Sequence record: MZ443769.1
DNA length: 64,000 bases
Strand: one strand, 5' to 3'
The translations under genes and the position numbers were made by a program. The notes beneath the pieces are model-generated. The model had not been told where the DNA came from. It worked only from the letters and a program-made list of their open reading frames with translations, and searched no databases. Positions 1 through 64,000 of this stretch are shown in pieces. How positions within the stretch are numbered: the first letter of the stretch is position 1; the number at the start of each line of letters is the position of its first letter.

Positions 1-1497
1 ATGGAAATGTTTTCGCTTGGCCTTGAAATCAGGGCCATCCGAACTATCACCAACTCTGATATAAAGTCAGCATACAGAACGGTCATGATGGGACGTCTGT
101 CTGTTGCTCATTTCAGTAGTGAGGTCACTCGTAAGTCTTTCCGCCGTCTGTCGAAGATGGTAGAAGTACGAAACGAAATACTTGATTGGGAAGATTTGCT
201 GGAAGACCCGAACTTGGACGAAGAGTTCAGGGATAGTCTGCGTGAAGCAGATGAAGTACCAGCGAAAGGCATGAAAGGATTCGACAAGATATTCGACGCG
301 CTTGAGAAATACAGGCAGCGCCGTGATATCATGAACATCGGCAAGAAGATTGCAAAAGACTTTGAAGAGGCTGATACAGAAGACTTCGACGAACAGCTTT
401 ACATGCAGACGCTTGGCGATAAACTCAATCAAGCCCAGAAGGGCACACGCTCCACAGAAAAGGTTTGGACGTTTGGTGGCAAGAAGTCTAATGCTATGAA
501 ACTCGCCAAGCAAGTAATCAACAACCCGAAAGAAGTGATGTACAAGACTGGCTTTAAATCGTATGACGACAAGAACGGCGGTTGGCCTACTACTGGTGTC
601 GTACTGTTAGCTGGTTCTACTTCTGGCGGTAAGTCCGTGTTGTCTATGAACGTTGCAGACAACATGGCGAACATCAACGGTATTCACTGTTTGAAAGTGA
701 CACTTGAGATGACCGCCGAACAGGAAATGAAACGTATGCTCTCGATGATGAGTGGCATACCGTTCTGGAAGATCAAGCAGGGTAAACTGAGCGGTCGTGA
801 GAAGAAAGAACTTCTCAAAGCGATGGCGAAGTATGACAAAACAATCCGCAAGAACAAGGGACGTAACTCGTTTACTTCTCCTGAGCGCGGCATGTCGATT
901 GATGACGTGTTGTATATGTCTATCCCGTATGGCGTTCACGTAACCTTCATCGACTACGTTGGTCTGTTAGAAGGTATCGACAACGATAACCAGTGGCGCG
1001 AACTATCAACCGTTGTTCGTAAAGCGAAAGTACATGCGAATGCGACAGGTCAGCTTGTTGTTATTCTGTGTCAGCTTGATGATCAGTCTGGTCGTATCCG
1101 TTACTCTGGTGGTATGCGTGAGCACGCCGACGTTGTGTGGGCTTGGAACTATTCAGACCCAGAAGTACGTGAAGGTAAGATCATTCCTGTTCAGGTAATG
1201 AAAGCGCGTGACGGTGAGCTGTTTGAAATGGCTCTGCAAGATGCGTTTGAAGTCATGCAAGTTAAAGACACGGCAGAAGGAACTGTGGTTCCTCAGAAAT
1301 CTTCTGCTATCGCTTCTGATGACGTCCCTTCTGGTAAAAAGAAATTCGGGAAAGGTAATTTCAAGAAAGATAAGATTGAGATTAAGAAGTCTCGTCGTGG
1401 TGCTGCTGCATTCCTTAGCACAGGTAATGAGCCTGATGACGAAGACGACGACCTTCCGAAGAAGAAGAAAAAGCGTAAGTCCTACGCTGTTTCATAA
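1..1497 (+). CDS. DnaB-like replicative helicase (5' end may lie upstream of the window)
   Basis: Walker A AGSTSGGKS, TLEMT, Walker B FIDYVGLL, ILCQL and KARDG arginine-finger region; Lys/Asp-rich C-tail. Confidence 0.9.
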   Translation: MEMFSLGLEIRAIRTITNSDIKSAYRTVMMGRLSVAHFSSEVTRKSFRRLSKMVEVRNEILDWEDLLEDPNLDEEFRDSLREADEVPAKGMKGFDKIFDALEKYRQRRDIMNIGKKIAKDFEEADTEDFDEQLYMQTLGDKLNQAQKGTRSTEKVWTFGGKKSNAMKLAKQVINNPKEVMYKTGFKSYDDKNGGWPTTGVVLLAGSTSGGKSVLSMNVADNMANINGIHCLKVTLEMTAEQEMKRMLSMMSGIPFWKIKQGKLSGREKKELLKAMAKYDKTIRKNKGRNSFTSPERGMSIDDVLYMSIPYGVHVTFIDYVGLLEGIDNDNQWRELSTVVRKAKVHANATGQLVVILCQLDDQSGRIRYSGGMREHADVVWAWNYSDPEVREGKIIPVQVMKARDGELFEMALQDAFEVMQVKDTAEGTVVPQKSSAIASDDVPSGKKKFGKGNFKKDKIEIKKSRRGAAAFLSTGNEPDDEDDDLPKKKKKRKSYAVS

Positions 1498-1506
1498 GGA
1501 GTCCGT

Positions 1507-1767
1507 ATGGACGTCGATTCAATCGAGTGGCTTCCGTTTGATAAAGCTGCTCAAGAAAACATAGACAAAGATTTCGTCTATTACATACGCACCAGGGACG
1601 GTGCAGTATATTCTGGCATGTATCCCAATTACATTGGCTTCCACTGTCAGAACCCTGGAGAGGGTCGTCGCGTAGCAATGTCTGACGTTACAGACTATTC
1701 GCAACAAATGTCTTTCGACGATCACGCAGACGAGTTTGTATTCGGTCATGACAACAAAAAAGTTTGA
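1507..1767 (+). CDS. hypothetical protein
   Basis: AAGGAG RBS before ATG; fills the gap between helicase and next gene. Confidence 0.7.
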   Translation: MDVDSIEWLPFDKAAQENIDKDFVYYIRTRDGAVYSGMYPNYIGFHCQNPGEGRRVAMSDVTDYSQQMSFDDHADEFVFGHDNKKV

Positions 1768-2551
1768 AGGACCGTACGGCCTCGTTGAGACTGCCCAACT
1801 AATTCCCCGCTGGACTTACCCGATCAAGCACGGTCAGGTGAAGAGTGTTGATGCGTGGGAATTAAATACGTTAGAAAACATTGTAACGCCTGTTCGCATG
1901 ATTAACGATATTCATGTGATGCACAACAGAGAGTATGAGGACAATGAAGATGCAATCGACCTCGACGAAGACGCAGAAGCGCTGTCAAAGACTGAATCAA
2001 GACTTCTTATCAAGCCTCGACTCAATCAAATCCGAGCGCGTGGCAAGCAAGATCACATTAGTCCTGAAAACGTCTTCGACGTTGACTCGGAAGTAATCGA
2101 TCAAACGATAGACACAATCAACGATCAGGCTGCGAAGTTCCGCAAGCACTTCTTAGATTCTGTGTTTAGTCCAATACTTGGTTACGACATTGCAGCGGGT
2201 GAAGCCGAAGCGATTGCGCGTGACTGTCTTAAAACCGACTTAGAGATAGACAGCGAACTCGTTCCGTATATCGAACGTATCGGCCTTGCCAACATCATCG
2301 GTAGTATGATGGAAGAAAGCAAGTCAGTGCCCGAAGCTGTTCGTGCTGACGTACTCAAAGACTGGCTTATCAAGTCGTTCGATGATATTCGTGCAGACCT
2401 CAAAGGCGATAAAACTTTCCACAAGATGAAAGCGCAGATGCGCAGACTGATGCACGGCAATGATGAACTCGTTGCTAAAGGTACAGGCATCGGTACAACT
2501 CGTGGTATGTCAGAAGTGAGAAACAGACAAAAAGAAAATGGCCAAGCCTAA
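1748..2551 (+). CDS. hypothetical helical protein (position would fit a terminase small subunit)
   Basis: Long ORF overlapping the terminase start; function inferred from position only. Confidence 0.55.
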   Translation: MTTKKFEGPYGLVETAQLIPRWTYPIKHGQVKSVDAWELNTLENIVTPVRMINDIHVMHNREYEDNEDAIDLDEDAEALSKTESRLLIKPRLNQIRARGKQDHISPENVFDVDSEVIDQTIDTINDQAAKFRKHFLDSVFSPILGYDIAAGEAEAIARDCLKTDLEIDSELVPYIERIGLANIIGSMMEESKSVPEAVRADVLKDWLIKSFDDIRADLKGDKTFHKMKAQMRRLMHGNDELVAKGTGIGTTRGMSEVRNRQKENGQA

Positions 2552-5369
2552 GAAGGGCCCCGCCTTCACACTACGTCCTAAACGAATAGCTGCATTCGAT
2601 GCGCTGCTTGGCGATGACGTTGGTGTGGAGGAATCCTCAGACTTAGACTTCCTGTCTGATAATAATTCAAGTGGTATTAACTTCCTTGAGAAGGGTGAGA
2701 CAAACATTGTTGACTTGGTTGAGAGTGCTCTTGAACAGCGCACACTTGTACCACGCGACTTGAAGTTCGATGATAGCTCAATGCCTCGTGCAAAGAACTT
2801 CCTCGAATGGTGTACTAGCCCGGACTTCTTGAAAGCTGAACCGTATCTTGAGCAGGCCATGATCGGCCTTCGCTTGTTCGGAGAGATCTGTGTACGATGT
2901 TCCCCGAACTTGCAATGGCAACATACAGAAAACCACGAGCCGCAGGAAGGCGTCGCTGCTATTGAGAGGAATCTTCATCTTCTCCATAACGGTGTATGCC
3001 CTCACTGCGGCGCTCGGCGTTCTGACATGATAAAAAAGGGAGAGATGAACTTCTACAACGAGCTGGCCGTGAATGCCGGACAACGTTGTGTTAGTGCTGC
3101 AACTCCTGTGACAACGCATAACGGTATCATGCCTATCGGTCATATGATGATTGGTCATGACAGCCCAGGTTTCCACAAACCGCGTAACAAGTATCGTGCC
3201 CACAACGGACGTGAGATAAAGAAAGTCAGTCAAGTCTATGTGTCTACTGAAAGCCCGACACGTATCATTACGCTGTCTAACGGTATGCACTTAGAAGCAA
3301 CACACGAACATCCTCTGCGTACTGAAACAGGCTTTAAGAAAGCGCTTGTGATTGCAGAAGGTGAACGTGTAGAAGTTGCTCTCGGTATAAACTCGTGGGG
3401 CAAGATCATTACGCCTGTATCTATCTATGATGCTGGCCAGTCTACCCGTGAAGATGCCTTGCGATATCTGACTGACAGATCGCTTCCGTTTAACAGCGGT
3501 TATATGTACGTCACTGACGACGAGAACGTTGCTCAGATGGCGTGGTCGATTCTGATTAACGCAGGCTACCTGCCACAGATTAATCGTGACGACACGAAGA
3601 ACGAGTACAGCATTCTGTTTGATCTCAATGCAGAGTGTTTGAGACGTTCTGTGCATCTGCCTGTGATATCGAATGCAGAAGGTGAAACGAAAGTAACGTA
3701 TGACTTGCAGATGGAGGGAATGCCGCAGTTCGTGGCGTCAGGTCTTATTCATCATAACAGCGGTAAGTCCGTCGTTGTTGCAATGATCTCAACGTATCTA
3801 ACGCATCGCCTGCTTATGTCGCAATCACCGACAGGCATCTTGGGTATCAGTAGCACAACTGTTCTTCACGGAACGTTCGTTGCTCTTACTCAGAAGCAAG
3901 CGTCTGATACACTGTGGACTCCGTACTTCAACTACGTGATGGGTAGTCCGTGGTTCCAAGCATATCATGATCTGATTCGCAGACACGAACGCAAGTTCGG
4001 TATTGAAGTGATGAAGGTTCGTGATACGTTCATTCTTTATGGTCATCGTAGTTTCGTTATTTATCCAGCAGGACCTGATGGTCGTATTCTTCGTGGTCGT
4101 ACACGTATACTCAGCGTAATCGACGAAGTGGCGTATTTCGATAACGACGCCCAATCCAAGAAAATCAAAGTCAGTGCCAACGCTGTATACGGCGCACTCG
4201 ACCGCTCACTCGCTACTGTTCGATCAGCAGAGAAGCGGCAAGTCGAGGCCGGATATGACGAAGCCTTCACGGGTTACTTCTGCAACATCAGTAGCCCGGT
4301 ACACGCTCGTGACAAAATCAACGAGCTGTTGCGTATGGCTTTAGGTAGTAAGACTCTGTTAGGCATTCATGCGCCGACGTGGAAGATGAACCCAACCATG
4401 CCGCGTGATAGTGAGTTCCTGATAGAAGCATTCCGTCGTGACCCTGTAGGTGCAGCGCGTGACTATGGTGCAGAAGCTCCGTTGTCTGCAAGTCCGTTTA
4501 TCACTCAGCCTACATTCATCTCAGATGCAATACGTGAGAAGGGTCGTAACCTGTGTCAGTACACGCATCATATCATTCGTCACAAAGACGGTGAGAGACA
4601 GCGTTACGGTAGTCTCGTTAAAGCTGCTTCGACAACTCGCGCTTCTATTCTCGCAATCGACGCAGGTTATTCGAATAACAGTTTTGCTTTGGTGACAGGC
4701 TCACGCGGTGATGATGGTATTATCAGCGTAGACTGTCTGGTTGAGATTGTGCCTAAGCCAGGTATACCTCTCAACTACACAATGATATTTGACGAACTGC
4801 TTATTCCTCTTTGTAAGTTGCGTAACGTGCGCGTGATGCTTGCCGACCAATGGCAGTCACTCAAGTTGCTACAGGATGCTAAACTCAAAGTTGAATCCAT
4901 CGAAGAATCTGATCAGTACAGCCTGAAATATCAGGACATGTGGACAGTGAAGACGATGTTTGAATCGCAGCCGTCTCGCATTAGTTTGCCTCGCATGGTG
5001 AACACTGCGAATATCAATGAGACGTTGCAGTATGATGGTGATGAATATCCTCAGTGCTTTGAGAACAAGCCTACTGAACACTTGATCATGCAGTTGCAGA
5101 CAGTGCAAGATACTGGCCGCAGCGTTATCAAGAACACAGGTGCAACAGATGACTTGTGGCGTGCAATGGCTCTCATGGTATACGGGTTCGAATGCGGTGA
5201 GTACGAAGACTACCTGATTAAAGCAGCGGAGACTTCTATCAACCGTGACCCGAATCGTCTTGGTCGTGTAGCGCACAGACTCAACTCAGGCACAGCGAGC
5301 ACAACACGCGCTGCTCTTCCTGGTCGAGTGCTAGGTTCAGCCGCTACTCGTATGCTTGGACGTAAGTAG
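2538..5369 (+). CDS. terL: terminase large subunit, intein-containing
   Basis: Walker A GQR|SGKS split by an intein, Walker B VIDEVAYF, nuclease motif ILAIDAGY, DDLWRAMAL; upstream of portal-like gene. Confidence 0.88.
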   Translation: MAKPKKGPAFTLRPKRIAAFDALLGDDVGVEESSDLDFLSDNNSSGINFLEKGETNIVDLVESALEQRTLVPRDLKFDDSSMPRAKNFLEWCTSPDFLKAEPYLEQAMIGLRLFGEICVRCSPNLQWQHTENHEPQEGVAAIERNLHLLHNGVCPHCGARRSDMIKKGEMNFYNELAVNAGQRCVSAATPVTTHNGIMPIGHMMIGHDSPGFHKPRNKYRAHNGREIKKVSQVYVSTESPTRIITLSNGMHLEATHEHPLRTETGFKKALVIAEGERVEVALGINSWGKIITPVSIYDAGQSTREDALRYLTDRSLPFNSGYMYVTDDENVAQMAWSILINAGYLPQINRDDTKNEYSILFDLNAECLRRSVHLPVISNAEGETKVTYDLQMEGMPQFVASGLIHHNSGKSVVVAMISTYLTHRLLMSQSPTGILGISSTTVLHGTFVALTQKQASDTLWTPYFNYVMGSPWFQAYHDLIRRHERKFGIEVMKVRDTFILYGHRSFVIYPAGPDGRILRGRTRILSVIDEVAYFDNDAQSKKIKVSANAVYGALDRSLATVRSAEKRQVEAGYDEAFTGYFCNISSPVHARDKINELLRMALGSKTLLGIHAPTWKMNPTMPRDSEFLIEAFRRDPVGAARDYGAEAPLSASPFITQPTFISDAIREKGRNLCQYTHHIIRHKDGERQRYGSLVKAASTTRASILAIDAGYSNNSFALVTGSRGDDGIISVDCLVEIVPKPGIPLNYTMIFDELLIPLCKLRNVRVMLADQWQSLKLLQDAKLKVESIEESDQYSLKYQDMWTVKTMFESQPSRISLPRMVNTANINETLQYDGDEYPQCFENKPTEHLIMQLQTVQDTGRSVIKNTGATDDLWRAMALMVYGFECGEYEDYLIKAAETSINRDPNRLGRVAHRLNSGTASTTRAALPGRVLGSAATRMLGRK
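3087..3758 (+). mobile_element. 224-aa intein in terminase Walker A, endonuclease degenerate or partial
   Basis: Starts CVSAATPV, block B LEATHEHPL, ends GLIHHN followed by +1 Ser; removal restores AGQRSGKS. Confidence 0.92.
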
Positions 5370-5415
5370 GTTAGCTTAGTAATTTGAATGAGTTAACCTC
5401 AAGAGGATTTAAATC

Positions 5416-5628
5416 ATGACCAGATTCTACAACCCATTGCTTGAAACAACTGTAAAGTCACAGTCTAGCGCAGACAAGGTTAAGAGTGAGAGTTCAGCAT
5501 TCAATGTTGATAACCCGAACTTCTGTCCTAAGTGCGCTTCTGCAACTGTACCGACCAAGTTACTTGACGGCGAAGATGTTATGTATTGCACATCATGCCG
5601 CGTGAGTCTTGCTATTCCTTTGAAGTGA
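5416..5628 (+). CDS. small zinc-ribbon protein
   Basis: CPKC...CTSC; GAGGA RBS. Confidence 0.75.
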   Translation: MTRFYNPLLETTVKSQSSADKVKSESSAFNVDNPNFCPKCASATVPTKLLDGEDVMYCTSCRVSLAIPLK

Positions 5629-5635
5629 GGTCAAA

Positions 5636-7576
5636 ATGGGCATTCGAGTAGGACGCCAACAAAACGGCGAATCACAAGAATCAAACAAGAAGAAAGAACG
5701 GTCAGCGACTGGTTCTGCTTCACTACCTCGCGCAGTCGGAGAAGCTATACGAAGCCAAAGCTCGAAGTCTCAGATGCGTTTTGTGTCAGAGTCTTCGGGC
5801 GCGGGTGCTTCTGCTGGTAACATGCAAGTAGGTACTGTCCCTCTTGATATCGACTTAGAGCCGATGATGGAAGGGATGGACTACGAAGCTGATGACCGAC
5901 AGCTTTTCAACGTCTATCGAGATATTTACCACTTCGACCCGATCTGCGGATCGTATGTCGATTTGTTCTCAACGCTTCCGTTCTCTGACGTTAGTTTCAG
6001 CGGCGCGAAAGACAGCGTACTCGAACCGTATTACGAAGTGAACGAACGTCTGTCACTGACAACCAGTATGCCGAACATCACAACTGATATTCAGGTTACT
6101 GGTGCGTTCTGTGGTTCGATGCTGTACAACAAAGATCGTAAGAAGTTCATCGATCTGATGACGCACCGCTACGATAACATTGACGTTACTCCAATCCCGT
6201 TCTTGTCGCAGGACCCGATGTTCGAACTGCGCATTCCACAGTACGTTAAGCAAGCCTTCGCAAAAGACGGCAAGCGCATTGACGCACTAAAGAAAGAACT
6301 CGGTCAGTCATTCGTTGATAAACTTGTTAACGATGTGACGATGGAGCTTGACCCGATTGGTACTATCTACATCCCGCGTAAAACATTCAGCTTCGGCGAA
6401 GGTATCTCTGTCTTCCGTCGCGTTCTGCCTATCTGGCTGATCGAAAAGAACCTGTATCGCGGTACGTTGATTGAATCAGGTCGTCGTCAACGTGGTATTC
6501 TTCACGCTCAGTTAGGTGATGGTGATCAGTGGGAGCCGTCTCAAGAAGAGATGGACTTCATGACAGACCTGTTGCTGTCTGCTGATAGTGACCCAATCGG
6601 CTCGATCATCACAACACGTCTCGGCGTGAACATCAGTGAGTTCCGTCAGGGTGGGGACTTCTGGAAGATTACTGATATCTGGGACCAGACTGCTACATTC
6701 AAAATGCGAGCAATGGGTATCAGTGAAGCATTCCTTAGTGGTGAAGCGAACTATGATTCCGGTGCTGCTGGCCTGACGATTTTCGTTGAAGCTATGCGAG
6801 CGTTCCGTGATCATCTGACGCGCAAGATCTACTACGAGAAAGTATTTCCCGTTATCAGCCTGATGAATGGTCTTGCTGTTCAGCGTAACGGTAAGATCAT
6901 CAAGAAGAACGGTATGATGGACGGAGGTTTAACTGAAATCATGTACAGACTGAATGACGGCAGCAAGCTGTTTATTCCGAACGTACACTGGTCTAAGCAA
7001 CTGCGTCCTGACGTTGATCAGGCGATGATGGAAAACCTTCGTGCTATGACGGAGCTGGGTGTTCCTGTTCCGCTTCGTGCTATCGCTGCTGCTGGTGGTT
7101 ATAACTTTGATCAGATTCTCATGGATCAAGATGAAGACCTCGCAATGCGTCGTAAGATTATGGCGTACAAGAAACGCATGGCAGAAATCGACAAAGAGTT
7201 TGCTCTGCCTGAAGGTGGCGCAGAAGGTGCTGATAGTTTCAGTTCTGTTAGCTCTCTGTCTAAAGATGCGAAGCGCGATCTCAAACGCCGTCAGCAACAC
7301 ATCGCTGGTGTTGGTCTGTCAAGTGCTGTACTCGGCGGTGAACGTCGTAAAGGCTTGAAGCGCGACTACGGTGAGCACTCTGAAATCTTCGAAGTCGGTA
7401 AGACAGGTAAGAAGAAGCACGTCTTCCGCCAGAACGTTGCTAACTCCAAAGCTAACGATGCAATCTGGAAAGCTGCGAAGAACTACGAAGCCAACAAAAC
7501 AATGCCGCTGGATAATGGTAAGGTATCATTCGAACCAACTCAGCAAGAAATTAGGGCAATGTCGAGGGTCCGTTAA
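5636..7576 (+). CDS. probable portal protein
   Basis: 646 aa, two genes after terL; MRAMGISEAFLSGEANY resembles the portal 'ALGVPxxFL' segment. Confidence 0.65.
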   Translation: MGIRVGRQQNGESQESNKKKERSATGSASLPRAVGEAIRSQSSKSQMRFVSESSGAGASAGNMQVGTVPLDIDLEPMMEGMDYEADDRQLFNVYRDIYHFDPICGSYVDLFSTLPFSDVSFSGAKDSVLEPYYEVNERLSLTTSMPNITTDIQVTGAFCGSMLYNKDRKKFIDLMTHRYDNIDVTPIPFLSQDPMFELRIPQYVKQAFAKDGKRIDALKKELGQSFVDKLVNDVTMELDPIGTIYIPRKTFSFGEGISVFRRVLPIWLIEKNLYRGTLIESGRRQRGILHAQLGDGDQWEPSQEEMDFMTDLLLSADSDPIGSIITTRLGVNISEFRQGGDFWKITDIWDQTATFKMRAMGISEAFLSGEANYDSGAAGLTIFVEAMRAFRDHLTRKIYYEKVFPVISLMNGLAVQRNGKIIKKNGMMDGGLTEIMYRLNDGSKLFIPNVHWSKQLRPDVDQAMMENLRAMTELGVPVPLRAIAAAGGYNFDQILMDQDEDLAMRRKIMAYKKRMAEIDKEFALPEGGAEGADSFSSVSSLSKDAKRDLKRRQQHIAGVGLSSAVLGGERRKGLKRDYGEHSEIFEVGKTGKKKHVFRQNVANSKANDAIWKAAKNYEANKTMPLDNGKVSFEPTQQEIRAMSRVR

Positions 7577-7914
7577 TGTATCGCTTTCAAACATGTCCTG
7601 TTGAAGGTGAAGCGACGAGGGTGGTGTATCGCCACCCTAACTTCTCCGATTATGGTCTTGCGTTAAACGTTGATCGTGATGGTGAGCAGGATTCCATTAC
7701 GTGTAACATCGTTACTGGTGTAATTGATGGTTCGTCAAAGCTTGAGATACTGACTGATCATTCTGTTCCGCTTGATGTGCAAATCTGGGCTTTTGCAGCC
7801 ATGAACCGCATACGCAATTCTGTAAATACAGATAGCAGTCTCAATCTTGATGCGCTGTTCCCAAACAATGGCGGCATCGTATATTATACCGTAAATCAGG
7901 AGAGTACATCGTGA
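7576..7914 (+). CDS. hypothetical protein
   Basis: TAATG coupling to portal stop. Confidence 0.65.
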   Translation: MYRFQTCPVEGEATRVVYRHPNFSDYGLALNVDRDGEQDSITCNIVTGVIDGSSKLEILTDHSVPLDVQIWAFAAMNRIRNSVNTDSSLNLDALFPNNGGIVYYTVNQESTS

Positions 7915-8294
7915 GTGGATTATTCCCGCACAACGTTGTTGAACAGAAAGAAGGTTTCGTTTTCATCGTTGCGCCTGCTGACGAAGACGACGAAAATGCA
8001 GTAGAGCTTGCCTCACAGGCTCAGTCAATCCTCGAAGATAGCTGGCAGCAAGCGCCTTCGAATTTGACAGCGGAAGAAGTGCGCGATCCTGAAGAAGCAG
8101 AACTGATCTACGCAGACGCGGTTCAGTTGCTGGAAGAAGCAGACTTCGAAGAGTGTGCTCAGTTCTTAATCACTGGCGTCATCGTCATCGGCAAACTGGT
8201 AATCGTTAACGCGATCATGGCCGGTGAAGATATCGAAGACGAAGAGGGTGATGAAGATGATTCCCTTGAGGCCGACGAAGACGACTTCGCCTAA
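7911..8294 (+). CDS. highly acidic hypothetical protein
   Basis: AGGAG RBS, GTG start; Asp/Glu-rich throughout. Confidence 0.7.
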   Translation: MSGLFPHNVVEQKEGFVFIVAPADEDDENAVELASQAQSILEDSWQQAPSNLTAEEVRDPEEAELIYADAVQLLEEADFEECAQFLITGVIVIGKLVIVNAIMAGEDIEDEEGDEDDSLEADEDDFA

Positions 8295-8300
8295 TGTTTG

Positions 8301-8326
8301 TAGAGAGGATCTTCGGGTCCTCTCTA
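8301..8326 (+). terminator. strong UUCG hairpin (terminator or RNA processing/stability site)
   Basis: TAGAGAGGATC-TTCG-GGTCCTCTCTA, 11-bp stem with one G-U; weak U-tract. Confidence 0.55.
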
Positions 8327-8337
8327 ATCTTACAGAC

Positions 8338-8460
8338 ATGAACGTTGTGTTAGCAGTGAAGTATCTTGCGAACATGCCTCACGACAAAGCGAAAGCATTG
8401 CTTGCATCACTGCGTAATGAGGAAGTAACTCAACTCTACAACTTCTCGGTACCACAATGA
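8338..8460 (+). CDS. small hypothetical protein (40 aa)
   Basis: ATG after the hairpin, in frame with track ORF 8224..8460; stop overlaps next start. Confidence 0.45.
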   Translation: MNVVLAVKYLANMPHDKAKALLASLRNEEVTQLYNFSVPQ

Positions 8461-8945
8461 CTACACTCAATGAGGAGCAATCCTCAGATAGCGCAAGGCA
8501 TCGCATCTTTTTCCGGCAGCCGAAACGAGTACCCTCCTTCGATACAGCTTTCATAAATGCTTCTCACAAAGAAGGTATGAAGCTGCTTCTCTCGGCTGCT
8601 CCTGAACATTGTCAGATCATTGTGTTCACGGACGGCATCGGTGCTGCTTACGCCATGAAACGCCTCTTTAAGCGAAACTTCCATCTGAATTCTTTTGCTC
8701 TGCAATACGATCTGCGCACTCTAACGTTCACAGGTCAGGTCGCATATCAGTTCGTATGCGGTGGCTCTGTGCGTGACCCGTTATCTCGTTACTTCTGTGC
8801 TGGTGATTCTTACTTGCATGAGATGGGTCAGAGTACACCCGGTTCCGAAGACGTGATTGATATGTTCTGCCTCGGTCAGAAGTTTCATGATGCGTTAGTT
8901 AAAAGAGGACGTGGGCGCTCTCTCGTATTTGCGGAGGAACAATGA
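8457..8945 (+). CDS. hypothetical protein
   Basis: ATGA overlaps at both ends. Confidence 0.65.
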   Translation: MTTLNEEQSSDSARHRIFFRQPKRVPSFDTAFINASHKEGMKLLLSAAPEHCQIIVFTDGIGAAYAMKRLFKRNFHLNSFALQYDLRTLTFTGQVAYQFVCGGSVRDPLSRYFCAGDSYLHEMGQSTPGSEDVIDMFCLGQKFHDALVKRGRGRSLVFAEEQ

Positions 8946-9973
8946 GTAGATCATTTGACTCGATAGGCAAGACGCCTACACCCGGGTCAGGTATCCCACC
9001 AATGAAGATTAAGTACGGTAAGAAGCCTATGCTTCACATCGTTGATGCTTCGAACTGGATGTGTCGTGCGTACTTCGCTACACAGAAATATCCAACGTAT
9101 GCAAAAGACGGTACTCCTACTTATGGCCTGCGCCAGTTCTTGTTCATGGCTCAGACGTTAATCGACATTGCAAACAAAGACCCGAACGGTCCATACTTAG
9201 CTTTCTGCTTCGACCCAGGTTCTAACGAAACGTGGCGTTACCGTGCTATTCAGCAATGGGCAGAAGATAAGAAAAAGAAATACATTCGTCAGGTGTTTCC
9301 CAAGAGCAGCGACTATAAGGGCAATCGTGATCGCTCTAAAACGCAAGAGCTTGGGATTCAGATGACGATGGCTCGGGACATTCTATCACACGCTGGTTAT
9401 TACGTTGGACTTAAACGTCCGTACGAGTGTGATGATGTTGTCGGTACGTTGAGCGACCGCTTCAAGCTTGATTACTTGATCAAGCTGTATTCGCGTGATA
9501 AAGACTACGTGCAACTTGTAGACGACAAGAACGTTGAGCTTATCATGCAAGCACAGTCGAATGCAGAAGAACGTCGGTTCACACTCAAAACATCGAGAGA
9601 CTTCTTCGGCGTGCCTGCTAACCGTGTCATTGATATGCTTGCTCTGTGTGGTGATGGTGTGGATAACGTGCCAGGACTTCCTGGTATGGGTGAGAAGACT
9701 GCGACTGCACTTATTCATAAGTACGGAAGTGCTCTCGAAATTCGTGACGCATTGCTCAGTGGTAAACTCAAATCCAACGCATCTTGGGCGAAAGCACTTA
9801 CGCTCAAACAACCTGCGATGGACATAGAACTGATGCTTGAGCTGGTGACGATTGATCGTAACGTCCCGACTCTGCCTCAATCAATCGAAGCGTTCAGCCC
9901 TAAAGCTGCAAACAACATTGTCCTCAAACAATTGAAGAAACAGCTTGGTCTGAAAAAACTACTACACGTCTAG
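8942..9973 (+). CDS. 5'-3' exonuclease / flap endonuclease (PolI N-terminal, phage RNase H type)
   Basis: IVDASNWMCRAYFA, YECDDVVGTL, SRDKDYVQL, LCGDGVDNVPGLPGMGEKTA (H3TH). Confidence 0.93.
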   Translation: MSRSFDSIGKTPTPGSGIPPMKIKYGKKPMLHIVDASNWMCRAYFATQKYPTYAKDGTPTYGLRQFLFMAQTLIDIANKDPNGPYLAFCFDPGSNETWRYRAIQQWAEDKKKKYIRQVFPKSSDYKGNRDRSKTQELGIQMTMARDILSHAGYYVGLKRPYECDDVVGTLSDRFKLDYLIKLYSRDKDYVQLVDDKNVELIMQAQSNAEERRFTLKTSRDFFGVPANRVIDMLALCGDGVDNVPGLPGMGEKTATALIHKYGSALEIRDALLSGKLKSNASWAKALTLKQPAMDIELMLELVTIDRNVPTLPQSIEAFSPKAANNIVLKQLKKQLGLKKLLHV

Positions 9974-9982
9974 AGGTTCACT

Positions 9983-10498
9983 ATGACGGTTAACGATAAA
10001 CAACTACAGGAATGGTTGAGTGCGGCGCAAGTCGCATTCACTATGGGAAGTCGTCACACAGATAAAGGTCTTGCGCTTATCCTTGCTATCCACAAGGACG
10101 TGTCAACCAATAAGCCAGATCAGGTTGCTGACTTCCTTGATGACCTTGCTTCTGAAATGCGTATGTACGATTTGATTCGTCGTCGCTTCAAACCCGAGCT
10201 GTACACTGACTTTGCTGTCGGTGTTGATGTTCAGATCTATATTGCATACATGGCTCACTCGCCAGGCGAAGCTGTTATGGCTATGACGTATCTGCACCTG
10301 AATAAGTGCAAGAACATTAAAGATATGGTCAAACGCCTGCTGCCGAACGGCTACCCTGCTGATGACGCGATGGGCCTGTTGTGGAATCTCCAGAAAATTC
10401 AGAAAGAGCGCGGTTCACTCGACCCTGACAATATGGTAGACTATCCTAATACTGTAAATAGTCTGTACAACAGCATTCACAATTCGGGAGCGAAGTAA
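9983..10498 (+). CDS. hypothetical protein
   Basis: GAGG RBS, coupled stop/start. Confidence 0.7.
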   Translation: MTVNDKQLQEWLSAAQVAFTMGSRHTDKGLALILAIHKDVSTNKPDQVADFLDDLASEMRMYDLIRRRFKPELYTDFAVGVDVQIYIAYMAHSPGEAVMAMTYLHLNKCKNIKDMVKRLLPNGYPADDAMGLLWNLQKIQKERGSLDPDNMVDYPNTVNSLYNSIHNSGAK

Positions 10499-11082
10499 TG
10501 GACTTATCTGCGATTGGTTTCGCATCGAAGCAGTTCCGAGTTATTCCTGTGGAGAAGGGTAACTTAGTGACTGACTTCATTCAAGGCAAGTTTCAAGTCA
10601 TTGGTGTTGAGTGTAATACTCGTGGTGCATACGGCTCTCCAATTCAACAGAGCTTATCGCGCCGTTTCCCTGAGATGGCTAAGAAGATCGCAGACATTGA
10701 TTATAACCAAGTTATGATCGGTAAGACAGTGATGCTTCCAGTTCAGACCCAGCATCGTCGTCGTTTGTTCGTAGCGAACATGTTTATTGCACGGGGATTT
10801 GGGTTAGGTCAGAACGATGATGTTAAGACAGGTCCTGTCAATCGTTTCTCCGAACGCCATTTGATTCAAGCGCTTGAAAACTTACTGGAACAATGCGAGA
10901 AGATGAACATCGCACCAGACAAGCAGATTGCGGTTCAGCGTGTGTATGGCGGATTAGGTGGGGTTCCTTGGTCAGAAGTGTGTCCAGTGTTGGATAGTGT
11001 TTGTGAAAAGCACAAGTTCAATCTTCTCGCATACTTGCCGAAGAACTATGATACTAACTTTGTGCGGGGTTCTGCGCGATAA
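10498..11082 (+). CDS. macrodomain protein (Poa1p/TARG1-like), divergent
   Basis: CNTRGAYGSPIQQSLSRRFPEM and IAVQRVYGGLGGVPWSEV resemble the macro motifs NxxGxMGxGIA and IGCGLGGLxW. Confidence 0.7.
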   Translation: MDLSAIGFASKQFRVIPVEKGNLVTDFIQGKFQVIGVECNTRGAYGSPIQQSLSRRFPEMAKKIADIDYNQVMIGKTVMLPVQTQHRRRLFVANMFIARGFGLGQNDDVKTGPVNRFSERHLIQALENLLEQCEKMNIAPDKQIAVQRVYGGLGGVPWSEVCPVLDSVCEKHKFNLLAYLPKNYDTNFVRGSAR

Positions 11083-11094
11083 CTTTGGGGTGTA

Positions 11095-11430
11095 TTGATG
11101 AACACAATACGCGGATTCGATTGGTTGTTCTACGGAGACGGTACCGATAGCGGCCAAAATTCAATAACGAGTGTCGTGTGTGAACCACATGCGAAATCAA
11201 TGCAGATCGAGATCGTGCGTGGTTGCGCTCGACCTGTAATTCAAGCGATACAAGAAAACGATATCTTGTATGTTCAGATCCCAGAGGGTCTTTATCGACT
11301 GCGTTACGCCTGCTCTTTCCGCAAGCTTGATTCAGCAGTTTTCCCACAAGAGTTAACGTCAATCAAGTTGAAGCTGGTTGAACTAGATTTCTTAGCGGGC
11401 GTCACAACTCACGATAAGACTCTGGGGTAA
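11095..11430 (+). CDS. hypothetical protein
   Basis: Fills gap, same strand. Confidence 0.6.
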   Translation: MMNTIRGFDWLFYGDGTDSGQNSITSVVCEPHAKSMQIEIVRGCARPVIQAIQENDILYVQIPEGLYRLRYACSFRKLDSAVFPQELTSIKLKLVELDFLAGVTTHDKTLG

Positions 11431-11436
11431 CTCAAA

Positions 11437-12189
11437 ATGATTACAGTAAAGAACATTGAGCGCCGTTTAAAAACTATAGATTATACCAAGCCGAACCCTC
11501 CACAGGAACTGCTTGAGTCCCTTGTAAAAGATGGTCGTTCCCGAATCTTGAAGTCAGCGCAAGAAGATTGCCTGTGTAGTCTTTCTAATCGCTACTTTGA
11601 GTTCTGTCTTTCGCAAGTCGGTTCGTTCTGTACTGCACCTTATAATGCAGTTGAGATAGCGTTGCGCATTGGTGTGCAGCCTATCTATGTAGCCGCTGCG
11701 ATTTATATTTATGGCTTGGACTGGCAGCAAAAGTTCTTAGGCCTTAAACGATTCGACCGCCTTGACCGCGGTGAATACACAGTGTGGAAATCTTCTGATG
11801 CTTGGTTTAACCTTGCTGAATGCAAACACCGTGTAGAATCCGTTACTAATGCGCTGTCTGGTCCGCAGTTTGTCTTGCGTCAAGCTGTGCGTCGCGGTGA
11901 TATGATTGCTATCTTGAAGATCGCTGAAACGAATCCGCATCGCATGATGTCCATTCTGCCTCAGCGTCGTGGTCTGCTATACGATGACCCTCGCATGTCT
12001 CTTGCTAAAAAGAAACGTGAGCAAGAAGCCGCAGCGTCAATTGCAAAAGGCATCTCTACGAATAAGCCTGTCGGTCGCAGTGAGTACGGCGATATCGACT
12101 ATCAGTTTAATGGCGCGTTGCATAAAGCTGAAATGGGTCGCACAAGCGTTAGCGGTATTGAGTGGTCTGAAAAGAAACCTTTATTCTAA
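11437..12189 (+). CDS. hypothetical protein
   Basis: 250-aa ORF in operon. Confidence 0.7.
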   Translation: MITVKNIERRLKTIDYTKPNPPQELLESLVKDGRSRILKSAQEDCLCSLSNRYFEFCLSQVGSFCTAPYNAVEIALRIGVQPIYVAAAIYIYGLDWQQKFLGLKRFDRLDRGEYTVWKSSDAWFNLAECKHRVESVTNALSGPQFVLRQAVRRGDMIAILKIAETNPHRMMSILPQRRGLLYDDPRMSLAKKKREQEAAASIAKGISTNKPVGRSEYGDIDYQFNGALHKAEMGRTSVSGIEWSEKKPLF

Positions 12190-12200
12190 CGGAGCAGTAA

Positions 12201-12590
12201 ATGGATCGTAATAAATTGAAGTTGTTGATGGACAGTCTCAACGGTAACTTCTCCGATATTGATGCAGACCTGATGGACACAACTGTAGGCAATCTCACTC
12301 GTTCTGAAAAGAACATTGTGTTCCTCGTTAGCGCAGAGTACATCACTCAGCATATAGTGAATCTCGGTCGTGCTGTCGAGAAGGCTAACGCTTCTTGGTT
12401 CGAGCCTATCGAAAAACTCGAAACGTTGAAAGAAGGTTTGTTCGGTCACGTTAACGGTGTTCCTGTGTATAGCAACTGGATGCACATTACGCCAGACGAA
12501 TCTGTTAATCATAAGCGACCACTGCTTGGCGTTTACTTCACAGACAAGAACATGATCAAAAGACTTCCCTTAGAAGCTTTTTGTGATTAA
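12201..12590 (+). CDS. hypothetical protein with a capsid-P-domain-like segment
   Basis: GGAG RBS; GLFGHVNGVPVYSN. Confidence 0.65.
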   Translation: MDRNKLKLLMDSLNGNFSDIDADLMDTTVGNLTRSEKNIVFLVSAEYITQHIVNLGRAVEKANASWFEPIEKLETLKEGLFGHVNGVPVYSNWMHITPDESVNHKRPLLGVYFTDKNMIKRLPLEAFCD

Positions 12591-12640
12591 AATCTGCGAA
12601 CGGTAATTTTGTTCAGTCAAAACAAATAACGGAACATCAC

Positions 12641-13411
12641 ATGAGCAATGTAGATAAAACAATGCCTCAAGGTAAGTGGGAATTCAACGAGCCTGTTGCT
12701 GCTGTGTTTGATAACATGCTGGCCAACTCGATTCCTTCTTATGACCGTATGCGTGACCTGACGTTTCGTCTGGGTAAACGTTTCGTGACACCTGGCTCAG
12801 CGATTGTTGATCTCGGTGCATCACTCGGTCGTGCTATCGAACCATTCTGTGAACACTTCGGTCCGTACATGTATCATCATGCAGCAGACCGTCCTGAACC
12901 AGATTCTGAAACAGGCAATCTCTATTCGCTGTATGAGACTGCTCCTGCAATGCGTGAGCGTCTCGCACAGAACGCAGTGTTGAACGCAGCCGAAGCGAAA
13001 CTCGAATCAGAATCGCTTGTGGACGTTGATACGTTCCGTTTCAGTGAGCAAGTCGAATGCTCTTTGATTCTCAGCGTGTTAACTTTGCAGTTCACTCCGA
13101 TTGAACACCGTCAGCACATTCTGGAAAAGGTCTATGACTCTTTGCAGTCTGGTGGTGCATTCATTCTCGTTGAGAAAGTTCTCGGGGATGATAATTATCT
13201 GGACAAGCTGCTGGTAGATACCTACTACAGCATGAAAGGTGATAACGGTTATTCACAAGAAAGCATTGCGACTAAGCGCAAGTCACTCGAAGGTGTTCTC
13301 GTTCCAGTGAAAGCCGCGTGGAATGAAGAACTGCTCCGTAAAGCGGGCTTCAATCGCGTCGAATGTTTCTATCGCGATCTCAACTTTGCAGGTTGGATTG
13401 CTGTTAAATAA
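12641..13411 (+). CDS. cmoA: carboxy-S-adenosyl-L-methionine synthase (CmoA family)
   Basis: WEFNEPVAAVFDNMLANSIPSY, VDLGASLG, LTLQF, GGAFILVEK, NGYSQESIATKRKSLE and LLRKAGF...FYRDLNF align along the full length with CmoA. Confidence 0.9.
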   Translation: MSNVDKTMPQGKWEFNEPVAAVFDNMLANSIPSYDRMRDLTFRLGKRFVTPGSAIVDLGASLGRAIEPFCEHFGPYMYHHAADRPEPDSETGNLYSLYETAPAMRERLAQNAVLNAAEAKLESESLVDVDTFRFSEQVECSLILSVLTLQFTPIEHRQHILEKVYDSLQSGGAFILVEKVLGDDNYLDKLLVDTYYSMKGDNGYSQESIATKRKSLEGVLVPVKAAWNEELLRKAGFNRVECFYRDLNFAGWIAVK

Positions 13412-13436
13412 ATCTGTAAACAGTAGAGGTTAGAGC

Positions 13437-14309
13437 ATGAGTTCTACAGCGGTCATACGCGAGAAAGTTCGCTCGGCATTATTTGCGAGTCATAACAAGC
13501 CTGTCGATATGCGACAAGCGTTGATGGACACTTTGAGTTGGATTCCGAAAGAAGACCAAGTTACTGTGTTCATGTCGGGTGGCATTGATAGTCATGCTTG
13601 CTTGTTTGCTTGCATCGACCTCGGCCTCAAAGTTAACGTGCTGTCGTTCACACTCGACTCACACGAAAGCTCTGACTTCAAGGCAGCGAGACACGCAGCC
13701 GAAGTTTTCGACCTTGACTTCACGCCGATCGTTCTTCCAACGAACGAAGCCCATCTGAAAAGCTGGGTACGTTTCGCAGTACACAAGCTCGGGCTCACGA
13801 ACAAAAGTGAGATCGAATGTTCTTGGCCGCTGTACACCGCAATCCGTCATCTCGAAGGAAAGACCAAACATATCGTACTCGGTCTTGGCGGCGACTCGTA
13901 CTTCTTAATGGCAAAGAGCGCTTCGATGCACTGCAAAGACTTAGTGTTAGAGCAACGTCGAAAAGCTACGCGCCGTGTGCTGTCTCAGAACGTTCTCGTT
14001 AAGCGTGAAGCTTTTGCTCGTGGTATCTACGCGCATCTTCCGTACTTCGAGTTCGGCCGCACTTACGCAGAGCTGCAAATGGAAACCGACTTTAAAAAGA
14101 TCAACAGTCCGCAGAAGTCGTTTTACAATCAGGCATTCCCTGAGTATCGCAAGCGCTGTAAAGTACGCGGTCACCAAAACTTCCAGCTGGGAGACACTAA
14201 CATTAGCGGCATCTTTAGCGATGTGTTGTTGAAGTCCGACTGGAACACAAGAAACTTGAAAGCAATCGTTGGCGTATACAATGACGTTGCATCAGGAATC
14301 TGTAAATAG
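13437..14309 (+). CDS. asparagine-synthetase-like ATP-dependent amide ligase lacking the glutaminase domain
   Basis: PP-loop FMSGGIDS, SDFKAARHAA, IVLGLGGDSYF; 290 aa with no N-terminal Ntn domain. Confidence 0.82.
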   Translation: MSSTAVIREKVRSALFASHNKPVDMRQALMDTLSWIPKEDQVTVFMSGGIDSHACLFACIDLGLKVNVLSFTLDSHESSDFKAARHAAEVFDLDFTPIVLPTNEAHLKSWVRFAVHKLGLTNKSEIECSWPLYTAIRHLEGKTKHIVLGLGGDSYFLMAKSASMHCKDLVLEQRRKATRRVLSQNVLVKREAFARGIYAHLPYFEFGRTYAELQMETDFKKINSPQKSFYNQAFPEYRKRCKVRGHQNFQLGDTNISGIFSDVLLKSDWNTRNLKAIVGVYNDVASGICK

Positions 14310-14316
14310 TAATTTG
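14299..14316 (+). promoter_or_regulatory. overlapping motif I (TCTGTAAATA) and motif II (TAGTAATTTG) upstream of the DPA peptide
   Basis: Both recurring motifs overlap about 60-77 nt before ATG 14376. Confidence 0.6.
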
Positions 14317-14375
14317 AGTAAGCACTGATAATCAGTCTGCTCTTAACATAAACCCAAATCCTTAAGGAGCGCATC

Positions 14376-14525
14376 ATGCGTCATACCGACCCAGCAGTAC
14401 GTTTTAACGATCCAGCCATCACTGACCCAGCAGCCCGTTTCGATCCGGCCGACCCTGCTGATCCAGCAATCGGTTTCGATCCGGCTGACCCAGCAGATCC
14501 TGCTGACCCGGCTGCTCGCTTCTAA
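14376..14525 (+). CDS. 49-aa Asp-Pro-Ala repeat peptide (absent from ORF track)
   Basis: AAGGAG RBS at 14364; MRHTDPAVRFNDPAITDPAARFDPADPADPAIGFDPADPADPADPAARF; synonymous codons vary between repeats; terminator follows. Confidence 0.85.
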   Translation: MRHTDPAVRFNDPAITDPAARFDPADPADPAIGFDPADPADPADPAARF

Positions 14526-14541
14526 TAGCGAAACTTAATAC

Positions 14542-14571
14542 AAGGGGGCTGCTCATTGCAGTCCCTTTTTA
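14542..14571 (+). terminator. intrinsic terminator after the DPA peptide
   Basis: GGGGCTGC-TCATT-GCAGTCCC then TTTTT. Confidence 0.8.
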
Positions 14572-14593
14572 CTTTCCTGTTGAGGAACGTGCT

Positions 14594-15232
14594 ATGTCTT
14601 TTGAGCTTGTAAACATTCTGCCGATACTGTCGCAATCAACTACAGTTCATCGTGCAGCCGACGGCACTGATGTTCACATCGTCCGAAACTTCTTCACACA
14701 TACGGAATGCGAAGCACTAATCGCTGAGGGCATTCAGTATCTCGAACCGAGCCGTGTTGGTGGACCGAACGATACAACTAAGATCGATAAAACAGTTCGC
14801 TCGTCCTCTACTGCGATGTTAAGCGAAGTATCTCAACACCCTGCTGTACTCGAAGCTATTCGTCGCATTGATGACGCATACGGTTACCCACATCTGTTCA
14901 GCAACCCGCTGCAACTCAATCGCTATCAAGTCGGTGAAGAGTTCGTAGCGCATCACGACTGGCATGACCCTGTTCGCCAGCATGATCGTATTCAACGTGA
15001 AGGCCAACGCACTTGGACCTTCTTGATGTACCTCAACGATGACTTCGAAGGAGGTCAGACTGAATTCCCGTTGATGGATCTCACAGTAACTCCTGAGCGC
15101 GGTATGCTTGTTCTGTGGAACAACTTGCTTGTTGACGGTTCAGTCAATGAGACAACGCTACACGCATCGAAGCCTGTAACGTCAGGTACGAAGTTCATGA
15201 TGACCAAGTGGTTTAAGAACAAAGTGCTGTGA
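14594..15232 (+). CDS. 2OG-Fe(II) oxygenase, prolyl-4-hydroxylase family
   Basis: FFTHTECEALI, VRSSSTAML, LQLNRYQVGEEFVAHHD (HxD), TFLMYLND..EGGQTEFP, TLHASKPVTSGTKFMMTKW. Confidence 0.9.
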   Translation: MSFELVNILPILSQSTTVHRAADGTDVHIVRNFFTHTECEALIAEGIQYLEPSRVGGPNDTTKIDKTVRSSSTAMLSEVSQHPAVLEAIRRIDDAYGYPHLFSNPLQLNRYQVGEEFVAHHDWHDPVRQHDRIQREGQRTWTFLMYLNDDFEGGQTEFPLMDLTVTPERGMLVLWNNLLVDGSVNETTLHASKPVTSGTKFMMTKWFKNKVL

Positions 15233-15238
15233 TAATCT

Positions 15239-15258
15239 TGGGTAGCTAAGGCTGCCCA
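15239..15258 (+). terminator. hairpin, GGGTRGC/GCTGCCC family
   Basis: TGGGTAGC-TAAG-GCTGCCCA. Confidence 0.6.
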
Positions 15259-15283
15259 TTGTCGTATCTAAGGTTCAGGAAAG

Positions 15284-15293
15284 TCTGTAAATA
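15284..15293 (+). promoter_or_regulatory. motif I putative phage promoter
   Basis: TCTGTAAATA intergenic, 40 nt before ATG. Confidence 0.6.
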
Positions 15294-15323
15294 CAGAACA
15301 AGATTCCTCTGAGGATAACTCAA

Positions 15324-15932
15324 ATGATAGTTCGTATTATTGACGGAGATATTGGTGCGACGTATGTTGCCGAGCAACTGCAAGCTGCTGGCATTGAGTG
15401 TACAGTTCATTCACCAAACAATCCCCGTGCTCGTGCGCGTTACGCACCTTATCCTTCTATGTCTATTAGTCTTGACCAACTTCTTATCGAGCGTCACATC
15501 GGTGATGTACTCGGTACGTATCGCGGTATCTTCCTGATTAGTAGCTATGCAGGTTCTTTGATTGCAAACAGCATGATTGACCTTTGTGGTCAGTCCAACA
15601 ATATCATTACGTGTGATAAACTCGACTGCGGTAATGTGCCTGTTGCAGCCACCAAGCTTTCTGTAAATATCTACAAGAAGCAACGCCAGCTGGCTCGCAT
15701 CGCTCGTCGTGTTCCGCACTATGAGTCCGACCATGAGTTTATCATTGCGGACAATACTGTTCAGGCTCTCTCATATCCAGAGCTAGTACAGAAAGAAGAT
15801 ATCGAACTTAACAACAAGCCGAAGTTTCTTTCTAGTCCTTCGCTGATCGTTGCTGCAAAGCGTCTGGGTATCAAAAGCAACACGTACCATAACTATGCCG
15901 GCCTTGTGAAAGAGTTTCTCGCCGCGCGGTAA
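15324..15932 (+). CDS. hypothetical protein with degenerate Rossmann-like N-terminus
   Basis: MIVRIIDGDIGATYVAEQLQAAGIECTV has beta-alpha-beta pattern; GAGGA RBS. Confidence 0.6.
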   Translation: MIVRIIDGDIGATYVAEQLQAAGIECTVHSPNNPRARARYAPYPSMSISLDQLLIERHIGDVLGTYRGIFLISSYAGSLIANSMIDLCGQSNNIITCDKLDCGNVPVAATKLSVNIYKKQRQLARIARRVPHYESDHEFIIADNTVQALSYPELVQKEDIELNNKPKFLSSPSLIVAAKRLGIKSNTYHNYAGLVKEFLAAR

Positions 15933-15942
15933 TGAGGATAAG

Positions 15943-16206
15943 ATGATTAATCGCTTCCAAATGAAAAAGACTCCGACACTTGATGCTTGTCAGTGGAACG
16001 GAGAGAACGTTGAAGAGATGGACGAGTTTCTCAACGGTAACGGCTACGTTGTTGGTCGTTATGTGCAACTCGGTGTTCTTGATGATCACGGAGTACCGAC
16101 TATCGCTAACGTGTCTGTAGGTAACTATGCAGTGCGTCACGAAGACGGTACGGTTGAAGCAATGACAGCGACCGAACTGTTTGACAAATATGTATTGGCT
16201 GACTGA
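15943..16206 (+). CDS. conserved small phage protein
   Basis: KKTPTLDACQWNGEN...GNYAV...F.KY pattern common in phage ORFs. Confidence 0.7.
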   Translation: MINRFQMKKTPTLDACQWNGENVEEMDEFLNGNGYVVGRYVQLGVLDDHGVPTIANVSVGNYAVRHEDGTVEAMTATELFDKYVLAD

Positions 16207-16211
16207 GGTAC

Positions 16212-16670
16212 ATGATGAACCTGTTTTCTATTCTGAAACAGCAAGTGAAGAAATCGCTGACGACAGAAGCAGCGCTCGAACCAGAAGTACGCGCACTGTT
16301 TGACTGGCGTTACTCTGTAGACGTCAAAGGTCAGATGTACATCATCGGTAAAACTGGCGCGAACACCTGCTTCTATATCGAACCGGGAACAGTTGAGCCT
16401 ACCGCATGTTATCCCGATGCGTTGCTGGCAAAAATTGACGAGTGGGGAACAGCGAAATACGTTTCCTACTCCGTGTTCTTCAAGCACTTCGATAGTCCTG
16501 TTGCAGAGAATATCAAGACGCTTGAGAAAGCACAGACGGGTAAGCCGAAGAAGTTTAAGAAGGGTTACTTCATCTGTGGTCTGACGCCGAAAGGCAAACG
16601 TGTGAAGTTGTTCAGACTGCAACAAGGTCTGAGCGGTATGCAATGGGTTGCAGTGGAGCCTAAGAAATAA
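16212..16670 (+). CDS. hypothetical protein
   Basis: GAGG RBS. Confidence 0.7.
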   Translation: MMNLFSILKQQVKKSLTTEAALEPEVRALFDWRYSVDVKGQMYIIGKTGANTCFYIEPGTVEPTACYPDALLAKIDEWGTAKYVSYSVFFKHFDSPVAENIKTLEKAQTGKPKKFKKGYFICGLTPKGKRVKLFRLQQGLSGMQWVAVEPKK

Positions 16671-16684
16671 TGTAGGAGAGTACG

Positions 16685-17183
16685 ATGAAACAACAACTGC
16701 TTGATCGTGGCTTCGACCACGAACGATATCATTGCTGGTTAAGTGAGACACAGATGACTGTGCCTCTATTCGGATTTGATCGTCAACTTCATGGCGTTCA
16801 AGTCTACACACCAGACGCACCGAAACAAACGTCGAATCCGAAAGATGCTCGTTACTTCACGCGCACGTTCGGTGGCAAGCAGTTGGTGTGGGGAACAGAA
16901 ATTGAACCTATACGGGTCGACCGTATTCTTAACTGAGTCCGTGTTCAAGGCATGTGCTGTTCATCGTCTTGGACTCAACGCTTGGTCTGTATTAGGTTCT
17001 AATGTCAACGATGCTCTGTACCTTCAACTGCAACTGCTTGGCCTGAGATTTGTCTGTCTCGGTGATGCTGATAAAGCGGGTGAAGAGTTCAGTCAAACGT
17101 TTGGTCTTGGTGCAGTATCAAAAGACCTTGACGAAATGACTGACGCAGAGCTACTGGATTTAACTCGTCCTTTCTTGAGGTAA
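16685..17183 (+). pseudogene. TOPRIM-domain (primase-like) gene split by a +1 frameshift near 16898-16901
   Basis: Frame of 16685 gives VPLFGFDRQLHGVQVYTP..RYFT..VWGTE; frame of 16776 continues VFLTESVFKA..LGS..CLGDADKAG..KDLDE. Confidence 0.75.
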
Positions 17184-17185
17184 CT

Positions 17186-17608
17186 ATGGAACATAAAGTA
17201 AGAATCCGTATCATCGGACCTGTCGGTTGCGGCAAGTCAGAGGTGTACGTGCAATTGGTGAAAGCTCTCGCTATGACCAACGCGCGTGTTGTGCATCAAG
17301 ACCCTAAAGCTTGGGACCTGATTGCGCAGACTACTGGCCGTGCGGATAGCAACGAAGAACAATTCAATCCAGAAGTAACGATTGAAGAAGTCTGCATTCG
17401 CACCGACCCGAAAGCGTCACAGAATCCGATCATGCAGTTCTTTGCGTATGCGCATCTGCCTCCACATCTGCAAGGCGTTAGCCGTGAGATTGCGCTTCTC
17501 GCCCAGGAAATGGATCAGCGTCTGCCGCAAGGTCCTGAGAAATCTGCGGGTCTGCGTAAGTTGCTCGAGGCGAAAGACTGCTTAGTACGGTCGCTTGTAC
17601 GCGAATGA
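17186..17608 (+). CDS. two-part protein: P-loop-like N-terminus plus Acb2/Tad1-like helical hairpin
   Basis: GPVGCGKS; FAYAHLPPHLQ...LPQGPEKSAGLRKLLEAKDCLVRS. Confidence 0.55.
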   Translation: MEHKVRIRIIGPVGCGKSEVYVQLVKALAMTNARVVHQDPKAWDLIAQTTGRADSNEEQFNPEVTIEEVCIRTDPKASQNPIMQFFAYAHLPPHLQGVSREIALLAQEMDQRLPQGPEKSAGLRKLLEAKDCLVRSLVRE

Positions 17609-17997
17609 TTGTATCCGCAGACAACTGCCCTCCACTTAACGGCGCAGCGTATTGGGAACGCAGTCAAGATCCGTATCATGTTGATGCGTTCCCAAACGAA
17701 GAAGCTATCACAGGTCCTGGCATTGCAACAGGCATTCGTGCGTCTGGCTGGATGGCTATCGGCTGGCATGAAGACTGTCTCGCTTTTGTTGCGGACGGTT
17801 CTGAGTATGAAGATGATGGTATCGACTACATCCACTTCATAAGTTTTAATGGACATGAAGTGCGTATCCCTCGTGATGCACCATATCTGTCTGAACTTAT
17901 TCAGCGCCATATCAGCTACATCGAGGCTAAAGCTAAAGCCAAACCTCGTAGCGTTCTGTGTCTGCTGCGCTCAATCTTTTATCCTGTTCGAAACTAA
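17605..17997 (+). CDS. hypothetical protein
   Basis: ATGA overlap. Confidence 0.6.
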   Translation: MIVSADNCPPLNGAAYWERSQDPYHVDAFPNEEAITGPGIATGIRASGWMAIGWHEDCLAFVADGSEYEDDGIDYIHFISFNGHEVRIPRDAPYLSELIQRHISYIEAKAKAKPRSVLCLLRSIFYPVRN

Positions 17998-18006
17998 GGA
18001 ACTCCA

Positions 18007-18426
18007 ATGCGTCACACGCTTACGTGCAGTAAAGAATGTGAAACAGAATATCGTATCACATCAGGTGCGGATTTCAGTTCACGCTATTCAAGTCCAGAAC
18101 TCTTGTTTGAAACTGCGCGTGAGCTTGGCATTGGTCTGACTGACCAAGAACAGAAATGGTTCCGTGAACTGTCTGATCGTTGCCTCGGTGATCTCTCTAT
18201 GGAGATTCAGAAGTTTGACACTGAGGAAGAGGTTGCAGATGAACTCAAAAACTTGACGCACAATCAAGGCTTTGAGATCTCTGAGGACGTATACGATGAT
18301 TGCATCGCAGCAAAGTCTATCATCCACGTATTCGCTTTCACTGAAACGCAGAACGGCTTCTACGACTTCATTGCATCGACAACAACCGACGCCTTAGAAG
18401 CAGCGCATGGCTTCATCTTCGAGTAA
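18007..18426 (+). CDS. hypothetical protein
   Basis: AAGGA RBS, terminator after. Confidence 0.7.
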   Translation: MRHTLTCSKECETEYRITSGADFSSRYSSPELLFETARELGIGLTDQEQKWFRELSDRCLGDLSMEIQKFDTEEEVADELKNLTHNQGFEISEDVYDDCIAAKSIIHVFAFTETQNGFYDFIASTTTDALEAAHGFIFE

Positions 18427-18432
18427 CAATAC

Positions 18433-18455
18433 AGGGTGCCTTAGGGTGCCCTTTT
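18433..18455 (+). terminator. intrinsic terminator with tandem G-U pairs
   Basis: AGGGTGCC-TTAG-GGTGCCCT-TTTCT. Confidence 0.7.
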
Positions 18456-18579
18456 CTGATCGTATACAACTAAAATAAGCCTAAAAGGACCGAGTAGAAT
18501 CATGCGTAAGGCGTATAAAACGATGCGTAGGCAGCGTAGAAACACCACCTTTTTCTTGAGCAGTGCATTGCGCTTGAAA

Positions 18580-18589
18580 TCTGTAAATA
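18580..18589 (+). promoter_or_regulatory. motif I putative promoter for dam
   Basis: TCTGTAAATA 28 nt before ATG. Confidence 0.6.
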
Positions 18590-18607
18590 CTGATAAAGGA
18601 GAGATAA

Positions 18608-19450
18608 ATGACAGCAATAAGCCCAATCCGATATCAAGGAAATAAGCGCAGCCTAATACCCTTGATTTTAGAGAACGCTCCTTCTGTTAAGGACTGTTCT
18701 CGTTTCATTGATGCGTTCGGCGGTAGTGGTACTGTCTGCTTGAATATGCCTCAACCGTTTCGCGTGTACAACGAACTCAGTCCTCAGGTATTTGAGATCG
18801 TCAAGATGCTGTCAGAGCAAGACCCGAAGAAAACTCTGTCGCAGATTAAGCGTGTTGTGAAACACTGGGCGCTGACGAACAGTAGTGAAACGAGTTACGA
18901 CGACTTCCGTGTTCACGTCCAGAAGAAGCGTACCCCGTTACTGCATTACGTTGCACACAGACACTCACACTCCAACATGTTGCGCTTCAATCAGCAAGGC
19001 ATATACAATGTGCCATTCGGTGCTCGTGGTCTGATTGGAAAGTTCGATGAACTTGAGCATGAGCTTGTGCAATTCCATGAGCGTATGCAAGGTGTGCATC
19101 TGACTAACCTGCGCTACAATGACTTGCTGGGTAAAGTGCATAACCAGCTTAACAGCAACACGTTCTGCTACTTCGACCCACCGTATCTGGCAAGTGGTGC
19201 AATGCAATACGGGAAGTGGACTGAGCGCAACGAGCGTAACCTGCTTTCGATGCTGGAACATCTGACTCGCCTTGGCGTTCCGTGGATGTTGAGCAACGTT
19301 GTCGAGCACAGACACTTCAAGAACGATTTGTTGAAACGTTGGTTGAAACGTTGTGCAACGACCGTGCTCTATCCGAATAAAACATACGCACTGGCAAATG
19401 GTCAAGGCGGTTCACACGGTACTGTTGAAATTTTAGCAATGAACTATTAA
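18608..19450 (+). CDS. dam: DNA adenine methyltransferase (Dam/T4-Dam family)
   Basis: SPIRYQGNKRSL, FIDAFGGSGTV, FCYFDPPY. Confidence 0.9.
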   Translation: MTAISPIRYQGNKRSLIPLILENAPSVKDCSRFIDAFGGSGTVCLNMPQPFRVYNELSPQVFEIVKMLSEQDPKKTLSQIKRVVKHWALTNSSETSYDDFRVHVQKKRTPLLHYVAHRHSHSNMLRFNQQGIYNVPFGARGLIGKFDELEHELVQFHERMQGVHLTNLRYNDLLGKVHNQLNSNTFCYFDPPYLASGAMQYGKWTERNERNLLSMLEHLTRLGVPWMLSNVVEHRHFKNDLLKRWLKRCATTVLYPNKTYALANGQGGSHGTVEILAMNY

Positions 19451-19459
19451 GAGGTCGCT

Positions 19460-20170
19460 ATGGAAGATATTCAAAAGCAGATTGAAGTGTTGAAGACAAT
19501 CCGCATTGATGATGTGAGCGCATTCAAAGGCATTATGGATTATATCCATGCAGCACCAGCAGATCAGAAGCCTACAGAAGAAATGCAGAATCAGATCTGT
19601 GCTAGCCTCAAACTCAACTACGATCACTGGCGTTACTACAACGAACTGGCGCTGGTACTGTCGTACGGGGTTCCGTCTGCGATGACTGCAATAAATATTG
19701 CATGTTCGATGTTCAACGGACCTGACATCCGTGAAATTCTTGAACGCTACCAGCACGTCGAGAAAGAGCTTATCATCACTGCTGCTGAAATCGGAAATGA
19801 ATGGCTGCTTGATAACGGTAAGTTGATCACTGCGCGTAAAGCGATTGACAATTTGGTTGCGTTGTATCTTATCGACAACATCGACGAACCGGAAAGTACA
19901 CGTTGCATTGCTTTCCCATCTATGCCTGAGATGCACCCGTATCTTGTACAGGTATTTGAACTCGTAGACAAGTACGGTCTGAACGATAATGGGCGCTGGC
20001 GTACTGCGTACAGAACGATTGGTCAAACTGACCGCAACTTCATGCTGGATTATCCGACTGACCTGTCTGAAAAACAGAACCCTGTTATCAAAACAGATAT
20101 CGGGACAATCTATTTGCTTGCAGCACCTAAACGCGGTGACACTAACAGCAATCATCTTCGCTCTATCTGA
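19460..20170 (+). CDS. hypothetical protein
   Basis: GAGG RBS. Confidence 0.7.
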   Translation: MEDIQKQIEVLKTIRIDDVSAFKGIMDYIHAAPADQKPTEEMQNQICASLKLNYDHWRYYNELALVLSYGVPSAMTAINIACSMFNGPDIREILERYQHVEKELIITAAEIGNEWLLDNGKLITARKAIDNLVALYLIDNIDEPESTRCIAFPSMPEMHPYLVQVFELVDKYGLNDNGRWRTAYRTIGQTDRNFMLDYPTDLSEKQNPVIKTDIGTIYLLAAPKRGDTNSNHLRSI

Positions 20171-20177
20171 GGCGCTC

Positions 20178-20549
20178 ATGGCCAGAATTTATATCTCTGA
20201 TAAATACGAGGGTGACTTAGCGAATCACCCTGCTGTGTTGTTGCTGTCACTCAAGATAGGTGGTGCTACTGCCCAAAGTATTTCTGGCCGTGATCTGTAT
20301 CGCTATCTTGGTCTTAGTAAATGCTACACCGCTTGGATTAAAGATGGAGTTGAGGACTGTGGTCTTATCGAGAACGAGGACTATGTAGTCGAGTGGTTCA
20401 AGTCTGATGCAAATGGTCACTCCATCGAGCACAAGTTCACTCAGCTTGCTGCTGTCGAGATCGCTATGCGCAGCCGCAGTCCTTTAGCTAAACGTATTCG
20501 CCGTTCTGTTTGCAGACGTGACGGCTTCATTAAATTCGCAGGAGAGTAA
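20178..20549 (+). CDS. AntA/AntB antirepressor-type DNA-binding domain protein
   Basis: ISGRDLYRYLG..YTAWIK..GLIENEDY...AVEIAM..SPLAKRIRR. Confidence 0.75.
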   Translation: MARIYISDKYEGDLANHPAVLLLSLKIGGATAQSISGRDLYRYLGLSKCYTAWIKDGVEDCGLIENEDYVVEWFKSDANGHSIEHKFTQLAAVEIAMRSRSPLAKRIRRSVCRRDGFIKFAGE

Positions 20550-20550
20550 A

Positions 20551-21201
20551 GTGGAAAACGAAAACGAAATGCGCTTTGAACCGAAACACGTTGTTAATGG
20601 TTTTCAGTTCAATGCCGGTAACGTCCGACTGATGGCGTATGCTCTGGACTTAACTCGTCTTGGTGCAAAGCTTGGTCCTGACTTCTGGGAGAAACATATT
20701 ATCTCTGATCAGGAAGAGCAGGACATTATGATGAAACTCAAGGTCAAAGGTACTGTGATTCATTCACGTAACTTTGACATTTTCGAATCACTCGAACGCT
20801 GTCGCTTAAATGCTGCAATCGTTCTCGATGCCCTGTACTCAGGGTTCAATCAGTACGCTGATGCACTGCACCGTGTGATCTCAAACAATGAAATGCCTGT
20901 AGCCAGTTTGAAAACAGTTGGTGCTGAATATTTCACACGCACTGTCAGCACTTCGGACTTCGAACTGTGTACGCGCAGTCAGGCTGCAATGCTCGTAGAC
21001 TACGAACCGATTGTGATTGAAGTTGATCGTGATAACTTCGTACTGTCTGGCAACTGGCACGCCATCTCTTTTGCTGATGCTGAATCGCGTCTGCAACTGT
21101 ATCACAAGTGGTTGTTCAATCATACACTGACCACTTTCCGCATGAAGCAGATTCTTAATCTTCATCTGCGCACCGCATACCCTGAGTCTTTCGGAGGCTG
21201 A
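20551..21201 (+). CDS. hypothetical protein
   Basis: GGAGAG RBS before GTG 20551. Confidence 0.65.
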   Translation: MENENEMRFEPKHVVNGFQFNAGNVRLMAYALDLTRLGAKLGPDFWEKHIISDQEEQDIMMKLKVKGTVIHSRNFDIFESLERCRLNAAIVLDALYSGFNQYADALHRVISNNEMPVASLKTVGAEYFTRTVSTSDFELCTRSQAAMLVDYEPIVIEVDRDNFVLSGNWHAISFADAESRLQLYHKWLFNHTLTTFRMKQILNLHLRTAYPESFGG

Positions 21202-21202
21202 T

Positions 21203-21718
21203 ATGAACGAAGAACATATTGAAGCACTGCGTGAACGTCTGGCTAAAGCTTTGGGTTATGTACTCAAATGCGGTGACAAGACAACTCCAAGCTTTACGAG
21301 TGTCGGTCTAGGCTTCTATGTCGATGCAGAAGGTAAAGATGTGTGTTGGGTTTCTGACTGGTTGCCTGACTCGCCTGATAAGATTTTGCAAGTGATTGAG
21401 CGATATGGCTTGTCTGTCGAACGTGTTGCAAGCCCTAACCAGCGACCTCAATGCGCAAGCGAAGTCAAATGGGAATATCATGTCTGGTCACGCATGGTAA
21501 TGTATCGTAATCTCTCAAGCGATGCGCACAGATACCATCGAGTTAAAGGCGCTCGCGTAACTGCCAAAGACCTGACGACTGCTGTTCTGACTTGGGCTGT
21601 TCTCCGTGCTGAACATGTGCTTGCCTTGAAGCAAGACGCACTCGCCTCAGATCAATACAACTTCGACCGTTTAAAGGAAAAAGTTTATGTATCAGAAGCT
21701 GGACACGAAGAAGCCTGA
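21203..21718 (+). CDS. hypothetical, possibly phage ABA-sandwich (BC1872-like) domain
   Basis: LAKALGY...DWLPD..ILQVIERYGLSV...LTTAVLTWAV pattern. Confidence 0.45.
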   Translation: MNEEHIEALRERLAKALGYVLKCGDKTTPSFTSVGLGFYVDAEGKDVCWVSDWLPDSPDKILQVIERYGLSVERVASPNQRPQCASEVKWEYHVWSRMVMYRNLSSDAHRYHRVKGARVTAKDLTTAVLTWAVLRAEHVLALKQDALASDQYNFDRLKEKVYVSEAGHEEA

Positions 21719-22103
21719 CGACGATGCAGTCCGCAAAATGTATCAAGCCCGCAACCAACTCGTTGAACAAAAGATGCGAGAAATCTGGACTATGCGTGGT
21801 TGGACTATCGAGTGGGACTGGCACTGTGGATTTTGCGACGATGCCGAGTTCTTGTTTGATGCTGAGGGCAAGCGTCTATACTCCATAGAAAATGGTATTC
21901 CTCATGAAACGTCAATCGCTACGTTGCTGGACAAGCATAAGCTGAATGTCACGTACATGAAGAAAACTGTAAAGATCATAAACAAGCAAGCTGATAACCC
22001 TGTTACGGGGTCTGGTGATTGCATTTATATGGCATACATCAATTGGCTACTAGCCTTCGAAAAGCAGAAATTTGAGGAGAAGAATAAGTGCGCTGCGAAT
22101 TAA
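21687..22103 (+). CDS. hypothetical protein
   Basis: Overlapping operon ORF. Confidence 0.6.
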   Translation: MYQKLDTKKPDDDAVRKMYQARNQLVEQKMREIWTMRGWTIEWDWHCGFCDDAEFLFDAEGKRLYSIENGIPHETSIATLLDKHKLNVTYMKKTVKIINKQADNPVTGSGDCIYMAYINWLLAFEKQKFEEKNKCAAN

Positions 22104-22606
22104 CCGAACTGCCTATCGCTGTCGATCAAGCAGAAGCAATCATGGCCAGCGTGTTTGCTTTGGCGGTTGCTTCTAAATCAAAGCGCCGTGCTACTGCTGC
22201 AATGATGATTCAATTCATTGACGGCTTTCCGATGATCAAAAGCAGCGGCGTTAACGGTACTGTGCCGGGTTCGTCAAACGTTTGTGAAACACCAGACCTG
22301 CTGACAACGCTGCCTCATGTTATTCATGCGGAAGCGAACTGCCTTGACCGTCTGAATGATTACAACTCTCTGGTGACTGACCAAGACATTCTGTTTTGCA
22401 CAGACAGTCCGTGCCCAGATTGTTTGCGTCAACTGACAGACGAAGGCGTTAAGACCGTTGTGTATGCGCGTGAGTATCGCCTGACTGATCATCTCGACGC
22501 TTCTGATATTCGCATGTTCTGCCTCGATCTGAAAGCTGTTGAACAGCGTATGATTCGTAGCATCGAACGTATGTCGGAAGTTATCTCTACAACACCAAGT
22601 GTCTAA
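22088..22606 (+). CDS. dCMP deaminase family
   Basis: HAEAN and SPCPDC zinc motifs, SGVNGT. Confidence 0.85.
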   Translation: MRCELTELPIAVDQAEAIMASVFALAVASKSKRRATAAMMIQFIDGFPMIKSSGVNGTVPGSSNVCETPDLLTTLPHVIHAEANCLDRLNDYNSLVTDQDILFCTDSPCPDCLRQLTDEGVKTVVYAREYRLTDHLDASDIRMFCLDLKAVEQRMIRSIERMSEVISTTPSV

Positions 22607-22634
22607 CAGACCAATAACGTAAGGGTAAAACCAA

Positions 22635-23390
22635 ATGAACTTTTCTCCGTGGAATGTGAATCGTGATGGGCATCTCCTATCTGATGAAGATATCAAACGC
22701 ATAAGAACGTTTATGGACGAACAGCGTGGACGTATTATGCGCGAGTTTATGGACGTAGCCAACATGCCGCCTGATATGCCACAAGATATCTTTCGTAAAG
22801 GCAATAAGAGTGGCTTCTCTACAACTGGTCGTGTTGTAGCGCACGGTACAGGTCGTTACTCGCGTTCACCTGATAACATTCCACGCGACGGCATTCTCAA
22901 GATGCGTAACATGGTCAAGGTCGATTTAGATGATGTGCTGTTACAGCATCATTCAGATGACTTGTTTAGCACGATTGTCAAAAAGTACGCGGACGATTCG
23001 CTTGCTCAGACGATAGCAGAAATTCACGGTGCAGAAAGTCATTCTGGTCCTAAAGGTCCTGATGGTGCTTCTCGTGCGTTCAGACTCGGACAAGCTCCCG
23101 AACGTCGTCGTATTAATCATGACGGTACTATCGACGTTTCAGATATTCCTCCAGGTACTTCTGTGGATATCGAATATCATTCTTACCAGTTAGACGCGCA
23201 GCGTAGTTCTGCACTGTCTACTGTTAATGCCCAAGCTATGGCTCGAATGATGGAACGAAGGGTCCGTAGTAAAACTGCCGTGTGGTCTGCTGATCGTCGT
23301 GACCGTGCTGCAACACCAAAAACGAAACGAGCTGCTCTGCGTAAGAAGTCTGCCGCACAGAAGAAAGCCCGTAAGCAACAACGTTCATAA
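22635..23390 (+). CDS. hypothetical protein with basic C-tail
   Basis: 251-aa ORF ending RKKSAAQKKARKQQRS. Confidence 0.7.
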   Translation: MNFSPWNVNRDGHLLSDEDIKRIRTFMDEQRGRIMREFMDVANMPPDMPQDIFRKGNKSGFSTTGRVVAHGTGRYSRSPDNIPRDGILKMRNMVKVDLDDVLLQHHSDDLFSTIVKKYADDSLAQTIAEIHGAESHSGPKGPDGASRAFRLGQAPERRRINHDGTIDVSDIPPGTSVDIEYHSYQLDAQRSSALSTVNAQAMARMMERRVRSKTAVWSADRRDRAATPKTKRAALRKKSAAQKKARKQQRS

Positions 23391-23398
23391 GGAACAAC

Positions 23399-23878
23399 AT
23401 GGACACGTCATTTGATAAATCAATCGCAGACGCACTGGCCAAAGCACTCGGTGTCCCTGCTTATATGTTAGATGCGACTGCTGACCAAGACGCTATCGCT
23501 CACTATCAAGCGCAAGACAAGCATACGAAACGTAAAGTCGCTTGTGGTCTGGCTCTGCTTCAACTTCAAATTCCTGATGATATGCGCTTCGACCTGTTGA
23601 ACAATCATCTCGAAGAAACCGAACAGCTTATCAAAAGTTCGTTCGAGGAACTCACAGCAAGTCTGGTCAATGTGCTGTCTCAAGACCAAGACTCTGCTAA
23701 ATCATCGCAACTCAATGGTGTTCGTCTCGCTATGCTGATGAATATCCTTGGGTTCGATAACGATACCCTTAAGGGTGTGCTACTCAGTCCGATGGCAACT
23801 CAAGCTGCTGCGATTGCTTCAACGGGCTTGAACGATATTGGACTGAAAATCCAACAACTGTACGACGAGAAAAAGTAA
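23399..23878 (+). CDS. hypothetical protein
   Basis: AAGGA RBS. Confidence 0.7.
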   Translation: MDTSFDKSIADALAKALGVPAYMLDATADQDAIAHYQAQDKHTKRKVACGLALLQLQIPDDMRFDLLNNHLEETEQLIKSSFEELTASLVNVLSQDQDSAKSSQLNGVRLAMLMNILGFDNDTLKGVLLSPMATQAAAIASTGLNDIGLKIQQLYDEKK

Positions 23879-24033
23879 TGAGCCAACCAGACAATCCACT
23901 TGCGAAGTTCTTTGATGAAGAAGCATCTTTCCCGGGCCTCGATGAAGCACAAGATCGCGTAGATGCAATGCGTGACGGTGGCGGCGAAGCACTGGAAGAT
24001 GGCGAAGCTGATTGTGACGGCTGCAAGATCTAA
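23878..24033 (+). CDS. 51-aa acidic protein resembling the NrdA C-terminal redox tail (absent from ORF track)
   Basis: TAATG coupling; MSQPDNPLAKFFDEEASFPGLDEAQDRVDAMRDGGGEALEDGEADCDGCKI; terminator follows. Confidence 0.7.
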   Translation: MSQPDNPLAKFFDEEASFPGLDEAQDRVDAMRDGGGEALEDGEADCDGCKI

Positions 24034-24039
24034 AACCAT

Positions 24040-24067
24040 TGGGGTGGCTGTGTGCTGCCCCATTTTT
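24040..24067 (+). terminator. intrinsic terminator, GGGTGGC/GCTGCCC family
   Basis: TGGGGTGGC-TGTGT-GCTGCCCCA-TTTTT. Confidence 0.8.
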
Positions 24068-24081
24068 GTTTGGAGAACGAA

Positions 24082-24543
24082 ATGGAATCTGAAATTCTAA
24101 CTAAGGCAGAGCGAGATCATTACCTCGTCGAGATCACTCGCTATCTGCACCCCTCTCTTCAACGTGAAGCTTTACTCAAACTTACTGCTGCACTCGATGC
24201 GATTATCGGTGATTCTTGCTTTGCGTTTGTGGACGAACCGACACGTATCTTGATAGACGGTCGTGCTCAAGAGGCTTTTCAGCAATGGGCTTCTGAGTAC
24301 CCTGACTGTCCTGCGCTCGCGGATAAGTCTCGTTTCTGGGTAAAAGTGGAGTTACGCAAAACATTAGCTCGGTCTTCTTTCCACATGGGGCTTTCTACTG
24401 AACTCTGTTCGCTTTATGCAGGCAACTGTTCTGTAGATTTGACATCACATATAAACAAGTGGCCTGATCATAAAATTCGAGCGGTATATCATCAGGCTAT
24501 TTCAAAAGAGGCCAACTCAGATGCAAACAGCATTCCGTTGTAA
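24082..24543 (+). CDS. hypothetical protein
   Basis: GGAG RBS before ATG 24082. Confidence 0.7.
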   Translation: MESEILTKAERDHYLVEITRYLHPSLQREALLKLTAALDAIIGDSCFAFVDEPTRILIDGRAQEAFQQWASEYPDCPALADKSRFWVKVELRKTLARSSFHMGLSTELCSLYAGNCSVDLTSHINKWPDHKIRAVYHQAISKEANSDANSIPL

Positions 24544-25051
24544 ATCGTGCAAGTACGTTCACATCGGTCGAGTAAGTAGTTGTGACTGCAATAACAAACC
24601 CTTTGCGTACACGTTGGTGCATATCATCGACGTACCGGAAAACGAAGACGAAGTGCCTGAATTCAAAAGCTTGATGCACTCGCGCGAACCTCGTTTCGTT
24701 AACTACGAGCACGGTAATCTGCTCAACGGAATCTATACGCATGTAGGCAAGCGCGAATCAGGTCGAGCTGATGTTCAAGTCATGGGGAACATGGGCAGCA
24801 CGTTCGAGAAGCGTGACGTCGGGACTAAGCTTATAGACCTGAACATGAAAGCAAACTGTGTGCTTGCAACCGCAGGTCCTGAATTGCTTGAAGTTGCGTA
24901 CATGGCTTATCAGTATTTCCACACTAAGCGTCTGGTGCAAGGTTCAAGCCCTCGCGTAGATAATCAAATCAAGTTGCTGGCTGAGGCAATCAAGAAAGCA
25001 ACTGACCTTTCACCTTTCAGGACTAAACAAAATGTTAGAGATGACGATTGA
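24521..25051 (+). CDS. hypothetical protein with N-terminal Cys cluster
   Basis: CKSC...CDC; ANCVLATAGPELLE..AIKKAT motif common in phage proteins. Confidence 0.65.
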   Translation: MQTAFRCKSCKYVHIGRVSSCDCNNKPFAYTLVHIIDVPENEDEVPEFKSLMHSREPRFVNYEHGNLLNGIYTHVGKRESGRADVQVMGNMGSTFEKRDVGTKLIDLNMKANCVLATAGPELLEVAYMAYQYFHTKRLVQGSSPRVDNQIKLLAEAIKKATDLSPFRTKQNVRDDD

Positions 25052-25706
25052 GTTGGTAAATGCGTGGGCACCTCTGATCTTCTTCGCAGTAGGTGTCATT
25101 GGAACTCTCTGGTACTGTGGTCGTACAGACCTACTCAAACTGCGTCGTTCTCAGAAAGAACAGGCTCGTCATGATGCAGCACGTCAGTTCATGGAGCAGG
25201 GTAAGATCAAAGGTGCGCAAGTCTGGATTCATCGTAAGACAGGCAATGCGTATAACATCCTGTTCCTGACAAACATGTACACCGATAAGCCCTCGTTTAT
25301 TGTGAATGTTGTCTATTCGAAACACTGGGCGTATCTGTACTCACGACCTCTCGCGGACTTCCTTGATAAGTTCTACCACGACCCATCAGTTGACAACACA
25401 CCCGCCACAGGGTTTGACGACCTGATGGCTTTGACGCATGATGCTTTAGGTCGTGTTGTTATCGACAAGCCTGAACCTGATTCTATCTGGGTGCGCGTCG
25501 ATCATCTGCCTGATGGGTTCAAAGAACTTGATGGTGAAATGACTGCCAGCTACAAAGCCAGGTCTGTCGAAGTCACCGTTCAGGAAATCGTTAATCAGTC
25601 GCCGTCTCAACCATTCGTTTTATATTCTGTAAATGGAGAGCGTGAGCTGTTAAACCTCGATCGTTTCCTCAGAACTTATAAACGTAAGGAACTTGAAAAT
25701 GTATGA
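25032..25706 (+). CDS. membrane-anchored protein with DUF1653-like domain
   Basis: N-terminal TM; WIHRKTGNAY..VVYS..YSRPLADFLDKF. Confidence 0.55.
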   Translation: MLEMTIELVNAWAPLIFFAVGVIGTLWYCGRTDLLKLRRSQKEQARHDAARQFMEQGKIKGAQVWIHRKTGNAYNILFLTNMYTDKPSFIVNVVYSKHWAYLYSRPLADFLDKFYHDPSVDNTPATGFDDLMALTHDALGRVVIDKPEPDSIWVRVDHLPDGFKELDGEMTASYKARSVEVTVQEIVNQSPSQPFVLYSVNGERELLNLDRFLRTYKRKELENV

Positions 25707-26013
25707 TGCCTTTAAGTACATCATGTGCGTATTGAAGGGAAGTAACCGTGAGAACGTAGATGTGTATCTGCCTATCATCTTCCCGCAGCATATCATGCAC
25801 AGTGATATGAAGGAATGTATGCAGCAATACTCCATGAGTAGTGGCTATCGTGATAACAAATACGATCAGCATATCGAATTCGTATCTGCGGGTTTCATTT
25901 CAATGGACATGCAGACGTGCTTCGGCGAATCTGAATCAATGAGCTTGAAGTCTCGACCAGAAGACGCAGAGATCATTCGTACATGGAATCAAAATCATGG
26001 AAAAGTTTCTTGA
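25699..26013 (+). CDS. conserved small phage protein
   Basis: VSAGF..CFGESESMSLKSRPED motif. Confidence 0.65.
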   Translation: MYDAFKYIMCVLKGSNRENVDVYLPIIFPQHIMHSDMKECMQQYSMSSGYRDNKYDQHIEFVSAGFISMDMQTCFGESESMSLKSRPEDAEIIRTWNQNHGKVS

Positions 26014-26332
26014 GCTACTGAGCACTTTCTTTGACTCTCCAGCCAGTGCGTTCGTCGTGCCTTTCGTTGTGATCAGCTATTTCATCATTGAGCACAAATA
26101 CGAAAAGCGGACCTTACGCCAGTCTCGCGCTGTGTTTGCAGACGGCTGGAATCCTGCTAAAGGCACAGAGTATAAACACAAGTGGTGGCCGGGTAGACGT
26201 TGCAGTATGTGCTTCACGTCGAACAGTCCGAACGATAAGTTTGTACCGAGTGTAGTGATCAACATCGCAGGTGTTGGTGTACGTGAGATGAATGCTAACA
26301 AATTCCGTTCACGTTATAAGGAGATCGTATGA
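25997..26332 (+). CDS. membrane-anchored hypothetical protein
   Basis: N-terminal hydrophobic segment. Confidence 0.6.
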   Translation: MEKFLELLSTFFDSPASAFVVPFVVISYFIIEHKYEKRTLRQSRAVFADGWNPAKGTEYKHKWWPGRRCSMCFTSNSPNDKFVPSVVINIAGVGVREMNANKFRSRYKEIV

Positions 26333-26634
26333 TTCCTTATGTGTATCTCGAACAGTCAACAATCGAAACAATGAAGTCTGTATTCGGTTGTGACAAACCT
26401 TTCGTTGTCGCCAGCACAATGAACATCGCTGGGCATAAAGGTGATCGTGTTTACTTCTCTAACGGAGCTAACACTGTCATCGTTCCTCGTCTGCAAGGCT
26501 TCTCTATTGGTCAGGTCTACTATATCGCACTCGATAACAATGTGTACGAGTGGAAAGCAGGCACTGAATACGATCAACCGCAAGTAACAGATAACGCCGT
26601 AGTACAGGCTTATCGCATCACACCTATTCGTTAA
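26329..26634 (+). CDS. hypothetical protein
   Basis: ATGA overlap. Confidence 0.6.
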   Translation: MIPYVYLEQSTIETMKSVFGCDKPFVVASTMNIAGHKGDRVYFSNGANTVIVPRLQGFSIGQVYYIALDNNVYEWKAGTEYDQPQVTDNAVVQAYRITPIR

Positions 26635-26645
26635 CAGGACTAACA

Positions 26646-27746
26646 ATGTCAAAACAAATGCTTGACCTCCGCAACCCTCAGGACTTTGCTTTCTTTAACA
26701 TGCACAGTGCTGATGGCCAGTACATCTCTGTGTGTGACACTATCCTGCGTGAAGGTACGCTTGAGTGGGATGCAGCACGTACAGACGATCAGTGGCAGAC
26801 AATCATCGGTGTGGGTATGCAGTTGGTCAACACGCTGATCGCTTTCCCTGCGTTGCTGTCTGCGCGTAAGAACTGGGTAGCAGCCGTTGATGAAATGTGC
26901 TGGATGGCTCGCGGCGAAACGAATATCAAAACCCTGGGTTCTAAAATCTGGGACGAGTGGGCTGACGAAAACGGCGAGTGTGGTCCTATCTACGGTGAGA
27001 TGTGGCGACGTTGGCCTGATGTGAAAGCGTTTTTCGATGCAGCTGGTGCTTTACCTGCATTATGGTCTCCTGATCATATTCGCAATCAAGCGGAAATCTC
27101 GCGTATGCGTGAAGACGGATATCTCGAAACGCCTATGTCAGACGGTCGCATTCTGTTTGAAGGTCAGATTGACCAGTTCGCTAATGCGCTCGAACACATC
27201 ATGGCGCGTTCGCGCTCTCGTCGTATTCGCGTTCAGGGATTCAACCCGTCTTATGTGAACATGCAGGGTCTGCCTCCGTGTCATACCGAGTTTGAATTCA
27301 ACGTTACTCAGGCGACTGATTACGAAACCGCACAAATGAACTGGCGTGGGTTCGCACCGCAGAAAGACAGTCTGCATATCACTGTGCAATTACGTTCTAA
27401 CGACTGCCTGCTTGGGCGTCCCTTCAACATCATGGGCTACAGCGCCATGCACCAGTTGATTGCGAAGTGGGCTGGCCTGAACGTTGGTAGCTTCACGTTG
27501 AACTCGACTAACACTCACATCTATACGCACCACGTTGAAGCATATAAAAAGCAGCGTGAGCAGTACGTCGAACTTGAAACGCAGATGAAAGAGACAGGCA
27601 ATCCTATTCAGTATCCGTTGCTGGAAATCTCTGATGAAGTGCTTGGTCTGACTGCGAAAGAACTTCTCGATAACGTGAACATCGACTGGTTCCAGCTTCT
27701 CGACTATTCGCCTAAACCTGCTGTTCGTGGACGGGTGACTAAATGA
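26646..27746 (+). CDS. thyA: thymidylate synthase
   Basis: WDEWADENGECGPIYG, SRRI, LPPCH, RSND..PFN, THIY. Confidence 0.92.
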   Translation: MSKQMLDLRNPQDFAFFNMHSADGQYISVCDTILREGTLEWDAARTDDQWQTIIGVGMQLVNTLIAFPALLSARKNWVAAVDEMCWMARGETNIKTLGSKIWDEWADENGECGPIYGEMWRRWPDVKAFFDAAGALPALWSPDHIRNQAEISRMREDGYLETPMSDGRILFEGQIDQFANALEHIMARSRSRRIRVQGFNPSYVNMQGLPPCHTEFEFNVTQATDYETAQMNWRGFAPQKDSLHITVQLRSNDCLLGRPFNIMGYSAMHQLIAKWAGLNVGSFTLNSTNTHIYTHHVEAYKKQREQYVELETQMKETGNPIQYPLLEISDEVLGLTAKELLDNVNIDWFQLLDYSPKPAVRGRVTK

Positions 27747-28396
27747 AACTCCTGTTGATCAAACGTGTCAGTGCGTTCCTATACGTCGGCTATGCAGAGA
27801 GCGTTCTCGATATCCCGCGTCGAGGTGTTGAACCTCTTAACTTCGACATTCAAATTGATCTGCCGAACAGCGAACGTGAGATAGTAGGTCTGCGTATGGA
27901 TGCTCGCTGTATCTATCATCTGCCTCACAACTGCTTCCTCATTCAGGGTGTTGATACTGATCTCATTCCTCAAGAGATGCCTGCTTCGATGAAGAGTCTG
28001 TGTGCTGAGAACATGGCAATCTTCCTCAACTCGACTCACGGTCGCAACCAAGTTGCTATCAATGACATGCTGGACGAACTCAGTGCAGCAGAGCAGGTTC
28101 ACCCGCACTGGCCAGAAGAAGTGATTCATGCTGGTGCTATTCTGACAGAAGAAGCTGGTGAATGTCTGCGTGACTGTGTAACGTATGATGAAACAGGCAT
28201 TCCTGATCTGATAACGTCCATGCGTCAAGAAGCAGTGCAGACAGGTGCAATGGCGATTCGCTTTATTAAGAATCTCAAGACCTCTCAGAAGCGTACTATG
28301 CCTGCATCTGCGTTACGTTTAATCCTCGAAGGTGATCTCGATGACAGCAGCAAGCTGGCTGAAATCAAACGCCTCATGAATAACGGACCCGTCTAA
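27743..28396 (+). CDS. protein with C-terminal MazG-like NTP-pyrophosphatase domain
   Basis: ILTEEAGECL...MRQEAVQTGAMAIRF EExxE/E pattern. Confidence 0.55.
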   Translation: MKLLLIKRVSAFLYVGYAESVLDIPRRGVEPLNFDIQIDLPNSEREIVGLRMDARCIYHLPHNCFLIQGVDTDLIPQEMPASMKSLCAENMAIFLNSTHGRNQVAINDMLDELSAAEQVHPHWPEEVIHAGAILTEEAGECLRDCVTYDETGIPDLITSMRQEAVQTGAMAIRFIKNLKTSQKRTMPASALRLILEGDLDDSSKLAEIKRLMNNGPV

Positions 28397-29277
28397 TGCA
28401 ATTACTCGCATACATTCCTGCTGCAACGACTGGCGTATTCCGTACGTTGCGTGTTCTCGACCTCGGACTTGAACCGGGTCACGTAGAAGAACTGAAACTG
28501 TTCAACTGCGTCTTTAATAATGTTGAAATCGTTAGCACCGAAGTGCCTGGCGTCTCCGACATTCTTATCCGTGATGCGTATAGCTGGCGCGTCGACCCTC
28601 ACTTCATTCGTCTCGATGCTGAGTACAGTTACTGGTGTGGTAAGCATACTCCATCCATTGAGCAGATGCTTGATGCGCATATCATGAAAGGTCATGTGCC
28701 GGATTTGATCGCGGACTTCGACCAGTTCATTGCGTGGCTCAAAGCAGAACTGGCGAAGCTGCCGCGTGTTGCTACAGACGACCTAAAGTTCGCAGGCTCT
28801 GAGATGAAGCACGGCAATAACCGTTACGACTTGTGGTTATTGTTCAAACACTATCTGATGCTTGACGGTCAGATGACTCTCACTCACAGTCCTGAAAACG
28901 ATATCGGCGTTAGTGACCTGTTTATCTCTGATAAAGGTGTACGCTGGTGGTTGGTCGAGCACAACAAAACGCTGATGGACATTGCACGTTCATCTAACAT
29001 GCTGGCGGCCTATATCACGTTTGATACTCGTCGCGGTGCGCACTATTCGTTTGTGTATGATGATGGCCAGACAGTTGTACGCCACGTCGATGAATCAGAA
29101 TTCATGCACATGGCAGTTCATGGCCAATTCCCGAAAGTGTCCATCACTGAGTCGGACACTGTGTACGATCTCAACTTTGACTTCGCTGAGTTCTTCACTG
29201 AGAAGTATCACAAGTACAACAACCACGTATTCATTGGCGGTCAAAGTGAAGCTCGCGACCTTGTGCGTTTCATCTGA
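28396..29277 (+). CDS. hypothetical protein
   Basis: TAATG coupling, 293 aa. Confidence 0.7.
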   Translation: MQLLAYIPAATTGVFRTLRVLDLGLEPGHVEELKLFNCVFNNVEIVSTEVPGVSDILIRDAYSWRVDPHFIRLDAEYSYWCGKHTPSIEQMLDAHIMKGHVPDLIADFDQFIAWLKAELAKLPRVATDDLKFAGSEMKHGNNRYDLWLLFKHYLMLDGQMTLTHSPENDIGVSDLFISDKGVRWWLVEHNKTLMDIARSSNMLAAYITFDTRRGAHYSFVYDDGQTVVRHVDESEFMHMAVHGQFPKVSITESDTVYDLNFDFAEFFTEKYHKYNNHVFIGGQSEARDLVRFI

Positions 29278-29292
29278 CGGCTAGGCCTCTTG

Positions 29293-29304
29293 CACAGTAA
29301 TTTA
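29293..29304 (+). promoter_or_regulatory. motif II putative promoter
   Basis: CACAGTAATTTA, identical 12-mer also at 46059 and 55321 on the minus strand. Confidence 0.6.
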
Positions 29305-29326
29305 GTCTAACCAAACAGGAGGCCGT

Positions 29327-29662
29327 ATGAATTACGACAAAGCAAAAGATTTTAAACCGTTCAAGTATCTCTCACCTCCTTCTGAGGCACCAGTGCGAGG
29401 CTTCTATGGTACTGTCACTCGTTTGCGCACACTGGACGTTAACATAAACGAAGATACAGCCGAGTTCGTCTTTACTAGGGAAGAGTTAGACTCAATGGAT
29501 CGAGGAACACTGACGTTTCGCGCTAAGGACAGCGGAAGCTCTATCGCAATCAAGAAATGCTCTGTGTCTGGTTTGAAAATGGTAATTACGCTTGAACGAA
29601 GAGTGTTGAACTTCGGTAAAGTCCAAGTCGAGTGGAAGAACGTCGTCCACTATGAATGGTAA
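29327..29662 (+). CDS. hypothetical protein
   Basis: AGGAGG RBS; CACAGTAATTTA motif upstream. Confidence 0.75.
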   Translation: MNYDKAKDFKPFKYLSPPSEAPVRGFYGTVTRLRTLDVNINEDTAEFVFTREELDSMDRGTLTFRAKDSGSSIAIKKCSVSGLKMVITLERRVLNFGKVQVEWKNVVHYEW

Positions 29663-29664
29663 TA

Positions 29665-29674
29665 ACTGTAAATA
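29665..29674 (+). promoter_or_regulatory. motif I putative promoter for the ParB-C5 transferase pair
   Basis: ACTGTAAATA intergenic, 44 nt before ATG. Confidence 0.55.
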
Positions 29675-29708
29675 CAGAGCATTCAGTAACTCATAAAGAG
29701 AATGTACA

Positions 29709-30413
29709 ATGGCAAAAATTGCTAAAGCAAAAGCAAAGGACGGGAAAAAGAAAGGCGCTATGGCTATTGATTTGAAATCTTTCAAGTCGGCTAAACAGCT
29801 TAAAGGCGCTAAGTACAATCCACGTTTCATTACAGACAGTCGCTTGAGCGCACTCGAAAGTTCGTTGGGTAGCTTCGGTGACTTGTCTGGCATCGTGTTT
29901 AACAACAGCGTCAGTTCAGGCGTTCTTATCTCCGGTCACCAGCGTCTCAAGTCAATCAACGATTGGGAAACGCGCATCGAACTCCAGCCTACTTCTGACA
30001 AGTACGGTACAGTCGCTTTGGGTTACGTTCATGCAACGCATCCGAAGTCGAGCAAGACGATTAGCATTCCTCTGCGTATCGTAAACTGGAACGATAAGAA
30101 AGCCGAGTACGCTGCGAACATTGCTGCGAATGCGCACGGCGGTGAGTTCGATAACAAGAAGCTTGCGAATCTGGTTGAGAAACTTGACCTGACTTCTATC
30201 AAGCCTCAACTGCTCGGACTCGACCCGCTGGAAATCCGTGGTCTGCAACAGAAGCTGAAATCACAAGCACTTGTTGAAGGCGAGAAACGCGCAGGCAAAA
30301 CTACTGGTCAGATGAACGGTAGTACGGGCGCATTCAAAGAATACACACCAGATGAAGTCGGCGATAAGCTGTCATGCACCTGCCCACGCTGTGGATTTAA
30401 GTTCGAGGGATAA
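29709..30413 (+). CDS. ParB/Srx-like N-terminal domain protein with C-terminal Zn knuckle
   Basis: LKGAKYNPRFI..LESSL..FG..LISGHQRL..ANIAAN; ends CTCPRCGFKF. Confidence 0.8.
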   Translation: MAKIAKAKAKDGKKKGAMAIDLKSFKSAKQLKGAKYNPRFITDSRLSALESSLGSFGDLSGIVFNNSVSSGVLISGHQRLKSINDWETRIELQPTSDKYGTVALGYVHATHPKSSKTISIPLRIVNWNDKKAEYAANIAANAHGGEFDNKKLANLVEKLDLTSIKPQLLGLDPLEIRGLQQKLKSQALVEGEKRAGKTTGQMNGSTGAFKEYTPDEVGDKLSCTCPRCGFKFEG

Positions 30414-30414
30414 T

Positions 30415-32544
30415 ATGATCATCAAGCCGCCTACAATGAAAGAGATCAACGCGCAAGACAACAATTGGCGTGGCATGAGCTTCTTCGCAGGCTGTGGTGG
30501 TTCTTCTACCGGTCTCAAATGGGCCGGTATTAACATCATCTTGAGTAATGAGTTCGTAGACGTGGCGCGTGAGTCTTATCAAGCGAACCACCCATCTACG
30601 TTAGTTCTCCCTCACGATATCCGTCGTCTCGACCCGAAGAAGATTATGCAGCACTTCGGGATGGGTAAGGGTGAACTTGATTTCCTCGATGGTAGCCCAC
30701 CATGCTTCACTGAGAACACTCTGATTCACACTGCTGAGGGGATGAAGTTCATCTCTGATGTTAATGTCGGCGACATGGCAATGACTTCTGTTGGTCGTTA
30801 TCATGAAGTGTACGATACTATGGTGCGTCCTTATGTTGGTACGATGCACAAGATCGAAACACTGCTCGGCGCGAATAACGCAACGCCTGAACATCCGTTC
30901 TTCATTCGCCGCGTTCAACCTACCGGCTTGTGGTCTGAACCTTTCTGGTGTGATGCGAAAGATGTACAAGAAGGTGATTTACTCTCAACACCTCGAACAA
31001 CTCCTGACATGGGTGCTGACGCTTATCATGGTCAAATGTCATTGCTGACGCCTGTCATTCAGAGCTGGGTAACTTTCCCTGAGTTCTGGTGGGCTATCGG
31101 TCATTGGTGTGCGCACGGTACTCTTGAAGTTGTGCAGGGTGTCGATGTTGTTAGCTTCGAATCGCACACAGCTCAGGAAAACGATCTGATTGAGCAGGTG
31201 TTTGATGTTCTGAAAATCAGTAGCATCAACAGCGTAGACACAACCGTTGACCAGCGCAAGACGTATCGCGTTGTCATGGATTCAGAACTGTTTGCGTTCC
31301 TGAGCAAGTTCGTGGCACAGGGTAAGAACAACCTGTCTCGTCGTCTGCCGTCGATGATCTTCCACTTAGCTACTGAACTGAAACAGCAATTCATTCTCGG
31401 CTATCTCGGTCGTGACTACGTTAGTGCAATGGGCATGAGCCAGTTGATTAGCACAGACAACCGTCGCTTCCTCACTGAAATGAATTACCTGACGTGCTCT
31501 GCATTCAACAGACCTCTGTTCGATGGTATGTTGTTCTCTGATGTGAACTACGGTTCAGCGCTTACGCCTCGTGATCGCAATCAGAAGAAAGAGCATGTCG
31601 GCTATCTGCTGCTGCAAGATGAAAACAATTTCTTCTACGAGTTCAACGATAACGATCCACATCTGTGGGTTCAAGTGATTGAGAACCTAGCGTATCAGAC
31701 AACCTGTGACGTGTACAACTTCTCGGTCAGTGAAGACGAGACGTATGTGGCGAACAGCATTGTCGTGCATAACTGCAAAGGCTTCTCGACTGCTGGCGTG
31801 AAAGAAGAAGGTTGGGGTAAAGAAGTCAAGTACAGCGAGAACAAGAAACAGCAGGTTGATGACCTGTTCGATCAGTATTGCCGTATGATTAGTGGCTTCC
31901 AGCCTAAAGTGTTCACAGCGGAAAACGTCAGTGGTCTTGTGAAAGGATCTTCTAAAGGTTACTTCCTTGAGATCATGAAAACGTTTGACGAGCTTGGCTA
32001 CTATGTCAAAGCACCGTTGATTAACAGTGCATGGCTTGGTGTTCCACAGTCGCGTGAGCGTATCATCTTCATGGGTGTGCGTAAAGACGTTGCACATGCG
32101 TTGGGATATCGCTCAATCGGTACTGCTGTGCCTGCTGTCGTGCCTGCTTCAAGCATGGCTGTGCTTGCTGATGCTCTGCCTAACATCCTGCGATACAAAT
32201 CGGCTGAGAAAGATATCATCAAGTATAAGCCCGCGATGAACGGACCTATGCCTACGATAACTGCTGCTGATGCGATTGCGTATGAGACGGCACGATTCTC
32301 TTCTGCTGGATTTATCGAGGACAACAAGGGCATTCGTCGTAAGCTTACGATTGATGAACTGAAAGTTGTTTCCGGTCTGCCTGCTGATTACAAGCTGGTC
32401 GGTAAGTTCGAACAACAGTGGGAACGTCTCGGTCGTATCTGCGTACCTCACATGACTCATGCTGCTGCGACTGCGTTGATCAATCATATTCTTGTGCCTT
32501 ACGCCAAGAAGAAGAAACAGAAACCGGGCGCTCTCTTCCGCTAG
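30415..32544 (+). CDS. C5 cytosine transferase (DNMT fold), intein-containing; candidate carboxymethyltransferase (CmoX-like)
   Basis: Motif I FFAGCGG, IV GSPP|C, VI ENVSGL, VIII VPQSRERI, IX RKLTIDEL, X LGRICVP (Arg instead of Asn); ATG at 30415 follows the ParB stop. Confidence 0.88.
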   Translation: MIIKPPTMKEINAQDNNWRGMSFFAGCGGSSTGLKWAGINIILSNEFVDVARESYQANHPSTLVLPHDIRRLDPKKIMQHFGMGKGELDFLDGSPPCFTENTLIHTAEGMKFISDVNVGDMAMTSVGRYHEVYDTMVRPYVGTMHKIETLLGANNATPEHPFFIRRVQPTGLWSEPFWCDAKDVQEGDLLSTPRTTPDMGADAYHGQMSLLTPVIQSWVTFPEFWWAIGHWCAHGTLEVVQGVDVVSFESHTAQENDLIEQVFDVLKISSINSVDTTVDQRKTYRVVMDSELFAFLSKFVAQGKNNLSRRLPSMIFHLATELKQQFILGYLGRDYVSAMGMSQLISTDNRRFLTEMNYLTCSAFNRPLFDGMLFSDVNYGSALTPRDRNQKKEHVGYLLLQDENNFFYEFNDNDPHLWVQVIENLAYQTTCDVYNFSVSEDETYVANSIVVHNCKGFSTAGVKEEGWGKEVKYSENKKQQVDDLFDQYCRMISGFQPKVFTAENVSGLVKGSSKGYFLEIMKTFDELGYYVKAPLINSAWLGVPQSRERIIFMGVRKDVAHALGYRSIGTAVPAVVPASSMAVLADALPNILRYKSAEKDIIKYKPAMNGPMPTITAADAIAYETARFSSAGFIEDNKGIRRKLTIDELKVVSGLPADYKLVGKFEQQWERLGRICVPHMTHAAATALINHILVPYAKKKKQKPGALFR
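30703..31773 (+). mobile_element. 357-aa intein with degenerate LAGLIDADG endonuclease, inserted before the catalytic Cys
   Basis: Starts CFTENTLI, block B ATPEHPF, ends ANSIVVHN with +1 Cys; blocks C and E read AIGHWCAHG and FILGYLGRD. Confidence 0.93.
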
Positions 32545-32555
32545 TGAGGTAGATT

Positions 32556-32654
32556 ATGTTTTGGACTGGACTAGCTGTAGGTATCGTCATCGGAATCGTG
32601 GTGACACTCGGTGCTCTCGCATATCTGTTCAGAGACTTCCGCGTGTTTCGTTAA
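32556..32654 (+). CDS. 32-aa single-TM protein
   Basis: GAGGT RBS; MFWTGLAVGIVIGIVVTLGALAYLFRDFRVFR. Confidence 0.6.
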   Translation: MFWTGLAVGIVIGIVVTLGALAYLFRDFRVFR

Positions 32655-32689
32655 CGCACATGGACAAGGAAGTCCATTGAGGATTCACA

Positions 32690-33262
32690 ATGAGCTATTT
32701 GATTAAGAAAGATTTCGTTATCGCGTTTGTCCACGACAAGCGTATGCAAAGTGCTAAAGTCCGACTGAAACTTTCAGGGCTTGATTCAACGTTGCTGTTC
32801 AACCAACTCGCAGCGTTTGATCGTATGACTGCATATCAACTCGTATGTACTCAAGCCGAGAGCATTGATAGCAGTATCGTACTGCCGCAGTATCAGCAAC
32901 ATTTATCTCTGGTCGAAGGTTCAGACCATGTGTTTAAACGCATCGAACAACTCCTTGCAGTTGATGGCGTTAAGTGCCGTGTGGTTCATCTCATTGACCG
33001 CTCGTCGAATACAGCAAGCGTGTTCTGGACCAACCATTCAGGTCATGTATCTGTGAGTGTGCTCGACACAGACAAAGAAAGCCTGAACAAACAAACAATT
33101 TTTGTACGTGACAAACGCTTGGTAGAGAACCTCAACTACGGTACTCACATCCTCGTGTCTGAAAACACGTATGAAGTGGACGACGGCTTGCTGTGCAATA
33201 ACATGTACACGCTTCATAGCCGTGACGCAGAAATCCTCGTTATGAGAGAAAAGCAAAAATGA
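32690..33262 (+). CDS. hypothetical protein
   Basis: GAGGA RBS. Confidence 0.7.
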   Translation: MSYLIKKDFVIAFVHDKRMQSAKVRLKLSGLDSTLLFNQLAAFDRMTAYQLVCTQAESIDSSIVLPQYQQHLSLVEGSDHVFKRIEQLLAVDGVKCRVVHLIDRSSNTASVFWTNHSGHVSVSVLDTDKESLNKQTIFVRDKRLVENLNYGTHILVSENTYEVDDGLLCNNMYTLHSRDAEILVMREKQK

Positions 33263-33459
33263 TGACGTTGTGCCTTGTAATCCTGTTCCTTGCATTCATC
33301 TCCGCAATTTTAACGTCTGATACTTGGCGTGACGTTATGTACGCTACGCCAATGTTTTTCTTCGCTATCGCTGGCATCATTATCGTTGCGCTGTTCTACG
33401 TGATTAAATATCTGGTTAGTACAGTGTGTGATAAAGCCGCTCCTTATTTCAGGACCTAA
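33259..33459 (+). CDS. small two-TM protein
   Basis: Two hydrophobic stretches; ATGA overlap. Confidence 0.6.
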   Translation: MMTLCLVILFLAFISAILTSDTWRDVMYATPMFFFAIAGIIIVALFYVIKYLVSTVCDKAAPYFRT

Positions 33460-33461
33460 TC

Positions 33462-33599
33462 ATGACTGAAACACACATGCTGTATATTGGTCTTGCCCTA
33501 CTCCTCGTTATACTTGGAGTTGTTGGCACTGTGCTGTACTGCGTGTTACGCGCTGTTAATTCGGTAGGTAAAGCCGTTATTAAAGGCTTCGTTCGCTAA
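33462..33599 (+). CDS. 45-aa single-TM protein
   Basis: AGGA RBS; MTETHMLYIGLALLLVILGVVGTVLYCVLR... Confidence 0.55.
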   Translation: MTETHMLYIGLALLLVILGVVGTVLYCVLRAVNSVGKAVIKGFVR

Positions 33600-33775
33600 T
33601 GAGATATGTCATAATCTTCGCACTAGTGTGGATTGCTAGTGCGCACTCGTTATCAACGCTTAACGTATCTGCCGAGAACTCAAACTCGCTCGGCATCATC
33701 TTCGCTGCACTGGTTGTCGTAGTTGAGTGGCAGTGGCTGAAAGCTATTAGGAAAAGTAATGAGCAAAAACACTGA
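33599..33775 (+). CDS. 58-aa two-TM protein
   Basis: TAATG coupling; MRYVIIFALVWIAS...LGIIFAALVVVEWQW. Confidence 0.5.
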   Translation: MRYVIIFALVWIASAHSLSTLNVSAENSNSLGIIFAALVVVVEWQWLKAIRKSNEQKH

Positions 33776-34160
33776 TATTCTGGACGAGTACGGTTTTGAC
33801 TACCAAAGTGGTTACGTTCGTTTTCGTCGTGCTGAGATGTTGTCTGCGTTTCAGTTCCATGTTCGTGAAATTCGTGAAGTTCAGATACATAGCGGTTTGG
33901 CTACACGTATCAGTGACAACGAACAAATTCCTGTCATCCGTGTTCACATTGATCTGATCGGCGGTGGCACCTGCAACTCTGGTCCTATGCACCCAGAGCT
34001 TGATGCAGAAGAAGCTGGGCAGTTGGCCTATGCGTTCTTACGTCTGCGTGACGGTGCGTGTGGTCTTGACGAAGTTTCGTATGAAATCAAATCAGTGAAG
34101 ACTGAGTTCTACCCTAAAGTATACGTCAACTGGAATCTTCCAGTGACACCCGCTGAGTAA
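33759..34160 (+). CDS. hypothetical protein
   Basis: AGGA RBS. Confidence 0.65.
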   Translation: MSKNTDILDEYGFDYQSGYVRFRRAEMLSAFQFHVREIREVQIHSGLATRISDNEQIPVIRVHIDLIGGGTCNSGPMHPELDAEEAGQLAYAFLRLRDGACGLDEVSYEIKSVKTEFYPKVYVNWNLPVTPAE

Positions 34161-34220
34161 TCAGCAACCCATAGTGTGAGGCACAGACGTGACTTCACCT
34201 ATTAGTAGAAGGTATGTATC

Positions 34221-34958
34221 ATGACTAAGCAACAGAACTATAGCTCCGCATTCTCTTTGTTCGACCACGCTGAACTGCGTATCGACAACTTCGGACAACC
34301 TATGCCTGTAGGTGTCATCGAAGGTATTATGTTCTATGGCGATCAGATTCGCTATCGTGTTGCGCTGTTTGTGAATGATGCACCAGTGTACAAACAACCC
34401 CTTCCTTTCTTGCACGAAGGTCTGCCTATTGATGGATTCGTTGAACGTGATTTAGTGCGCTACGGTTACGATAACTTTGCGTCTGTGAAAGAGTCCGAGC
34501 GTAGACCTCAATACAACTTGAACTTGGCTCGCGCTAAGTTTCAGATTGGGGATTTAGTGTCGATTCGTATTCAGATCAGCGATCAAGAACAACAGGACTA
34601 TCACAACATTCCTGTGCTGCTGACTGCTGTACGTTACGAAGAAGGTAAGGTGCTGTACGATGTGAGCATTGACCGTGCATCATACATCGGCACAGACGCA
34701 GAGCACACGAACATCGGTCGTCTGGTTATTGATGAACTGACAAACATTGATGGCGTATTCATTGAGCCTGTCGGTGGCTGGCACGAATACTTAGGCCTAC
34801 CTGAAACTTCTTCTATTGAAGTGAATGGCAATGATGTTAAAGTCCTGCATAAGCCTGAGCCTAGTGCAGTCAATATCTCTGTACAGGTTGAAGGCACTGC
34901 TACTGGTAGATCTTCTGGTACTGAGCCTAATGAGAGTGCTAAACCACGCTCTGAATAA
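34221..34958 (+). CDS. hypothetical protein with apparent internal duplication
   Basis: GIMFYGDQIRYRVAL resembles AVRYEEGKVLYDVSI. Confidence 0.65.
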   Translation: MTKQQNYSSAFSLFDHAELRIDNFGQPMPVGVIEGIMFYGDQIRYRVALFVNDAPVYKQPLPFLHEGLPIDGFVERDLVRYGYDNFASVKESERRPQYNLNLARAKFQIGDLVSIRIQISDQEQQDYHNIPVLLTAVRYEEGKVLYDVSIDRASYIGTDAEHTNIGRLVIDELTNIDGVFIEPVGGWHEYLGLPETSSIEVNGNDVKVLHKPEPSAVNISVQVEGTATGRSSGTEPNESAKPRSE

Positions 34959-34968
34959 TCTGTAAATA
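34959..34968 (+). promoter_or_regulatory. motif I putative promoter
   Basis: TCTGTAAATA intergenic. Confidence 0.55.
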
Positions 34969-34979
34969 TAGAGTAAGCA

Positions 34980-35006
34980 ATGGGTGGCCTTGTGCTGCCC
35001 ATTTTT
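34980..35006 (+). terminator. hairpin + U-tract, GGGTGGC/GCTGCCC family
   Basis: ATGGGTGGC-CTTGT-GCTGCCCAT-TTTT. Confidence 0.75.
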
Positions 35007-35026
35007 GTTTCTAAGGAGATAGTGAC

Positions 35027-35365
35027 ATGCTCAAGTATGACGCTTTGGTTAAACACATGCAGGAGTCTCTGCAAGAATCCGTGTCCGACAAACTGTTCGA
35101 CCATTCTAAAACTGCGCAACAGATACGTGACTCGCTTGTTGAAAAGTTAGATGGTTCTGAGTTTCAGTTTCGTATCAACGATAAGCCTGCTGCATTCCGC
35201 AAAGTCATTTGTGATAGCTCAAACAACACAGATGAAATGATCGCACAAGGTCTTATGATGTGTACGGTTGTTTTCGAATGTCCTGTATTAATTCAACGCA
35301 TTAAGGAGTCCGATAATGTTCAGCAAACTATTGGCTATGTTCCGCAGCAAGAAGAAACCAAGTGA
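35027..35365 (+). CDS. small protein resembling the tail-sheath C-terminal segment
   Basis: FRKVICDSSNNTDEMIAQGLMMCTVVF resembles sheath 'VVCDxxNNTxxVIDxNxFV'. Confidence 0.55.
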   Translation: MLKYDALVKHMQESLQESVSDKLFDHSKTAQQIRDSLVEKLDGSEFQFRINDKPAAFRKVICDSSNNTDEMIAQGLMMCTVVFECPVLIQRIKESDNVQQTIGYVPQQEETK

Positions 35366-35765
35366 AGAGAAGTTGGAGCACTGGAGTGGACCGCCATTAG
35401 GCACTAAGCCACGTAAGGACCACAAAGTGGTAACGATTGGTAATCGTCGGACGTACCATGCACCACCGACGCCTGTACCTCCAATCAACCATATACGTCC
35501 GACGCCTGCACCCGCTGCCTCTGCACCTGTAAGCAACGATGCGCTGCTTGTCGCGTTGATCATGCAAGACTCTATTGCGCAGGAGCAATCACGGTCACAT
35601 CACGCAGATAGTGTAGACTCAACACGGATAAATAGCTGTGTGCAAGAGCATACACCGACGTATCATTCACCTGCATACAACACGCCAAGTCATACACCTT
35701 CTGGTAGTGACTCGTATGATAGCAGTAGCAGTTCAGACGGTGGCGGTGGCGGTTCTTGCGATTAA
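35316..35765 (+). CDS. hypothetical protein with Ser/Gly-rich tail
   Basis: AAGGAG RBS; ends DSSSSSDGGGGGSCD. Confidence 0.7.
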   Translation: MFSKLLAMFRSKKKPSEEKLEHWSGPPLGTKPRKDHKVVTIGNRRTYHAPPTPVPPINHIRPTPAPAASAPVSNDALLVALIMQDSIAQEQSRSHHADSVDSTRINSCVQEHTPTYHSPAYNTPSHTPSGSDSYDSSSSSDGGGGGSCD

Positions 35766-35785
35766 TCTTTTGATAAGAGGCACGT

Positions 35786-36070
35786 ATGTTTAAACGATTC
35801 TTAAACTGGATTGGCTTGATGCTGATCTCGAAAAGCAATAAGAGTAAACTCCGTCAACACGAAATGATGCTGCGTTCGTGCACCGATGTTTATGATTGGT
35901 GTGGTGCTGATTTCCCACAAGCCGCAGAAGCTGTTGAATACGTGCGCACTTCTGCTTTAGGCTATGAAGGCCGCTTGAACTACAACAACCGCGTAATGTC
36001 TCCGCGTGAATGTCATGTAGGCATCAGTGACTGGCGTGAAGCGATGCGTCGTAAGTATCTAAGGAAATAA
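35786..36070 (+). CDS. hypothetical protein
   Basis: GAGG RBS. Confidence 0.65.
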   Translation: MFKRFLNWIGLMLISKSNKSKLRQHEMMLRSCTDVYDWCGADFPQAAEAVEYVRTSALGYEGRLNYNNRVMSPRECHVGISDWREAMRRKYLRK

Positions 36071-36071
36071 A

Positions 36072-36182
36072 ATGCGCGAGCTTGACCGCGAGAAGTTGCG
36101 TGAGTTCCGTGAAGAACTCGATCAAGACTGCGACGATACAGAAGAAGAGGACTTCGACTTCACTGACTACGGCGCAGAGTAA
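36072..36182 (+). CDS. 36-aa acidic peptide
   Basis: AAGGA RBS; MRELDREKLREFREELDQDCDDTEEEDFDFTDYGAE. Confidence 0.55.
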   Translation: MRELDREKLREFREELDQDCDDTEEEDFDFTDYGAE

Positions 36183-36206
36183 GTACCAACCTATACCGAG
36201 AATAAT

Positions 36207-36731
36207 ATGGAAAAGAATACTGATAGAAAAGTTGTTGTGCTTGATGCGTGTCAGTTTCAGCGTCTGATGCGTCTTGCACAGATTGGTGCGAGTGAGTGTG
36301 GTGAACTGGACGCAGCATCTGCTATCATGCGCCATGCGATTAAGTTCAATCCTGAGCTTGCGCGTGACCGTAAACAAGAACTCCGTGAACGTGCTGATGA
36401 CTTAGCATGGGATAAGCGCCAGCTAAGACGTTTGCGCCGTATGATGACTAACAAAACAGTTATGTCTTATACTAACGTTAACGGTGCGACCGCAGTCAGT
36501 AAGAAGCCTCGTACTTACTATCATCTTGATCATCCGAGCAGCACAGCAGTTCCTGTGTATCTTACAGGCATCTTTGATATTAAGCGGCTTCAAGTTAAGT
36601 TCGACTTCTCTGAACCTGATACTGATGCGCGTGACCTTGATTACCGCCGAGTCTCTCATATCAAGAACATCATGGAGACTCGTGAAGAGATTCCGGCCTC
36701 GTTCGAGATCATCGAGGGCAGGACTGAATGA
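36207..36731 (+). CDS. hypothetical protein
   Basis: Operon ORF. Confidence 0.65.
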   Translation: MEKNTDRKVVVLDACQFQRLMRLAQIGASECGELDAASAIMRHAIKFNPELARDRKQELRERADDLAWDKRQLRRLRRMMTNKTVMSYTNVNGATAVSKKPRTYYHLDHPSSTAVPVYLTGIFDIKRLQVKFDFSEPDTDARDLDYRRVSHIKNIMETREEIPASFEIIEGRTE

Positions 36732-37129
36732 AAGCATTGTCGATACGCCAGCCATGGGCTTGGTTGATCACACACGGTCACAAGAAGATTGAGAACCGTA
36801 CGTGGGATACTAAGAAGCGTGGACGGTTCTTGATCCATGCGAGCAGCAAGCGACCCTCAGCTGACGATATGCGTGTTGCCAAAGAGATCTGCGATAAGCT
36901 CAACATCTGTCTGCCGCAAGCGATGGACTTTTCACTCGGTTGCATCGTAGGTTACGCAACTCTTACAGGCACAGTGACTGAATCGTCAGATCCATTCTTC
37001 TTCGGACCTGTTGGTCATACTTTGCAAGACTGCAACATAGTCGAGCCTGTTCGTTTCAAGGGTGCATTGAGTTTCTTCTCAACACCATTCACTATTCATA
37101 AAGGCGAGTTAGTTAAGGAAATCAAATGA
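36728..37129 (+). CDS. ASCH domain protein
   Basis: MKALSIRQPWAWLI..GHKKIENRTW..RG..LIHAS. Confidence 0.88.
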   Translation: MKALSIRQPWAWLITHGHKKIENRTWDTKKRGRFLIHASSKRPSADDMRVAKEICDKLNICLPQAMDFSLGCIVGYATLTGTVTESSDPFFFGPVGHTLQDCNIVEPVRFKGALSFFSTPFTIHKGELVKEIK

Positions 37130-37761
37130 TCACAGAACATGAGCAACACGCAGCGCAACAAGTATTGAACGTCCTCGAAACAATGCGCACTATGTCGAAA
37201 GAGCGTGGCTTTGAAGTGAGTGAAGACCAGAAGAGTATTATGCGTATTCAGTACAGCGGCTTCACAGGCCGTCAGGACTATGAGCACTACGCTCTAGCTA
37301 AGATGGGTCTTATTTCCGCTGTAACAGGCACACCAATGTCAGTTGATTTTGACAAGCGTCACGGTGTCTTGCAGCCCAAGGTAGACGTTGATAACTTGGA
37401 GACTATCGCTAACATCTTCCGCAAACTGAATAAAGGTCTGAGCACGTTTGTATCTGAACAAGATCTTCTGGGACCTTCTCACGTTGTATGGCGTATGCCG
37501 CCTACTCCTGGTATTAACGCCACTGAATCAGAGCGTAGCGCTCATGCTGTTCTTGAGAACATCTACGAGTCAGGTGCTTTCCGTAATCGTACCTTTAACA
37601 GAGATGCCTTCATCTACCTGTATCTAACTGATCGCTTTACTTACGTTGTAAACACAGATGCAGACGGTTCACATGAACGCCATGTCGATGTGCCTGAAGA
37701 ACTTCTTCCACAGTTCAGTCAAAGTGTTTTGCGTATCGTAGAGCTTGTAGCTGCCGGATAA
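37126..37761 (+). CDS. hypothetical protein
   Basis: AAGGA RBS. Confidence 0.7.
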   Translation: MITEHEQHAAQQVLNVLETMRTMSKERGFEVSEDQKSIMRIQYSGFTGRQDYEHYALAKMGLISAVTGTPMSVDFDKRHGVLQPKVDVDNLETIANIFRKLNKGLSTFVSEQDLLGPSHVVWRMPPTPGINATESERSAHAVLENIYESGAFRNRTFNRDAFIYLYLTDRFTYVVNTDADGSHERHVDVPEELLPQFSQSVLRIVELVAAG

Positions 37762-37767
37762 AAATAG

Positions 37768-37791
37768 TGGGTGGCTTCGGCTGCCCATTTT
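37768..37791 (+). terminator. intrinsic terminator, GGGTGGC/GCTGCCC family
   Basis: TGGGTGGC-TTCG-GCTGCCCA-TTTT. Confidence 0.8.
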
Positions 37792-37806
37792 GCATTTGGA
37801 GGACGT

Positions 37807-38217
37807 ATGTTACCTTTTGGGCCTAGAACGACTGTCGTCAACATGAGGAACGGCAACAAGAATTTTGATGTGCGGATTGACAGGCAAAGCGAATGGGGTA
37901 ACAAATATCACATGCGTCGAGACACACTTGAAGAACGCAACCGAGTGTGTGATGAACACGCAACAAGTCTTTGGCTCAAGATCTACAGCGGCGATATAAC
38001 CCTCAGCCAACTTGATGCACTGTACGGTAAACGTTTAGGCTGTTGGTGCTTCCCGAAACGTTGTCACGGTAACGACATTGTAGAGGCTGTAGAGTGGGCA
38101 CACGCAACACTCTGTAAATGGGAGCGTATAAAGCGTACATACAGGAAGAGACGAAATGCAGCAGCAAAAGCAAAAAGCAAAAACTCTGATCACAAGAAGA
38201 AAGTTTCTCGGAAGTAG
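37807..38217 (+). CDS. DUF4326 family protein
   Basis: VVN..DVRIDRQSEWGNKY..LYGKRLGCWCFPKRCHG. Confidence 0.8.
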   Translation: MLPFGPRTTVVNMRNGNKNFDVRIDRQSEWGNKYHMRRDTLEERNRVCDEHATSLWLKIYSGDITLSQLDALYGKRLGCWCFPKRCHGNDIVEAVEWAHATLCKWERIKRTYRKRRNAAAKAKSKNSDHKKKVSRK

Positions 38218-38722
38218 TCCTTCAATGAAGGCTATTAGCTGGGAAGTATTCCTCAGCAATTTTAGTGGTAGTGCGTTCGGACAGTTTCGTCTAGCGTGGG
38301 GAGCCTCTTGTGTGACGATTCACACGCTTGACCAAAGCTCTCGCGCTAAGTCCGACACAGAGTACCTTGAGAAGCTCGACAAAGTTGTTGAGGCCCTCAA
38401 GAAGTTCTCTGATATACTTGGCAAGAAGGGCGTCCAGGCTGCTTATCGTGATTGGCTTAATCCGCTAGACACCTCTGCGACTGGCAGCATTGCATATCAT
38501 TACGATGTGGACAGTGCAGAAACAATGGTGTATTTCGAACTGGCCTCGTGTGACGATAAGATACGAATCTATCCACACCACTTCCCTCGACCTCAATTAA
38601 AGAACATGCAAAAGTGCATGGATAGCATAAGGGTCGAAATAGCCAATCACAGGCTCACTTTCACTCGTTTGATGCAGCAGATAGAATCTGTAAATATAGA
38701 GCAAGAGAAAGCTTGTTCTTAA
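38156..38722 (+). CDS. hypothetical protein
   Basis: Operon ORF; true start may be downstream. Confidence 0.55.
   Translation: MQQQKQKAKTLITRRKFLGSSPSMKAISWEVFLSNFSGSAFGQFRLAWGASCVTIHTLDQSSRAKSDTEYLEKLDKVVEALKKFSDILGKKGVQAAYRDWLNPLDTSATGSIAYHYDVDSAETMVYFELASCDDKIRIYPHHFPRPQLKNMQKCMDSIRVEIANHRLTFTRLMQQIESVNIEQEKACS
38687..38696 (+). promoter_or_regulatory. motif I putative promoter
   Basis: TCTGTAAATA 51 nt before ATG 38738. Confidence 0.55.
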
Positions 38723-38737
38723 ATTGAGGTATATTCT

Positions 38738-38968
38738 ATGGACCACAAAGATTTCGTAATTGCGGTATTTGTGTGTTGTGGACTGATTGCAGCAGTAGCC
38801 GTTAATGTGTTTGCAGTTCGGTCTGAGCGCAAAGCAAGAGCGAGTTATTGGGCTACGCCTACAATCGCTGTTGTGCAACGTCGCTACCGCATTGCACGTC
38901 GTGTATCACTCGCAACAATCGCGCTGGCTATTGTGATTATGGCTTTCGCATTCGGAGCACACGCATGA
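38738..38968 (+). CDS. small two-TM protein
   Basis: GAGG RBS; two hydrophobic segments. Confidence 0.65.
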   Translation: MDHKDFVIAVFVCCGLIAAVAVNVFAVRSERKARASYWATPTIAVVQRRYRIARRVSLATIALAIVIMAFAFGAHA

Positions 38969-39084
38969 ACAACAATGATGAATCGCCGTGGTCTGCATTT
39001 GTCATGGGACTTTTACTCGGACTGTTCTTAGGTCTGTCTGTTGCAGCGTTCGCAGTTAAATATGGAGTGTTCATAAAACTATGA
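38965..39084 (+). CDS. small single-TM protein
   Basis: GGAG RBS, ATGA overlaps; MNNNDESPWSAFVMGLLLGLFLGLSVAAF. Confidence 0.55.
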   Translation: MNNNDESPWSAFVMGLLLGLFLGLSVAAFAVKYGVFIKL

Positions 39085-39593
39085 GCTACACAATGATTGT
39101 TCAGCACAATATAAAGCTGAAAGCAGACACGCCTAAGATCGTGTTGCAGCGTCTGCGTGAATGGCACAACTGCCCGTGGGCGCATGATCAGCTTGAGCGA
39201 GCCTACAGCATTGATGTGTATCGTGCTCTTGGAGCAGGCTGCGGCGGTCAGTATGGTAACTTGAAAGCTGAAAGCGTATTCAACACAGGCAGCGGTGTTG
39301 TGTCTCACGTCCGCACTACTGCGTTGTTCAGCCGAGGCCGAAAGGGTGCTGATGCCCTGCTTCCGTTCTTCGAGTGTCTGGCTGAATATGTACAGAACAC
39401 GGATGAAGTGATTGCTGTCATTCGCGGCGAAGACATGCTGTACGATCAGAACGAAGGCATGACCAACATGTTTGAAGAAGTGCCGAAGCGTTACGGCTAC
39501 TATGAAGTGCGTATCGTTTATGGCCATGCGAAGATCGAATACGTGGTCAACGACATTTATGAAGTCCTACCGTGGGTGACTTATGCTTATTAA
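39081..39593 (+). CDS. hypothetical protein
   Basis: ATGA overlap. Confidence 0.65.
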   Translation: MSYTMIVQHNIKLKADTPKIVLQRLREWHNCPWAHDQLERAYSIDVYRALGAGCGGQYGNLKAESVFNTGSGVVSHVRTTALFSRGRKGADALLPFFECLAEYVQNTDEVIAVIRGEDMLYDQNEGMTNMFEEVPKRYGYYEVRIVYGHAKIEYVVNDIYEVLPWVTYAY

Positions 39594-40263
39594 TGTTGCT
39601 AAATTTGTGGCGACCACTGCACACGCTGGTCAGACACGCAAGTTCTCTGGTCTGCCATATATCACTCACCCGGCAGGTGTTGTTGCTTTCCTCGAAAAGT
39701 TTAATGTAGGTGAAAACATTCTGGCTGCTGCTTGGTGCCACGATGTGATTGAAGATACGTCGATCACCTACGAATCACTTGAGCTTGTTATTGGCACTCA
39801 AGTGACAGATATCGTTCAGGAACTCACGAACTACAAATTCCCTGAAGGTACGTCGCGTGTTACTGAGTACTGGGCAAACGTGATGCGCCTTGTACAGTCC
39901 AGTCACCAAGCACAGACAGGCAAGTGTGGTGATGTGTACGATAACTGCAAAGACGTGTACGCGCAAGACCCTGTGTACGGTGCACGTTTCATCGCAGAGA
40001 AATTCTTCCTCGTGCGTTTGCTTTATCTCGCTCAAGGCGATGTGCGCCAAGCGGTGCTCGATCTTCTTGCGGATGTGTATCGCTCGATGACGGCTGAACA
40101 CCGTCAGTTCTGTCTGGCTTATATCGGATATCTCAACGAAGACGTACCTGCCAGCTATCTCGATTTATATCGTGCTGCTAAAATCGCTGCCGGTTCAGGT
40201 ACATCACGGTTCGTTGGTGCAGAGGATTTCTTCCATGGAACTACCGCAATTCAAAACTCGTGA
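39583..40263 (+). CDS. HD-domain (p)ppGpp-hydrolase-like protein (SpoT-HD/Mesh1 type)
   Basis: TAHAGQTRKFSGLPYITHP, AAAWCHDVIEDT, IVQELT, KCGDVYDN. Confidence 0.85.
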   Translation: MLINVAKFVATTAHAGQTRKFSGLPYITHPAGVVAFLEKFNVGENILAAAWCHDVIEDTSITYESLELVIGTQVTDIVQELTNYKFPEGTSRVTEYWANVMRLVQSSHQAQTGKCGDVYDNCKDVYAQDPVYGARFIAEKFFLVRLLYLAQGDVRQAVLDLLADVYRSMTAEHRQFCLAYIGYLNEDVPASYLDLYRAAKIAAGSGTSRFVGAEDFFHGTTAIQNS

Positions 40264-40585
40264 TGTGCGTGTGTCCGATATCACAATCGTAAGTGATACA
40301 GCAAAGGCTTCTGTCATAGTGACTGAGACGCGCTACTGGGGATTATCCACTAAGCGTCTTGTTGTTGCTTGCTCTTGCGCTAACATCAAACGCAAGAAGG
40401 TCTGCTGGCTGTCTGAGCACAATATCTTCATTGACGAAGAGTCCGATGTCCATCAGGCTCTCACCAACACGTTAAAGGATATGCGTCGTATGTCCTTTGT
40501 TGTCTTCAACCAACTGCTTGCATATCGTTTGCAGATTCATATTAGGAAACATCATGGCCGCAATACAACTCCTGTTCTATCCTGA
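40235..40585 (+). CDS. hypothetical protein
   Basis: GAGGA RBS before ATG 40235. Confidence 0.55.
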   Translation: MELPQFKTRDVRVSDITIVSDTAKASVIVTETRYWGLSTKRLVVACSCANIKRKKVCWLSEHNIFIDEESDVHQALTNTLKDMRRMSFVVFNQLLAYRLQIHIRKHHGRNTTPVLS

Positions 40586-40940
40586 TGTGAAGGATGAAAA
40601 GCTGTTTGTTGAACAACGTTTCGGTAGAAGCATTCTGTTCATGCACGGCATCAGTCCAATGTCTGTGTATCGCGCTGACTCACGCCCTCTCGAATTTCGT
40701 CTGTATCAGGTCAATGACAGCAAGACCTATACGATGGATAAGGGCCCTCGCAATAAAGATATTGAACAGTTGCTTAATCTGAAACTCGTTAAGCAATGGA
40801 CATTAGTCCGTCGTAACAACCGTATCTTTTATGTCGGCGAATGCTCGGAAGCAATCATCGCTGATACAATTCCATTAGGCACACAAGTAGAAGGTGAACA
40901 AGATGCTCGGAGATGTTTTAAGTCAACCAATCCCCTTTGA
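40554..40940 (+). CDS. hypothetical protein
   Basis: AGGA RBS before ATG 40554. Confidence 0.6.
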   Translation: MAAIQLLFYPDVKDEKLFVEQRFGRSILFMHGISPMSVYRADSRPLEFRLYQVNDSKTYTMDKGPRNKDIEQLLNLKLVKQWTLVRRNNRIFYVGECSEAIIADTIPLGTQVEGEQDARRCFKSTNPL

Positions 40941-41523
40941 GCTGCAGGATATCGAGTTGTACTGGAAAGGTCGTACATACATCGAAGCTGCTCACATGGC
41001 GCACTTAGCTGACGAAGACCCGTTTAAGAATACCATCTCCTATGAGTATCTTGCACCGTTCCTCGAACAGGCTGCTGTTAAGATCCAGCTCGAACGTTCG
41101 ACTGTGGAAGAAGGTTCATCAACACTTCCTGCTGCAAAGTTTGATGACGATAACGAACTTGAACCTCGCTTCGTTGTTATGCTGGCGTTGTTGATCGACT
41201 CTGAAAAGCCTGTCGAAGGTAAAGCAGTCCAAGCGTTAGCTCGCCTGTCGAAAGCGGAGAAAGATAAGAAGATCATTATCGTTCTTGGTGGAGTTAAAAC
41301 ACAGCTTGGTCGTGCGTTGCTTGAAGAGATGCAGCAAGATCGCTTAATTGTATCTGATACGCATCTGTTCTCTGAATTCGAAAACGTTCCGCGTGGTGTT
41401 AGACAGAAGCCTGAGTATAACCTGTCCGTGCGTGATCAACATCAAGCGCGAGCGAAAGCAAACAGGAACCAAATACAGAAGGCCCGTATACCGCGCACTA
41501 ACTTCAAAGGCAGAGGTCGCTAA
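40894..41523 (+). CDS. hypothetical protein with basic C-tail
   Basis: Operon ORF ending RIPRTNFKGRGR. Confidence 0.65.
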   Translation: MNKMLGDVLSQPIPFELQDIELYWKGRTYIEAAHMAHLADEDPFKNTISYEYLAPFLEQAAVKIQLERSTVEEGSSTLPAAKFDDDNELEPRFVVMLALLIDSEKPVEGKAVQALARLSKAEKDKKIIIVLGGVKTQLGRALLEEMQQDRLIVSDTHLFSEFENVPRGVRQKPEYNLSVRDQHQARAKANRNQIQKARIPRTNFKGRGR

Positions 41524-41864
41524 TGCGCACTGAAATGTATGCGGTTGAGTACGTGAACAATGTGCCTACTCGCGTCCACGTATTCCTGCCAGAGAAAGAC
41601 CCACAACAATCAGACTATCGTGCGCTCGTTAGTATGGGTGCTTTCGATAAGCGTATGTGTCAGATTTGCGGTAAAAACCTCATGGCACGGCGCTTCTGGC
41701 TCAAGCGTAAGCATGAGTGGGATCAGCTGGTGGATAGTGATAAACGCATGATGCGCTTACGCCACTCTCCTATCTACGTCAACCTTCCTAAGCGGATGCA
41801 CGATGACCTGTGGTCTTTCTATCGCGCAGTCGGCTGGGATTACAAGAGCAAGCGATTCATTTGA
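41523..41864 (+). CDS. hypothetical protein (CQIC motif)
   Basis: TAATG coupling. Confidence 0.65.
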   Translation: MRTEMYAVEYVNNVPTRVHVFLPEKDPQQSDYRALVSMGAFDKRMCQICGKNLMARRFWLKRKHEWDQLVDSDKRMMRLRHSPIYVNLPKRMHDDLWSFYRAVGWDYKSKRFI

Positions 41865-41957
41865 CAACTAAACCATCTCTGCCTCTTTCCGCTATCTGTC
41901 TGCAAGAGGTATCAGAGCGTAGCCGCGTATATCTGGAGACGCTGAATAGCAATAATC

Positions 41958-42350
41958 TTGAAGGGCAATGTATCAGTCACGTTGTCGATGCAGCCCTCGT
42001 ACGAGGTCATTATGCAGCACAACCTGTTGCTTCCGCAGTGGAAAACAGAAGTCTTGTCGCTGATAGTTGAAGACGGTAGAGCGGTCGGTGTAGTGCGTTC
42101 TTCGCTTGTCCGTAAGTCTAAGACGATTATGACTTGGACTAAATCGTATCTGTGTATGGATATAACTCGTCGTGAGTTCTTTTGGTCTGACGTTACGAAC
42201 CTGAAAGACTTGCGTCAATCAAACAACGCAGCCAAAGCATTAAGTAAAAGACTGCGTACCGAATTAGCCTATTTAATTGCAGAAGGTAAACTTGATGGTT
42301 CAGTCATTAGATCACTTGAGCATCGGAAGCCCGTTACCGAACAGCTCTGA
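41958..42350 (+). CDS. hypothetical protein
   Basis: Longest + ORF in the gap; start uncertain. Confidence 0.45.
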   Translation: MKGNVSVTLSMQPSYEVIMQHNLLLPQWKTEVLSLIVEDGRAVGVVRSSLVRKSKTIMTWTKSYLCMDITRREFFWSDVTNLKDLRQSNNAAKALSKRLRTELAYLIAEGKLDGSVIRSLEHRKPVTEQL

Positions 42351-43023
42351 CTTAATCGCACAGCAGATGATTAACGGTCAGATTGAAGTAATGAACAACC
42401 TGTGGTCGTTGCACAACTACAGTTCAGTAGTGTTGCGCAGTACGCCGGAGTTGGGTAAAGAGCTTCTTAATGGTAGCTGGACGTTTACTCCACCCTACGT
42501 TGAAAAGCAAAAGCATCCTCTGTCTTACGTGCTTGGTCATATGCAGAGTATTCCGGGTCGTGGCTATAACGATCTGATGAACGACCTGTGCTCTAAGGCA
42601 GAGCAGGAATTTTACTACGGACCTCTTCGTGCGCTTCGTCGATTCATTCTCAACGAAAACAAACCCAATGATCGTGAGCAATTAAAGTTGCCTGATTTCT
42701 GGTACGTTAATCTCGATAAGACGGATGCTCGCAACGTTATCGGTGTTGTTAATCAGTATTGCACAGGTATGCCTTGTATCGCAAAAGACTGCTCAAGTGC
42801 ATTGTATCTGTATCTCGCTGATTGCGCAGACACCAGTCTGGACGTAGTTGAAGAATCTCATATCTTAGTGTCCTCGAAAGGCAGCACGAAAGTCCTGTAC
42901 GGACATGCACCAGATGTGGGTTACGTTGATATGACCTCAATCTTCAACTTCCTGTGTTCTCCGTTTGAGCACGGTCTGAAACAAGACATTTTGCAGCAAT
43001 ATCGTAAAGCAGTAAATCTGTAA
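42277..43023 (+). CDS. hypothetical protein
   Basis: Long ORF; start uncertain. Confidence 0.6.
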   Translation: MQKVNLMVQSLDHLSIGSPLPNSSDLIAQQMINGQIEVMNNLWSLHNYSSVVLRSTPELGKELLNGSWTFTPPYVEKQKHPLSYVLGHMQSIPGRGYNDLMNDLCSKAEQEFYYGPLRALRRFILNENKPNDREQLKLPDFWYVNLDKTDARNVIGVVNQYCTGMPCIAKDCSSALYLYLADCADTSLDVVEESHILVSSKGSTKVLYGHAPDVGYVDMTSIFNFLCSPFEHGLKQDILQQYRKAVNL

Positions 43024-43026
43024 ATA
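43017..43026 (+). promoter_or_regulatory. motif I putative promoter
   Basis: TCTGTAAATA at a gene end before an AT-rich spacer. Confidence 0.55.
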
Positions 43027-43083
43027 CTAGTTGCTGATTTGAAATATACACATAACTTTTAACTGAATGGAAAGGTATTATCT

Positions 43084-43779
43084 ATGTCAAAGAAATTGGT
43101 AAGTGGTTCTGATGCGAAAGTGACTCGCGGCGGTGCTTCTGCTCCACGCACTTTGTCCTCTGTTGCGCAAGACCCTGTTGCAGGCAAAGCGTTGCAGGCG
43201 AGCGCTGTTATCGGTTCTCAAACCCTGGCCGGACGTCTGACTGAACGTGTTTACGATCTGACTAATTCCACGTCTCGTCTGGAAAGCGTGTTGATGACAC
43301 TGGGCGTTCTCGAATCTGTTCCTACCGCAGGCACAGACGATAAAGCAGTACACCCACACAATAACGTGCTGGCGATTCTGAACGAAAACCTGGGCGATTC
43401 GCTGCGTTATCTTGATCGCGTAACCTTCAAAGCTGTCTATGGTAATGCTGATGCCATGGACGATGAAGTAGATGAAGACGGCGACACCAAGAAAGTTGCG
43501 CAGGAAGAGCCTGTGATTGCGTCCACAGCTTTCGGTCGTGAAGTGCATCGCAGCGCCCGCACAAATCTGGGCTACCTTGAAATTTACGTTGAACGTGTGT
43601 ACCGCGTACGTTCATCTCTGCTGGGTGATTCATCAGGCTCACTCGCCAACGATCGTGTGGAAGATAGCGGCGTTGCGCAGTGTATTGAATCTGTGCTCAC
43701 TCGTCTGTCAAACGCACAGAGTGTTATCGAAACTCTGATCGATGAACTGAACTACAACCTGCTGGGTGGTGTGCAATAA
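43084..43779 (+). CDS. hypothetical helical protein
   Basis: TCTGTAAATA upstream, AAAGG RBS. Confidence 0.75.
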   Translation: MSKKLVSGSDAKVTRGGASAPRTLSSVAQDPVAGKALQASAVIGSQTLAGRLTERVYDLTNSTSRLESVLMTLGVLESVPTAGTDDKAVHPHNNVLAILNENLGDSLRYLDRVTFKAVYGNADAMDDEVDEDGDTKKVAQEEPVIASTAFGREVHRSARTNLGYLEIYVERVYRVRSSLLGDSSGSLANDRVEDSGVAQCIESVLTRLSNAQSVIETLIDELNYNLLGGVQ

Positions 43780-44600
43780 TGTCTGACGCAATCAAACAAG
43801 ATGACAAAGGTCATTACCGCATAGTGCGTGGTGCTGGTGGTCGCTTCGAACGTCAGTATCTTCCACAGTCTGAAATCGGTCCGACTGGCCCAGTCGGCGG
43901 CATCGGTGATATTGGCTCTGCCGACGAAGTCCCGATCCACGATCATCAGTTCATCATCCCTGCTATTCAGGAAGATGAAATTCGTTTCAATCTGCCTGCC
44001 GGTAAACGTCTGGTCGAAGAGAACGTCCGCCTGATCAATGAGATTCAGCGTCTGTCTACCAACCTGTACAACTTCGGCCAGATCAACGAAAACAATTTTG
44101 CCGAACTGCGCGACAGCATCGAAACCGCATACACAGGTGACGATGAAGATATCGACGAAGTTGTTGATACTGCATCCTACATTAGCGTGTTGTCTTCACG
44201 TCTCTCCCGCGCATATCGTACAGCACGTTCGGACAGCCCTCGTTATGTAATGGCGACGCATTCCTCGCACACGTTCTACGCTCTGCAATACCTGCTCGGT
44301 ATGGTTTATCCTGACTCTGCTGGTGTTGAGCGTTCTTCTGGTGCTGTTGGCCGTATCAACGTATCACCTGAGCCTCGTGAAGTGTTGTCTGATCTTATCT
44401 ACACGTACAACACCATGCAGGAAACGCTGGGTAGCCTGGGCATGGATTTAGTCGGCGTAGTACCGGAAGAAGTTGGTGCTAACATGACTATTCCTGATCA
44501 GTTCTCACTGATTGAAATGGTTAACGGTGCAATCGACCTGACCAACTATCTGGTTGAACGTCTGGATAGCGTGAACAATCTACTCGAACAGCACATCTAA
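43779..44600 (+). CDS. hypothetical helical protein
   Basis: TAATG coupling. Confidence 0.75.
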   Translation: MSDAIKQDDKGHYRIVRGAGGRFERQYLPQSEIGPTGPVGGIGDIGSADEVPIHDHQFIIPAIQEDEIRFNLPAGKRLVEENVRLINEIQRLSTNLYNFGQINENNFAELRDSIETAYTGDDEDIDEVVDTASYISVLSSRLSRAYRTARSDSPRYVMATHSSHTFYALQYLLGMVYPDSAGVERSSGAVGRINVSPEPREVLSDLIYTYNTMQETLGSLGMDLVGVVPEEVGANMTIPDQFSLIEMVNGAIDLTNYLVERLDSVNNLLEQHI

Positions 44601-44617
44601 AAATCTGTACAAGATCG

Positions 44618-44660
44618 AAAAAGGGCGACTCTCTTGATTGAGGGCCGCCCTTTTTATTTG
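44618..44660. terminator. bidirectional terminator where the + and - gene blocks converge
   Basis: AAAAGGGCGACTCTC...GAGGGCCGCCCTTTTT with A/T tracts on both sides. Confidence 0.8.
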
Positions 44661-45125
44661 CTACAACGCTAATCCTATCCCAATCGCAGCCGCAATGCGA
44701 GTCAACCACAATTGGAAATCAGCAGACTTCTGATCTTCAATACGTGCCTTACGCTCTGCAACTAGATCTTCTGATAGACCGTTCGCTCTCACCTCTTCGG
44801 CTTGAGCAAGACGCAGCAACTTATTGCGTTCGTCTACGGTAAGGTTCAGTACATCGAGTAACTTGTTTCGCTCTTCGGTACGGTCTTTAGCAGACTGATA
44901 GAGCGTTATTAAATCAACCATTCCCTTTTTATCGAGAACTGCAACCTTCTGCTTGTCTATCTCTTTGACAGTAACAGTCGGCTTAGCAGGAACAGGCTCT
45001 TTGTCCCATTCTACTTTGTTGATTTGTTGAACATCCTGCATAGTCGTTTTCTTCTGAGCATCAATATTGCTTAGCCCAGAACATCCAACGAGGAACAGTG
45101 ACAGTACGAGCACGATTATTTTCAT
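44661..45125 (-). CDS. spanin lipoprotein (lipobox plus C-terminal hydrophobic segment)
   Basis: MKIIVLVLSLFLVG|C; coiled-coil middle; ends LWLTRIAAAIGIGLAL. Confidence 0.7.
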   Translation of the reverse strand: MKIIVLVLSLFLVGCSGLSNIDAQKKTTMQDVQQINKVEWDKEPVPAKPTVTVKEIDKQKVAVLDKKGMVDLITLYQSAKDRTEERNKLLDVLNLTVDERNKLLRLAQAEEVRANGLSEDLVAERKARIEDQKSADFQLWLTRIAAAIGIGLAL

Positions 45126-45415
45126 AGCTTATTGTACTTATTGACCAGCTCATCCATACTGTCGTCTTCGCTTGGTGGTTTGCTTGTCGTCTCAGGCTTC
45201 CGCTCGTTCAGTTCTTTCACCGCCTCGTTAACAGTCTTGCTGTCATCGACTTGGTTCTTGATTGCTGCTTCGCGCGTATTGTCTGCGGCTTTCTGCTCAC
45301 CTGCTGTAGTAGACTCTGCTTTCGGACGACGGAATAACAACGCAGTCACGATCAACACAGCTACAGATGCGAAAACCTTCCAGTATTTCTGAATCACTTC
45401 AATGGCCTTTGACAT
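45122..45415 (-). CDS. i-spanin-like type II membrane protein
   Basis: N-terminal TM (VFASVAVLIVTALLF), helical periplasmic tail; overlaps lipoprotein start. Confidence 0.6.
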   Translation of the reverse strand: MSKAIEVIQKYWKVFASVAVLIVTALLFRRPKAESTTAGEQKAADNTREAAIKNQVDDSKTVNEAVKELNERKPETTSKPPSEDDSMDELVNKYNKL

Positions 45416-45427
45416 TGTACTACCTCG

Positions 45428-45733
45428 CTATTCTTTACCCGGCTCCTGCTTCTCTGCTTTAGTCGTCTGCAAGTTGACAAGATTCTCAACGGTAAACGCT
45501 AACGAGAAGTAGGTCAAATGATCTGTCTGGCCATTCATCAGAAGACCGATGAACATACCGGTAGACACGAAGATTGCCGCGATGGAGGAGATAGGATTCA
45601 ACGTCCAATACTCTTTCCAGTTTAAGCCTTCGCGCTTAGTCTTAACAACATAGTTCATCAAGACACCGCCAACGTATGACAGAAAGAAAGCTACAATCTG
45701 AATAGTCGGCATTTGGGATAAAGCATCACCCAT
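45428..45733 (-). CDS. probable holin
   Basis: 101 aa from ATG 45733 (GGAG RBS), 2-3 TM segments, charged C-tail, next to spanins. Confidence 0.55.
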   Translation of the reverse strand: MGDALSQMPTIQIVAFFLSYVGGVLMNYVVKTKREGLNWKEYWTLNPISSIAAIFVSTGMFIGLLMNGQTDHLTYFSLAFTVENLVNLQTTKAEKQEPGKE

Positions 45734-45754
45734 GTTCAAAACTCCATATTGGAC

Positions 45755-45782
45755 AAAAAGAAAGGGCAGCCGAAGCCACCCT
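45755..45782 (-). terminator. intrinsic terminator, GGGTGGC/GCTGCCC family
   Basis: Minus strand AGGGTGGC-TTCG-GCTGCCCT-TTCTTTTT. Confidence 0.8.
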
Positions 45783-45789
45783 CTATTCA

Positions 45790-46029
45790 TCAGAGTTGAC
45801 CAGATTCTATCTGACCATCCTGATACAGTTCGCGTTTGCGTTCTTTCCAAGTGGAAGACACATCGTTGAAGAACTCGCGCAATTTATCATCGTCAAGTTC
45901 GAACGGTTGTGCTACTTCGTACTTATCGCAAAGGCTTTTAAACGTTTTCGCATACTCCGTTTGAAGCAGTGATTGTGCTGCGCTCACGCTAATAAACGGC
46001 TTAGCAGATAGAACAATGTTCAGTTGCAT
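45790..46029 (-). CDS. hypothetical protein
   Basis: GAGGA RBS; CACAGTAATTTA upstream. Confidence 0.7.
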   Translation of the reverse strand: MQLNIVLSAKPFISVSAAQSLLQTEYAKTFKSLCDKYEVAQPFELDDDKLREFFNDVSSTWKERKRELYQDGQIESGQL

Positions 46030-46058
46030 TATGTTATCCTCTCTTGTTATGTACGTTT

Positions 46059-46070
46059 TAAATTACTGTG
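46059..46070 (-). promoter_or_regulatory. motif II putative promoter
   Basis: CACAGTAATTTA oriented with gene 46029. Confidence 0.6.
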
Positions 46071-46665
46071 CGTACTTCAAAACAAGATCATTGAGAAGAA
46101 TAGCTTTTGACTGATCGAGCGTTGCGGAACTGTTAGCGAATACTTGCCCTCCAACGATTTTAAGATCAGCAGCAGAGTTTTCATCACCAACAGAGCCAAC
46201 AAACAGTTCGACAGTACGGCCAAGGTTAGTGCTTACAAGACCTGTTGACAAGTCAAGTTCGTTAACGCCCAGCATCAGATAGCAGAACCATGTAGGAGTA
46301 CCATCAGCTTTGATGTAACAACTACGGGTATCGCTCGCACCTGCAAGAATGTTGTTGGCAGCGGCAGCAGATAACGCGGCAACGTACTTCGTATCCGCTT
46401 GAACAGACACAGGGCGGATAGTTGCAACACCACCAAGATAGTCTGTGTTACGTGCGTCAAGCAACGGCTTAGGATAGATGAAGTACGAGTTACTACCTGT
46501 GATGCTCGTCTTGAGATAATCCGTCAATTCTGCTTTCGTTGGCATAACGCCTTTGAATAACAGAACAGCAGAACCGACGCCTGTTACTGTAGTGGGCTTT
46601 GTAGAGATAGCGCTATTGACAGCCATTCGATGCAGAGCCGCAGCAGTGTTAGGAAGTAAGCGCAT
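46063..46665 (-). CDS. virion structural paralog, short type A1
   Basis: LLFKGVMPT...PTWF...VGSVGDENSAADLKIVGG. Confidence 0.7.
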   Translation of the reverse strand: MRLLPNTAAALHRMAVNSAISTKPTTVTGVGSAVLLFKGVMPTKAELTDYLKTSITGSNSYFIYPKPLLDARNTDYLGGVATIRPVSVQADTKYVAALSAAAANNILAGASDTRSCYIKADGTPTWFCYLMLGVNELDLSTGLVSTNLGRTVELFVGSVGDENSAADLKIVGGQVFANSSATLDQSKAILLNDLVLKYAQ

Positions 46666-47531
46666 TAGATTGTCTCCCCTACTGAGGCAATGAAAGGGAT
46701 TGTGATATCACTGATATTCGGATGCCCGTACTTACCTGTCTGTGTGATATCAAGTACAAAGTCTGTATTGATATCAAGGACCATACCGAGATACTCGTCA
46801 TCAACAGCAGACAACACAGTGATATAGGATGACGTAGCGATTGTACTCGGCACCAACACTGCATGAGTGATAGGAGTCTGAGTAAACGCCGTGCCCTGTT
46901 CAGCATAGAACTGGAATACATTATTCTGTCCTGCTGATTTACACACAAGTCTGATCTTACGTGCAGAGAAGTCAAGACCTTCTGTCATACCAGTATTCAG
47001 AACGATAGGAGTCCACACACCAGTAGCAATGTCTTGGTAGAGTGCATCAAAGCCGCTGATAGCAAGAGCATAGATGCTACGGAATTTCAAAGTACGACCG
47101 AAGTCATACTCAACCATTTCACCTACAGCCCACGCAGTTGTCAGAGCTTGCAACTCAATACCGAGAGCACCTTGTGCTACGATCAAGTTTGCCGCTTTAG
47201 AAGAACCCACTAAGTTCGTGATGCGTGTGTATTCAGGATAGACAGCATAGATCTTAGTCGGGACGCCTGCAACGCTAACAGTACGGGGTGCACCATAACC
47301 ACCAAACGGAAGCATACCACGAGCGCGTGAGAAGCGGCGCTGGAAGTTGTTGTCTGAGTCTGAGGTCTGCGCCATATACTTCATATCAACAACAGCGCGT
47401 GAACTAGCAATCAAGTCGGCGAGTGTCTTAGGCACGTTGTTCGAACTACCGGAACGAAGGAACGCAAGCATTCCAGTACCTGCGTAGTTGTTGAGTAACG
47501 TGTAAAGAGCAAATTTTTCTGTACCAAACAT
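46665..47531 (-). CDS. virion structural paralog, long type B1 (discoidin-like insert)
   Basis: VEYDFGRTLKF...ARKIRLV. Confidence 0.65.
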   Translation of the reverse strand: MFGTEKFALYTLLNNYAGTGMLAFLRSGSSNNVPKTLADLIASSRAVVDMKYMAQTSDSDNNFQRRFSRARGMLPFGGYGAPRTVSVAGVPTKIYAVYPEYTRITNLVGSSKAANLIVAQGALGIELQALTTAWAVGEMVEYDFGRTLKFRSIYALAISGFDALYQDIATGVWTPIVLNTGMTEGLDFSARKIRLVCKSAGQNNVFQFYAEQGTAFTQTPITHAVLVPSTIATSSYITVLSAVDDEYLGMVLDINTDFVLDITQTGKYGHPNISDITIPFIASVGETI

Positions 47532-47540
47532 ACATGCTCC

Positions 47541-48077
47541 TTAATACTTGAGACGCAAGTCCATCGGACGGATTGGAGCAAGCGTGTTCATTGTGACAGC
47601 ACCGCCTACGATCTTGAGATCAGCAGCAGAGTTTTCATCGCCGACAGTACCTACGATAATTGTGTAGGCGTTAGTACCAGAAGAAAATCCTGCCCAAGCA
47701 TCTGAGGTTTGCGCAGCAGACGAGATGCGAAGCAAGAACCACGTAGGCGTACCAGCTTGTGCAGCAGTGAACGTTGCAGTCTGAGCACTAAGCGGGAATG
47801 ACATTTGCATATTCTCAATGTCTGTTACAGGCACAAACGATTGTGGGAAAACAACGTCTGCAAGGAAATTGCCTGTAGTGGCGAATGCAGCAATTGTACC
47901 AGCAGACCACAGAACAGACTGAGAAGCTGTTCCAAGTAGAGCTGTAAGCTGATCGTCAGTAGGCATCGTACCAGAGAACAGTGCTAAATGCAGTGCGTTC
48001 GCAGAGACGGTACCGAAAAGACGCTGTGCCTGATTGATAAGACCCGCGTTGCGGTTATAAGCTTGAGCCGTGCGCAT
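47541..48077 (-). CDS. virion structural paralog, short type A2
   Basis: LALFSGTMPT...PTWF...VGTVGDENSAADLKIVGG. Confidence 0.7.
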   Translation of the reverse strand: MRTAQAYNRNAGLINQAQRLFGTVSANALHLALFSGTMPTDDQLTALLGTASQSVLWSAGTIAAFATTGNFLADVVFPQSFVPVTDIENMQMSFPLSAQTATFTAAQAGTPTWFLLRISSAAQTSDAWAGFSSGTNAYTIIVGTVGDENSAADLKIVGGAVTMNTLAPIRPMDLRLKY

Positions 48078-49150
48078 TAGTATGCCTCCAGGACAATAGG
48101 TTTGTATGCGTAGGAAATAAGACCTACAGTCTGTTCAGTACCTGGGTATACAGTAGCATCAGTGAGGAATAAATCATTCACAGAAGCCTGCTTCAAGTCA
48201 TCAGTCACAGTGAATCCAATGTGCGGGAACAAGCGACCTAATGCCCAGCCAACCGCGTACGGGTTTGTTGAGATAACGCCTGAATACACGTTGGCGGGAG
48301 CAGCAGTCATTAGCACAGCATGTTGAATCTTACCCAACACACGCGGGCTTGAGCCTGAAACATAATCGCCGTAGAAGTGCAGACTGAACAGACCAATACC
48401 GAGCGTGAATGGCCACCCAGCCGCTTTCGATACAAGACGGAACTTACGGCCAGTCACAGTTGCAGGAAGTGTGAAGAACTTCTCGCTGTTAGTAGCAGCA
48501 ACTGTCAGGTTAGTTGTAACGTTCGTAACATCAGTCCACGTGCTGCCTACTAATACTTGCAGGAAGACCATGTACACGCCAGATGCTAAGAACGGATGAG
48601 AACCACTAGACCCTTGATTCAGAGAAGTCAGACTGTTGATAGTCACGTCTGCACCGAAGTCATACTCTGCGATAGGCCAAGTACCGTCAGCGTTTTGCTT
48701 AGGAATAGGCATAGTACCGGCTGCTGCCTGAGTAGCGTACATGATAGCAGAAGTTGCTGAGGCACAACGGTGATTCAAGATCGTACCGAGGGCAATGTCC
48801 AACTGATACTGAGCATTCGCTTGTGGTACAATGTCAGCGTAAGCAGATGCGTAAGGCAGAGTCAATTTAGGTAGAACGCGCTTGCCACGGAAGCCTGCAA
48901 CTGTAGTCCATGCAGGCGCTGGAGATATCTGATATGCAGGATACGTCAGTGGTGTAAGTGTTTGCAACCCGTTAGCACTAGCAGCCTGAACAAACATACG
49001 GCCAGACACCATGTTGTTGGCAAGAGTCTGAATATCATAGTTCAGCGGATTCGGAAGCGTGTTCTCCATAAAAGCACAAAACTGTACTTGTGGAGTCGTC
49101 TGTGCAATTGGTAACATTTTCATATTTACATGCCCTAGTTTTAAAGACAA
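48077..49150 (-). CDS. virion structural paralog, long type B2
   Basis: AEYDFGADVTI...GRKFRLVSK; start may be 49123. Confidence 0.65.
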   Translation of the reverse strand: MSLKLGHVNMKMLPIAQTTPQVQFCAFMENTLPNPLNYDIQTLANNMVSGRMFVQAASANGLQTLTPLTYPAYQISPAPAWTTVAGFRGKRVLPKLTLPYASAYADIVPQANAQYQLDIALGTILNHRCASATSAIMYATQAAAGTMPIPKQNADGTWPIAEYDFGADVTINSLTSLNQGSSGSHPFLASGVYMVFLQVLVGSTWTDVTNVTTNLTVAATNSEKFFTLPATVTGRKFRLVSKAAGWPFTLGIGLFSLHFYGDYVSGSSPRVLGKIQHAVLMTAAPANVYSGVISTNPYAVGWALGRLFPHIGFTVTDDLKQASVNDLFLTDATVYPGTEQTVGLISYAYKPIVLEAY

Positions 49151-49194
49151 TTTAAATTAAAGACAGTGGCCTGAATGAGCACCACTGTTTGGCA

Positions 49195-49716
49195 TTACAG
49201 TTGGAAGTTCAGATCAAGCAGACGATACGTTTGACCCGCAACAATATTGCCACCAATGAAGCGGAGTTCTGCATCTGAGCTATCCGTACCGACAGTACCG
49301 ATAATCAGATTATTGATATATCCTGTTGAGTTGAATCCTGCCCATGTCTGAGCGGCCGCTGCAACACTGCATTGACGTAACACGAAATACGTAGGCGTAC
49401 CCACAGCAAGACCTAACACAGATTGAGATAAAGCGCTCAATGGTAGTGTGACTGTTCGAGCATCTACGTTAATCACAGGTGTCATTGCTGGGCACACGAT
49501 GGAACCAAGATAGTTCGCTTGTACGATACCCATGTTCGTGAACGCAGTGGCTAGCGAGATCAAAGTTGAGTTCGGTGTGCCAGGAGCTGAGACCAGAGCA
49601 TCTTCCAGTCTAGGCACAGAGCCTTTGAACAGACCGATGTGCATCGTGTTCAGAGGAATAGCAGAAGCGAACAGACCATTAATCTCAACAAGAGATGTAC
49701 CTTTATTGCTAATCAT
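49195..49716 (-). CDS. virion structural paralog, short type A3
   Basis: IGLFKGSVP...PTYF...IGTVGTDSSDAELRFIGG. Confidence 0.7.
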   Translation of the reverse strand: MISNKGTSLVEINGLFASAIPLNTMHIGLFKGSVPRLEDALVSAPGTPNSTLISLATAFTNMGIVQANYLGSIVCPAMTPVINVDARTVTLPLSALSQSVLGLAVGTPTYFVLRQCSVAAAAQTWAGFNSTGYINNLIIGTVGTDSSDAELRFIGGNIVAGQTYRLLDLNFQL

Positions 49717-50807
49717 ACACCTCTCCCTTTCATTGGGTATGCACGAAGACGAAACGCAGGGATAGGGAATTCACCGAGATTGCGTGAATAGTTTGCATCG
49801 CCTACCAGCAGATCGTTTGCGCCCTGCAATTTGATATCATCAGTGATACGCAATCCGATTTGAGTCCAATAGCGTCCGCTCGCAGCGTTAGCTACAGCAG
49901 GAGCGGTAAAGGACCAAACAGATGACGCAACTTGTGTGCCCGCTATGATAGTCGTCATGACCATACTTTTAATCTTCCCGATAACGCGAGGTGCTTGACC
50001 TACATAGTTACCGAAGAACATTAAGCTGAACGGATAGAAGCCGCTCGTAGTAGGCACGGCTGCTTGCTTGCTCACGATACGGAACTTCGTTGCAGTTACA
50101 GGCTGGTCGAGCGTAGTGCCTACAGGTGTATAGTTTGTGATCGTCCGCAGTCGAGCGAATGCGTCTACAACATCTACCCACACGTTATTCACAAGAGCCT
50201 GTACAAACTGTTGCTGGTTGTTGAAGAACACCATCTGAGTCTGCGACGTTGAACCCGTAGAGACTACAACAAGGTCTGAGATAGTTACATCAGCACCGAA
50301 GTCGTACTCGGCAAACAAATACCAACCTTCATCTGTCTTTGAATAGTTCGGACAGAACAGGTTGCTTGTCGTTAGCACATACTGAGGACTTGTAAGGCCT
50401 AAGCGATGTGACAAGATAGTCTGAGCCACAGTCTCGTTATATGCTGTTACGTTGAGTGCATTCAGCGCGCGGGTACGCTGATCAAGAGCAGGCAGTCGCA
50501 CTTTAGGGATGATGCGATTCAGTGTGTCATAACGTGTGCCCAAACCACTAGGCTGCTTGAATGGAACCCATGCAGGGTAGAAGTTATTCATAGGCATGTG
50601 CGCGAGAAGTTGCGGCTCATACTTTTGTTGAATAGGTGACGCAGGCGGAGTTGTGTTGATCGCACGAGTCAGTGAACGGAACGTTACTGCATCATTGAAC
50701 GCTCCGTGTACGCCTCTGTCTAACGGGTTAGGCAAGTCTGTGTCAAACAGCAGACCTAGCATCGTAGTCATGGGCTGGTTAAGACTCGTCATCGGTAAAA
50801 TTTGCAT
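49713..50807 (-). CDS. virion structural paralog, long type B3
   Basis: AEYDFGADVTI...ATKFRIVSK. Confidence 0.65.
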   Translation of the reverse strand: MQILPMTSLNQPMTTMLGLLFDTDLPNPLDRGVHGAFNDAVTFRSLTRAINTTPPASPIQQKYEPQLLAHMPMNNFYPAWVPFKQPSGLGTRYDTLNRIIPKVRLPALDQRTRALNALNVTAYNETVAQTILSHRLGLTSPQYVLTTSNLFCPNYSKTDEGWYLFAEYDFGADVTISDLVVVSTGSTSQTQMVFFNNQQQFVQALVNNVWVDVVDAFARLRTITNYTPVGTTLDQPVTATKFRIVSKQAAVPTTSGFYPFSLMFFGNYVGQAPRVIGKIKSMVMTTIIAGTQVASSVWSFTAPAVANAASGRYWTQIGLRITDDIKLQGANDLLVGDANYSRNLGEFPIPAFRLRAYPMKGRGV

Positions 50808-50816
50808 AACGATTCC

Positions 50817-51398
50817 TTATGAGTACACGATGTTGTTGAGAACGGTAGGGCTCGTCAGAGTTGCTGAACCATCGCCTGCAATAACAATTGGAGCACCCAT
50901 CTTTTGAAGATCTTCAATGGTCAACTCGATGCAACTACAGATACGCGCAGCACTCACAGTTGGTGCAATTGTTGAGTTGTGCATCATGATATACATGCGA
51001 TTGAACGGCACCAAGTTCACAGGCAGAGAACCGAGTGCGTTGTCGATGAATTCAAACACACGCTCGCCACCACCTCTATTTGTTTGACGCAGCAGACCAG
51101 TAGAGAACTGAGTAGGCGTCATCACACACGTAGGGAAGTTTGCTGCGAGGAAAGCGCGTAACGTGTCAAGACTGAATGGAGCACCGACCACAGTATTCCA
51201 CACAGAATCAGGTATAGCATCACCGTTAGAGAATACGATAGCAGCCTGATATTCAGTTGAGTAAGGTACGCCGAACCCTGTGTCAGTTGCGTCAGTATAA
51301 GCAGACACATAACGAGGCATAAAGACGCCTTCTGTCGTATTAACAGCAGAGCCGAGTGGGTCTCCGCGCATGTTCTGCAAAGCTTTTGAGATAAACAT
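50817..51398 (-). CDS. probable virion structural protein
   Basis: Coupled to B4; AAIVFSNGDAIP resembles the array N-terminal motif. Confidence 0.55.
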   Translation of the reverse strand: MFISKALQNMRGDPLGSAVNTTEGVFMPRYVSAYTDATDTGFGVPYSTEYQAAIVFSNGDAIPDSVWNTVVGAPFSLDTLRAFLAANFPTCVMTPTQFSTGLLRQTNRGGGERVFEFIDNALGSLPVNLVPFNRMYIMMHNSTIAPTVSAARICSCIELTIEDLQKMGAPIVIAGDGSATLTSPTVLNNIVYS

Positions 51399-52306
51399 TA
51401 TGAGCCACTCCTTTGCGTGAAGCGAAGCTTAGGACAGTACACGCGAGTCAGTTTGTTCGGCACGATGTTGCCTACAATTTTAAACGGACCTGCAACACCA
51501 CACGCATCAGCAGCGAACATGATTTCATCAGAGTAATCAATATCACCGTGAGTACGTGTATTCGTGTGGGCAAGTGCAGCCCAAGTAGGTTGAGTCTGGG
51601 CCGTGGACGGAGCTTGGTCTACAGAAGACAGAAGAACGAAAGCAGCATCAATAGCATTAGCGCCACCAACGGACTTGAGACGATATTTCTTCGAAGCAAC
51701 AGGCGAAGTTACAGGATAACAGTTTGCTTCGCCTGCAACAACAGCACCTAAAGTAGTGGCTGTCTCTGTGTTGTCGTCTGCAATACGCACAAGCTGATAC
51801 GTGTTACTGACAGCACTCATGAACTTAAGGTGAGTGATAGTAACCGCAGCATCAAACTCAATCACGTAGTCGCCGTATCCTTGACGTGCGTGGTTGAAGT
51901 TGCTTGAACCGCCTGAGGTGAGCAATGAGATGTTACGATCAGACTGTGCATTGCTCTGAATAGTACGAGGCATAAGCTGTGTGACAGGCAAGAGTGCTGT
52001 ACCAATAGTCCCGTAATATGATACACCCTTTGGAATGTATTGAGACTGGAGCTGTAGCGCAATAACGTTACCGTTCTCAATTCCTGTAACAGGGTTGCGC
52101 ACAAGTCCGAGACTTTTGTTGTACAAGTCTGCGAGAGAACGTGAGTTGAAGACCTCTGCGAAGCCTTCTTTTGAAGTAGGCATACGTCCATCAAACATGA
52201 ACAACGACCAGCCTGCTCCGACATGTGGACTATTTATTGCGACCGCTAGATTGACGTTACTGCCAATCATGCTCTGCGCCATAATTCTGTTATTGATGAT
52301 TTTCAT
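51398..52306 (-). CDS. virion structural paralog, long type B4
   Basis: LFMFDGRMPT...IEFDAAVTI...SKKYRLK...PTWAAL; ATG at 52306. Confidence 0.65.
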   Translation of the reverse strand: MKIINNRIMAQSMIGSNVNLAVAINSPHVGAGWSLFMFDGRMPTSKEGFAEVFNSRSLADLYNKSLGLVRNPVTGIENGNVIALQLQSQYIPKGVSYYGTIGTALLPVTQLMPRTIQSNAQSDRNISLLTSGGSSNFNHARQGYGDYVIEFDAAVTITHLKFMSAVSNTYQLVRIADDNTETATTLGAVVAGEANCYPVTSPVASKKYRLKSVGGANAIDAAFVLLSSVDQAPSTAQTQPTWAALAHTNTRTHGDIDYSDEIMFAADACGVAGPFKIVGNIVPNKLTRVYCPKLRFTQRSGS

Positions 52307-52307
52307 A

Positions 52308-52766
52308 TTACCCCACCAGCGGCGCAACAGGCTTGTTAGCAAACTTGGTGTCTGTCAGGTCAAGAGCACCAACAGTCACTTCCATTACGATGTTGTCGTA
52401 CAGGGGTTCAAGCTGTACATCAGTGACGAAAGAACCAGAAGCTTCAACAGCACTAATAGTAGGTGCTGCGAGTGAGCCACGCATCGTGGAGTTCTTAAAC
52501 GTTGACTGAATCTGTGTCACTACTTTTGGTGCAGGCACAGAAGTGTTTGTGGTTGCTACAACAACTGAGCGCTGAGGCAGTGCAATCGGAGTGAATGCAA
52601 GAGCAGCGGCAGGTGCTGAATCAACTTTTACCTGTTGGCGCGTCAAATACACTGACTTGTCATACGACGAAACGAACGGTTGGCTGTTGTCCGTTTCAAT
52701 CTGTGAGAATATCAGCGTGAAGTCTACGAACAGGTCTGGGTCATATGCTACGACTTGAACAAACAT
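52308..52766 (-). CDS. probable virion structural protein
   Basis: Beta-rich, coupled in the array. Confidence 0.55.
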   Translation of the reverse strand: MFVQVVAYDPDLFVDFTLIFSQIETDNSQPFVSSYDKSVYLTRQQVKVDSAPAAALAFTPIALPQRSVVVATTNTSVPAPKVVTQIQSTFKNSTMRGSLAAPTISAVEASGSFVTDVQLEPLYDNIVMEVTVGALDLTDTKFANKPVAPLVG

Positions 52767-53851
52767 TAGTAAGCTCCTTGACGTACACCGTACTGATCGA
52801 TGATAGGAGTGTAAGTAGCATTAGCGCCAGCACCGTAGCCCCCAGTAACCATGTGACCAGAAGCAACAGGCTGAAGGTTAGCGAAAGCAAACGAGTCCAT
52901 CAGCACACCATTCGCGTAGAACGAGTGCATGTTGGTTGTCGCATCATACACGTACTTGATCTTAATCGGCGTTGTAGACTTCATCGCTGCATAGTTATCA
53001 ATCGGGCGTTGAACACGTGGTGTAATTACGCCGCCACCAACGTTGTTCCAGACAAGCAGACCGCCTTCATTCGAGAAGTCTAATGCTACTGTGAAGCGGT
53101 TAGTCAGCGTCGTACCAATCTTAATGATGTTAAACTCTGCCAGACGTGTAGCATCTTGCTGGTGGTACATGAAATCAATCGTGTAAGACTGAGAAGGGTT
53201 GATGAAAGTACCGGTCACGCTCAACACGCCAGTGGTACCTAAATCAATCCCAAGTCCATCGGCAGCAAGAACAGCATTGCCTGTAACAGCAAAGTTGTTG
53301 TTCATGTAATCAAGGAACGAAGGAGTTGAGAACTTGAGTTTATCCAGTGCGATAATCTCATTACCTTGAATCCATGAGTTAAGATCAGAGAACGTCTTAG
53401 ACAGGCTGATACCGAATGCGAGAATGGTGACAGTAGTCTTATATCCGTTCGGGTCGAACTTGATGTTCAGATCAGGATAAAGCAGTGTCACATCAGGGCC
53501 GACTTGCAGACAGATAGGCAAGACACCACCTAAAATCAGATGTGTCGGTACACCCTCCGCTGTAGCAGTCAACGTGCAATCCGAGATTGCTAACGTTGCA
53601 GCAGAAATAGTGCGGACGCAGTTAGTGCCTTTAGCAAGGACTTTGCAGATGCCAGTAGACGCAGCAAGCGCAGCATCAAACATATAGCCAGCACCTGTTG
53701 CAGTTTGATAGTTCAGGCACTTGTTCAGGTCATTCTCCGTGAAGCCACTATTGAGTGACACGAGATAGCATGACTTGTCATCAATGTTGGCGTTGGCGAA
53801 TAAACGAGAAAGCTGGCCTACAGTAGAACCAGAAAACAGTTTCAATTTCAT
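52766..53851 (-). CDS. structural protein with C-terminal LamG/concanavalin-like domain
   Basis: PTHLIL motif, then SYTIDF...YANGVL..VTGGYG..IDQY. Confidence 0.6.
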   Translation of the reverse strand: MKLKLFSGSTVGQLSRLFANANIDDKSCYLVSLNSGFTENDLNKCLNYQTATGAGYMFDAALAASTGICKVLAKGTNCVRTISAATLAISDCTLTATAEGVPTHLILGGVLPICLQVGPDVTLLYPDLNIKFDPNGYKTTVTILAFGISLSKTFSDLNSWIQGNEIIALDKLKFSTPSFLDYMNNNFAVTGNAVLAADGLGIDLGTTGVLSVTGTFINPSQSYTIDFMYHQQDATRLAEFNIIKIGTTLTNRFTVALDFSNEGGLLVWNNVGGGVITPRVQRPIDNYAAMKSTTPIKIKYVYDATTNMHSFYANGVLMDSFAFANLQPVASGHMVTGGYGAGANATYTPIIDQYGVRQGAY

Positions 53852-53852
53852 G

Positions 53853-54797
53853 TTATACCTCGGTCGATGTTCTGATCTGAGCTACGGTAGCAAACTCACC
53901 TGGGCCTAATGAAGGCGCAAGCAGTTCGACCATATTACCGCTGTTGATTCCACCGACAGATACAGCGAAGTAGGTAGGCTCGTAGTTGCCTGTAGCAAGA
54001 GCACCGTAGTTTGTGTCGTGAATAACAACCATCGCCCACTTCAATGTCTTATATGCAGCAATGGCAGATACATCAGACGCAGTTGCAGGAACAGCAAGAC
54101 GTTGAGCAGTAACTGCCTGAACGATACGGAAGCGTTTCGAAGAAGGAGTAGGCGTAGCCATCACGTTACCTTCTTGGTTTGCTGCAATAGACCACGCGAG
54201 TGCAGTACCCACAACACCTGTATCAGACACAGGAGCAATCGTACCGTTACAGGCAGTCAGGCTTGTTGAGCGACCAACGAATGCGTTGATGACTACAGCT
54301 TGATCGAACTCAACCTCTGTAACTAGCCCGCGAATGACAGGCGCGAGTTCGTCAGTAGGTACACCTGCATAACGATGAACAGGATAAAGCGCTGTACCGA
54401 ACAGCTTACGATTGCCTGTGAGAGCAGACGTTGTGTACGCTGTCGTAATGTCGGTGCCTGCAAGCTGACTGATAGGCTGAACGATCTTCGGATAGTGAAT
54501 CGTTGCACCAGACTTGTCTTCATACACGCTACCGGAACGTGCTTTAAATCCAACTTGCTGGTCCATCATATTCAGCAGACCTTCTTGCGTCGGTCGAAGA
54601 TACACGGCAGTTGCGGCTACTGATTGTTTCAGTAGTTCACGCAAGTCCATCGTGTAGTTGGTGAACATGCCTGCTTCTGGCATATCGCTGTCGAAGAAAA
54701 ACATCTGAGCGAGAATGCCTTGGTTAGCTACAGCAGCCCAACCCGACGTTAGTTGCGCTACAGAGAACGGCAACAAGTTGTGTCCTAAAATGCGCAT
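53853..54797 (-). CDS. virion structural paralog, long type B5
   Basis: MFFFDSDMP...VEFDQAVVI...SKRFRIV...KWAMV. Confidence 0.65.
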   Translation of the reverse strand: MRILGHNLLPFSVAQLTSGWAAVANQGILAQMFFFDSDMPEAGMFTNYTMDLRELLKQSVAATAVYLRPTQEGLLNMMDQQVGFKARSGSVYEDKSGATIHYPKIVQPISQLAGTDITTAYTTSALTGNRKLFGTALYPVHRYAGVPTDELAPVIRGLVTEVEFDQAVVINAFVGRSTSLTACNGTIAPVSDTGVVGTALAWSIAANQEGNVMATPTPSSKRFRIVQAVTAQRLAVPATASDVSAIAAYKTLKWAMVVIHDTNYGALATGNYEPTYFAVSVGGINSGNMVELLAPSLGPGEFATVAQIRTSTEV

Positions 54798-55294
54798 TAG
54801 AACTCCTTAGAATCACGGCATACGGTTGCAAGAAACTTACCGTTACGGAAGTTCGCAGCAGTCAGAATCAAGTCAGCACCAGAACCAGCGGCACCGATTG
54901 TCAGAATCAGGAAGCCGCCGTACGGTGTACTTGAGATATCTTTGTTGAAGACTAACACGTTATACGCTGCAAGGAAGTCACTCACTGTTCCTGCGAACGT
55001 TCCGTTTACTGTTGCAGTAAGACGAAATTTGTACTTGTTCGTAGAGCCGTGAATCCAACGTACAGGGTTGACATTGAGTGTTGTCATGTCAAGCACTGCG
55101 GTTGCACCGATTGCAGTCTGGATAGTCGTGCCGTCAGCAACAACGATGTTTGCTGGGTCAGGGACTTTTGCAAAACACACAGTTTTCTGCATGTTAGACA
55201 GACCATACTTCAATGGTGGGTCAGTTGCAGGACGTGCACCAGAAGAAGGAATGGTGATTCCGTTGGCAACTAGGGGGAAGGAAATTATTTCCAT
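54797..55294 (-). CDS. virion structural paralog, short type A-like
   Basis: LTIGAAGSGADLIL C-terminal motif; AGGAG RBS; CACAGTAATTTA upstream. Confidence 0.65.
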   Translation of the reverse strand: MEIISFPLVANGITIPSSGARPATDPPLKYGLSNMQKTVCFAKVPDPANIVVADGTTIQTAIGATAVLDMTTLNVNPVRWIHGSTNKYKFRLTATVNGTFAGTVSDFLAAYNVLVFNKDISSTPYGGFLILTIGAAGSGADLILTAANFRNGKFLATVCRDSKEF

Positions 55295-55320
55295 TGTGGT
55301 TTCTCCTGTTGATTCAAACT

Positions 55321-55332
55321 TAAATTACTGTG
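55321..55332 (-). promoter_or_regulatory. motif II putative promoter
   Basis: CACAGTAATTTA intergenic, oriented with gene 55294. Confidence 0.6.
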
Positions 55333-55371
55333 TGACGAAGTTCGTCTCAATAATAGGTCTGTGTTCTTGTC

Positions 55372-56385
55372 TTAAACTTGAAAGAGGCTCGTATACTCAG
55401 GGAAGAGGAAAGATGATGTGGACAGCGTGTACGATTGACCAGCAGTCCATGCAACTGATTGCACTATGTCACCGTCCTGATGAATATCAAATGACTCACA
55501 CACAAATTTCTCAGCAGTCCACACAGGACACAGTGCTTTAGTCAGCAGATAGTCTTCTGTGTTTGATGCCGTCGTTATGCCGTGCAGCAAGCGACTGGTC
55601 TTTAGTGGTGTATACGTTGTATTGTACCAATTATAGAAGCCTACACCACTTCCGTTGTTTTGGTACAAGTAGTATCTCCATACAGGCAGAGTACATACAA
55701 CGCCATTTAGTGCTGGTATAACTGGTATTGCTATCTCTTGTCCTGCAACTACGTTGCCTGCCATTGACTGACCGCCGGGTTTGGCCATAGCGCTCTGAGG
55801 TGAAGCGTAAGAGAAAGAGCTTTTATATGTGTCGTAGTAGTATAGATTTGTGCCAGAATTGGTAAATGCTGTTTGAGTTGAGGCCTCCGCAGCAGTAATA
55901 CGCCATGCAGTTACGGACGCAGCAAGAGCAGGGTCCATGTAATGGTATCGGAAATCGTACACGTTATTGTTGGTCGTTTTCGATGCACGAATTGCACTTC
56001 CTGTTGTTGTGCTGTACACTCCTGTGTCATTACCTCTATGCACGGAATACTCTTTGATTGCACGGTAGTCAGTGCCTAAAGTATCAGCAGCAACTACTTG
56101 GTCGCCAGACGAAGTGTTGGAATACTCATTAGAGAAGGACGCAAGTGCACCAGTCATTACAGGATAGTATCGGCCATCCTTAATACCAGAAGCAGGCGTG
56201 CATGATATAGTTTGTCCATCATTGTTGTATGCACAGCCTTTAGCTTTTGATACGGCCTGCATCCAATCTGCACCAGCCTTAATCGTATTTGTATCAAGTC
56301 CATTGAATAGAAAAAGCGACTTGCGAGCAATAGCCAAGTCTGCTTTAACACGCATACTACCTACAGATGCAAACTGCATACACAC
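55372..56385 (-). CDS. virion structural paralog E1
   Basis: ARKSLFLF..SKAKG..GIKDGRYY; Thr/Ser/Tyr-rich. Confidence 0.6.
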   Translation of the reverse strand: MCMQFASVGSMRVKADLAIARKSLFLFNGLDTNTIKAGADWMQAVSKAKGCAYNNDGQTISCTPASGIKDGRYYPVMTGALASFSNEYSNTSSGDQVVAADTLGTDYRAIKEYSVHRGNDTGVYSTTTGSAIRASKTTNNNVYDFRYHYMDPALAASVTAWRITAAEASTQTAFTNSGTNLYYYDTYKSSFSYASPQSAMAKPGGQSMAGNVVAGQEIAIPVIPALNGVVCTLPVWRYYLYQNNGSGVGFYNWYNTTYTPLKTSRLLHGITTASNTEDYLLTKALCPVWTAEKFVCESFDIHQDGDIVQSVAWTAGQSYTLSTSSFLFPEYTSLFQV

Positions 56386-56390
56386 CTCGA

Positions 56391-57413
56391 TTAAATCAAG
56401 AATGACTTAGGAATAACAATATCCGTAATCGCCGAGACTGTTATGTCAGGCTTGGTCGCAACAACGGTCTGTCCGTTCTGCACAAAGTCAGTTGATGCTC
56501 TGGCTATCTGAACAATAGCTCGGCCTTCTTCCGTAGCAACAGGCATCATACCCCAAGTGATTGCGTAGTTTGGTGTATCAGCTTTTGTCAGCTTGCCATA
56601 CATACGGTTAACATCGGACTGAACTATAGACGTCATAGGACCTGCGAAGTACGTTGTCTGATAGTTCCAACCACCACCTGAGAAGTTGTTCTGGCCGTAC
56701 ACAGACGTTCTGTACGAGGACAGAATTCTAGGTCCGTATAAACTTGCTAAGTTCAGAGACAACTCCGCACCAGCACTACCATTTCCTACACCAGTGTTCG
56801 AGCCTGTTAATACCGAAGTACCGTTAAGGTCTTTCGACGTCAAAGCCAGAGTGTTCATCTGAGATGTAATGGAAGAAGTCCAGCTATATGTCGAAGTAGA
56901 GCCGGACTGCGCGGAAGAGGGTGAGTAGCCAGAGTCCAACGTATTATACAGCGCAAGTCCAACATCTGTACCATCAAACGCAGGCATTAACATCACAGCA
57001 GTTGGTGCGAAGCCGTTATCGTCACTTGTATTTACATCTAAGTGCGAGCCTGCTTCTGCAATACCTGAGCCTGTAGACAGAGCACCGATAGAATAGAATC
57101 TGCGGAATACTTCACTGCCTGTGATAGACACGTTACCCCCAGGAATATTCGGAGGTGCGCCTGCATAGTTCGTTGTAGCAATTGCGAAGTACAGCTTATT
57201 CGTTTTCCAGCCCGCAGCACGACTGGTCAACATCTTGTTCGATGCGTTAACGCTGCCACTAAACGAACGAGCTTTGTTCATTGTATCTATTGCTGAGATG
57301 AGGGTGCTTTCGGAAGTCGGGGGAGTAGCATCATCTGTGAACAGAAACATTCGGCGGCGAGCCTGATTCAATTTCTGTTCAAGCAGGAAAGAGCCTTTCG
57401 CTGCATACATCAT
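56391..57413 (-). CDS. virion structural paralog E2
   Basis: ARRRMFLF, AGWKTNKLY, MPAFDGT, TWGMMP. Confidence 0.65.
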   Translation of the reverse strand: MMYAAKGSFLLEQKLNQARRRMFLFTDDATPPTSESTLISAIDTMNKARSFSGSVNASNKMLTSRAAGWKTNKLYFAIATTNYAGAPPNIPGGNVSITGSEVFRRFYSIGALSTGSGIAEAGSHLDVNTSDDNGFAPTAVMLMPAFDGTDVGLALYNTLDSGYSPSSAQSGSTSTYSWTSSITSQMNTLALTSKDLNGTSVLTGSNTGVGNGSAGAELSLNLASLYGPRILSSYRTSVYGQNNFSGGGWNYQTTYFAGPMTSIVQSDVNRMYGKLTKADTPNYAITWGMMPVATEEGRAIVQIARASTDFVQNGQTVVATKPDITVSAITDIVIPKSFLI

Positions 57414-57424
57414 AGGTTATTTCC

Positions 57425-58483
57425 TCATACAATATATTTCTTATCCATACTCAATGCTGTGACTTCTCTCATTTGCATAACAGGCTTCACTCCTGGTGTA
57501 GTTAAACCTGTCTGGTCGAAGTCAGTTCCTGCACGAAGTACGATTGCGTACAGAGGTACATCAGGCTTATCACCTGCGATAGGCATCATACCCCATGTGA
57601 GTGAGTAATCAGCAGTATCTGGTTTCGATGAAGCGATACCAAATAAATAGTTCTCGTCTTTAACGGCTGTTGTTGAATTCAAAGGTCCATAGGAATAGTT
57701 AGACGTAGTGCCTGTGACTGTCTCACTGTAAGGGCTCTTAGATACTGTGTACACCCAGGTGCTGGGCGCAAACAATCTAGGACCAAGTGAACCTGCCGAA
57801 GTTGTATAGACACCACCATTAGATATATCACTCCCTGTTTTGAATATATACGCAGTATCAGCCGTGAAATTTAACTGAGTAATCTCCGTATAGTTCAACA
57901 TAGTAGTCGTGGTCGTGGTCCAACGAGAAGTCACGATACCCAAGCTTGTCTGACTAGAGCCAGACGAAGATGTAGAAAGAGTAGGCAACGAGTCAGGTAA
58001 CGAGCGCAGAGGCGTAGACAATTGACTGACCTGGGTACCATCGAATGCAGGCATTGACATTACGTGATCAAGTGGTGCTCTTGGTACTGCATGATCAAGT
58101 GTCTCAAGTACAGAACCTGTCCCATCATAGTATGTACCTGGATTTGATCTACCCATGCTATAATATCTGGAGAACATATCAAAAACAGTTACAGTTTTCG
58201 ATGCCTGCGCTCTCGATATAGAGGTGTCAGTAGGAAACACAGATGGCACAAAATTGTAATACAGGCGATTGTTTTTCCAACCTGCTGATCGCACACATGA
58301 CATTGAAAGGTCTGCATTCAGTTTAGCGCAGAAACCTCTTGCTGCATTTATCTTTCCAACAACCGTCTGCACTGAATCGTATCTGTCAGGCACAACAACG
58401 TCATCAGAGAAAAGGAACATGCGTTGAGCCGCTAGCTTGGCTTTCTTCTCCAGAACCCATGCTGCGTTTGATACGAATAGCAT
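57425..58483 (-). CDS. virion structural paralog E3
   Basis: AAQRMFLF, AGWKNNRLY, MPAFDGT, TWGMMP. Confidence 0.65.
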   Translation of the reverse strand: MLFVSNAAWVLEKKAKLAAQRMFLFSDDVVVPDRYDSVQTVVGKINAARGFCAKLNADLSMSCVRSAGWKNNRLYYNFVPSVFPTDTSISRAQASKTVTVFDMFSRYYSMGRSNPGTYYDGTGSVLETLDHAVPRAPLDHVMSMPAFDGTQVSQLSTPLRSLPDSLPTLSTSSSGSSQTSLGIVTSRWTTTTTTMLNYTEITQLNFTADTAYIFKTGSDISNGGVYTTSAGSLGPRLFAPSTWVYTVSKSPYSETVTGTTSNYSYGPLNSTTAVKDENYLFGIASSKPDTADYSLTWGMMPIAGDKPDVPLYAIVLRAGTDFDQTGLTTPGVKPVMQMREVTALSMDKKYIV

Positions 58484-58524
58484 ATACTCTCCTCAGTATA
58501 ACCTAATGCTTCTATTGGAAATGC

Positions 58525-58562
58525 GAAAGGGGCAGTACCTCAGAAGATACATGCCCCTTTTT
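58525..58562. terminator. hairpin with flanking A/T tracts
   Basis: AAAGGGGCA...TGCCCCTTTTT. Confidence 0.6.
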
Positions 58563-58563
58563 G

Positions 58564-59145
58564 TTATACCAGCAAGCGGCCGGCTATTGTGACTGCTACA
58601 CCGTTAAGAGTAGTATCAACTGTTTCTGGTGCAGTAACACGGAGCTGATCGCCAGAGACTAAGATAATCTCTTGACCGATGTAAGCACCAACAGCAGCAA
58701 ATACACCTGTCTTAGATGCAGCCGCGAAAGTGATAGTACCAATCTGAATGACAGACGCAGTGAGTGAATCGTATACGTTCACTTTGAACACGCTACTTGC
58801 GGTCGCTGCGGTATCAGCTTGAGCCATACTGCCTGCAAAGTTAGTGGTGATTGCAGTCGTGCGCACAGATAAATAACGTGCGATCTCCTGAGCACCCGCA
58901 TAACGTTTAAGCATAGACAGTCCGACGTCATATGGATTGACAGACTGGAGTTGAGAAACCCACTTAGCACGTACAGTCGAGTAGACATATATGCCAGGTT
59001 GGTTCTGGCCAACAACAGCAGTCAAATACCAGACACGTCCGTTCGTCGGGCTTGATGGAAAAGCAGGACCTGATGAATTGGGGTCACCTGGTACTCGTGT
59101 GATCTGGGATTGCTGTCCAGCGAGTTGAATACCAAAAGAGTACAT
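58564..59145 (-). CDS. probable virion/fibre-associated protein
   Basis: AFPSSPTNGRVWY fibre-type motif; AGGAG RBS. Confidence 0.6.
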   Translation of the reverse strand: MYSFGIQLAGQQSQITRVPGDPNSSGPAFPSSPTNGRVWYLTAVVGQNQPGIYVYSTVRAKWVSQLQSVNPYDVGLSMLKRYAGAQEIARYLSVRTTAITTNFAGSMAQADTAATASSVFKVNVYDSLTASVIQIGTITFAAASKTGVFAAVGAYIGQEIILVSGDQLRVTAPETVDTTLNGVAVTIAGRLLV

Positions 59146-59155
59146 AATGTTTCTC

Positions 59156-59377
59156 CTATGCTACGCGCACTTCACCGCTAACGGCATACGGGAACGTAAC
59201 TTTGACTGTGTTGTTATCGACGATCACCACATCAAGCGGAAGCACCTGATGTAACAAACCGTCCGGCATGTTCACGCACGTAGTTACAACTACTGGTCTG
59301 CCGAAGTTATGAACAATTGTCCATTCGGTGGCAGGCTCCTGTTGAACGTGCGACTTACCCATCGAATAATTGAGCAT
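59156..59377 (-). CDS. 73-aa stand-alone W-x3-HN module protein
   Basis: EWTIVHNFGRPVVV...DNNTVKVTF...SGEV. Confidence 0.65.
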   Translation of the reverse strand: MLNYSMGKSHVQQEPATEWTIVHNFGRPVVVTTCVNMPDGLLHQVLPLDVVIVDNNTVKVTFPYAVSGEVRVA

Positions 59378-59389
59378 AAGTCCTCGTTG

Positions 59390-60319
59390 TTAAAGATTGT
59401 AGATCGCTGCTGGTATGCGGACTAGCGGCAGGCTGTCTGAGAAACTTCCTTGATACACATCACCGGGAATCATTGATTCAGGCACTGTGAATTCGCTCTC
59501 GTCTAGCAAGTACATCAGAAAATCATTAGCACCCGTGTACACAACGACAGCAGCCCACGAGATGTTTACTGATTCATCCGTAGAAGCAACTACAGGCAGA
59601 CGGGCAGTGCGCTTAGACGTCGTACCGTTCGAAAACGCAGGGAAGCTTGTACTGCGATTCACTCCACAAAACGAAATACCTTTCAATGTGGAGACGTTTA
59701 CGCTTATACCCGCATCCATTGTGAAGTTTATCGTGCTCGTGGAGTTACCGTAGTTATAACCGTACGCAGTGTTCTGACCGTTCGTTGTATCGGTATGCGC
59801 GTTGGCTAACATACTGATCGACGTGGTGGACGGATATGGGTTCGTGTTAGCTCTAGACGACATACCTACAGGTGGAATAGAGATTCGAGCACTCCCTCCT
59901 ATAGCCCTGACTGCTTGAGGGACTAGGTACACAGCAGTAACATCCGTTGTAGCAAACGTTACACCATAGCCACCAGCCCATGACGGACCCACATCTTGCA
60001 ACGTCGGACCACTACCTCTTCGATTATTTTCCTGCACACCACTTTCCATTGGGACAGCAGAGAGTGAGAAAGTATCATCAGAAGTAAAGTCCAAGTCAAT
60101 GCGCATGTACGACATTTTAGTCAGATAGTACGTGCTGCCCAATCGGCCTCTAACTGGGTTCAGATTGAAGTTTCTTCCCAGCATAGAGTATACGGTAGTA
60201 CGCGCCTCTCCCTGCGTTGCCTTCCAATCTGCAAGAGACTTGACGTCCTTTGAGGTTGTTTCATCGAAGAACGATGCGTACCGCAGAACACTATCTGTAG
60301 AAAGAAGTGCCATCTGCAT
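59390..60319 (-). CDS. virion structural paralog E4-like
   Basis: RYASFFDET...ISWAAVVVY; GGAGG RBS. Confidence 0.6.
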   Translation of the reverse strand: MQMALLSTDSVLRYASFFDETTSKDVKSLADWKATQGEARTTVYSMLGRNFNLNPVRGRLGSTYYLTKMSYMRIDLDFTSDDTFSLSAVPMESGVQENNRRGSGPTLQDVGPSWAGGYGVTFATTDVTAVYLVPQAVRAIGGSARISIPPVGMSSRANTNPYPSTTSISMLANAHTDTTNGQNTAYGYNYGNSTSTINFTMDAGISVNVSTLKGISFCGVNRSTSFPAFSNGTTSKRTARLPVVASTDESVNISWAAVVVYTGANDFLMYLLDESEFTVPESMIPGDVYQGSFSDSLPLVRIPAAIYNL

Positions 60320-60332
60320 ACTAACCTCCAGA

Positions 60333-60929
60333 TTAATACAGGACTACGGTACCAGACTGAGCAGAATCGAATGTAATGGTCAACTGGCTTGTGCTGTTAT
60401 GCACAATAGACTGCGGCTGAACTTCTTTGCTGCCCTGATAGATACGAACAGCAGGATTGTAGCCGAGGTTATGCGTCACTACCCACTCAGCTTCATCCGT
60501 ATACGACGCAGTGAATGCAACAGTAGGAGTAGGCAGACCAGACTCAACACCAGACAGCAGAACAGCAGTACCGGCCACAGGCTCTGGGAAGAGTACAACA
60601 ATGTTGTTTGCGTCGGTTGCGTGAATCGAGGAGGGCATGACCACATCACCGTTTTCATCGTAACACTGTACGATAGGTGTTGCAGAGTTCATGTTGTGCG
60701 CGATTTCCCAGCGTGAGCTGGCGGCGGGTTGCTTGTAACGGTACATCGTCATTTGCTGCGTAAGCGGAACCCACACAGGAAGTTCTGCGATTTCAACACA
60801 CAGCATCAAACGCTTTTCCATGAAGATTGCCATGCCCGGCTTAGGGTTAGATGGCCAGTCAGTCGCAATGTCGAAAGCGAATTGACTAAGGGAACCAAAC
60901 GTAAGATCGAGTGTTCCGTAGAGTTTCAT
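60333..60929 (-). CDS. structural protein with two W-x3-HN modules
   Basis: WEIAHNMN...FPEPVAGTA and WVVTHNLG...FDSAQSGTV; ATG at 60929 with AGGAG RBS. Confidence 0.65.
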   Translation of the reverse strand: MKLYGTLDLTFGSLSQFAFDIATDWPSNPKPGMAIFMEKRLMLCVEIAELPVWVPLTQQMTMYRYKQPAASSRWEIAHNMNSATPIVQCYDENGDVVMPSSIHATDANNIVVLFPEPVAGTAVLLSGVESGLPTPTVAFTASYTDEAEWVVTHNLGYNPAVRIYQGSKEVQPQSIVHNSTSQLTITFDSAQSGTVVLY

Positions 60930-60947
60930 AAATCTCTCCTGAATAGT

Positions 60948-60977
60948 AAAAAGGGTGAGCACAGGCCCACCCCTTTT
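60948..60977 (-). terminator. probable terminator
   Basis: GGGTGGGC-CTGT-GCTCACCC-TTTTT on the minus strand. Confidence 0.55.
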
Positions 60978-61008
60978 GGATGCTTCTATTAACTTACTTG
61001 CTTAACGC

Positions 61009-62622
61009 TTAGACTTCAACGTAAGCATTGACACCGGTTACGAATGCGATTGCAACTTTCTTCGCAGTAGACAGTTCTACGCGCAGGCTGTTAGCATCAA
61101 CAAACACAACTTCATCAGGGATGATCTGGTAGCCAGTGTCATCAACAACGGTAACGGTACCGTACTTCACACCAGCGTTGTGCGTGAAGGTGTGAGCAGT
61201 TGCAGCAACATCGCCACCAGCAGTTTTGTCGTACTGATACAGTTTAGCAGCACCAGAAGCGGAGCCAGCAGCAACTGCGTCATCGACATATTTCTTGGAG
61301 ACAACAGACGCATCAACCAGTGGGTCTTCGCCAGTCAGAGTCAGGGCAGCAACTTCACCGCCTTCTGCATCAATGAAGCCTAGGGTTTTCAGAGCAGCAG
61401 CATCAACGATGATTTTGCTTGTACCAGCGTCTTTAGTCAGACCAGCACCCAGAGCAGCGGCAGCGATCTTCGCATAAGTAACGCCGTCGTCAGCGATGCC
61501 GATACCATCAACAGTACGGGACAGTGAAGCACCGTTCAGTTTAACACGGGCTTTGTTGGCGTTGAACTCCAAGCCGCTGTTAGTGTCAAGGCCGAGTGTC
61601 ACAGCGTTGTCAGTGATAACAATACCGTCGCCTGTCTTAACGTTAACAACGTTCGCTACTTTCTCCAAACCGTTACCGGCGTTGAAGTCAGAAGTACCGC
61701 CGAAGCTACCCCATGCAGTACCATCGAAGCGACGGTAGTCAGTGTCTGCTTTAGACCAAGTAACAGCACCACCAGCTTCTGGGCTAGTAGGGTCGAACTT
61801 GATAACAAACGCAGAACCAACGTACTGAACGATCATGTTGTCGGTCAGGCCAGTGATAGTGCCGAAGTTCGGGTTGATGGTTTCAGCATCCAGAATCAGG
61901 TAACGCTTGCCAGCAACCAGCTCTGGGTCAAGAGTACCGTCAGTCTGAATCGCGTCGATATCAGCTAACCAGTCGATACCAGCGATTGCGTTGTCGATAT
62001 CGATCTTACGAGCGGCATCGTTCGGGCTTGAAGGCGCTGCCAGATTGGTAACAGTGTTACCGTCTGCATTCAGGTCACCAGTCAGTGTGCCGTTAGCAGC
62101 ATTCAGCTTAGAAGCAACCTCAGTACCCAGGTCAGACACATCACCACTGATAGTGGTCAGCTGGGTCTGGATGCCAGAAGTAACACCAGACAGATAGCCG
62201 AGTTCAGCAGCAGTGACAGTTGAAGTTTGCAGGGCATTATCAGCACCCGCAATAACAACGCCGTTCTGAGTCAGACCAGTGATTTTGTCTTGCTTGGTAC
62301 CGACAACGGTTTCTACGTGTTTCTTAGAAACAGCAGCGTTGTCAGCAGAAGCAGACTGGTCATCACCAGACAGTTCGAGGTCAGCAGTCATTGCCACGGT
62401 ACCGTCAGCCAGAATAACTCCGTCTAACGATGCTCCGCCTTCGCCCAGTGCCTTGATTGCAGTGCCATCGAAGTATTTGTATTTACCTTCGGTGGTGTTG
62501 AACCACAGGCGGCCAGTTTGTGCTGCAACCAAATCACCTACGACCGGATCTGTATCAAGATTTTCCGGACGGAAGTTCTTAATTGCTGCACCTAACATTA
62601 AATCAAGATTACCAGTACGCAT
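61009..62622 (-). CDS. tail-fibre/whisker-like protein
   Basis: Fibre neck motifs (NAAVSKKHVE, VTNLAAP..NDAARKIDID, VVSKKYVDD), GxGL beta repeats, C-terminal HN module. Confidence 0.7.
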   Translation of the reverse strand: MRTGNLDLMLGAAIKNFRPENLDTDPVVGDLVAAQTGRLWFNTTEGKYKYFDGTAIKALGEGGASLDGVILADGTVAMTADLELSGDDQSASADNAAVSKKHVETVVGTKQDKITGLTQNGVVIAGADNALQTSTVTAAELGYLSGVTSGIQTQLTTISGDVSDLGTEVASKLNAANGTLTGDLNADGNTVTNLAAPSSPNDAARKIDIDNAIAGIDWLADIDAIQTDGTLDPELVAGKRYLILDAETINPNFGTITGLTDNMIVQYVGSAFVIKFDPTSPEAGGAVTWSKADTDYRRFDGTAWGSFGGTSDFNAGNGLEKVANVVNVKTGDGIVITDNAVTLGLDTNSGLEFNANKARVKLNGASLSRTVDGIGIADDGVTYAKIAAAALGAGLTKDAGTSKIIVDAAALKTLGFIDAEGGEVAALTLTGEDPLVDASVVSKKYVDDAVAAGSASGAAKLYQYDKTAGGDVAATAHTFTHNAGVKYGTVTVVDDTGYQIIPDEVVFVDANSLRVELSTAKKVAIAFVTGVNAYVEV

Positions 62623-62645
62623 TGTATTCTCCTAGTGCGCGGGAT

Positions 62646-63389
62646 TTAGAAAAACTGACTGTCACACTCACCTAAACTACAACGTAGTCTTTGGTATGCA
62701 GCAACACGTTCTTCAATGAGATTAATATACTTGTCGTCGATGCTGAACTTCGCTCGTAACGGCGCTTCATAGTCATCGAGTAAGTGATGCCTCTTGTACA
62801 CGTCGGCACGAAGAAGCGGTGTGCTAACCCCAGTACATTCCATAATACTAAGATCAATTTTGTCGGCATAAATGAAAGGCCGCTCCCGTTTACACAGGAT
62901 ATAATCTATCTCATGTAAATTAAAGAGTGTGAAATTCATATAGCCAATAATGAACTCTGCGATAAGCCTGAACGATTCAGACATATCTTGCCTGAGCTGT
63001 TGTGTGAGTATCTGACCAATCAGCGGAGTTATTTCTTGTCGCAGATCAGTCCAAGTCTCATACAGCGGCACGGGAAAATCTTCAGGATGTGCTTCCATAA
63101 TAGCAAGCACATTACGTTCCATATCAGCGAACGATGTTAGAACGTCAGCAGCGTCAACTTCCGTGACGACACCACTGCCTGTTAGAATGAATCTGCATTC
63201 AACGTCTCTTAACCACGATTCAGATGCAGATAAGTATTGGAGTAAAATTTCTCTGGCTCCAGCAGTGAAATCATGCCGTTCGGAGTCAAGAACCTCACTG
63301 AGCATGAAAGCCTTTGCCTTGTAGAAATCAATATAACGTTCGGCAGTAAATCGTCGAAACGCTATGTTATTTCTCAAGTAGCCTGTCAT
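62646..63389 (-). CDS. hypothetical protein
   Basis: ATGA overlap, 247 aa. Confidence 0.65.
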   Translation of the reverse strand: MTGYLRNNIAFRRFTAERYIDFYKAKAFMLSEVLDSERHDFTAGAREILLQYLSASESWLRDVECRFILTGSGVVTEVDAADVLTSFADMERNVLAIMEAHPEDFPVPLYETWTDLRQEITPLIGQILTQQLRQDMSESFRLIAEFIIGYMNFTLFNLHEIDYILCKRERPFIYADKIDLSIMECTGVSTPLLRADVYKRHHLLDDYEAPLRAKFSIDDKYINLIEERVAAYQRLRCSLGECDSQFF

Positions 63390-63892
63390 CGCAACGCCCT
63401 CAGATCATTTACGCCCGAACCACCAGGTGCATTCGGGGACGTATACAAGGAACTCGACAAGCTGTGCAGTCTGAGACTGAGCGAGCCAAGTTCTTGTCGC
63501 AGATCGCTTATACCATCGAGCACTTCACGCATTAAGTCGGAAGAGGATTGATGATCACGCGATTGTTGGGAGATGATTCGCTCGAAGCGTTGAATAGCTC
63601 TGAGCACTGAATTCAAACCCTCTTTCATATCTAAATTATCGACTGGTGCAGACTCGGAAAATGCCTGAACAGCTTTCTTAATCTCTTCCAGTTCAGCAGA
63701 CACAGTAACTGAATCGTACTGGCCTGTTGGGTCTTCGTCTATTTCTGCTAACCTTGCTTTCGCTTGCTCCAGCTCTTCCATCATGGGAATGACTTTCAAC
63801 CAATAAAAGCCTCCCCCTAGAATGAGCGCAATAACTGAAAGAGCAGTTGCATACTCGGACGCAAGCAGTTGCCCTAAGATATCCGTCCACAT
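63386..63892 (-). CDS. membrane-anchored coiled-coil protein
   Basis: TM LSVIALILGGGFYWL then heptads; ATG at 63892. Confidence 0.6.
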   Translation of the reverse strand: MWTDILGQLLASEYATALSVIALILGGGFYWLKVIPMMEELEQAKARLAEIDEDPTGQYDSVTVSAELEEIKKAVQAFSESAPVDNLDMKEGLNSVLRAIQRFERIISQQSRDHQSSSDLMREVLDGISDLRQELGSLSLRLHSLSSSLYTSPNAPGGSGVNDLRALR

Positions 63893-64000
63893 TCTATTCA
63901 ACCCTTACAGGTGTTCTCATTAAGTTCGATGATAACCCTCTGAGCACCTGGTTCGTTTACGTCAGTGGTTTTATACGTGTGCGCCATCCGAGGCTTGAAC

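What the first reader, a model, noticed from the sequence alone, without database searches (positions are those of the whole stretch)
14376..14525. Unannotated 49-aa peptide with ten Asp-Pro-Ala repeats, its own promoter motifs, RBS and terminator
Seen: MRHTDPAVRFNDPAITDPAARFDPADPADPAIGFDPADPADPADPAARF. Blocks end in DPAxxF (VRF, ARF, IGF, ARF). Codons vary (gac cca gca, gat ccg gcc, gac cct gct, and others), so the repeat is held at protein level rather than being a DNA slippage repeat. It has an AAGGAG RBS, both promoter-like motifs upstream and a terminator downstream, consistent with a dedicated abundant transcript. It lies between an Asn-synthetase-like ligase and a prolyl-4-hydroxylase-like gene. 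Inference: a polyproline-II-like substrate or multi-core precursor. I do not recognise it from any described family.
Basis: partly seen in the sequence, partly recalled or inferred. Interest (0 to 1): 0.88.

Follow-up and report, generated by a model that had tools for sequence, protein, structure and literature searches.

The report
Phage proline-repeat peptide, hydroxylase, ligase cassette
The 49-residue Asp-Pro-Ala repeat ORF is a real, conserved phage micro-gene that always travels with a prolyl 4-hydroxylase and an amide ligase from the recently discovered carboxymethyl-cytosine DNA-modification pathway, so it is probably a purpose-made enzyme substrate and possibly a peptide-derived building block for modifying phage DNA.

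Summary
The ORF at 14376-14525 is exactly as described: ten DPA units, varied codons, an AAGGAG RBS and a strong terminator. It is not unannotated, because GenBank calls it a hypothetical protein in Erwinia jumbo phages pEp_SNUABM_52 and Y3.

The neighbouring "Asn synthetase" is a homolog of CmoY, the ligase that amidates 5-carboxymethylcytosine (5cxmC) in phage DNA. CmoA lies just upstream, and a CmoX interrupted by an intein lies 16 kb downstream.

In 12 divergent phage lineages one long-branched CmoY clade is followed by a 22-49 aa peptide. In 11 of them a collagen-type prolyl 4-hydroxylase (P4H) comes next; the twelfth contig ends inside the peptide. The repeat unit varies (DPA, DPEMTF, EPE, NPER, NPEI, APEI). 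In the 11 complete peptides every proline (79 of 79) has an adjacent Asp or Glu. All ten genes checked for signals have an RBS and a terminator before the P4H.

This P4H subtype and the peptide never occur without the ligase. The three genes replaced another CmoY type as one cassette.

Best reading: a dedicated, abundantly made P4H substrate that works with the ligase, most likely as a hydroxyproline-bearing partner for 5cxmC amidation. One lineage keeps the trio under purifying selection without detectable CmoA or CmoX, so a self-contained peptide-modifying (RiPP-like) module remains a strong rival. No publication describes the peptide.

The parts
12641..13411 (+). CmoA homolog (carboxy-SAM synthase)
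   Evidence: 28% identity to S-B43 SpCmoA, E 2e-22. RefSeq annotates it as a tRNA methyltransferase and GenBank as a carboxy-S-adenosyl-L-methionine synthase in Y3. 88% identical to the Alexandravirus CmoA.
13414..13422 (+). Phage promoter-like motif CTGTAAACA before the ligase gene
   Evidence: One of 12 + strand copies of CTGTAAA-N-A; it lies 23 nt before the ligase ATG.
13437..14309 (+). Clade-B CmoY-type ATP-dependent amide ligase (PP-loop, AsnB synthetase-domain fold)
   Evidence: Pfam Asn_synthase/QueC. 27% identity to the characterised SpCmoY, E 6e-19. All universal CmoY motifs are kept. AF2 model pLDDT 87.6; best folds are AsnB, beta-lactam synthetase and carbapenam synthetase at TM about 0.65. 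It sits in the 100/100-supported clade that holds all peptide-bearing loci.
14298..14309 (+). Phage promoter-like motif ATCTGTAAATAG, overlapping the ligase stop codon
   Evidence: A related AAACTGTAAA-N-AC motif lies upstream of the peptide gene in Yoloswag, L303, L312 and L316.
14364..14369 (+). Shine-Dalgarno AAGGAG, 6 nt before the ATG
   Evidence: An SD is present 5-9 nt upstream in all 10 lineages examined.
14376..14525 (+). 49-aa Asp-Pro-Ala repeat peptide gene (pEaSNUABM52_00019)
   Evidence: Counterparts occupy the same slot in 11 other lineages.
14542..14573 (+). Intrinsic terminator (11-bp stem plus T-tract) between the peptide and the P4H
   Evidence: A hairpin plus T-tract (-19.6 to -39 kcal/mol) sits in this position in all 10 lineages examined.
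14594..15232 (+). Collagen-type prolyl 4-hydroxylase (2OG-FeII_Oxy_3)
   Evidence: Pfam E 1.6e-15. Profile against the PDB: B. anthracis P4H 1e-34, human C-P4H, Chlamydomonas and PBCV-1 P4H. H120, D122, H190 and K200 are invariant. It has no promoter motif of its own.
29709..30413 (+). ParB-like protein upstream of CmoX
   Evidence: Homologs lie next to CmoX in 6 other loci. The paper notes ParBc proteins in CmoX contigs. No Pfam hit here. Preceded by the promoter motif at 29666.
30352..32544 (+). CmoX homolog (DNA cytosine C5-carboxymethyltransferase signature), interrupted by an intein at 30703-31776
   Evidence: tblastn matches to PaBG and S-B43 CmoX in two pieces. It is a single 730-aa ORF. 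SPPC, and the Arg aligned with SpCmoX R350, are both conserved. The true start may be an internal ATG near 30415.

Best explanation
The ORF is a translated, separately and strongly expressed micro-gene. Its product is the dedicated repeat substrate of the prolyl 4-hydroxylase (P4H) encoded just downstream. The peptide, the P4H and the upstream clade-B CmoY ligase form one mobile three-gene cassette. That cassette arose inside the phage CmoA/CmoX/CmoY gene cluster, which makes 5-carboxymethylcytosine (5cxmC) in DNA and amidates it.

Proposed mechanism:
1. The phage promoter motif drives transcription of the peptide gene. The terminator after it lets only part of the transcripts reach the P4H gene, so there is much substrate and little enzyme. 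(Signals shown; dosing inferred.)
2. The P4H converts the prolines of the [Asp/Glu/Asn/Ala]-Pro-[Ala/Glu] repeats to 4-hydroxyproline. (Inferred from enzyme family, perfect co-occurrence and the invariance of proline.)
3. The ligase adenylates a -CH2-COOH carboxylate. In phages with CmoA and CmoX, this one included, that is 5cxmC on phage DNA. It then joins the carboxylate by an amide bond to an amine supplied by the hydroxylated peptide. I think the amine is more likely free hydroxyproline or a short hydroxyproline peptide released by host peptidases than the whole peptide. (Inferred; not shown.)

My confidence by layer: real conserved gene 0.95; P4H substrate 0.75; functional unit with the ligase 0.7; feeds 5cxmC amidation 0.35-0.4.
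For: Real gene. The slot between ligase and P4H holds a 22-49 aa proline/acid repeat ORF in 12 lineages whose ligases are 54-89% identical to this one. All 10 genes examined have an SD and a downstream terminator. The repeat is held at protein level while codons vary.

P4H substrate. The enzyme's best PDB matches are only peptidyl-prolyl 4-hydroxylases, and the His-x-Asp...His plus Lys residues are invariant. Proline is the only invariant repeat residue: 79 of 79 prolines have an adjacent Asp or Glu, and the residue after proline is always Ala or Glu. A viral P4H is reported to prefer prolines that precede alanine (PMC3634087). About 160 loci with other P4H relatives have no such peptide.

Unit with the ligase. 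CmoY, the peptide and the P4H are the only genes shared by all 11 complete loci, in the same order, while the surroundings differ. Relative to Alexandravirus, CmoA (88%) and gp21 (57%) are conserved, while CmoY (35%) plus peptide plus P4H replace CmoY alone. All peptide-bearing loci fall in one CmoY clade with 100/100 support and a stem of 2.38 substitutions per site. That clade is absent from 185,579 cellular genomes.

Link to 5cxmC. CmoY is experimentally a 5cxmC:glycine ligase, and the paper says other clusters have unidentified amines (PMC12783734). Clade B keeps every universal CmoY motif. It is the only CmoY in this genome, which also has CmoA and a CmoX with SPPC and the defining Arg. 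Eight of 11 lineages have CmoA and CmoX. In some the order is CmoX-CmoY-peptide-P4H-CmoA, with the CmoX stop overlapping the CmoY start, and some add a chorismate mutase that supplies prephenate. The same promoter motif precedes CmoY, the peptide and ParB-CmoX. A multi-copy substrate with no leader, protease or transporter fits a consumable feedstock.
Against: The RecA-context lineage (Sen-NF, L303, L312, L316) keeps the trio under strong purifying selection: pN 0.12-0.28 against saturated pS. Yet no CmoA, CmoX, ParB or chorismate mutase is detectable in 32 kb around it or in the 108.5-kb Sen-NF record, which retains every gene of 190 aa or more from that stretch. So the trio probably works without phage-made 5cxmC there.

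Three clade-B ligases (L103, L313, L314) lack the peptide and P4H but keep all clade-specific residues. The ligase's specificity therefore does not obviously depend on the peptide.

Nothing explains why an acidic residue must flank every proline if only hydroxyproline is needed. No peptidase is linked to the cassette. No chemical data exist on the DNA of these phages.
Confidence: 0.4

Rival explanations
1. Self-contained RiPP-like module. The clade-B ligase has switched from 5cxmC to the chemically similar -CH2-COOH of Asp (or the carboxylate of Glu) in the peptide. The P4H hydroxylates the prolines. The ligase adenylates the flanking acidic side chains or the C-terminus and amidates or cross-links them, for example to an amine or to the new hydroxyl. 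The product is a modified peptide with its own activity. The DNA pathway nearby reflects ancestry, not function.
For: The trio persists under purifying selection in a lineage with no detectable CmoA or CmoX. Every proline has an adjacent Asp or Glu, roughly one acid per proline across quite different repeat designs, as expected if proline and acid are both reaction sites. The ligase fold is that of AsnB, beta-lactam synthetase and carbapenam synthetase, which adenylate Asp-like carboxylates. Clade-specific changes add basic residues (R179, R208, H76, H145, H200; Asp/Glu to Trp at 110), which would suit an acidic ligand. More than half of published CmoX contigs have no ligase, so 5cxmC can be an end product.
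Against: Peptide-less clade-B ligases sit next to CmoA, and to CmoX in L103, and share the same clade-specific residues, which suggests the clade still works on DNA. The acid is Asp in some lineages and Glu in others, before or after the proline, and Asn is already encoded at that position in some. That is hard to reconcile with one precise side-chain chemistry or with simple amidation. There is no leader, protease, transporter or immunity gene. In most loci the cassette lies within CmoX-CmoY-...-CmoA gene strings.
Confidence: 0.25
2. The peptide and P4H are an independent two-gene module with no biochemical link to the ligase. A hydroxyproline-stiffened, polyanionic polyproline-II peptide acts directly on a host or phage target, for example as a nucleic-acid mimic, an inhibitor or an anti-defence factor. 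It sits beside CmoY only because it was inserted there once and then inherited.
For: Net charge is -3 to -10 with regularly spaced carboxylates. It has its own promoter motif and terminator. The ligase can exist without it. The repeat units turn over fast, as in arms-race proteins.
Against: The order ligase-peptide-P4H is kept through at least three different genomic contexts and through a three-gene cassette replacement. The peptide and this P4H subtype are never found away from a clade-B ligase. The spacing of the acids differs between lineages, every 3, 4 or 6 residues, which argues against mimicry of one fixed lattice.
Confidence: 0.15
3. The P4H's real substrates are the phage's four collagen-like (Gly-X-Y)23-34 tail-fibre proteins. 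The small ORF is incidental: a decoy, a regulator, or a leader-like element that controls P4H expression.
For: Four collagen-like proteins are encoded at about 67.0, 72.7, 73.3 and 74.8 kb of the genome. The closest solved homolog, B. anthracis P4H, is described as a collagen-type enzyme. The ORF and its terminator sit in the P4H's 5' region.
Against: The same four collagen-like proteins exist in Alexandravirus, which has no P4H and no peptide, so they do not track the enzyme, whereas the peptide tracks it perfectly. Their prolines are mostly in the X position (6-13 GP against 2-3 PG per protein). A leader or attenuator would not need protein-level conservation of Pro-acid repeats across ten or more designs.
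Confidence: 0.08
4. The ORF is not translated, and the region is a DNA or RNA element such as a repeat-containing intergenic spacer.
For: It is very short and of low complexity. Its G+C is 58.7% against 47.3% for the window. There are no proteomic data.
Against: SD, ATG and stop are conserved in frame in all lineages, although the nucleotide sequence and even the repeat unit change. Synonymous codon variation occurs within the repeats. At the DNA level only a weak 36-nt duplication is seen.
Confidence: 0.03

Closest known systems
CmoA/CmoX/CmoY 5-carboxymethylcytosine hypermodification of Synechococcus phage S-B43 (Yang et al., Nat Commun 2025, PMC12783734)
   Same: Homologs of all three enzymes are present in this phage. 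CmoX carries SPPC and the carboxylate-binding Arg. The ligase keeps all universal CmoY motifs. ParB-like neighbours match the published gene context.
   Different: The ligase belongs to a separate, long-branched clade, 27% identical to SpCmoY. It is followed by a ribosomal proline-repeat peptide and a P4H, neither of which the paper mentions. The amine substrate is unknown. One lineage has the ligase without detectable CmoA or CmoX.
Chlorella virus PBCV-1 prolyl 4-hydroxylase and its (Pro-Ala-Pro-Lys)n repeat substrates
   Same: A virus-encoded collagen-type P4H (PDB 5c5t matches at E 3e-20) that acts on short proline repeats, reportedly preferring prolines that precede alanine. The DPA repeat has the same Pro-Ala context.
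   Different: In PBCV-1 the repeats lie inside larger, basic proteins. Here the substrate is a dedicated 22-49 aa acidic peptide with its own promoter motif and terminator, in a bacteriophage, tied to an amide ligase.
RiPP precursor peptides, including multi-core precursors (cyanobactins, fungal dikaritins)
   Same: A short ribosomal peptide is encoded next to its modifying enzymes, with repeated units and a terminator that would raise the ratio of precursor to enzyme.
   Different: There is no leader or recognition sequence (only 3-5 residues before the first repeat), no protease, no transporter and no immunity gene. This enzyme pair (collagen-type P4H plus a 290-aa AsnB-type ligase) does not correspond, as far as I know, to any described RiPP class.
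Peptide-derived small molecules and cofactors (PqqA to PQQ, MftA to mycofactocin, pearlin scaffolds); from general knowledge
   Same: A tiny ribosomal peptide used as raw material for a non-peptide end product. This is the logic proposed here for a hydroxyproline donor.
   Different: The enzymes are unrelated. Here many identical units per peptide would be consumed, and the end product would be a DNA base modification.
Lasso peptide cyclases and other AsnB-like amide-forming enzymes (beta-lactam synthetase, carbapenam synthetase)
   Same: The same PP-loop synthetase fold (TM about 0.65) and the same chemistry: adenylation of a carboxylate followed by amide formation. Lasso cyclases act on Asp or Glu side chains of ribosomal peptides.
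   Different: It is 290 aa with no N-terminal domain. No leader peptidase or RRE is present. The first acidic residue lies at variable positions 4-8, and no conserved ring geometry is evident.
Microcin C-like peptide-carboxymethyl-cytidine antibiotic of Bacillus amyloliquefaciens (Serebryakova et al. 2016, cited as ref. 24 in PMC12783734)
   Same: It is the only known case where a ribosomal peptide and CmoA-derived carboxymethyl-cytosine chemistry meet in one gene cluster.
   Different: No MccB (ThiF-type) adenylyltransferase lies among the conserved genes. The peptides do not end in Asn. The context is phage DNA modification, not a secreted antibiotic.

Membership tests
5cxmC DNA hypermodification system (CmoA/CmoX/CmoY) | CmoA (carboxy-SAM synthase) homolog encoded by the phage | tested here: met
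   Window 12641-13411 is 28% identical to SpCmoA, E 2e-22.
5cxmC DNA hypermodification system (CmoA/CmoX/CmoY) | C5-MTase homolog with the SPPC motif and the Arg equivalent to SpCmoX R350 | tested here: met
   Window 30352-32544 has SPPC at the intein junction and 'ERLGR' aligned with R350. Function requires intein splicing, which was not tested.
5cxmC DNA hypermodification system (CmoA/CmoX/CmoY) | AMP-forming AsnS-like ligase (CmoY) homolog | tested here: met
   27% identity, E 6e-19 to SpCmoY. All universal CmoY motifs are conserved. AsnB synthetase fold.
5cxmC DNA hypermodification system (CmoA/CmoX/CmoY) | The amine ligated is glycine, as for SpCmoY | tested here: inconclusive
   This is a separate clade with 23 clade-specific invariant positions. 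The published pocket residues appear only in figures.
5cxmC DNA hypermodification system (CmoA/CmoX/CmoY) | 5cxmC or its amide present in virion DNA | not testable with these tools
   Needs nucleoside LC-MS of phage DNA.
5cxmC DNA hypermodification system (CmoA/CmoX/CmoY) | The peptide and P4H are always accompanied by CmoA and CmoX, as required if they serve only this pathway | tested here: not met
   The RecA-context lineage shows none in 32 kb or in the Sen-NF record. Caveat: no intact complete genome of that lineage was available.
RiPP precursor peptide | Short ribosomal ORF encoded next to candidate modifying enzymes | tested here: met
   Between the ligase and the P4H in 11 complete loci.
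RiPP precursor peptide | Leader or follower recognition sequence distinct from the core | tested here: not met
   Only 3-5 poorly conserved residues precede the first repeat, and no conserved flank exists.
RiPP precursor peptide | Dedicated protease and/or exporter in the cluster | tested here: not met
   No further gene is shared by all loci.
RiPP precursor peptide | Post-translational modification demonstrated | not testable with these tools
   Needs peptide mass spectrometry.
Substrate of a collagen-type prolyl 4-hydroxylase | The partner enzyme has the His-x-Asp...His triad with Lys at His+10 and matches P4H structures | tested here: met
   H120, D122, H190 and K200 are invariant. PDB 3itq/5hv0 E 1e-34, 7zsc, 2jig, 5c5t.
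Substrate of a collagen-type prolyl 4-hydroxylase | Repeated prolines in a context such enzymes accept (for example Pro-Ala) | tested here: met
   The residue after every proline is Ala or Glu. The PBCV-1 P4H preference is cited from PMC3634087.
Substrate of a collagen-type prolyl 4-hydroxylase | 4-hydroxyproline actually formed | not testable with these tools
   Needs an enzyme assay or peptidomics.
Lasso peptide system | Leader peptidase (B protein) or RRE, and a full-length cyclase of about 500-600 aa | tested here: not met
   The ligase is 290 aa and has only the synthetase domain. No such partner is among the conserved genes.
Microcin C-like peptide-nucleotide | C-terminal Asn on the peptide and an MccB-type adenylyltransferase | tested here: not met
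   The C-termini are F, A, M, I, L or E. No such gene is among those conserved across loci.

The most novel reading that the evidence does not exclude
A ribosomally made peptide, hydroxylated by a phage P4H, is the source of the group that the clade-B CmoY ligase attaches to 5-carboxymethylcytosine. The attached group could be free hydroxyproline, a short hydroxyproline peptide or the whole chain. Phage DNA would then carry a peptide-derived, hydroxyproline-containing hypermodification. This would be the first case of a gene-encoded peptide serving as feedstock for a DNA base modification.
Probability: 0.3. Interest if true: 0.95.

Novelty: new variant of a known kind. Interest (0 to 1): 0.8.

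Why it matters
The amines that phages attach to 5-carboxymethylcytosine are an explicitly open question in the paper that discovered the pathway. This cassette gives that question a concrete, testable candidate.

If the peptide feeds the ligase, it would link two fields that have not met: ribosomal peptide natural products and DNA hypermodification. It would also give a programmable, gene-encoded handle for decorating DNA.

If the trio is instead self-contained, it is a new phage-only class of modified peptide, made by a collagen-type prolyl hydroxylase and an AsnB-type ligase.

Either way it would give bacteriophage P4Hs, which are widespread and whose substrates are, as far as I know, mostly unknown, a first candidate dedicated substrate. 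It also shows that sub-50-codon phage ORFs can be core pathway parts.

Tried and rejected
- tblastn of the peptide against 50,697 phage records found only the phage itself and Y3, because the low-complexity filter masks the repeats.
It yielded no new family members.
- Peptide phmmer and profile searches of 5.8 billion proteins gave only two called relatives, since such short ORFs are rarely called. Walking from ligase homologs to their contigs was far more productive.
- The metagenome scan with the P4H profile returned only relatives of 40% identity or less, with no peptide and no CmoY.
- The genome-collection scan found no clade-B ligase in cellular genomes.
- The Sen-NF GenBank record could not show presence or absence of the peptide, because it is a concatenation of CDSs without intergenic DNA. 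The real contig L303 resolved this.
- A candidate methyltransferase motif in the RecA-context lineage (a 356-aa ORF with 'EIFAGAG') matched no Pfam family.
- The glycine-pocket residues of SpCmoY are given only in figure images, so pocket conservation could not be scored.
- Rejected: a nucleic-acid oxygenase role for the 2OG enzyme, because all the strong PDB matches are peptidyl-prolyl 4-hydroxylases (one weak 3-hydroxylase hit) and none is a nucleic-acid oxygenase.
- Rejected: a lasso-peptide or microcin C-type system (see the membership tests).
- Rejected: a 9-nt DNA slippage repeat.
- Rejected: the collagen-like fibres as the explanation for the P4H's distribution.
Full report

The window is the first 64 kb of Erwinia jumbo phage pEp_SNUABM_52 (MZ443769, genus Sasquatchvirus, 261 kb). 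It is 99.4% identical to phage vB_EamM_Y3 over the tested 1.9-kb stretch.

- It has ten Asp-Pro-Ala units encoded by eight different 9-mers, with balanced synonymous codons.
- No same-composition shuffle out of 100,000 gives more than five DPA units.
- Tandem Repeats Finder sees only a 36-nt unit repeated 2.2 times at 83% match. So the repeat is kept at the protein level.
- AAGGAG lies 6 nt before the ATG.
- An 11-bp-stem terminator follows at 14542-14568.

Two details of the finding are wrong or incomplete. First, the ORF is already annotated as a hypothetical protein in both public records. Second, there is no sigma-70-type promoter directly upstream. Instead there is one copy of a phage-specific motif. 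Its core, CTGTAAA-N-A, occurs 12 times on the coding strand and never on the other strand, nearly always 20-90 nt before a gene start. From memory, it resembles the T4 late promoter box.

**The neighbours are not what they first seem**

The upstream "Asn synthetase" matches Pfam only weakly. It recurs in many large phages next to a CmoA-like methyltransferase, and often next to a DNA cytosine methyltransferase.

A 2025 paper (PMC12783734) showed the following in Synechococcus phage S-B43:
- CmoA makes carboxy-SAM.
- CmoX, a C5-methyltransferase homolog, puts a carboxymethyl group on cytosine (5cxmC).
- CmoY, the Asn-synthetase-like enzyme, ligates glycine to that carboxyl with ATP.

The paper states that other CmoY clusters have different pockets and unidentified amine substrates.

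The window encodes homologs of all three:
- CmoA at 12641-13411.
- CmoY at 13437-14309.
- CmoX at 30352-32544, a single 730-aa ORF. A 358-residue intein sits exactly at the catalytic Cys of the SPPC motif. The Arg that defines carboxymethyltransferases is conserved.

A ParB-like gene precedes CmoX, as in the published contexts. The downstream 2OG oxygenase is a collagen-type prolyl 4-hydroxylase. Its profile matches Bacillus anthracis P4H at E 1e-34, then human, Chlamydomonas and PBCV-1 P4Hs, and no nucleic-acid oxygenase. The His-x-Asp...His triad and the Lys at His+10 are invariant.

**The peptide is a family**

Yoloswag, a different genus, has a 44-aa DPA peptide in the same slot. I walked out from ligase homologs in IMG/VR and in a 5.8-billion-protein collection. 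This gave twelve lineages in which a small ORF follows the ligase. In eleven a P4H comes next. The twelfth contig ends inside the peptide.

The repeat design changes completely between lineages:
- DPA blocks ending x-x-Phe (six lineages)
- FDPEMT/FDPEIT
- (D)EPEEPE...SKF
- NPER/NPE
- (NPEI)n
- (APEI)n
- EPSM (partial)

In the 11 complete peptides every one of the 79 prolines has an Asp or Glu next to it. The residue after proline is always Ala or Glu. Net charge is -3 to -10. Lysine is rare, so the N-terminus is the only amine common to all.

All ten genes examined have a Shine-Dalgarno sequence 5-9 nt upstream. All have a GC-rich hairpin plus T-tract between the peptide stop and the P4H start. 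The P4H has no promoter motif of its own. The layout therefore predicts much peptide and little enzyme.

**The three genes behave as one unit**

- Only CmoY, the peptide and the P4H are shared by all eleven complete loci, always in that order, while the surroundings differ. The orders seen are CmoA-CmoY-pep-P4H, CmoX-CmoY-pep-P4H-CmoA, and RecA-CmoY-pep-P4H.
- Compared with Alexandravirus the flanking genes are conserved (CmoA 88%, gp21 57%). Between them, a 35%-identical CmoY plus the peptide plus the P4H stand where Alexandravirus has CmoY alone.
- In a CmoY tree all twelve peptide-bearing loci fall in one clade with 100/100 support and a very long stem (2.38 substitutions per site). None of the six ligases outside it, including the characterised glycine ligase, has the peptide.
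- About 160 loci with other P4H relatives have neither the peptide nor CmoY.
- The clade is absent from 185,579 representative bacterial and archaeal genomes.

**Two observations cut against a simple story**

First, three clade members (L103, L313, L314) lack the peptide and P4H and carry other accessory genes: a DUF1611 enzyme in one, and an unknown 244-aa protein in the others. The 262-kb L103 contig has no P4H of this type anywhere. These ligases still keep every clade-specific residue.

Second, the "RecA-context" lineage (Salmonella phage Sen-NF and contigs L303, L312, L316) keeps the trio under strong purifying selection. Non-synonymous differences are 0.12-0.28 against saturated synonymous sites. 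Yet no CmoA, CmoX, ParB or chorismate mutase is detectable in 32 kb around the trio or in the 108.5-kb Sen-NF record.

That record is an artificial concatenation of CDSs. It has lost the peptide gene and all intergenic DNA. But it retains 18 of 18 genes of 190 aa or more from the 32-kb stretch, so a CmoA or CmoX would have been kept. I treat the absence as probable, not proven.

**Other checks**

- The ligase model (pLDDT 87.6) has the synthetase-domain fold of asparagine synthetase B, beta-lactam synthetase and carbapenam synthetase. These enzymes adenylate a -CH2-COOH type carboxylate and form an amide.
- Clade-specific invariant positions add basic residues and replace an outgroup Asp/Glu with Trp.
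- The rest of the genome has no second CmoY, no second P4H and no other DPA-like ORF.
- The genome does encode four collagen-like tail-fibre proteins. The same four are present in Alexandravirus, which has no P4H. They may be extra substrates, but they do not explain the enzyme's distribution.
- A viral P4H (PBCV-1) is reported to hydroxylate prolines preceding alanine most efficiently (PMC3634087). That is the same Pro-Ala context as here.

**Interpretation**

Shown by these analyses:
- a real, conserved small gene with conserved expression signals
- strict co-occurrence with one P4H subtype and one CmoY clade
- cassette behaviour of the three genes
- a full CmoA/CmoX/CmoY signature in this phage

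Inferred:
- The P4H hydroxylates the peptide's prolines.
- The ligase then uses the product.

I rank highest the model in which the hydroxylated peptide, or more likely hydroxyproline or a short hydroxyproline peptide released from it, is the amine that the ligase couples to 5cxmC. A small donor seems more likely than the whole chain because attaching a 3-5 kDa anionic peptide at many sites would rival the mass of the DNA. This model explains several features: the multi-copy design, the high-expression layout, the absence of a leader, protease or exporter, the invariance of proline alone, and the position inside CmoX-CmoY-...-CmoA gene strings.

It does not explain the RecA-context lineage, nor why each proline needs an acidic neighbour. 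The main rival explains both: a self-contained module in which the ligase works on the peptide's own Asp/Glu carboxylates. But that rival fits poorly with the peptide-less clade members that sit beside CmoA, and with the Asp/Glu/Asn variability. I found no publication describing the peptide or the trio.

**Verdict**

The finding is more interesting than first described, because it sits in a newly discovered DNA-modification pathway whose amine substrates are unknown. The mechanism is unresolved between two concrete, testable models.

Noticed in passing
window 30703-31776 (within ORF 30352-32544): A 358-residue intein (CFTENT...VVHN, followed by Cys) is inserted exactly at the catalytic Cys of the SPPC motif of the CmoX homolog. 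L095 has a similarly enlarged CmoX (765 aa). Yoloswag and the Alexandraviruses also match in two pieces.
   Followed up: partly
window, 12 sites: 7820, 10452, 13414, 14300, 15285, 15661, 18581, 21967, 29666, 34960, 38688, 43018: The motif (A/T)TCTGTAAATA occurs only on the + strand, nearly always 20-90 nt upstream of ORF starts. It is probably a phage promoter class. It precedes CmoY, the peptide, gp21, the DPPY methyltransferase and ParB-CmoX.
   Followed up: partly
PV359490.1 (loci L004, L305-L307): The GenBank record of Salmonella phage Sen-NF, labelled a complete genome, is a head-to-tail concatenation of CDSs with almost no intergenic DNA. It lacks most genes under about 190 aa, so it cannot be used for synteny or small-ORF work.
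   Followed up: yes
L095:2934-3200 and L310:4718-5161: A chorismate mutase (CM_2) is encoded between CmoX and CmoA in two lineages. It presumably boosts prephenate, the co-substrate of CmoA.
   Followed up: partly
L103:2899-3975; L313:6109-6843; L314:3569-4063: Clade-B ligases without the peptide carry other accessory genes. One is a DUF1611 protein between CmoA and CmoY. The others are an unknown roughly 244-aa protein after CmoY. These may define other amine substrates.
   Followed up: no
window 18608-19450: A DPPY-motif (N6-adenine type) methyltransferase, conserved a few kb from CmoA-CmoY in all related jumbo phages, is preceded by the same promoter motif. The 2025 paper found no adenine carboxymethyltransferase, so its cofactor preference may be worth testing.
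   Followed up: no
MZ443769 about 66.4-75.0 kb, - strand (L331): Four collagen-like (Gly-X-Y)23-34 proteins, annotated as tail-fibre or virion proteins in relatives, are conserved in Alexandravirus and Sen-NF. Their prolines lie mostly in the X position.
   Followed up: partly
L303:2519-4987, L312:3482-5965, L316:2497-4959: A RecA-like protein of 820-827 aa, with only a RecA_N Pfam hit, lies directly upstream of the trio in the RecA-context lineage. Its size suggests an intein or an added domain.
   Followed up: no
L094:2051-4001: In this IMG/VR contig the CmoX gene is split into pieces, with an insert of about 0.8 kb before its last 38 codons. This could be an intron, a mobile element or an assembly problem. 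The sister contig L093 has an intact CmoX.
   Followed up: no
window 16685-17183: The primase-like region is annotated as two short overlapping or adjacent CDSs, with different boundaries in Y3 and SNUABM_52. This could be a frameshift or a split gene.
   Followed up: no

Follow-up and report, generated by a model that had tools for sequence, protein, structure and literature searches.

A free-standing mini-protein of RNR-less phages resembles the C-terminal redox tail of class Ia ribonucleotide reductase

The Erwinia jumbo phage pEp_SNUABM_52, a Y3-like phage with a record of 261,095 bp (MZ443769.1), encodes a 51-residue acidic protein that ends in an apparent copy of the C-terminal tail of NrdA, the class Ia ribonucleotide reductase (RNR) α protein. 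All DNA precursors made de novo come from RNR, and the re-reduction step served by the C-terminal tail is generally assumed to need a tail that is tethered to the enzyme. The original prediction, of a stand-alone protein that mimics this redox tail, is strongly supported. Judged from sequence, the tail-protein family is also widespread and modular among phages, extending beyond the single gene first noted. We put at about even the likelihood that the protein is a free-standing working copy of the NrdA tail which acts in trans on host NrdAB.

Locus and architecture of the tail-protein gene

Within the window, the whole 64,000-nucleotide stretch of the record that was analysed, the gene occupies positions 23878-24033 on the plus strand, stop codon included, as defined by its ORF, its translation and its homologue Y3_038. 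GenBank labels both it (pEaSNUABM52_00038) and Y3_038, from the relative Y3 (97% identical to pEp_SNUABM_52), as hypothetical protein. The ATG shares bases with the TAA stop of the upstream ORF at 23399-23878: the resulting TAATG overlap (23876-23880, plus strand), read from the sequence, points to translational coupling. The Alexandravirus tail genes likewise overlap the gene upstream of them, by 4 or 14 nt. Seven bases 3' of the tail-gene stop begins a terminator-like hairpin, GC-rich with 9 pairs and followed by a T-run (24040-24072, plus strand; consensus match only). The arrangement first described, an acidic 51-aa ORF coupled to the previous gene and followed by a terminator, was in this way recovered from the sequence.

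The coupled upstream gene, also on the plus strand, encodes 159 aa without a match in our family scans and is kept as a neighbour in Sasquatchvirus and Alexandravirus only. Scans of the tail protein and its neighbours with Pfam, NCBIfam and PADLOC returned nothing informative. The wider context is a nucleotide-metabolism cluster on the plus strand, with genes for dCMP deaminase (22088-22606; Pfam PF00383, with the same annotation in Y3) and thymidylate synthase (ThyA, 26646-27746; Pfam PF00303, E 1.2e-55). Nucleotide-metabolism or replication genes are the usual surroundings of such tail genes: a MazG-like pyrophosphohydrolase and thymidine kinase in RAY, ThyA and primase in Y2, and DNA polymerase in Citrovirus, while the Dibbivirus tail gene lies between helicase and terminase genes.

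Conservation of the tail gene extends over two genera and into many further groups of phages. Purifying selection acts on it, with a median dN/dS of 0.18 among 11 distinct alleles at a dS between lineages of about 0.8-1.2, and both of its halves are constrained. Only two variant sites, both synonymous, were found in the ORF across four metagenome relatives/sequencing runs. Clear RNA support for the gene was not found among the sequencing runs. By its coupling, its terminator-like hairpin and the purifying selection on it, ORF 23878-24033 is a real gene.

The encoded protein, which is probably disordered, ends in ...MRDGGGEALEDGEADCDGCKI and consists of two parts. The N-terminal half (residues 1-31; 23878-23970, plus strand), delimited by alignments and with a dN/dS of 0.19, displays an MSxP start, a hydrophobic-acidic FFD/FD.D..L motif and a PGLDEAxxR segment, all conserved in the alignments. 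It does not derive from NrdA and is presumed to form a second binding element. The remainder (residues 32-51; 23971-24030, plus strand) is the NrdA-tail copy as delimited by sequence comparisons, with an RDG anchor and a DCDGCKI end joined by a linker rich in Gly and acidic residues. The sequence places the CX2C pair at 24013-24024 on the plus strand (Cys46, 24013-24015; Cys49, 24022-24024), and these residues are the counterparts of NrdA Cys754 and Cys759. The protein itself is without any Pfam match, including to the ten-stranded NrdA barrel. It likewise lacks a match to PF00085 or PF00462, as would mark a thioredoxin fold (Trx/Grx/NrdH); the protein, acidic and 51 aa long, is too short for that fold and has its CX2C at the very C-terminal end.

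Likeness to NrdA tails and the wider family

The phage protein has all the features that characterise an NrdA tail: two Cys within the final ~10 residues, a K-I terminus and, before them, an RDG/acidic linker. We verified the E. coli-type tail that had been quoted for comparison (NTRDGAED...DDGCESGACKI) on Enterobacterales nrdA loci, 80 of 80 of which, five Erwinia species included, end DDGCESGACKI. The syntenic Alexandravirus homologues end DGCESGACKI, identical to the host NrdA C-terminus at 10 of 10 positions, and the resemblance is therefore not due to chance. The pEp_SNUABM_52 protein (RDGGGE...ADCDGCKI) is closest to NrdA tails of T4-like phages, such as that of Escherichia phage Lw1 (NTRDGAGE...EDCEGCKI), and its CX2C form agrees with the DC[DE]GCKI end of natural phage NrdAs. 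Compared with the tail of class Ia NrdA (E. coli residues ~735-761, with Cys754/Cys759), it shares the RDG anchor, the acidic flexible linker, the Cys pair and the K-I terminus, but it is detached from the RNR body, separately encoded and preceded by a conserved segment of ~30 residues that is absent from NrdA.

When a profile of the family was compared with the PDB, the top 11 matches were C-termini of E. coli NrdA and, from 1QFN, the NrdA 25-mer; their E-values reached only about 0.5, the matching stretch being short. A single-sequence phmmer search of the PDB with the tail protein gave chance-level matches only, and a tblastn search with the tail half by itself returned no hits, an effect of the low-complexity filter. 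In 1QFN the 25-mer is bound to glutaredoxin 1. In PHROGs, the C-terminal half of the protein (residues 26-51) matches phrog_10239, a group of ~47-aa phage proteins with no annotated function, at E 1.2e-6 and over profile positions 22-47 of 47 only, whereas the N-terminal half does not match. The Alexandravirus homologues showed no match to phrog_10239, which probably represents Agricanvirus-type members such as RAY gp108.

The original prediction had proposed a search for similar free-standing ORFs, and such tail proteins recur in many phage genera. The same tail is found on many acidic proteins of 37-65 aa and on three unrelated N-terminal modules, with tail-bearing proteins present in Agricanvirus, Dibbivirus, Loessnervirus, Citrovirus and N4-like phages. 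The N-terminal carriers number at least four, unrelated to one another: the acidic mini-proteins, a 61-aa Citrovirus module whose gene is located after that of DNA polymerase, a 71-aa module and the PF13876 gp49/66 domain. All 23 family members compared share the C-terminal G-C-K-I without variation, and each has a further Cys upstream, separated from that of the G-C-K-I by 2-4 residues. Both cysteines are retained in every family at variable spacing (CX2C, CX3C or CX4C), which fits dithiol-disulfide cycling better than simple plugging. We propose to define phage free-standing RNR-tail proteins as products of short phage ORFs that end [DE]-C-x(2-4)-C-K-I after an acidic linker and lie in an RNR-less genome; the pEp_SNUABM_52 protein is one of them.

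Two other origins were considered for individual members and rejected. The second family (L017, L045) is not a frameshifted NrdA end: the upstream gene encodes a family-A DNA polymerase and is not nrdA. The 208-aa L138 is not a fusion of the 159-aa upstream gene with the mini-protein, showing no similarity to the 159-aa gene; it carries the mini-protein motif after a long poly-acidic insert. A search of the ESM Atlas gave only clusters of hypothetical proteins of 43-50 aa (score 0.83), which we regard as a lead only. Literature searches on the tail strings and on phage proteins that target host RNR yielded no earlier description.

RNR absence and a possible role in trans

The observation that no nrdA body lies upstream of the gene holds, and it extends to the whole phage: PF02867, the NrdA catalytic barrel (Ribonuc_red_lgC), has no match in the entire 261,095-bp pEp_SNUABM_52 record, and the Y3 genome has no match to PF02867, PF00268, PF13597, PF00085 or PF00462. 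This rules out a split or trans-encoded NrdA, and leaves no phage nrdA whose own tail could be missing, as had been suggested for checking. A role as a shuttle for a phage RNR, one of the options originally raised, is excluded because the phage has no RNR. Since it lacks NrdA, NrdB, NrdD, thioredoxin and glutaredoxin, the target of the tail protein must be the host's. NrdA/class II or NrdD was detected in none of 32 carrier records and in none of the 25 that are at least 90% complete, in a search that detected 5 of 5 positive controls. The RNR-less carriers cluster phylogenetically into roughly ten lineages, and the absence of RNR is on that account suggestive, not statistically decisive.

If the protein does act as a working tail, its CX2C-K-I end would fit both sites of the authentic one: a redoxin active site (that of thioredoxin 1 or glutaredoxin 1) and the catalytic site of host NrdA, with its oxidised Cys225-Cys462 pair. 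A host redoxin, or in some relatives perhaps the adjoining phage glutaredoxin or thioredoxin, would reduce the tail protein, which would then hand electrons in trans to host NrdA, providing a re-reduction route under phage control. Host NrdAB could thereby be kept turning over for a phage that needs about 260 kb of DNA per virion, and the conserved N-terminal half may add affinity or specificity. We infer the binding to NrdA and to Trx/Grx, the redox cycling and, above all, the net direction, taken here to be stimulatory and not inhibitory. As NrdA has its own tethered tail, with which a free peptide has to compete, the kinetic benefit is not obvious, and to our knowledge the known small disordered RNR regulators (Sml1, Spd1, Hug1) are all inhibitors.

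Two kinds of evidence lend support to a trans-acting shuttle for host RNR. The first is the adjacency of redoxin genes and tail genes in two independent RNR-less lineages. In four RNR-less jumbo genomes the tail gene adjoins a glutaredoxin gene, which precedes it by 2-3 nt in three cases and follows about 450 nt downstream in the remaining one, and an unrelated 90-kb phage has a thioredoxin-like gene about 330 nt from a different tail protein. Most carriers, pEp_SNUABM_52 included, have no redoxin gene adjoining the tail gene. The link between a phage redoxin and an RNR tail in the four jumbo genomes is reminiscent of T4-type modules (nrdC glutaredoxin/thioredoxin with nrdAB); in T4-like phages, however, the tail belongs to a full phage NrdA, whereas the carriers have the tail only, with or without a redoxin.

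The second is a predicted complex with E. coli NrdA residues 1-737, which scored an ipSAE of 0.58 (weak support) against 0.00 for the best control. The partner pLDDT did not fall below 61 (after substitution of NrdA it was 28), and agreement between runs covered at least 58% of the contacts. Solved complexes attained the mark used for such predictions in 51 of 78 cases and mismatched pairs in 2 of 108; of the 78 solved complexes only 5 scored 0.60 or below, yet every one of the 4 passing mismatches did so. The score may stem from the predictor's memory of NrdA-peptide structures already solved. The complex prediction with NrdA yields no interface.

Synthetic C-terminal peptides of R1 and R2 offer a further parallel: they too are short stretches of RNR tail able to bind R1 or a redoxin in trans, the NrdA 25-mer held by 1QFN among them, and R2-tail peptide inhibitors have been used as RNR probes. 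Those peptides are laboratory tools, whereas the phage protein is a natural, selected gene product, and its N-terminus is not significantly like the Erwinia NrdB tail. The C-terminus of Erwinia NrdB, GENDFDDFQL, resembles the FD.D..L motif found in several members of the family. That the N-terminal half mimics the NrdB tail was nevertheless not supported, with p = 0.93 for the pEp_SNUABM_52 protein in a composition-preserving shuffle and p < 0.05 in only 4 of 23 family sequences.

Alternative readings and implications for RNR-less phages

The alternative that survives best, although we judge it unlikely, is that the protein throttles the host enzyme in the manner of Sml1. It would bind host NrdA with its tail in or near the catalytic site and its N-terminal half anchored elsewhere, block re-reduction by NrdA's own tail or the docking of NrdB, and so lower host dNTP synthesis. 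Such a phage might benefit by stopping host replication, favouring salvage from degraded host DNA and avoiding the dNTP rise sensed by DRT2, DRT4 and DRT9; according to a 2026 preprint, dNTP increases driven by phage NrdAB activate DRT4 and likewise DRT2 and DRT9 (10.64898/2026.10.27.754916). Also consistent with it are the enzymes of the carriers, which have thymidine kinase, ThyA and dCMP deaminase for salvage or conversion and no RNR, and the predicted complex, which tentatively puts the tail protein on NrdA. Yeast Sml1 is reported to inhibit R1 by competing at the tail-regeneration site (Zhang et al. 2007, as relayed in PMC6382339). Sml1, Spd1, Hug1 and Dif1 are small and disordered, as the phage protein probably is; they act on RNR, and Sml1 specifically disturbs tail-mediated R1 regeneration (PMC6382339). 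They are, however, eukaryotic cellular inhibitors without the tail Cys pair, whereas the phage protein is a viral copy of the tail that may stimulate rather than inhibit, and no sequence similarity is evident short of a direct comparison. A 261-kb phage without RNR probably needs host de novo dNTP synthesis, and neither the retention of the Cys pair in every lineage nor its pairing with phage Grx/Trx is expected of a pure blocker. The failure of the shuffle test for NrdB-tail mimicry argues in the same direction.

We consider it less probable still that the tail serves as a portable docking tag for thioredoxin or glutaredoxin, apart from RNR catalysis, either titrating host redoxins or recruiting them through the variable N-terminal modules to some other client of phage or host, for instance a replisome component or a disulfide-dependent enzyme. 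The grafting of the tail onto at least four unrelated modules and the redoxin genes beside tail genes in two lineages would suit such a decoy or adaptor, as would the NrdA 25-mer of 1QFN, which is bound there to glutaredoxin 1 and shows that this redoxin can be bound by the tail alone. This reading does not predict that RNR is absent from every carrier, though, and the retained RDG anchor and exact K-I terminus suggest a fit to NrdA as well; moreover, a dithiol peptide in its reduced form does not tie up redoxins that are also reduced.

It is very improbable that the protein is an acidic peptide unrelated to NrdA, whether metal-binding or of another kind (a zinc- or iron-bridged CX2C dimer, a DNA mimic or a peptide-natural-product precursor, for example), with a likeness to NrdA that arose by convergence. 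The protein is indeed very acidic, probably disordered and has CX2C at its end, but the 10/10 identity between the sister-phage copies and the end of host NrdA, together with the RDG anchor, speaks for descent or mimicry, and no modifying enzymes are adjacent. That the gene is a decaying leftover of a lost nrdA or a functionless chance ORF is scarcely credible: the ORF is short and of low complexity and the tail must originally come from the 3' end of some nrdA gene, but the 'gene remnant' option of the original prediction is refuted by the purifying selection on both halves across 11 distinct alleles (dN/dS 0.18 at the dS given above), by an N-terminal half that is conserved yet unrelated to NrdA, by conserved synteny, coupling and terminator, and by the occurrence of tail proteins across genera.

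Returning to the trans-acting tail as the preferred reading, we tentatively suggest, at a likelihood somewhat short of even, that the RNR α tail is a portable viral 'plug', mounted on several carriers and sometimes encoded together with a phage glutaredoxin or thioredoxin, which controls the electron relay of host RNR. If so, the plug would enable a phage to raise or lower the dNTP output of its host while encoding no RNR itself, and would possibly avoid DRT2, DRT4 and DRT9, defences that sense the dNTP surge from phage NrdAB. As a host-takeover factor it would belong to a class not recognised before, and it would be the first RNR tail from nature to act in trans, adding a new type of small takeover protein built by copying a host linear motif. 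A testable function would then be available for dozens of 'hypothetical' micro-genes in phages of Erwinia, Pantoea, Serratia, Klebsiella, Citrobacter and Dickeya, several of which are under study for biocontrol or therapy. The natural tail variants (CX2C, CX3C and CX4C, with or without a cognate phage redoxin) would be of use for probing how the tail is recognised by the active site and by redoxins. A selected free-standing tail, confined to RNR-less phages, would show that re-reduction can be served or sabotaged in trans, and would reveal how large phages without an RNR secure or control their dNTP supply.

The tail gene and its conservation

The 261-kb jumbo myovirus pEp_SNUABM_52 (species Sasquatchvirus Y3, host Erwinia amylovora) encodes a 51-residue acidic protein at 23878-24033 (+). 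The window corresponds, at 100% identity and with unchanged coordinates, to the opening 64 kb of this genome (MZ443769). The gene is arranged as originally predicted, coupled to the preceding gene and followed by a putative terminator: its ATG shares a base with the TAA that ends the upstream 159-aa gene (TAATG), and a GC-rich hairpin of 9 pairs with a T-run starts seven bases past its stop codon. In GenBank the product is a hypothetical protein, for pEp_SNUABM_52 as well as for Y3. Searches of Pfam, NCBIfam and PADLOC returned no informative match, and the only PHROGs match is to phrog_10239 (47 positions, unannotated; residues 26-51, E 1.2e-6).

Syntenic homologues of 52-54 aa are found in every Alexandravirus examined, a group of Erwinia and Dickeya jumbo phages. 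They occupy the same slot as in the window: dCMP deaminase, a ~250-aa gene, a ~160-aa gene and then the tail gene, which overlaps the latter. The 11 distinct nucleotide alleles, with dS of ~0.8-1.2 between lineages, encode only seven protein variants, and pairwise dN/dS has a median of 0.18 (residues 1-31, 0.19; tail, 0.16). Four independent sequencing runs (food, wastewater and other metagenomes) yielded contigs that depart from the window at 36 sites in 1.1 kb; only two of these lie inside the ORF, both at synonymous third positions of Pro codons. Both halves of the protein are under selection and the gene is real. Because of these data, the suggestion that it might be a gene remnant is refuted.

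Two other genes in this part of the phage genome were noted. Two genes downstream of the tail gene, 24521-25051 encodes a 176-aa protein with an N-terminal CxxC...CxC zinc-ribbon-like motif; it matches phrog_1273 (function unknown) and is a conserved neighbour in Y3, Alexandra and the fetched phage loci L138 and L129. At 30352-32544 lies a 730-aa C5 cytosine DNA methyltransferase-like gene that is interrupted by an intein (Pfam DNA_methylase and Intein_splicing/Hint).

Likeness to the NrdA C-terminus

The Alexandravirus proteins end in ...MRDGGGEVVDDKDADGCESGACKI, while all 80 Enterobacterales nrdA loci fetched, including those of five Erwinia species, Pantoea, Klebsiella and Citrobacter, end in NTRDGAED..DDL.PS.QDDGCESGACKI. 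Comparison of the two endings therefore gives a shared RDG anchor, a shared acidic linker and a C-terminus identical at 10 of 10 positions. When the family profile was searched against all PDB sequences, the ten best matches were E. coli NrdA C-termini and the eleventh was 1QFN chain B, a 25-residue NrdA peptide, at E-values of only ~0.5 because the matched stretch is short. In 1QFN the peptide is reportedly joined to glutaredoxin 1 by a mixed disulfide. As judged from sequence, the tail protein is shown to be homologous to, or a mimic of, the tail of NrdA, the alpha subunit of class Ia ribonucleotide reductase (RNR).

The window protein itself ends in a CX2C motif (ADCDGCKI) in place of CX4C. 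The ending DC[DE]GCKI also terminates full-length phage NrdAs of 755-781 aa; that of the T4-like Escherichia phage Lw1, NTRDGAGEDEAEDCEGCKI, is very near the window's RDGGGEALEDGEADCDGCKI, and a third phage group ends in CEGGGCKI. The CX2C variant is not a degenerate form. Separately, the N-terminal motif was considered as a mimic of the NrdB tail, and failed a shuffle test for the window protein.

Carriers of free-standing tails

Similar free-standing ORFs, which the original prediction proposed to look for, proved numerous and of several N-terminal types: scans of IMG/VR for DNA encoding CESGACKI-stop and [DE]C[DE]GCKI-stop returned true NrdAs and many short ORFs. The first type comprises acidic proteins of 37-65 aa which can be aligned with the window protein (23 sequences) and have in common a hydrophobic-acidic FD.D..L in the N-terminal part, an LDEAE.R stretch, an acidic linker and a G-C-K-I ending that does not vary. 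Its carriers include Agricanvirus jumbo phages (RAY gp108, 47 aa; Simmy50; Ea35-70), Dibbivirus (PSKM gp02, AAM37, DIBBI), Loessnervirus and relatives (Erwinia phage Y2, Pantoea phage SSEM1) and several uncultured 240-290-kb phages. The second is an unrelated 61-aa family of Citrovirus podophages of Klebsiella and Citrobacter, located immediately after the family-A DNA polymerase gene and ending in DDCESGACKI, or NDCGDSCVI in CVT22. The third carries the tail on a PF13876 (N4 gp49 / Sf6 gp66) domain in N4-sized contigs, and the fourth comprises a 71-aa protein encoded by a 90-kb phage, plus a 208-aa version that has a long poly-acidic insert. The tail family is widespread and modular, and appears to be recognised here for the first time.

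Some individual members and look-alikes were also noted. The 208-aa protein (L138:5791-6417, from a 267-kb jumbo phage syntenic with Y3 and Alexandra) has ~100 residues of nearly pure Asp/Glu low complexity ahead of the usual mini-protein motif. KpnP_VR7901 gp34 (L046:4001-4186), a 61-aa Citrovirus protein ending in the host NrdA terminus DDCESGACKI, is annotated 'global DNA-binding transcriptional dual regulator binding protein', an 'H-NS-binding' label apparently derived from the gene's place behind the DNA polymerase gene, as with T7 gp5.5; all other family members are annotated as hypothetical. A non-acidic, His/Ser/Arg-rich ORF of ~133 aa ending ...FTYLDCEGCKI is near-invariant in dozens of viral or prophage contigs of 8-57 kb (L131, L134, L137 and ~35 more prophage-sized IMG/VR contigs). 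It has only its last seven residues in common with the RNR tail and may be an unrelated protein, or a conserved gene read in the wrong frame.

The complete pEp_SNUABM_52 record gave no match to the class I/II large subunit (PF02867) in six-frame HMM searches. Its relative Y3 (97% identical, 99% complete) gave none to PF02867, NrdB, NrdD, thioredoxin or glutaredoxin; as a positive control, the method recovered NrdA in 5/5 phage contigs. A phage RNR is therefore excluded as the enzyme served by the tail, which removes one option of the original prediction, and any RNR partner must be host NrdAB. NrdA is encoded in at least 5,000 of 50,697 phage records, mostly of large phages. None of the 32 carrier records has PF02867 or NrdD (at ≥90% completeness, 0/24 and 0/25, respectively), and the PF02867 search was negative in each of the named isolates PSKM, Y2, RAY and KpnP_VR7901. 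As an exclusive trait this is suggestive and not a strict statistic, since the carriers group into ~ten lineages.

Four RNR-less jumbo genomes (L140, L142, L175 and L178) encode an 84-95-aa glutaredoxin (PF00462, E 4e-17 to 6e-11) with CPYC, CVFC, CAFC or CPFC as active site; the gene ends 2-3 nt before the tail-gene start in three of them and lies ~450 nt downstream in the fourth. An unrelated RNR-less 90-kb phage (L172:6598-7931) has a compact cluster of a dCTP-deaminase-like gene (our reading of the sequence, made independently of profile scans), the 71-aa tail protein, an 82-aa ORF and a thioredoxin-like gene (CQPC; PF00085, E 1.4e-12). Thus, a redoxin gene accompanies a free RNR tail, with no RNR, in two independent lineages. 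Among the contextual evidence, this pairing speaks most strongly for the Cys pair working with redoxins, and it favours an electron relay over a purely steric role.

Elsewhere, the tail gene sits in nucleotide-metabolism or replication neighbourhoods, with dCMP deaminase and ThyA in pEp_SNUABM_52, a MazG-like pyrophosphohydrolase and thymidine kinase in RAY, and ThyA and primase in Y2. ThyA is present in all 14 jumbo-sized carriers (186-287 kb). The window's thymidylate synthase (26646-27746) has 366 aa against a 266-position Pfam model, and so ~100 residues of insertions; its homologues in the 14 carriers are likewise long (open frames of 305-623 aa).

A putative partner of host RNR

We know of no RNR accessory factor that copies the alpha tail: unlike the phage protein, NrdH, NrdI, NrdR, YfaE, Sml1, Spd1 and Hug1 do not. 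Full-text literature searches, made with tail strings and on phage proteins that target host RNR, turned up no earlier account of the free-standing tail. Given this and the hypothetical annotations, the free-standing RNR tail would be a new kind of gene product, of which both the activity and its direction are predictions.

The window protein was folded with E. coli NrdA residues 1-737, from which NrdA's own tail had been removed. The ipSAE was 0.58 (runs 0.60, 0.53 and 0.58) against 0.00 for the best of three controls, partner pLDDT was at least 61 versus 28 with an unrelated protein in NrdA's place, and contacts agreed between runs by at least 58%. The mark used is passed by 51/78 solved complexes and 2/108 mismatched pairs, but scores of 0.60 or below include only 5/78 solved complexes and all 4 mismatches that passed. 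The model, whose output gave scores and no interface, lends weak support to a complex and modestly raises the odds of NrdA binding; the pass may stem from solved NrdA-peptide complexes that the predictor had learned.

If the protein acts as a shuttle, it would be reduced by a cognate phage redoxin or by host Trx1 or Grx1, and the reduced protein would act in trans on host NrdA. The main rival is an Sml1-like throttle of host RNR. Sml1 is described as preventing the tail from regenerating yeast R1 (PMC6382339); low RNR output would also have a motive, in that the dNTP rise from phage NrdAB reportedly activates the DRT2, DRT4 and DRT9 defences (2026 preprint, 10.64898/2026.10.27.754916). However, the phage likely needs de novo dNTPs and the tail is paired with redoxin genes, and we consider a throttle unlikely. 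A redoxin decoy, or an adaptor for a non-RNR client, would fit the modular N-termini but gives no reason to expect carriers without RNR, and seems more doubtful still.

We favour the shuttle, at roughly an even chance, because the two cysteines persist in every case although their spacing varies, two lineages co-encode redoxins and the neighbouring genes are anabolic. The tail protein would then keep host RNR turning over for a phage that must make ~260 kb of DNA per genome.

Follow-up and report, generated by a model that had tools for sequence, protein, structure and literature searches.

The window that we analyzed comprises bases 1-64000 of the jumbo Erwinia phage pEp_SNUABM_52 (Table 1). 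It contains a gene, here called cmoX, which is labeled DNA-cytosine methyltransferase in RefSeq and GenBank and whose product matches the DNA_methylase family (PF00145) with an E-value of 8e-38. The reading frame is open from 30352 to 32544. We consider the ATG at 30415 the likelier start, because it follows a GAGGGA ribosome-binding site located 5 nt upstream and is equivalent to the start annotated by RefSeq for the homologue in phage Y3. The stop codon of the upstream gene ends 1 nt before this ATG. Residue numbers, including that of Arg674, are counted from here in the 709-aa precursor.

Table 1. Features of the putative carboxymethylation module in the 64,000-nt window.
Feature	Position	Strand	Description
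cmoA	12641..13411	+	Carboxy-S-adenosyl-L-methionine synthase homologue, 256 aa; matches TIGR00740 and 4GEK
cmoY-like	13437..14309	+	ATP-dependent amide ligase, 290 aa; asparagine-synthase / PP-loop family, SGGIDS motif
150-aa protein	16215..16670	+	PaBG gp307 family; candidate further module member
ParB-N-domain-like protein	29709..30413	+	C-terminal CPxC zinc ribbon; immediately 5' of cmoX
cmoX precursor gene	30415..32544	+	709 aa + stop; predicted C5-cytosine carboxymethyltransferase, intein-interrupted
N-extein	30415..30702	+	Residues 1-96; motif I FFAGCGG (F24), motif II NEF (E46, F47), motif III D68
Intein	30703..31773	+	357 aa (CFTENT...SIVVHN), directly between Pro96 and the catalytic Cys; 95 homologues lack this insert
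C-extein	31774..32541	+	Residues 454-709; catalytic Cys454 (31774-31776), Lys455, ENV (E503), QSRER (R547, R549)
Motif X of the C5-MTase	32419..32448	+	WERLGRICVP; G673 = 32431-32433, R674 (CGT) = 32434-32436

The conserved motifs of the enzyme are divided between two exteins. The N-extein additionally holds the first half of motif IV (S94-P95-P96), and the C-extein extends over the target-recognition region and motifs IX and X. The segment missing from the 95 homologues corresponds exactly to residues 97-453 and carries the signatures of an intein, with Cys1 (C97), a block B TPEH and a terminal H452-N453 that is followed by Cys+1 (C454). The catalytic Cys454 thereby doubles as the +1 nucleophile position of the intein. 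Profile searches detected an intein C-terminal region (TIGR01443, score 26.7 with a cutoff of 15.6) and PF14890 (E = 6e-8), and a representative library contains 1,803 homologues of the intein at E <= 1e-3. Most of the best 150 of these are full-length matches located inside unrelated host proteins, and at least 22 of the best 150 occupy the same insertion site in other C5-MTases. Four other phages harbor inteins that are 38-70% identical to this one in exteins that are 70-84% identical, with the splicing residues and every catalytic residue kept. We take the conservation of the intein termini in a diverging body as a sign of selection. A functional SPPC motif would be present only once the intein has been spliced out; the precursor itself reads SPPC by coincidence, through Cys1 of the intein.

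We compared the whole precursor, intein included, to known structures by alignment and folding. The best sequence match in the PDB is 8YF3 (E = 7e-33), followed at a distance by HaeIII (1e-9) and HhaI (5e-7). Entry 8YF3 is SpCmoX from Synechococcus phage S-B43, a DNA cytosine C5-carboxymethyltransferase dependent on carboxy-SAM (Cx-SAM), which was reported in Nature Communications in December 2025 (Yang et al., PMC12783734). In our AF2 model, the exteins are predicted with pLDDT values above 90 and the intein part with low confidence. Foldseek searches with this model returned 8YF3 first, with a TM-score of 0.77 across both exteins, and then HhaI (around 0.5), HaeIII and MpeI. In a quickly built tree, the cmoX product and SpCmoX fall into one clade of 77 rows, of which 72 have an Arg in motif X; SpCmoX sits on a long branch within this clade. 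A branch of length 3.7 (SH-aLRT 98) parts the clade from E. coli Dcm and an SPbeta-like MTase. M.HhaI, M.HaeIII and Dcm share with our enzyme the fold, the ten-motif architecture and the mechanism of Cys addition, but have PC-Q and G-N where it has PC-K and G-R. The cmoX product and SpCmoX are 36% identical and differ in the target-recognition region, and the GC specificity of SpCmoX can thus not be assumed for the Erwinia phage enzyme.

The translation of plus-strand positions 32413-32454 is QQWERLGRICVPHM. An earlier sequence-only reading of this DNA had noted that motif X contains G-R instead of the canonical G-N, and had placed the Arg at the position of Asn374 in MpeI, which is that of Asn304 in HhaI. 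Our alignments agree with this assignment: the codon at 32434-32436 encodes Arg674, which both phmmer and MAFFT align with Arg350 of SpCmoX. The same column holds an Arg in gp309 of the Pseudomonas jumbo phage PaBG. It holds an Asn in E. coli Dcm, where the sequence reads RQFGNSVVV, and in two close relatives of the N type (ERLGNSVPP). When the C-terminal 81 residues were searched against the PDB at E <= 10, 8YF3 was the sole true match, and motif X of HhaI and MpeI was not reached. The equivalence with the canonical Asn therefore rests on Dcm, on the N-type relatives and on the published statement that the motif X Asn position corresponds to HhaI N304 and SpCmoX R350 (PMC12783734). Arg occupies this position in 92 of the 96 family members that were aligned, and it persists in five jumbo phages despite a divergence of their exteins to 70-84% identity. 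Four different codons (CGT, CGC, CGA and AGG) encode it among relatives, and we count this synonymous variation as a sign of selection. Judged from these comparisons, Arg674 is a true motif X replacement, neither a chance occurrence nor a sequencing oddity.

The changed residue lies in a part of the enzyme where it could matter for the choice of the donor. In HhaI, Gln82 and Asn304 are the residues crowding the transferable group (PMC3526304), in line with the earlier statement that the motif X Asn lies next to the methyl group of SAM. In the cmoX product both positions are altered, since Gln82, which follows the catalytic Cys in HhaI, is replaced by Lys455. SpCmoX has Ser99 here, and Dcm and the three N-type relatives carry the canonical Gln. 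The two positions covary across the family: the Gln is missing in 91 of the 92 Arg-type members, and the Asn-type members (n = 3 in the family of 96) all have it and form one nested clade. The contigs of these three relatives are 2-6 kb long and too short to prove an absence of cmoA; downstream of the Asn-type MTase P0115, 2.6 kb of contig contained neither cmoA nor cmoY. The other contacts published for SpCmoX are all conserved. The Cx-SAM contacts Phe25, Glu47, Phe48 and Asp69 of SpCmoX correspond to Phe24, Glu46, Phe47 and Asp68, the cytosine-binding Glu and Arg residues are present as Glu503 in the ENV motif and Arg547/Arg549 in QSRER, and the SPPC motif (Ser95, Pro96, Pro97 and Cys98 in SpCmoX) aligns with Ser94-Pro95-Pro96 and Cys454.

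The notion that a basic residue in motif X can bind the carboxylate of Cx-SAM is borne out by the SpCmoX crystal structure, where Arg350 touches the carboxymethyl group of the donor (PMC12783734). Wild-type SpCmoX accepts Cx-SAM as its only donor and rejects SAM, and its R350N mutant did not switch to SAM but was inactive with either donor (PMC12783734). A conceptual problem with the Arg-to-Asn exchange is thus that it does not discriminate cleanly between donor preferences. The inactive mutant indicates that the Arg is necessary for SpCmoX activity; that it suffices for the choice of donor does not follow. The two positions changed here, in motif X and directly after the catalytic Cys, were also those altered by engineering in M.MpeI N374K, a CpG methyltransferase that accepts Cx-SAM, and in M.HhaI Q82A/Y254S/N304A, made for extended cofactors, and N374K introduces a basic residue for the motif X Asn as found here. 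Both variants were made in the laboratory from true methyltransferases of another branch, whereas the cmoX gene is natural and the changes are ancestral in its clade.

We next considered the source of the donor. The CmoA homologue encoded in the window matches TIGR00740 with an E-value of 2.4e-41 and 142 bits, under the equivalog cutoff of 193.3, and NF011995 with 105 bits (cutoff 285). Its residues 11-256 are covered by the solved structures of E. coli CmoA (4GEK, E = 6e-29) and by 1IM8 (E = 3e-26). The proven SpCmoA matches E. coli CmoA to a similar degree (E = 5e-30 at about 30% identity, compared to 3e-30 for the protein described here), and the cutoff is therefore tuned to bacterial orthologues. 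Arg213 of the phage protein aligns with Arg199 of E. coli CmoA, in the ...KR..LE.V motif of 4GEK. This Arg, which is specific to the CmoA family, forms a salt bridge to the carboxylate (PMC3663124). Two SAM contacts of the E. coli enzyme, Asn90 and Asn132, are not conserved. The identical protein of phage Y3 is already named Cx-SAM synthase in GenBank (KY984068). In E. coli, CmoA acts with CmoB in tRNA cmo5U formation. The phage CmoA is homologous to its E. coli counterpart (30% identity, Arg199 kept), and the recognition of a carboxylate by an Arg is common to both systems. No CmoB homologue was found in any real phage record, which leaves the MTase as the only candidate consumer of Cx-SAM. 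By analogy, the acceptor would be the C5 of a DNA cytosine, modified by a Dcm-type enzyme, rather than ho5U in tRNA.

Three further genes may belong to the same module. The CmoY-like ligase matches PF00733 (E = 3e-5) and is 27% identical to SpCmoY over 266 aa (E = 2e-21), so that the amine attached here may not be glycine. The ligases encoded beside cmoA in four metagenomic jumbo phage contigs (L017-L020) share 38-40% identity with it, and CmoY is only 33% identical between two phages whose CmoA proteins are 94% identical. The ParB-like protein gave no Pfam match as a single sequence; a profile of its family detected the Spo0J/ParB N-domain (6SDK, E = 3e-4) together with ParB and Noc. It lies directly upstream of cmoX also in PaBG, Yoloswag, Yen9-02, L012 and L017-L020, and on this comparative evidence it is a conserved upstream partner of cmoX. 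For the 150-aa protein no Pfam match was obtained, and its model, although confident (pLDDT 87), has no fold match in the PDB with E < 0.3. Homologues of it are encoded after cmoY in L017-L020 and between cmoA and cmoY in PaBG. Two neighboring genes were considered as additional members and rejected. The open reading frame at 12201-12590, just 5' of cmoA, is dissimilar to the chorismate mutases of L017 and L018 and has no Pfam match. The 2OG-Fe(II) oxygenase at 14594-15232, which is of the prolyl-4-hydroxylase type (3ITQ, E = 1e-23), is missing from the module in Dickeya phage AD1, PaBG and L017-L020.

The sequence-only reading had linked the MTase to cmoA although the two genes are 17 kb apart, and the gene order in other phages speaks for this link. 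The module genes are contiguous in six loci, namely S-B43, PaBG and the contigs L017-L020, and in two of these (L017 and L018) a chorismate mutase, which makes prephenate, adjoins cmoA. Both cmoA and cmoX are present in 48 Erwinia records, two Dickeya AD1 records, a Yersinia phage and PaBG, and the related Dickeya JA phages have neither of them (see also PMC6143709, Table 5). In the published survey, which used the same signature to define 5,615 CmoX candidates, only 4,257 of the candidate-bearing contigs also had CmoA (PMC12783734). PaBG gp310-gp306 comprise a homologous ParB-like protein, CmoX (47% identity), CmoA (42%), gp307 (33%, E = 7e-22) and the ligase gp306 (37%), and PaBG CmoX has the Lys after the catalytic Cys and the motif X Arg, as seen here. 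Its five genes are contiguous and its MTase is free of an intein, whereas the Erwinia phage genes form two or three groups and the MTase is interrupted. CmoA, a CmoY-type ligase and a ParB-domain protein are likewise common to our phage and S-B43, and the two MTases share their fold, clade, SPPC motif, carboxylate-binding Arg and donor contacts. In S-B43, however, the genes form one operon, while here cmoA-cmoY and parB-cmoX lie apart. Two features set the Erwinia phage system apart: a 357-aa intein sits at the catalytic Cys, and the module is split over 17 kb. The Arg674 enzyme is a fresh member of the CmoX family and no new enzyme class, because the family had already been published in December 2025 with the same signature. 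The words Erwinia, PaBG, intein and jumbo do not occur in the supplements of that study (PMC12783734), and in the literature we found no DNA-modification experiments on Y3, AD1, PaBG or Alexandravirus.

The earlier reading of the enzyme as a natural carboxymethyltransferase is thus supported by homology, through the SpCmoX match and the common Arg-type clade, and by gene context. We consider it very probable that the cmoX product is a CmoX-family DNA cytosine C5-carboxymethyltransferase, which would act by the following route. The 357-aa intein would be spliced out, joining ...GSPP to CKGFS... and creating the SPPC motif, with Cys454 serving as splicing +1 nucleophile and later as catalytic Cys. 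Phage CmoA, as suggested by its homology to the E. coli and S-B43 enzymes, may convert SAM and host prephenate into carboxy-SAM. The target cytosine would then be flipped out and attacked at C6 by Cys454, and its C5 would receive the carboxymethyl group of Cx-SAM. Here, the carboxylate of the donor would be held by Arg674, and Lys455 stands in place of the Gln that usually comes after the catalytic Cys, so that both pocket residues are changed. The expected product, by analogy with SpCmoX (8YF3), is 5-carboxymethylcytosine in phage DNA. Finally, the CmoY-like ligase most likely adenylates the carboxylate and couples an amine to it, and the resulting amide hypermodification would shield the phage DNA from host nucleases.

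Other explanations can be put forward for the same gene. The enzyme could be promiscuous and use SAM as well as Cx-SAM, in which case phage DNA would contain a mixture of 5mC and 5cxmC set by the supply of Cx-SAM from CmoA. Engineered M.MpeI N374K, a methyltransferase made to take Cx-SAM, provides a precedent, and Lys455 in place of Ser99 means that the pockets of our enzyme and SpCmoX are not identical. Nevertheless we find promiscuity unlikely, given that wild-type SpCmoX took Cx-SAM only and that the Arg and the loss of the Gln are nearly invariant in the clade. The sole reversions altered both residues jointly, a pattern that speaks for two discrete states and against a continuum. An ordinary SAM-dependent 5-methylcytosine methyltransferase, which tolerates the motif X Arg while cmoA serves elsewhere, for example in boosting cmo5U in host tRNA, would fit the fold, the complete set of catalytic motifs of the C5-MTase type, the distant location of cmoA and the name given by the databases. 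We regard this as very unlikely: both pocket residues deviate from the consensus, the characterized family member rejects SAM, and the single exchange Q82A in HhaI lowers methylation 16-fold (PMC3526304). Moreover, there is no phage CmoB to spend Cx-SAM on tRNA, and cmoX and cmoA are gained or lost jointly and are adjacent in the six other loci.

It is even less probable that the protein is inactive, with the intein in its catalytic motif remaining unspliced and the gene being a relic with a selfish element. The Pfam models Intein_splicing and Hint_2 do score under their gathering thresholds (33.0 bits compared to 35.8, and 20.8 bits compared to 28.4), and model confidence is low over the intein. 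Yet Cys1, TxxH, the terminal HN and Cys+1 are intact both here and in the four other phages with diverged inteins, whose exteins retain all catalytic residues, and the recurrence of intein relatives at the same C5-MTase site is usual for a functional homing intein that sits in a conserved motif of an active site. The least probable reading in our view is that carboxymethylation serves as a weapon instead of self-protection and is directed at a target other than the double-stranded DNA of the phage, for instance RNA, host DNA or single-stranded DNA. The original substrate of CmoA/CmoB chemistry is tRNA, but the substrate of SpCmoX is dsDNA, with 75% of the GC sites in S-B43 virion DNA modified, and DNA is also what the conserved ParB-like DNA-binding partner and the DNA-type target-recognition region suggest for our phage.

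Beyond the favored carboxymethyltransferase assignment, we tentatively propose a more specific scenario, which we think more likely to fail than to hold. The divergent CmoY and the gp307-family protein of the Erwinia, Dickeya and Yersinia jumbo phages might make an as yet undescribed amide of 5cxmC, different from the published 5-glycylcarboxymethylcytosine. The post-Cys residue and the motif X Arg/Asn might together form a two-residue donor switch that was flipped back once, in the nested N+Q clade. Carboxymethylation might furthermore be gated by splicing, because one and the same Cys serves in catalysis and as +1 nucleophile of the intein.

If the carboxymethyltransferase assignment is correct, carboxymethylcytosine-derived DNA would occur in an entire group of jumbo phages that are easily grown, among them those of about 48 genome records from Erwinia amylovora phages, Dickeya AD1 and the Yersinia phage. 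In the database records of these phages, the module genes are mostly named 'hypothetical', 'tRNA methyltransferase' or 'DNA-cytosine methyltransferase'. Several phages of this group are under development as fire-blight biocontrol agents. The modification would bear on phage escape from host restriction and CRISPR, and on the behavior of phage DNA when it is sequenced, cloned or mapped with restriction enzymes. Work on CmoX would gain tractable enterobacterial systems beside the cyanophage. The two-position covariation and the natural revertant clade offer a testable sequence rule to tell carboxymethyl- from methyltransferases.

The window corresponds exactly to bases 1-64000 of the Erwinia phage pEp_SNUABM_52 record (MZ443769.1, 261 kb), and its cmoX region is 98% identical to that of vB_EamM_Y3 (Y3), genus Sasquatchvirus. 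Translation of cmoX most likely begins with the ATG at 30415: this codon has a GAGGGA ribosome-binding site, lies 1 base past the stop of the preceding gene, and is annotated as the start in RefSeq Y3. The resulting 709-aa product contains a C5-cytosine DNA methylase domain (Pfam, E 8e-38) together with intein and Hint domains. The sequence-only reading had placed an arginine at the motif X asparagine of this methyltransferase (MTase), and QQWERLGRICVPHM was indeed found exactly as given; its arginine, R674, is encoded by CGT at 32434-32436. We aligned the whole precursor with SpCmoX, the Cx-SAM-dependent DNA cytosine carboxymethyltransferase of Synechococcus phage S-B43, PaBG gp309, metagenomic homologues, and Escherichia coli Dcm. 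Here, ERLG-R-ICVP of the window enzyme, ERVG-R350-MVPP of SpCmoX and RQFG-N-SVVV of Dcm share one column, in which two close relatives have an asparagine (ERLG-N-SVPP). A phmmer search against the PDB gave the identical register of R674 with SpCmoX (PDB 8YF3). The premise of that reading, that the motif X Asn lies near the transferable group and that N374K in M.MpeI changes donor use, is sound (PMC12783734, PMC3526304): the group is crowded by Gln82, Tyr254, and Asn304 in HhaI (Lukinavicius et al., PMC3526304). According to the CmoX authors, HhaI Asn304 becomes Arg350 in SpCmoX; they describe a direct contact between this arginine and the carboxymethyl group of the bound Cx-SAM and liken it to the engineered M.MpeI N374K (PMC12783734).

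The best solved relative of the C-extein is again 8YF3 (phmmer, E 7e-33), followed by HaeIII (1e-9) and HhaI (5e-7). An AlphaFold model of the precursor, with pLDDT >90 in both exteins, has 8YF3 as its top Foldseek match across both exteins (E 4e-17, TM 0.77 on target; about 0.5 for HhaI). The SpCmoX cofactor contacts Phe25, Glu47, Phe48, Asp69, S95-P96-P97-C98, and Arg350 are all kept in the window enzyme, together with the Glu of ENV and the arginines of QxRxR; its target-recognition region differs from that of SpCmoX. SPPC and G-R occur together in 110 of the 120 best database homologues, and of 96 aligned sequences, 92 carry Arg at the motif X position, 3 carry Asn, and 1 carries Met. Relatives use four different Arg codons at this position (CGT, CGC, CGA, AGG), a sign that selection acts on the amino acid itself. 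The window enzyme and SpCmoX group in a single clade of a maximum-likelihood tree; this clade is almost all Arg-type, and a long branch parts it from Dcm. The earlier suggestion of a natural carboxymethyltransferase is correct in substance, by homology to SpCmoX and by gene context, and we confidently re-annotate the predicted enzyme as a CmoX.

A second pocket position varies with the first. Directly after the catalytic Cys (Gln82 in HhaI), 91 of the 92 Arg-type sequences have Ala, Lys, Ser, Cys, or, in a single case, Arg, and the window enzyme has Lys455; all three Asn-type sequences (P0084, P0090, P0115) have Gln there. Since the two states co-vary in the alignment, both residues predicted to line the transferable-group pocket change together, and this strengthens G-R as a cofactor signature. 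The Asn+Gln trio forms a single clade nested within the Arg-type clade; both residues appear to have reverted in this lineage, a natural double reversion. The pattern suggests that both positions must change for a clean switch of specificity, in agreement with the published SpCmoX R350N variant, which is dead with either donor (PMC12783734). An SPPC-type MTase in Flavobacterium phage FpV9 (L005:2704-3771), on a long branch inside the Arg-type clade, has G-M at motif X; about 32 Flavobacterium phage records carry FpV9-like MTases, none of them among the cmoA matches. In a Staphylococcus SPbeta-like phage (L006:7983-9682), cmoA directly adjoins a very divergent C5-MTase that keeps PCQ and has V-G-G-V at the would-be motif X; if it is a Cx-SAM user, it relies on different determinants.

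Features of the cmoX module in the window
Feature	Coordinates	Strand	Remarks
cmoA	12641-13411		CmoA equivalog models; TIGR00740 E 2e-41, score under curated cutoff
cmoY-like ligase	13437-14309		Asn-synthase/PP-loop; next gene after cmoA
150-aa protein, PaBG gp307 family	16215-16670		Invariant GK..ANT and three Trp
ParB-like gene	29709-30413		Just upstream of MTase; family profile
ORF	30352-32544	+	Holds motif X site
Intein, residues 97-453	30703-31773		357 aa; splits motif IV of MTase
Lys455	31777-31779	+	HhaI Gln82 position; alignment A3

The intein residues are missing from 95 of 95 aligned homologues. The element starts with Cys, contains TPEH, and ends with HN, followed by Cys454, the catalytic Cys of motif IV, which doubles as the +1 splicing nucleophile. 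Because the intein splits motif IV just ahead of Cys454, active enzyme would exist only after splicing. Inteins with intact termini occupy the same site in Y3 (99% identity of the intein body) and in Yoloswag, pEa_SNUABM_39, and Yersinia phage fHe-Yen9-02 (38-70%). A search of 1.8 billion representatives returned 1,803 intein relatives. Among the top 150, at least 22 are inserted at this PC site in other C5-MTases, some of the Arg type and some of the canonical PCQ/GN type; the site is a recurrent intein target and not peculiar to this phage.

The window CmoA matches E. coli CmoA over its full length (4GEK, E 6e-29), and R213 of the window protein is the counterpart of R199, which salt-bridges the cofactor carboxylate and sets CmoA apart from ordinary methyltransferases (PMC3663124). 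The adjacent ligase is 27% identical to SpCmoY, which joins glycine to 5cxmC, and 37% to PaBG gp306. With residues, motifs, and gene content read from the sequence, homology suggests a pathway in which CmoA would form Cx-SAM from SAM and prephenate, and spliced CmoX would move the carboxymethyl group onto cytosine C5 via the standard Cys-C6 adduct while Arg674 holds the carboxylate. The product would then be amidated by the CmoY-like ligase. Prephenate availability was named as an open question (PMC12783734). On metagenomic jumbo-phage contigs L017 (11022-11375, E 9e-12) and L018 (11847-12134, E 2.5e-13), a type II chorismate mutase (PF01817) lies directly upstream of cmoA and would be a phage-encoded source of this CmoA co-substrate; no equivalent was found in the window.

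The ParB-like protein alone has no Pfam match; its family profile matches the ParB/Spo0J N-terminal domain (6SDK, E 3e-4), with conserved NPR and GHxR boxes, and its position beside cmoX agrees with the ParBc context reported for CmoX (PMC12783734). The gp307-family protein accompanies cmoA and cmoY in PaBG, L017-L020, and fHe-Yen9-02; it has no Pfam match, and its AF2 model (pLDDT 87) no PDB fold match with E <0.3. The ligase is followed, 285 bp downstream, by a prolyl-4-hydroxylase-type 2OG-Fe(II) oxygenase (14594-15232; 3ITQ, E 1e-23). Y3 and Yoloswag share this oxygenase, but it is probably not a pathway member, because AD1, PaBG, and the metagenomic loci lack it. Between the module halves lie other nucleotide or DNA-modification genes (18608-19450, 22088-22606, 26646-27746): those for a Dam-type N6-adenine MTase (PF02086) and a dCMP deaminase, and one for a 366-aa thymidylate synthase, which spans the entire 266-position Pfam model and has about 100 extra residues.

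Although cmoA and cmoX are 17 kb apart in the window, their proposed functional link is supported by gene order, shared presence and absence, and the lack of CmoB. The order is ParB-CmoX-CmoA-gp307-ligase in Pseudomonas jumbo phage PaBG and CmoA-CmoY-CmoX in S-B43, and ParB-CmoX-...-CmoA-ligase forms one block on four metagenomic jumbo-phage contigs with near relatives. Of the phages whose terminase is related, 48 Erwinia records, Dickeya phage AD1, and the Yersinia phage carry cmoA together with cmoX; so does PaBG, with a more distant terminase. The six Dickeya JA-phage records lack both, in agreement with a published comparison in which exactly these genes are present in AD1 and Y3 and absent from JA11 (PMC6143709). 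The sole CmoB homologue among phage records is on a 3.4-kb fragment resembling host DNA, which leaves the Arg-type MTase as the only candidate to use Cx-SAM.

MZ443769.1 labels the cmoA, ParB-like, and cmoX genes 'hypothetical protein'. In RefSeq relatives, CmoA is a 'tRNA methyltransferase' and CmoX a 'DNA-cytosine methyltransferase' or 'modification methylase NgoFVII'; the sole correct CmoA name is in GenBank KY984068 (Y3, identical protein, carboxy-SAM synthase). We found no DNA-modification experiments in the literature on these jumbo phages. The CmoX class was published in December 2025 with a crystal structure, the same Arg signature and gene context, and 5,615 candidates (PMC12783734); neither the paper nor the supplementary files searched mention Erwinia, PaBG, inteins, or chorismate mutase. 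What is already known is the enzyme class, and what is described here is an intein-bearing member in culturable enterobacterial jumbo phages. The re-annotation adds some new detail and will not surprise a specialist.

The module also varies between phages. Between the cmoA-ligase regions of fHe-Yen9-02 (L015:20001-21672) and the window (12641-14309), CmoA is 94% identical and the adjacent ligase only 33%; terminase and CmoX of the two phages are 66-70% identical, which points to a recent exchange of cmoA or to a replaced ligase, and possibly to a different amine. A DUF1611 protein beside the ligase, in the cmoX-ligase gap of L020 (11128-12156) and the cmoA-ligase gap of AD1 (AD1_017, PMC6143709), is another variable accessory.
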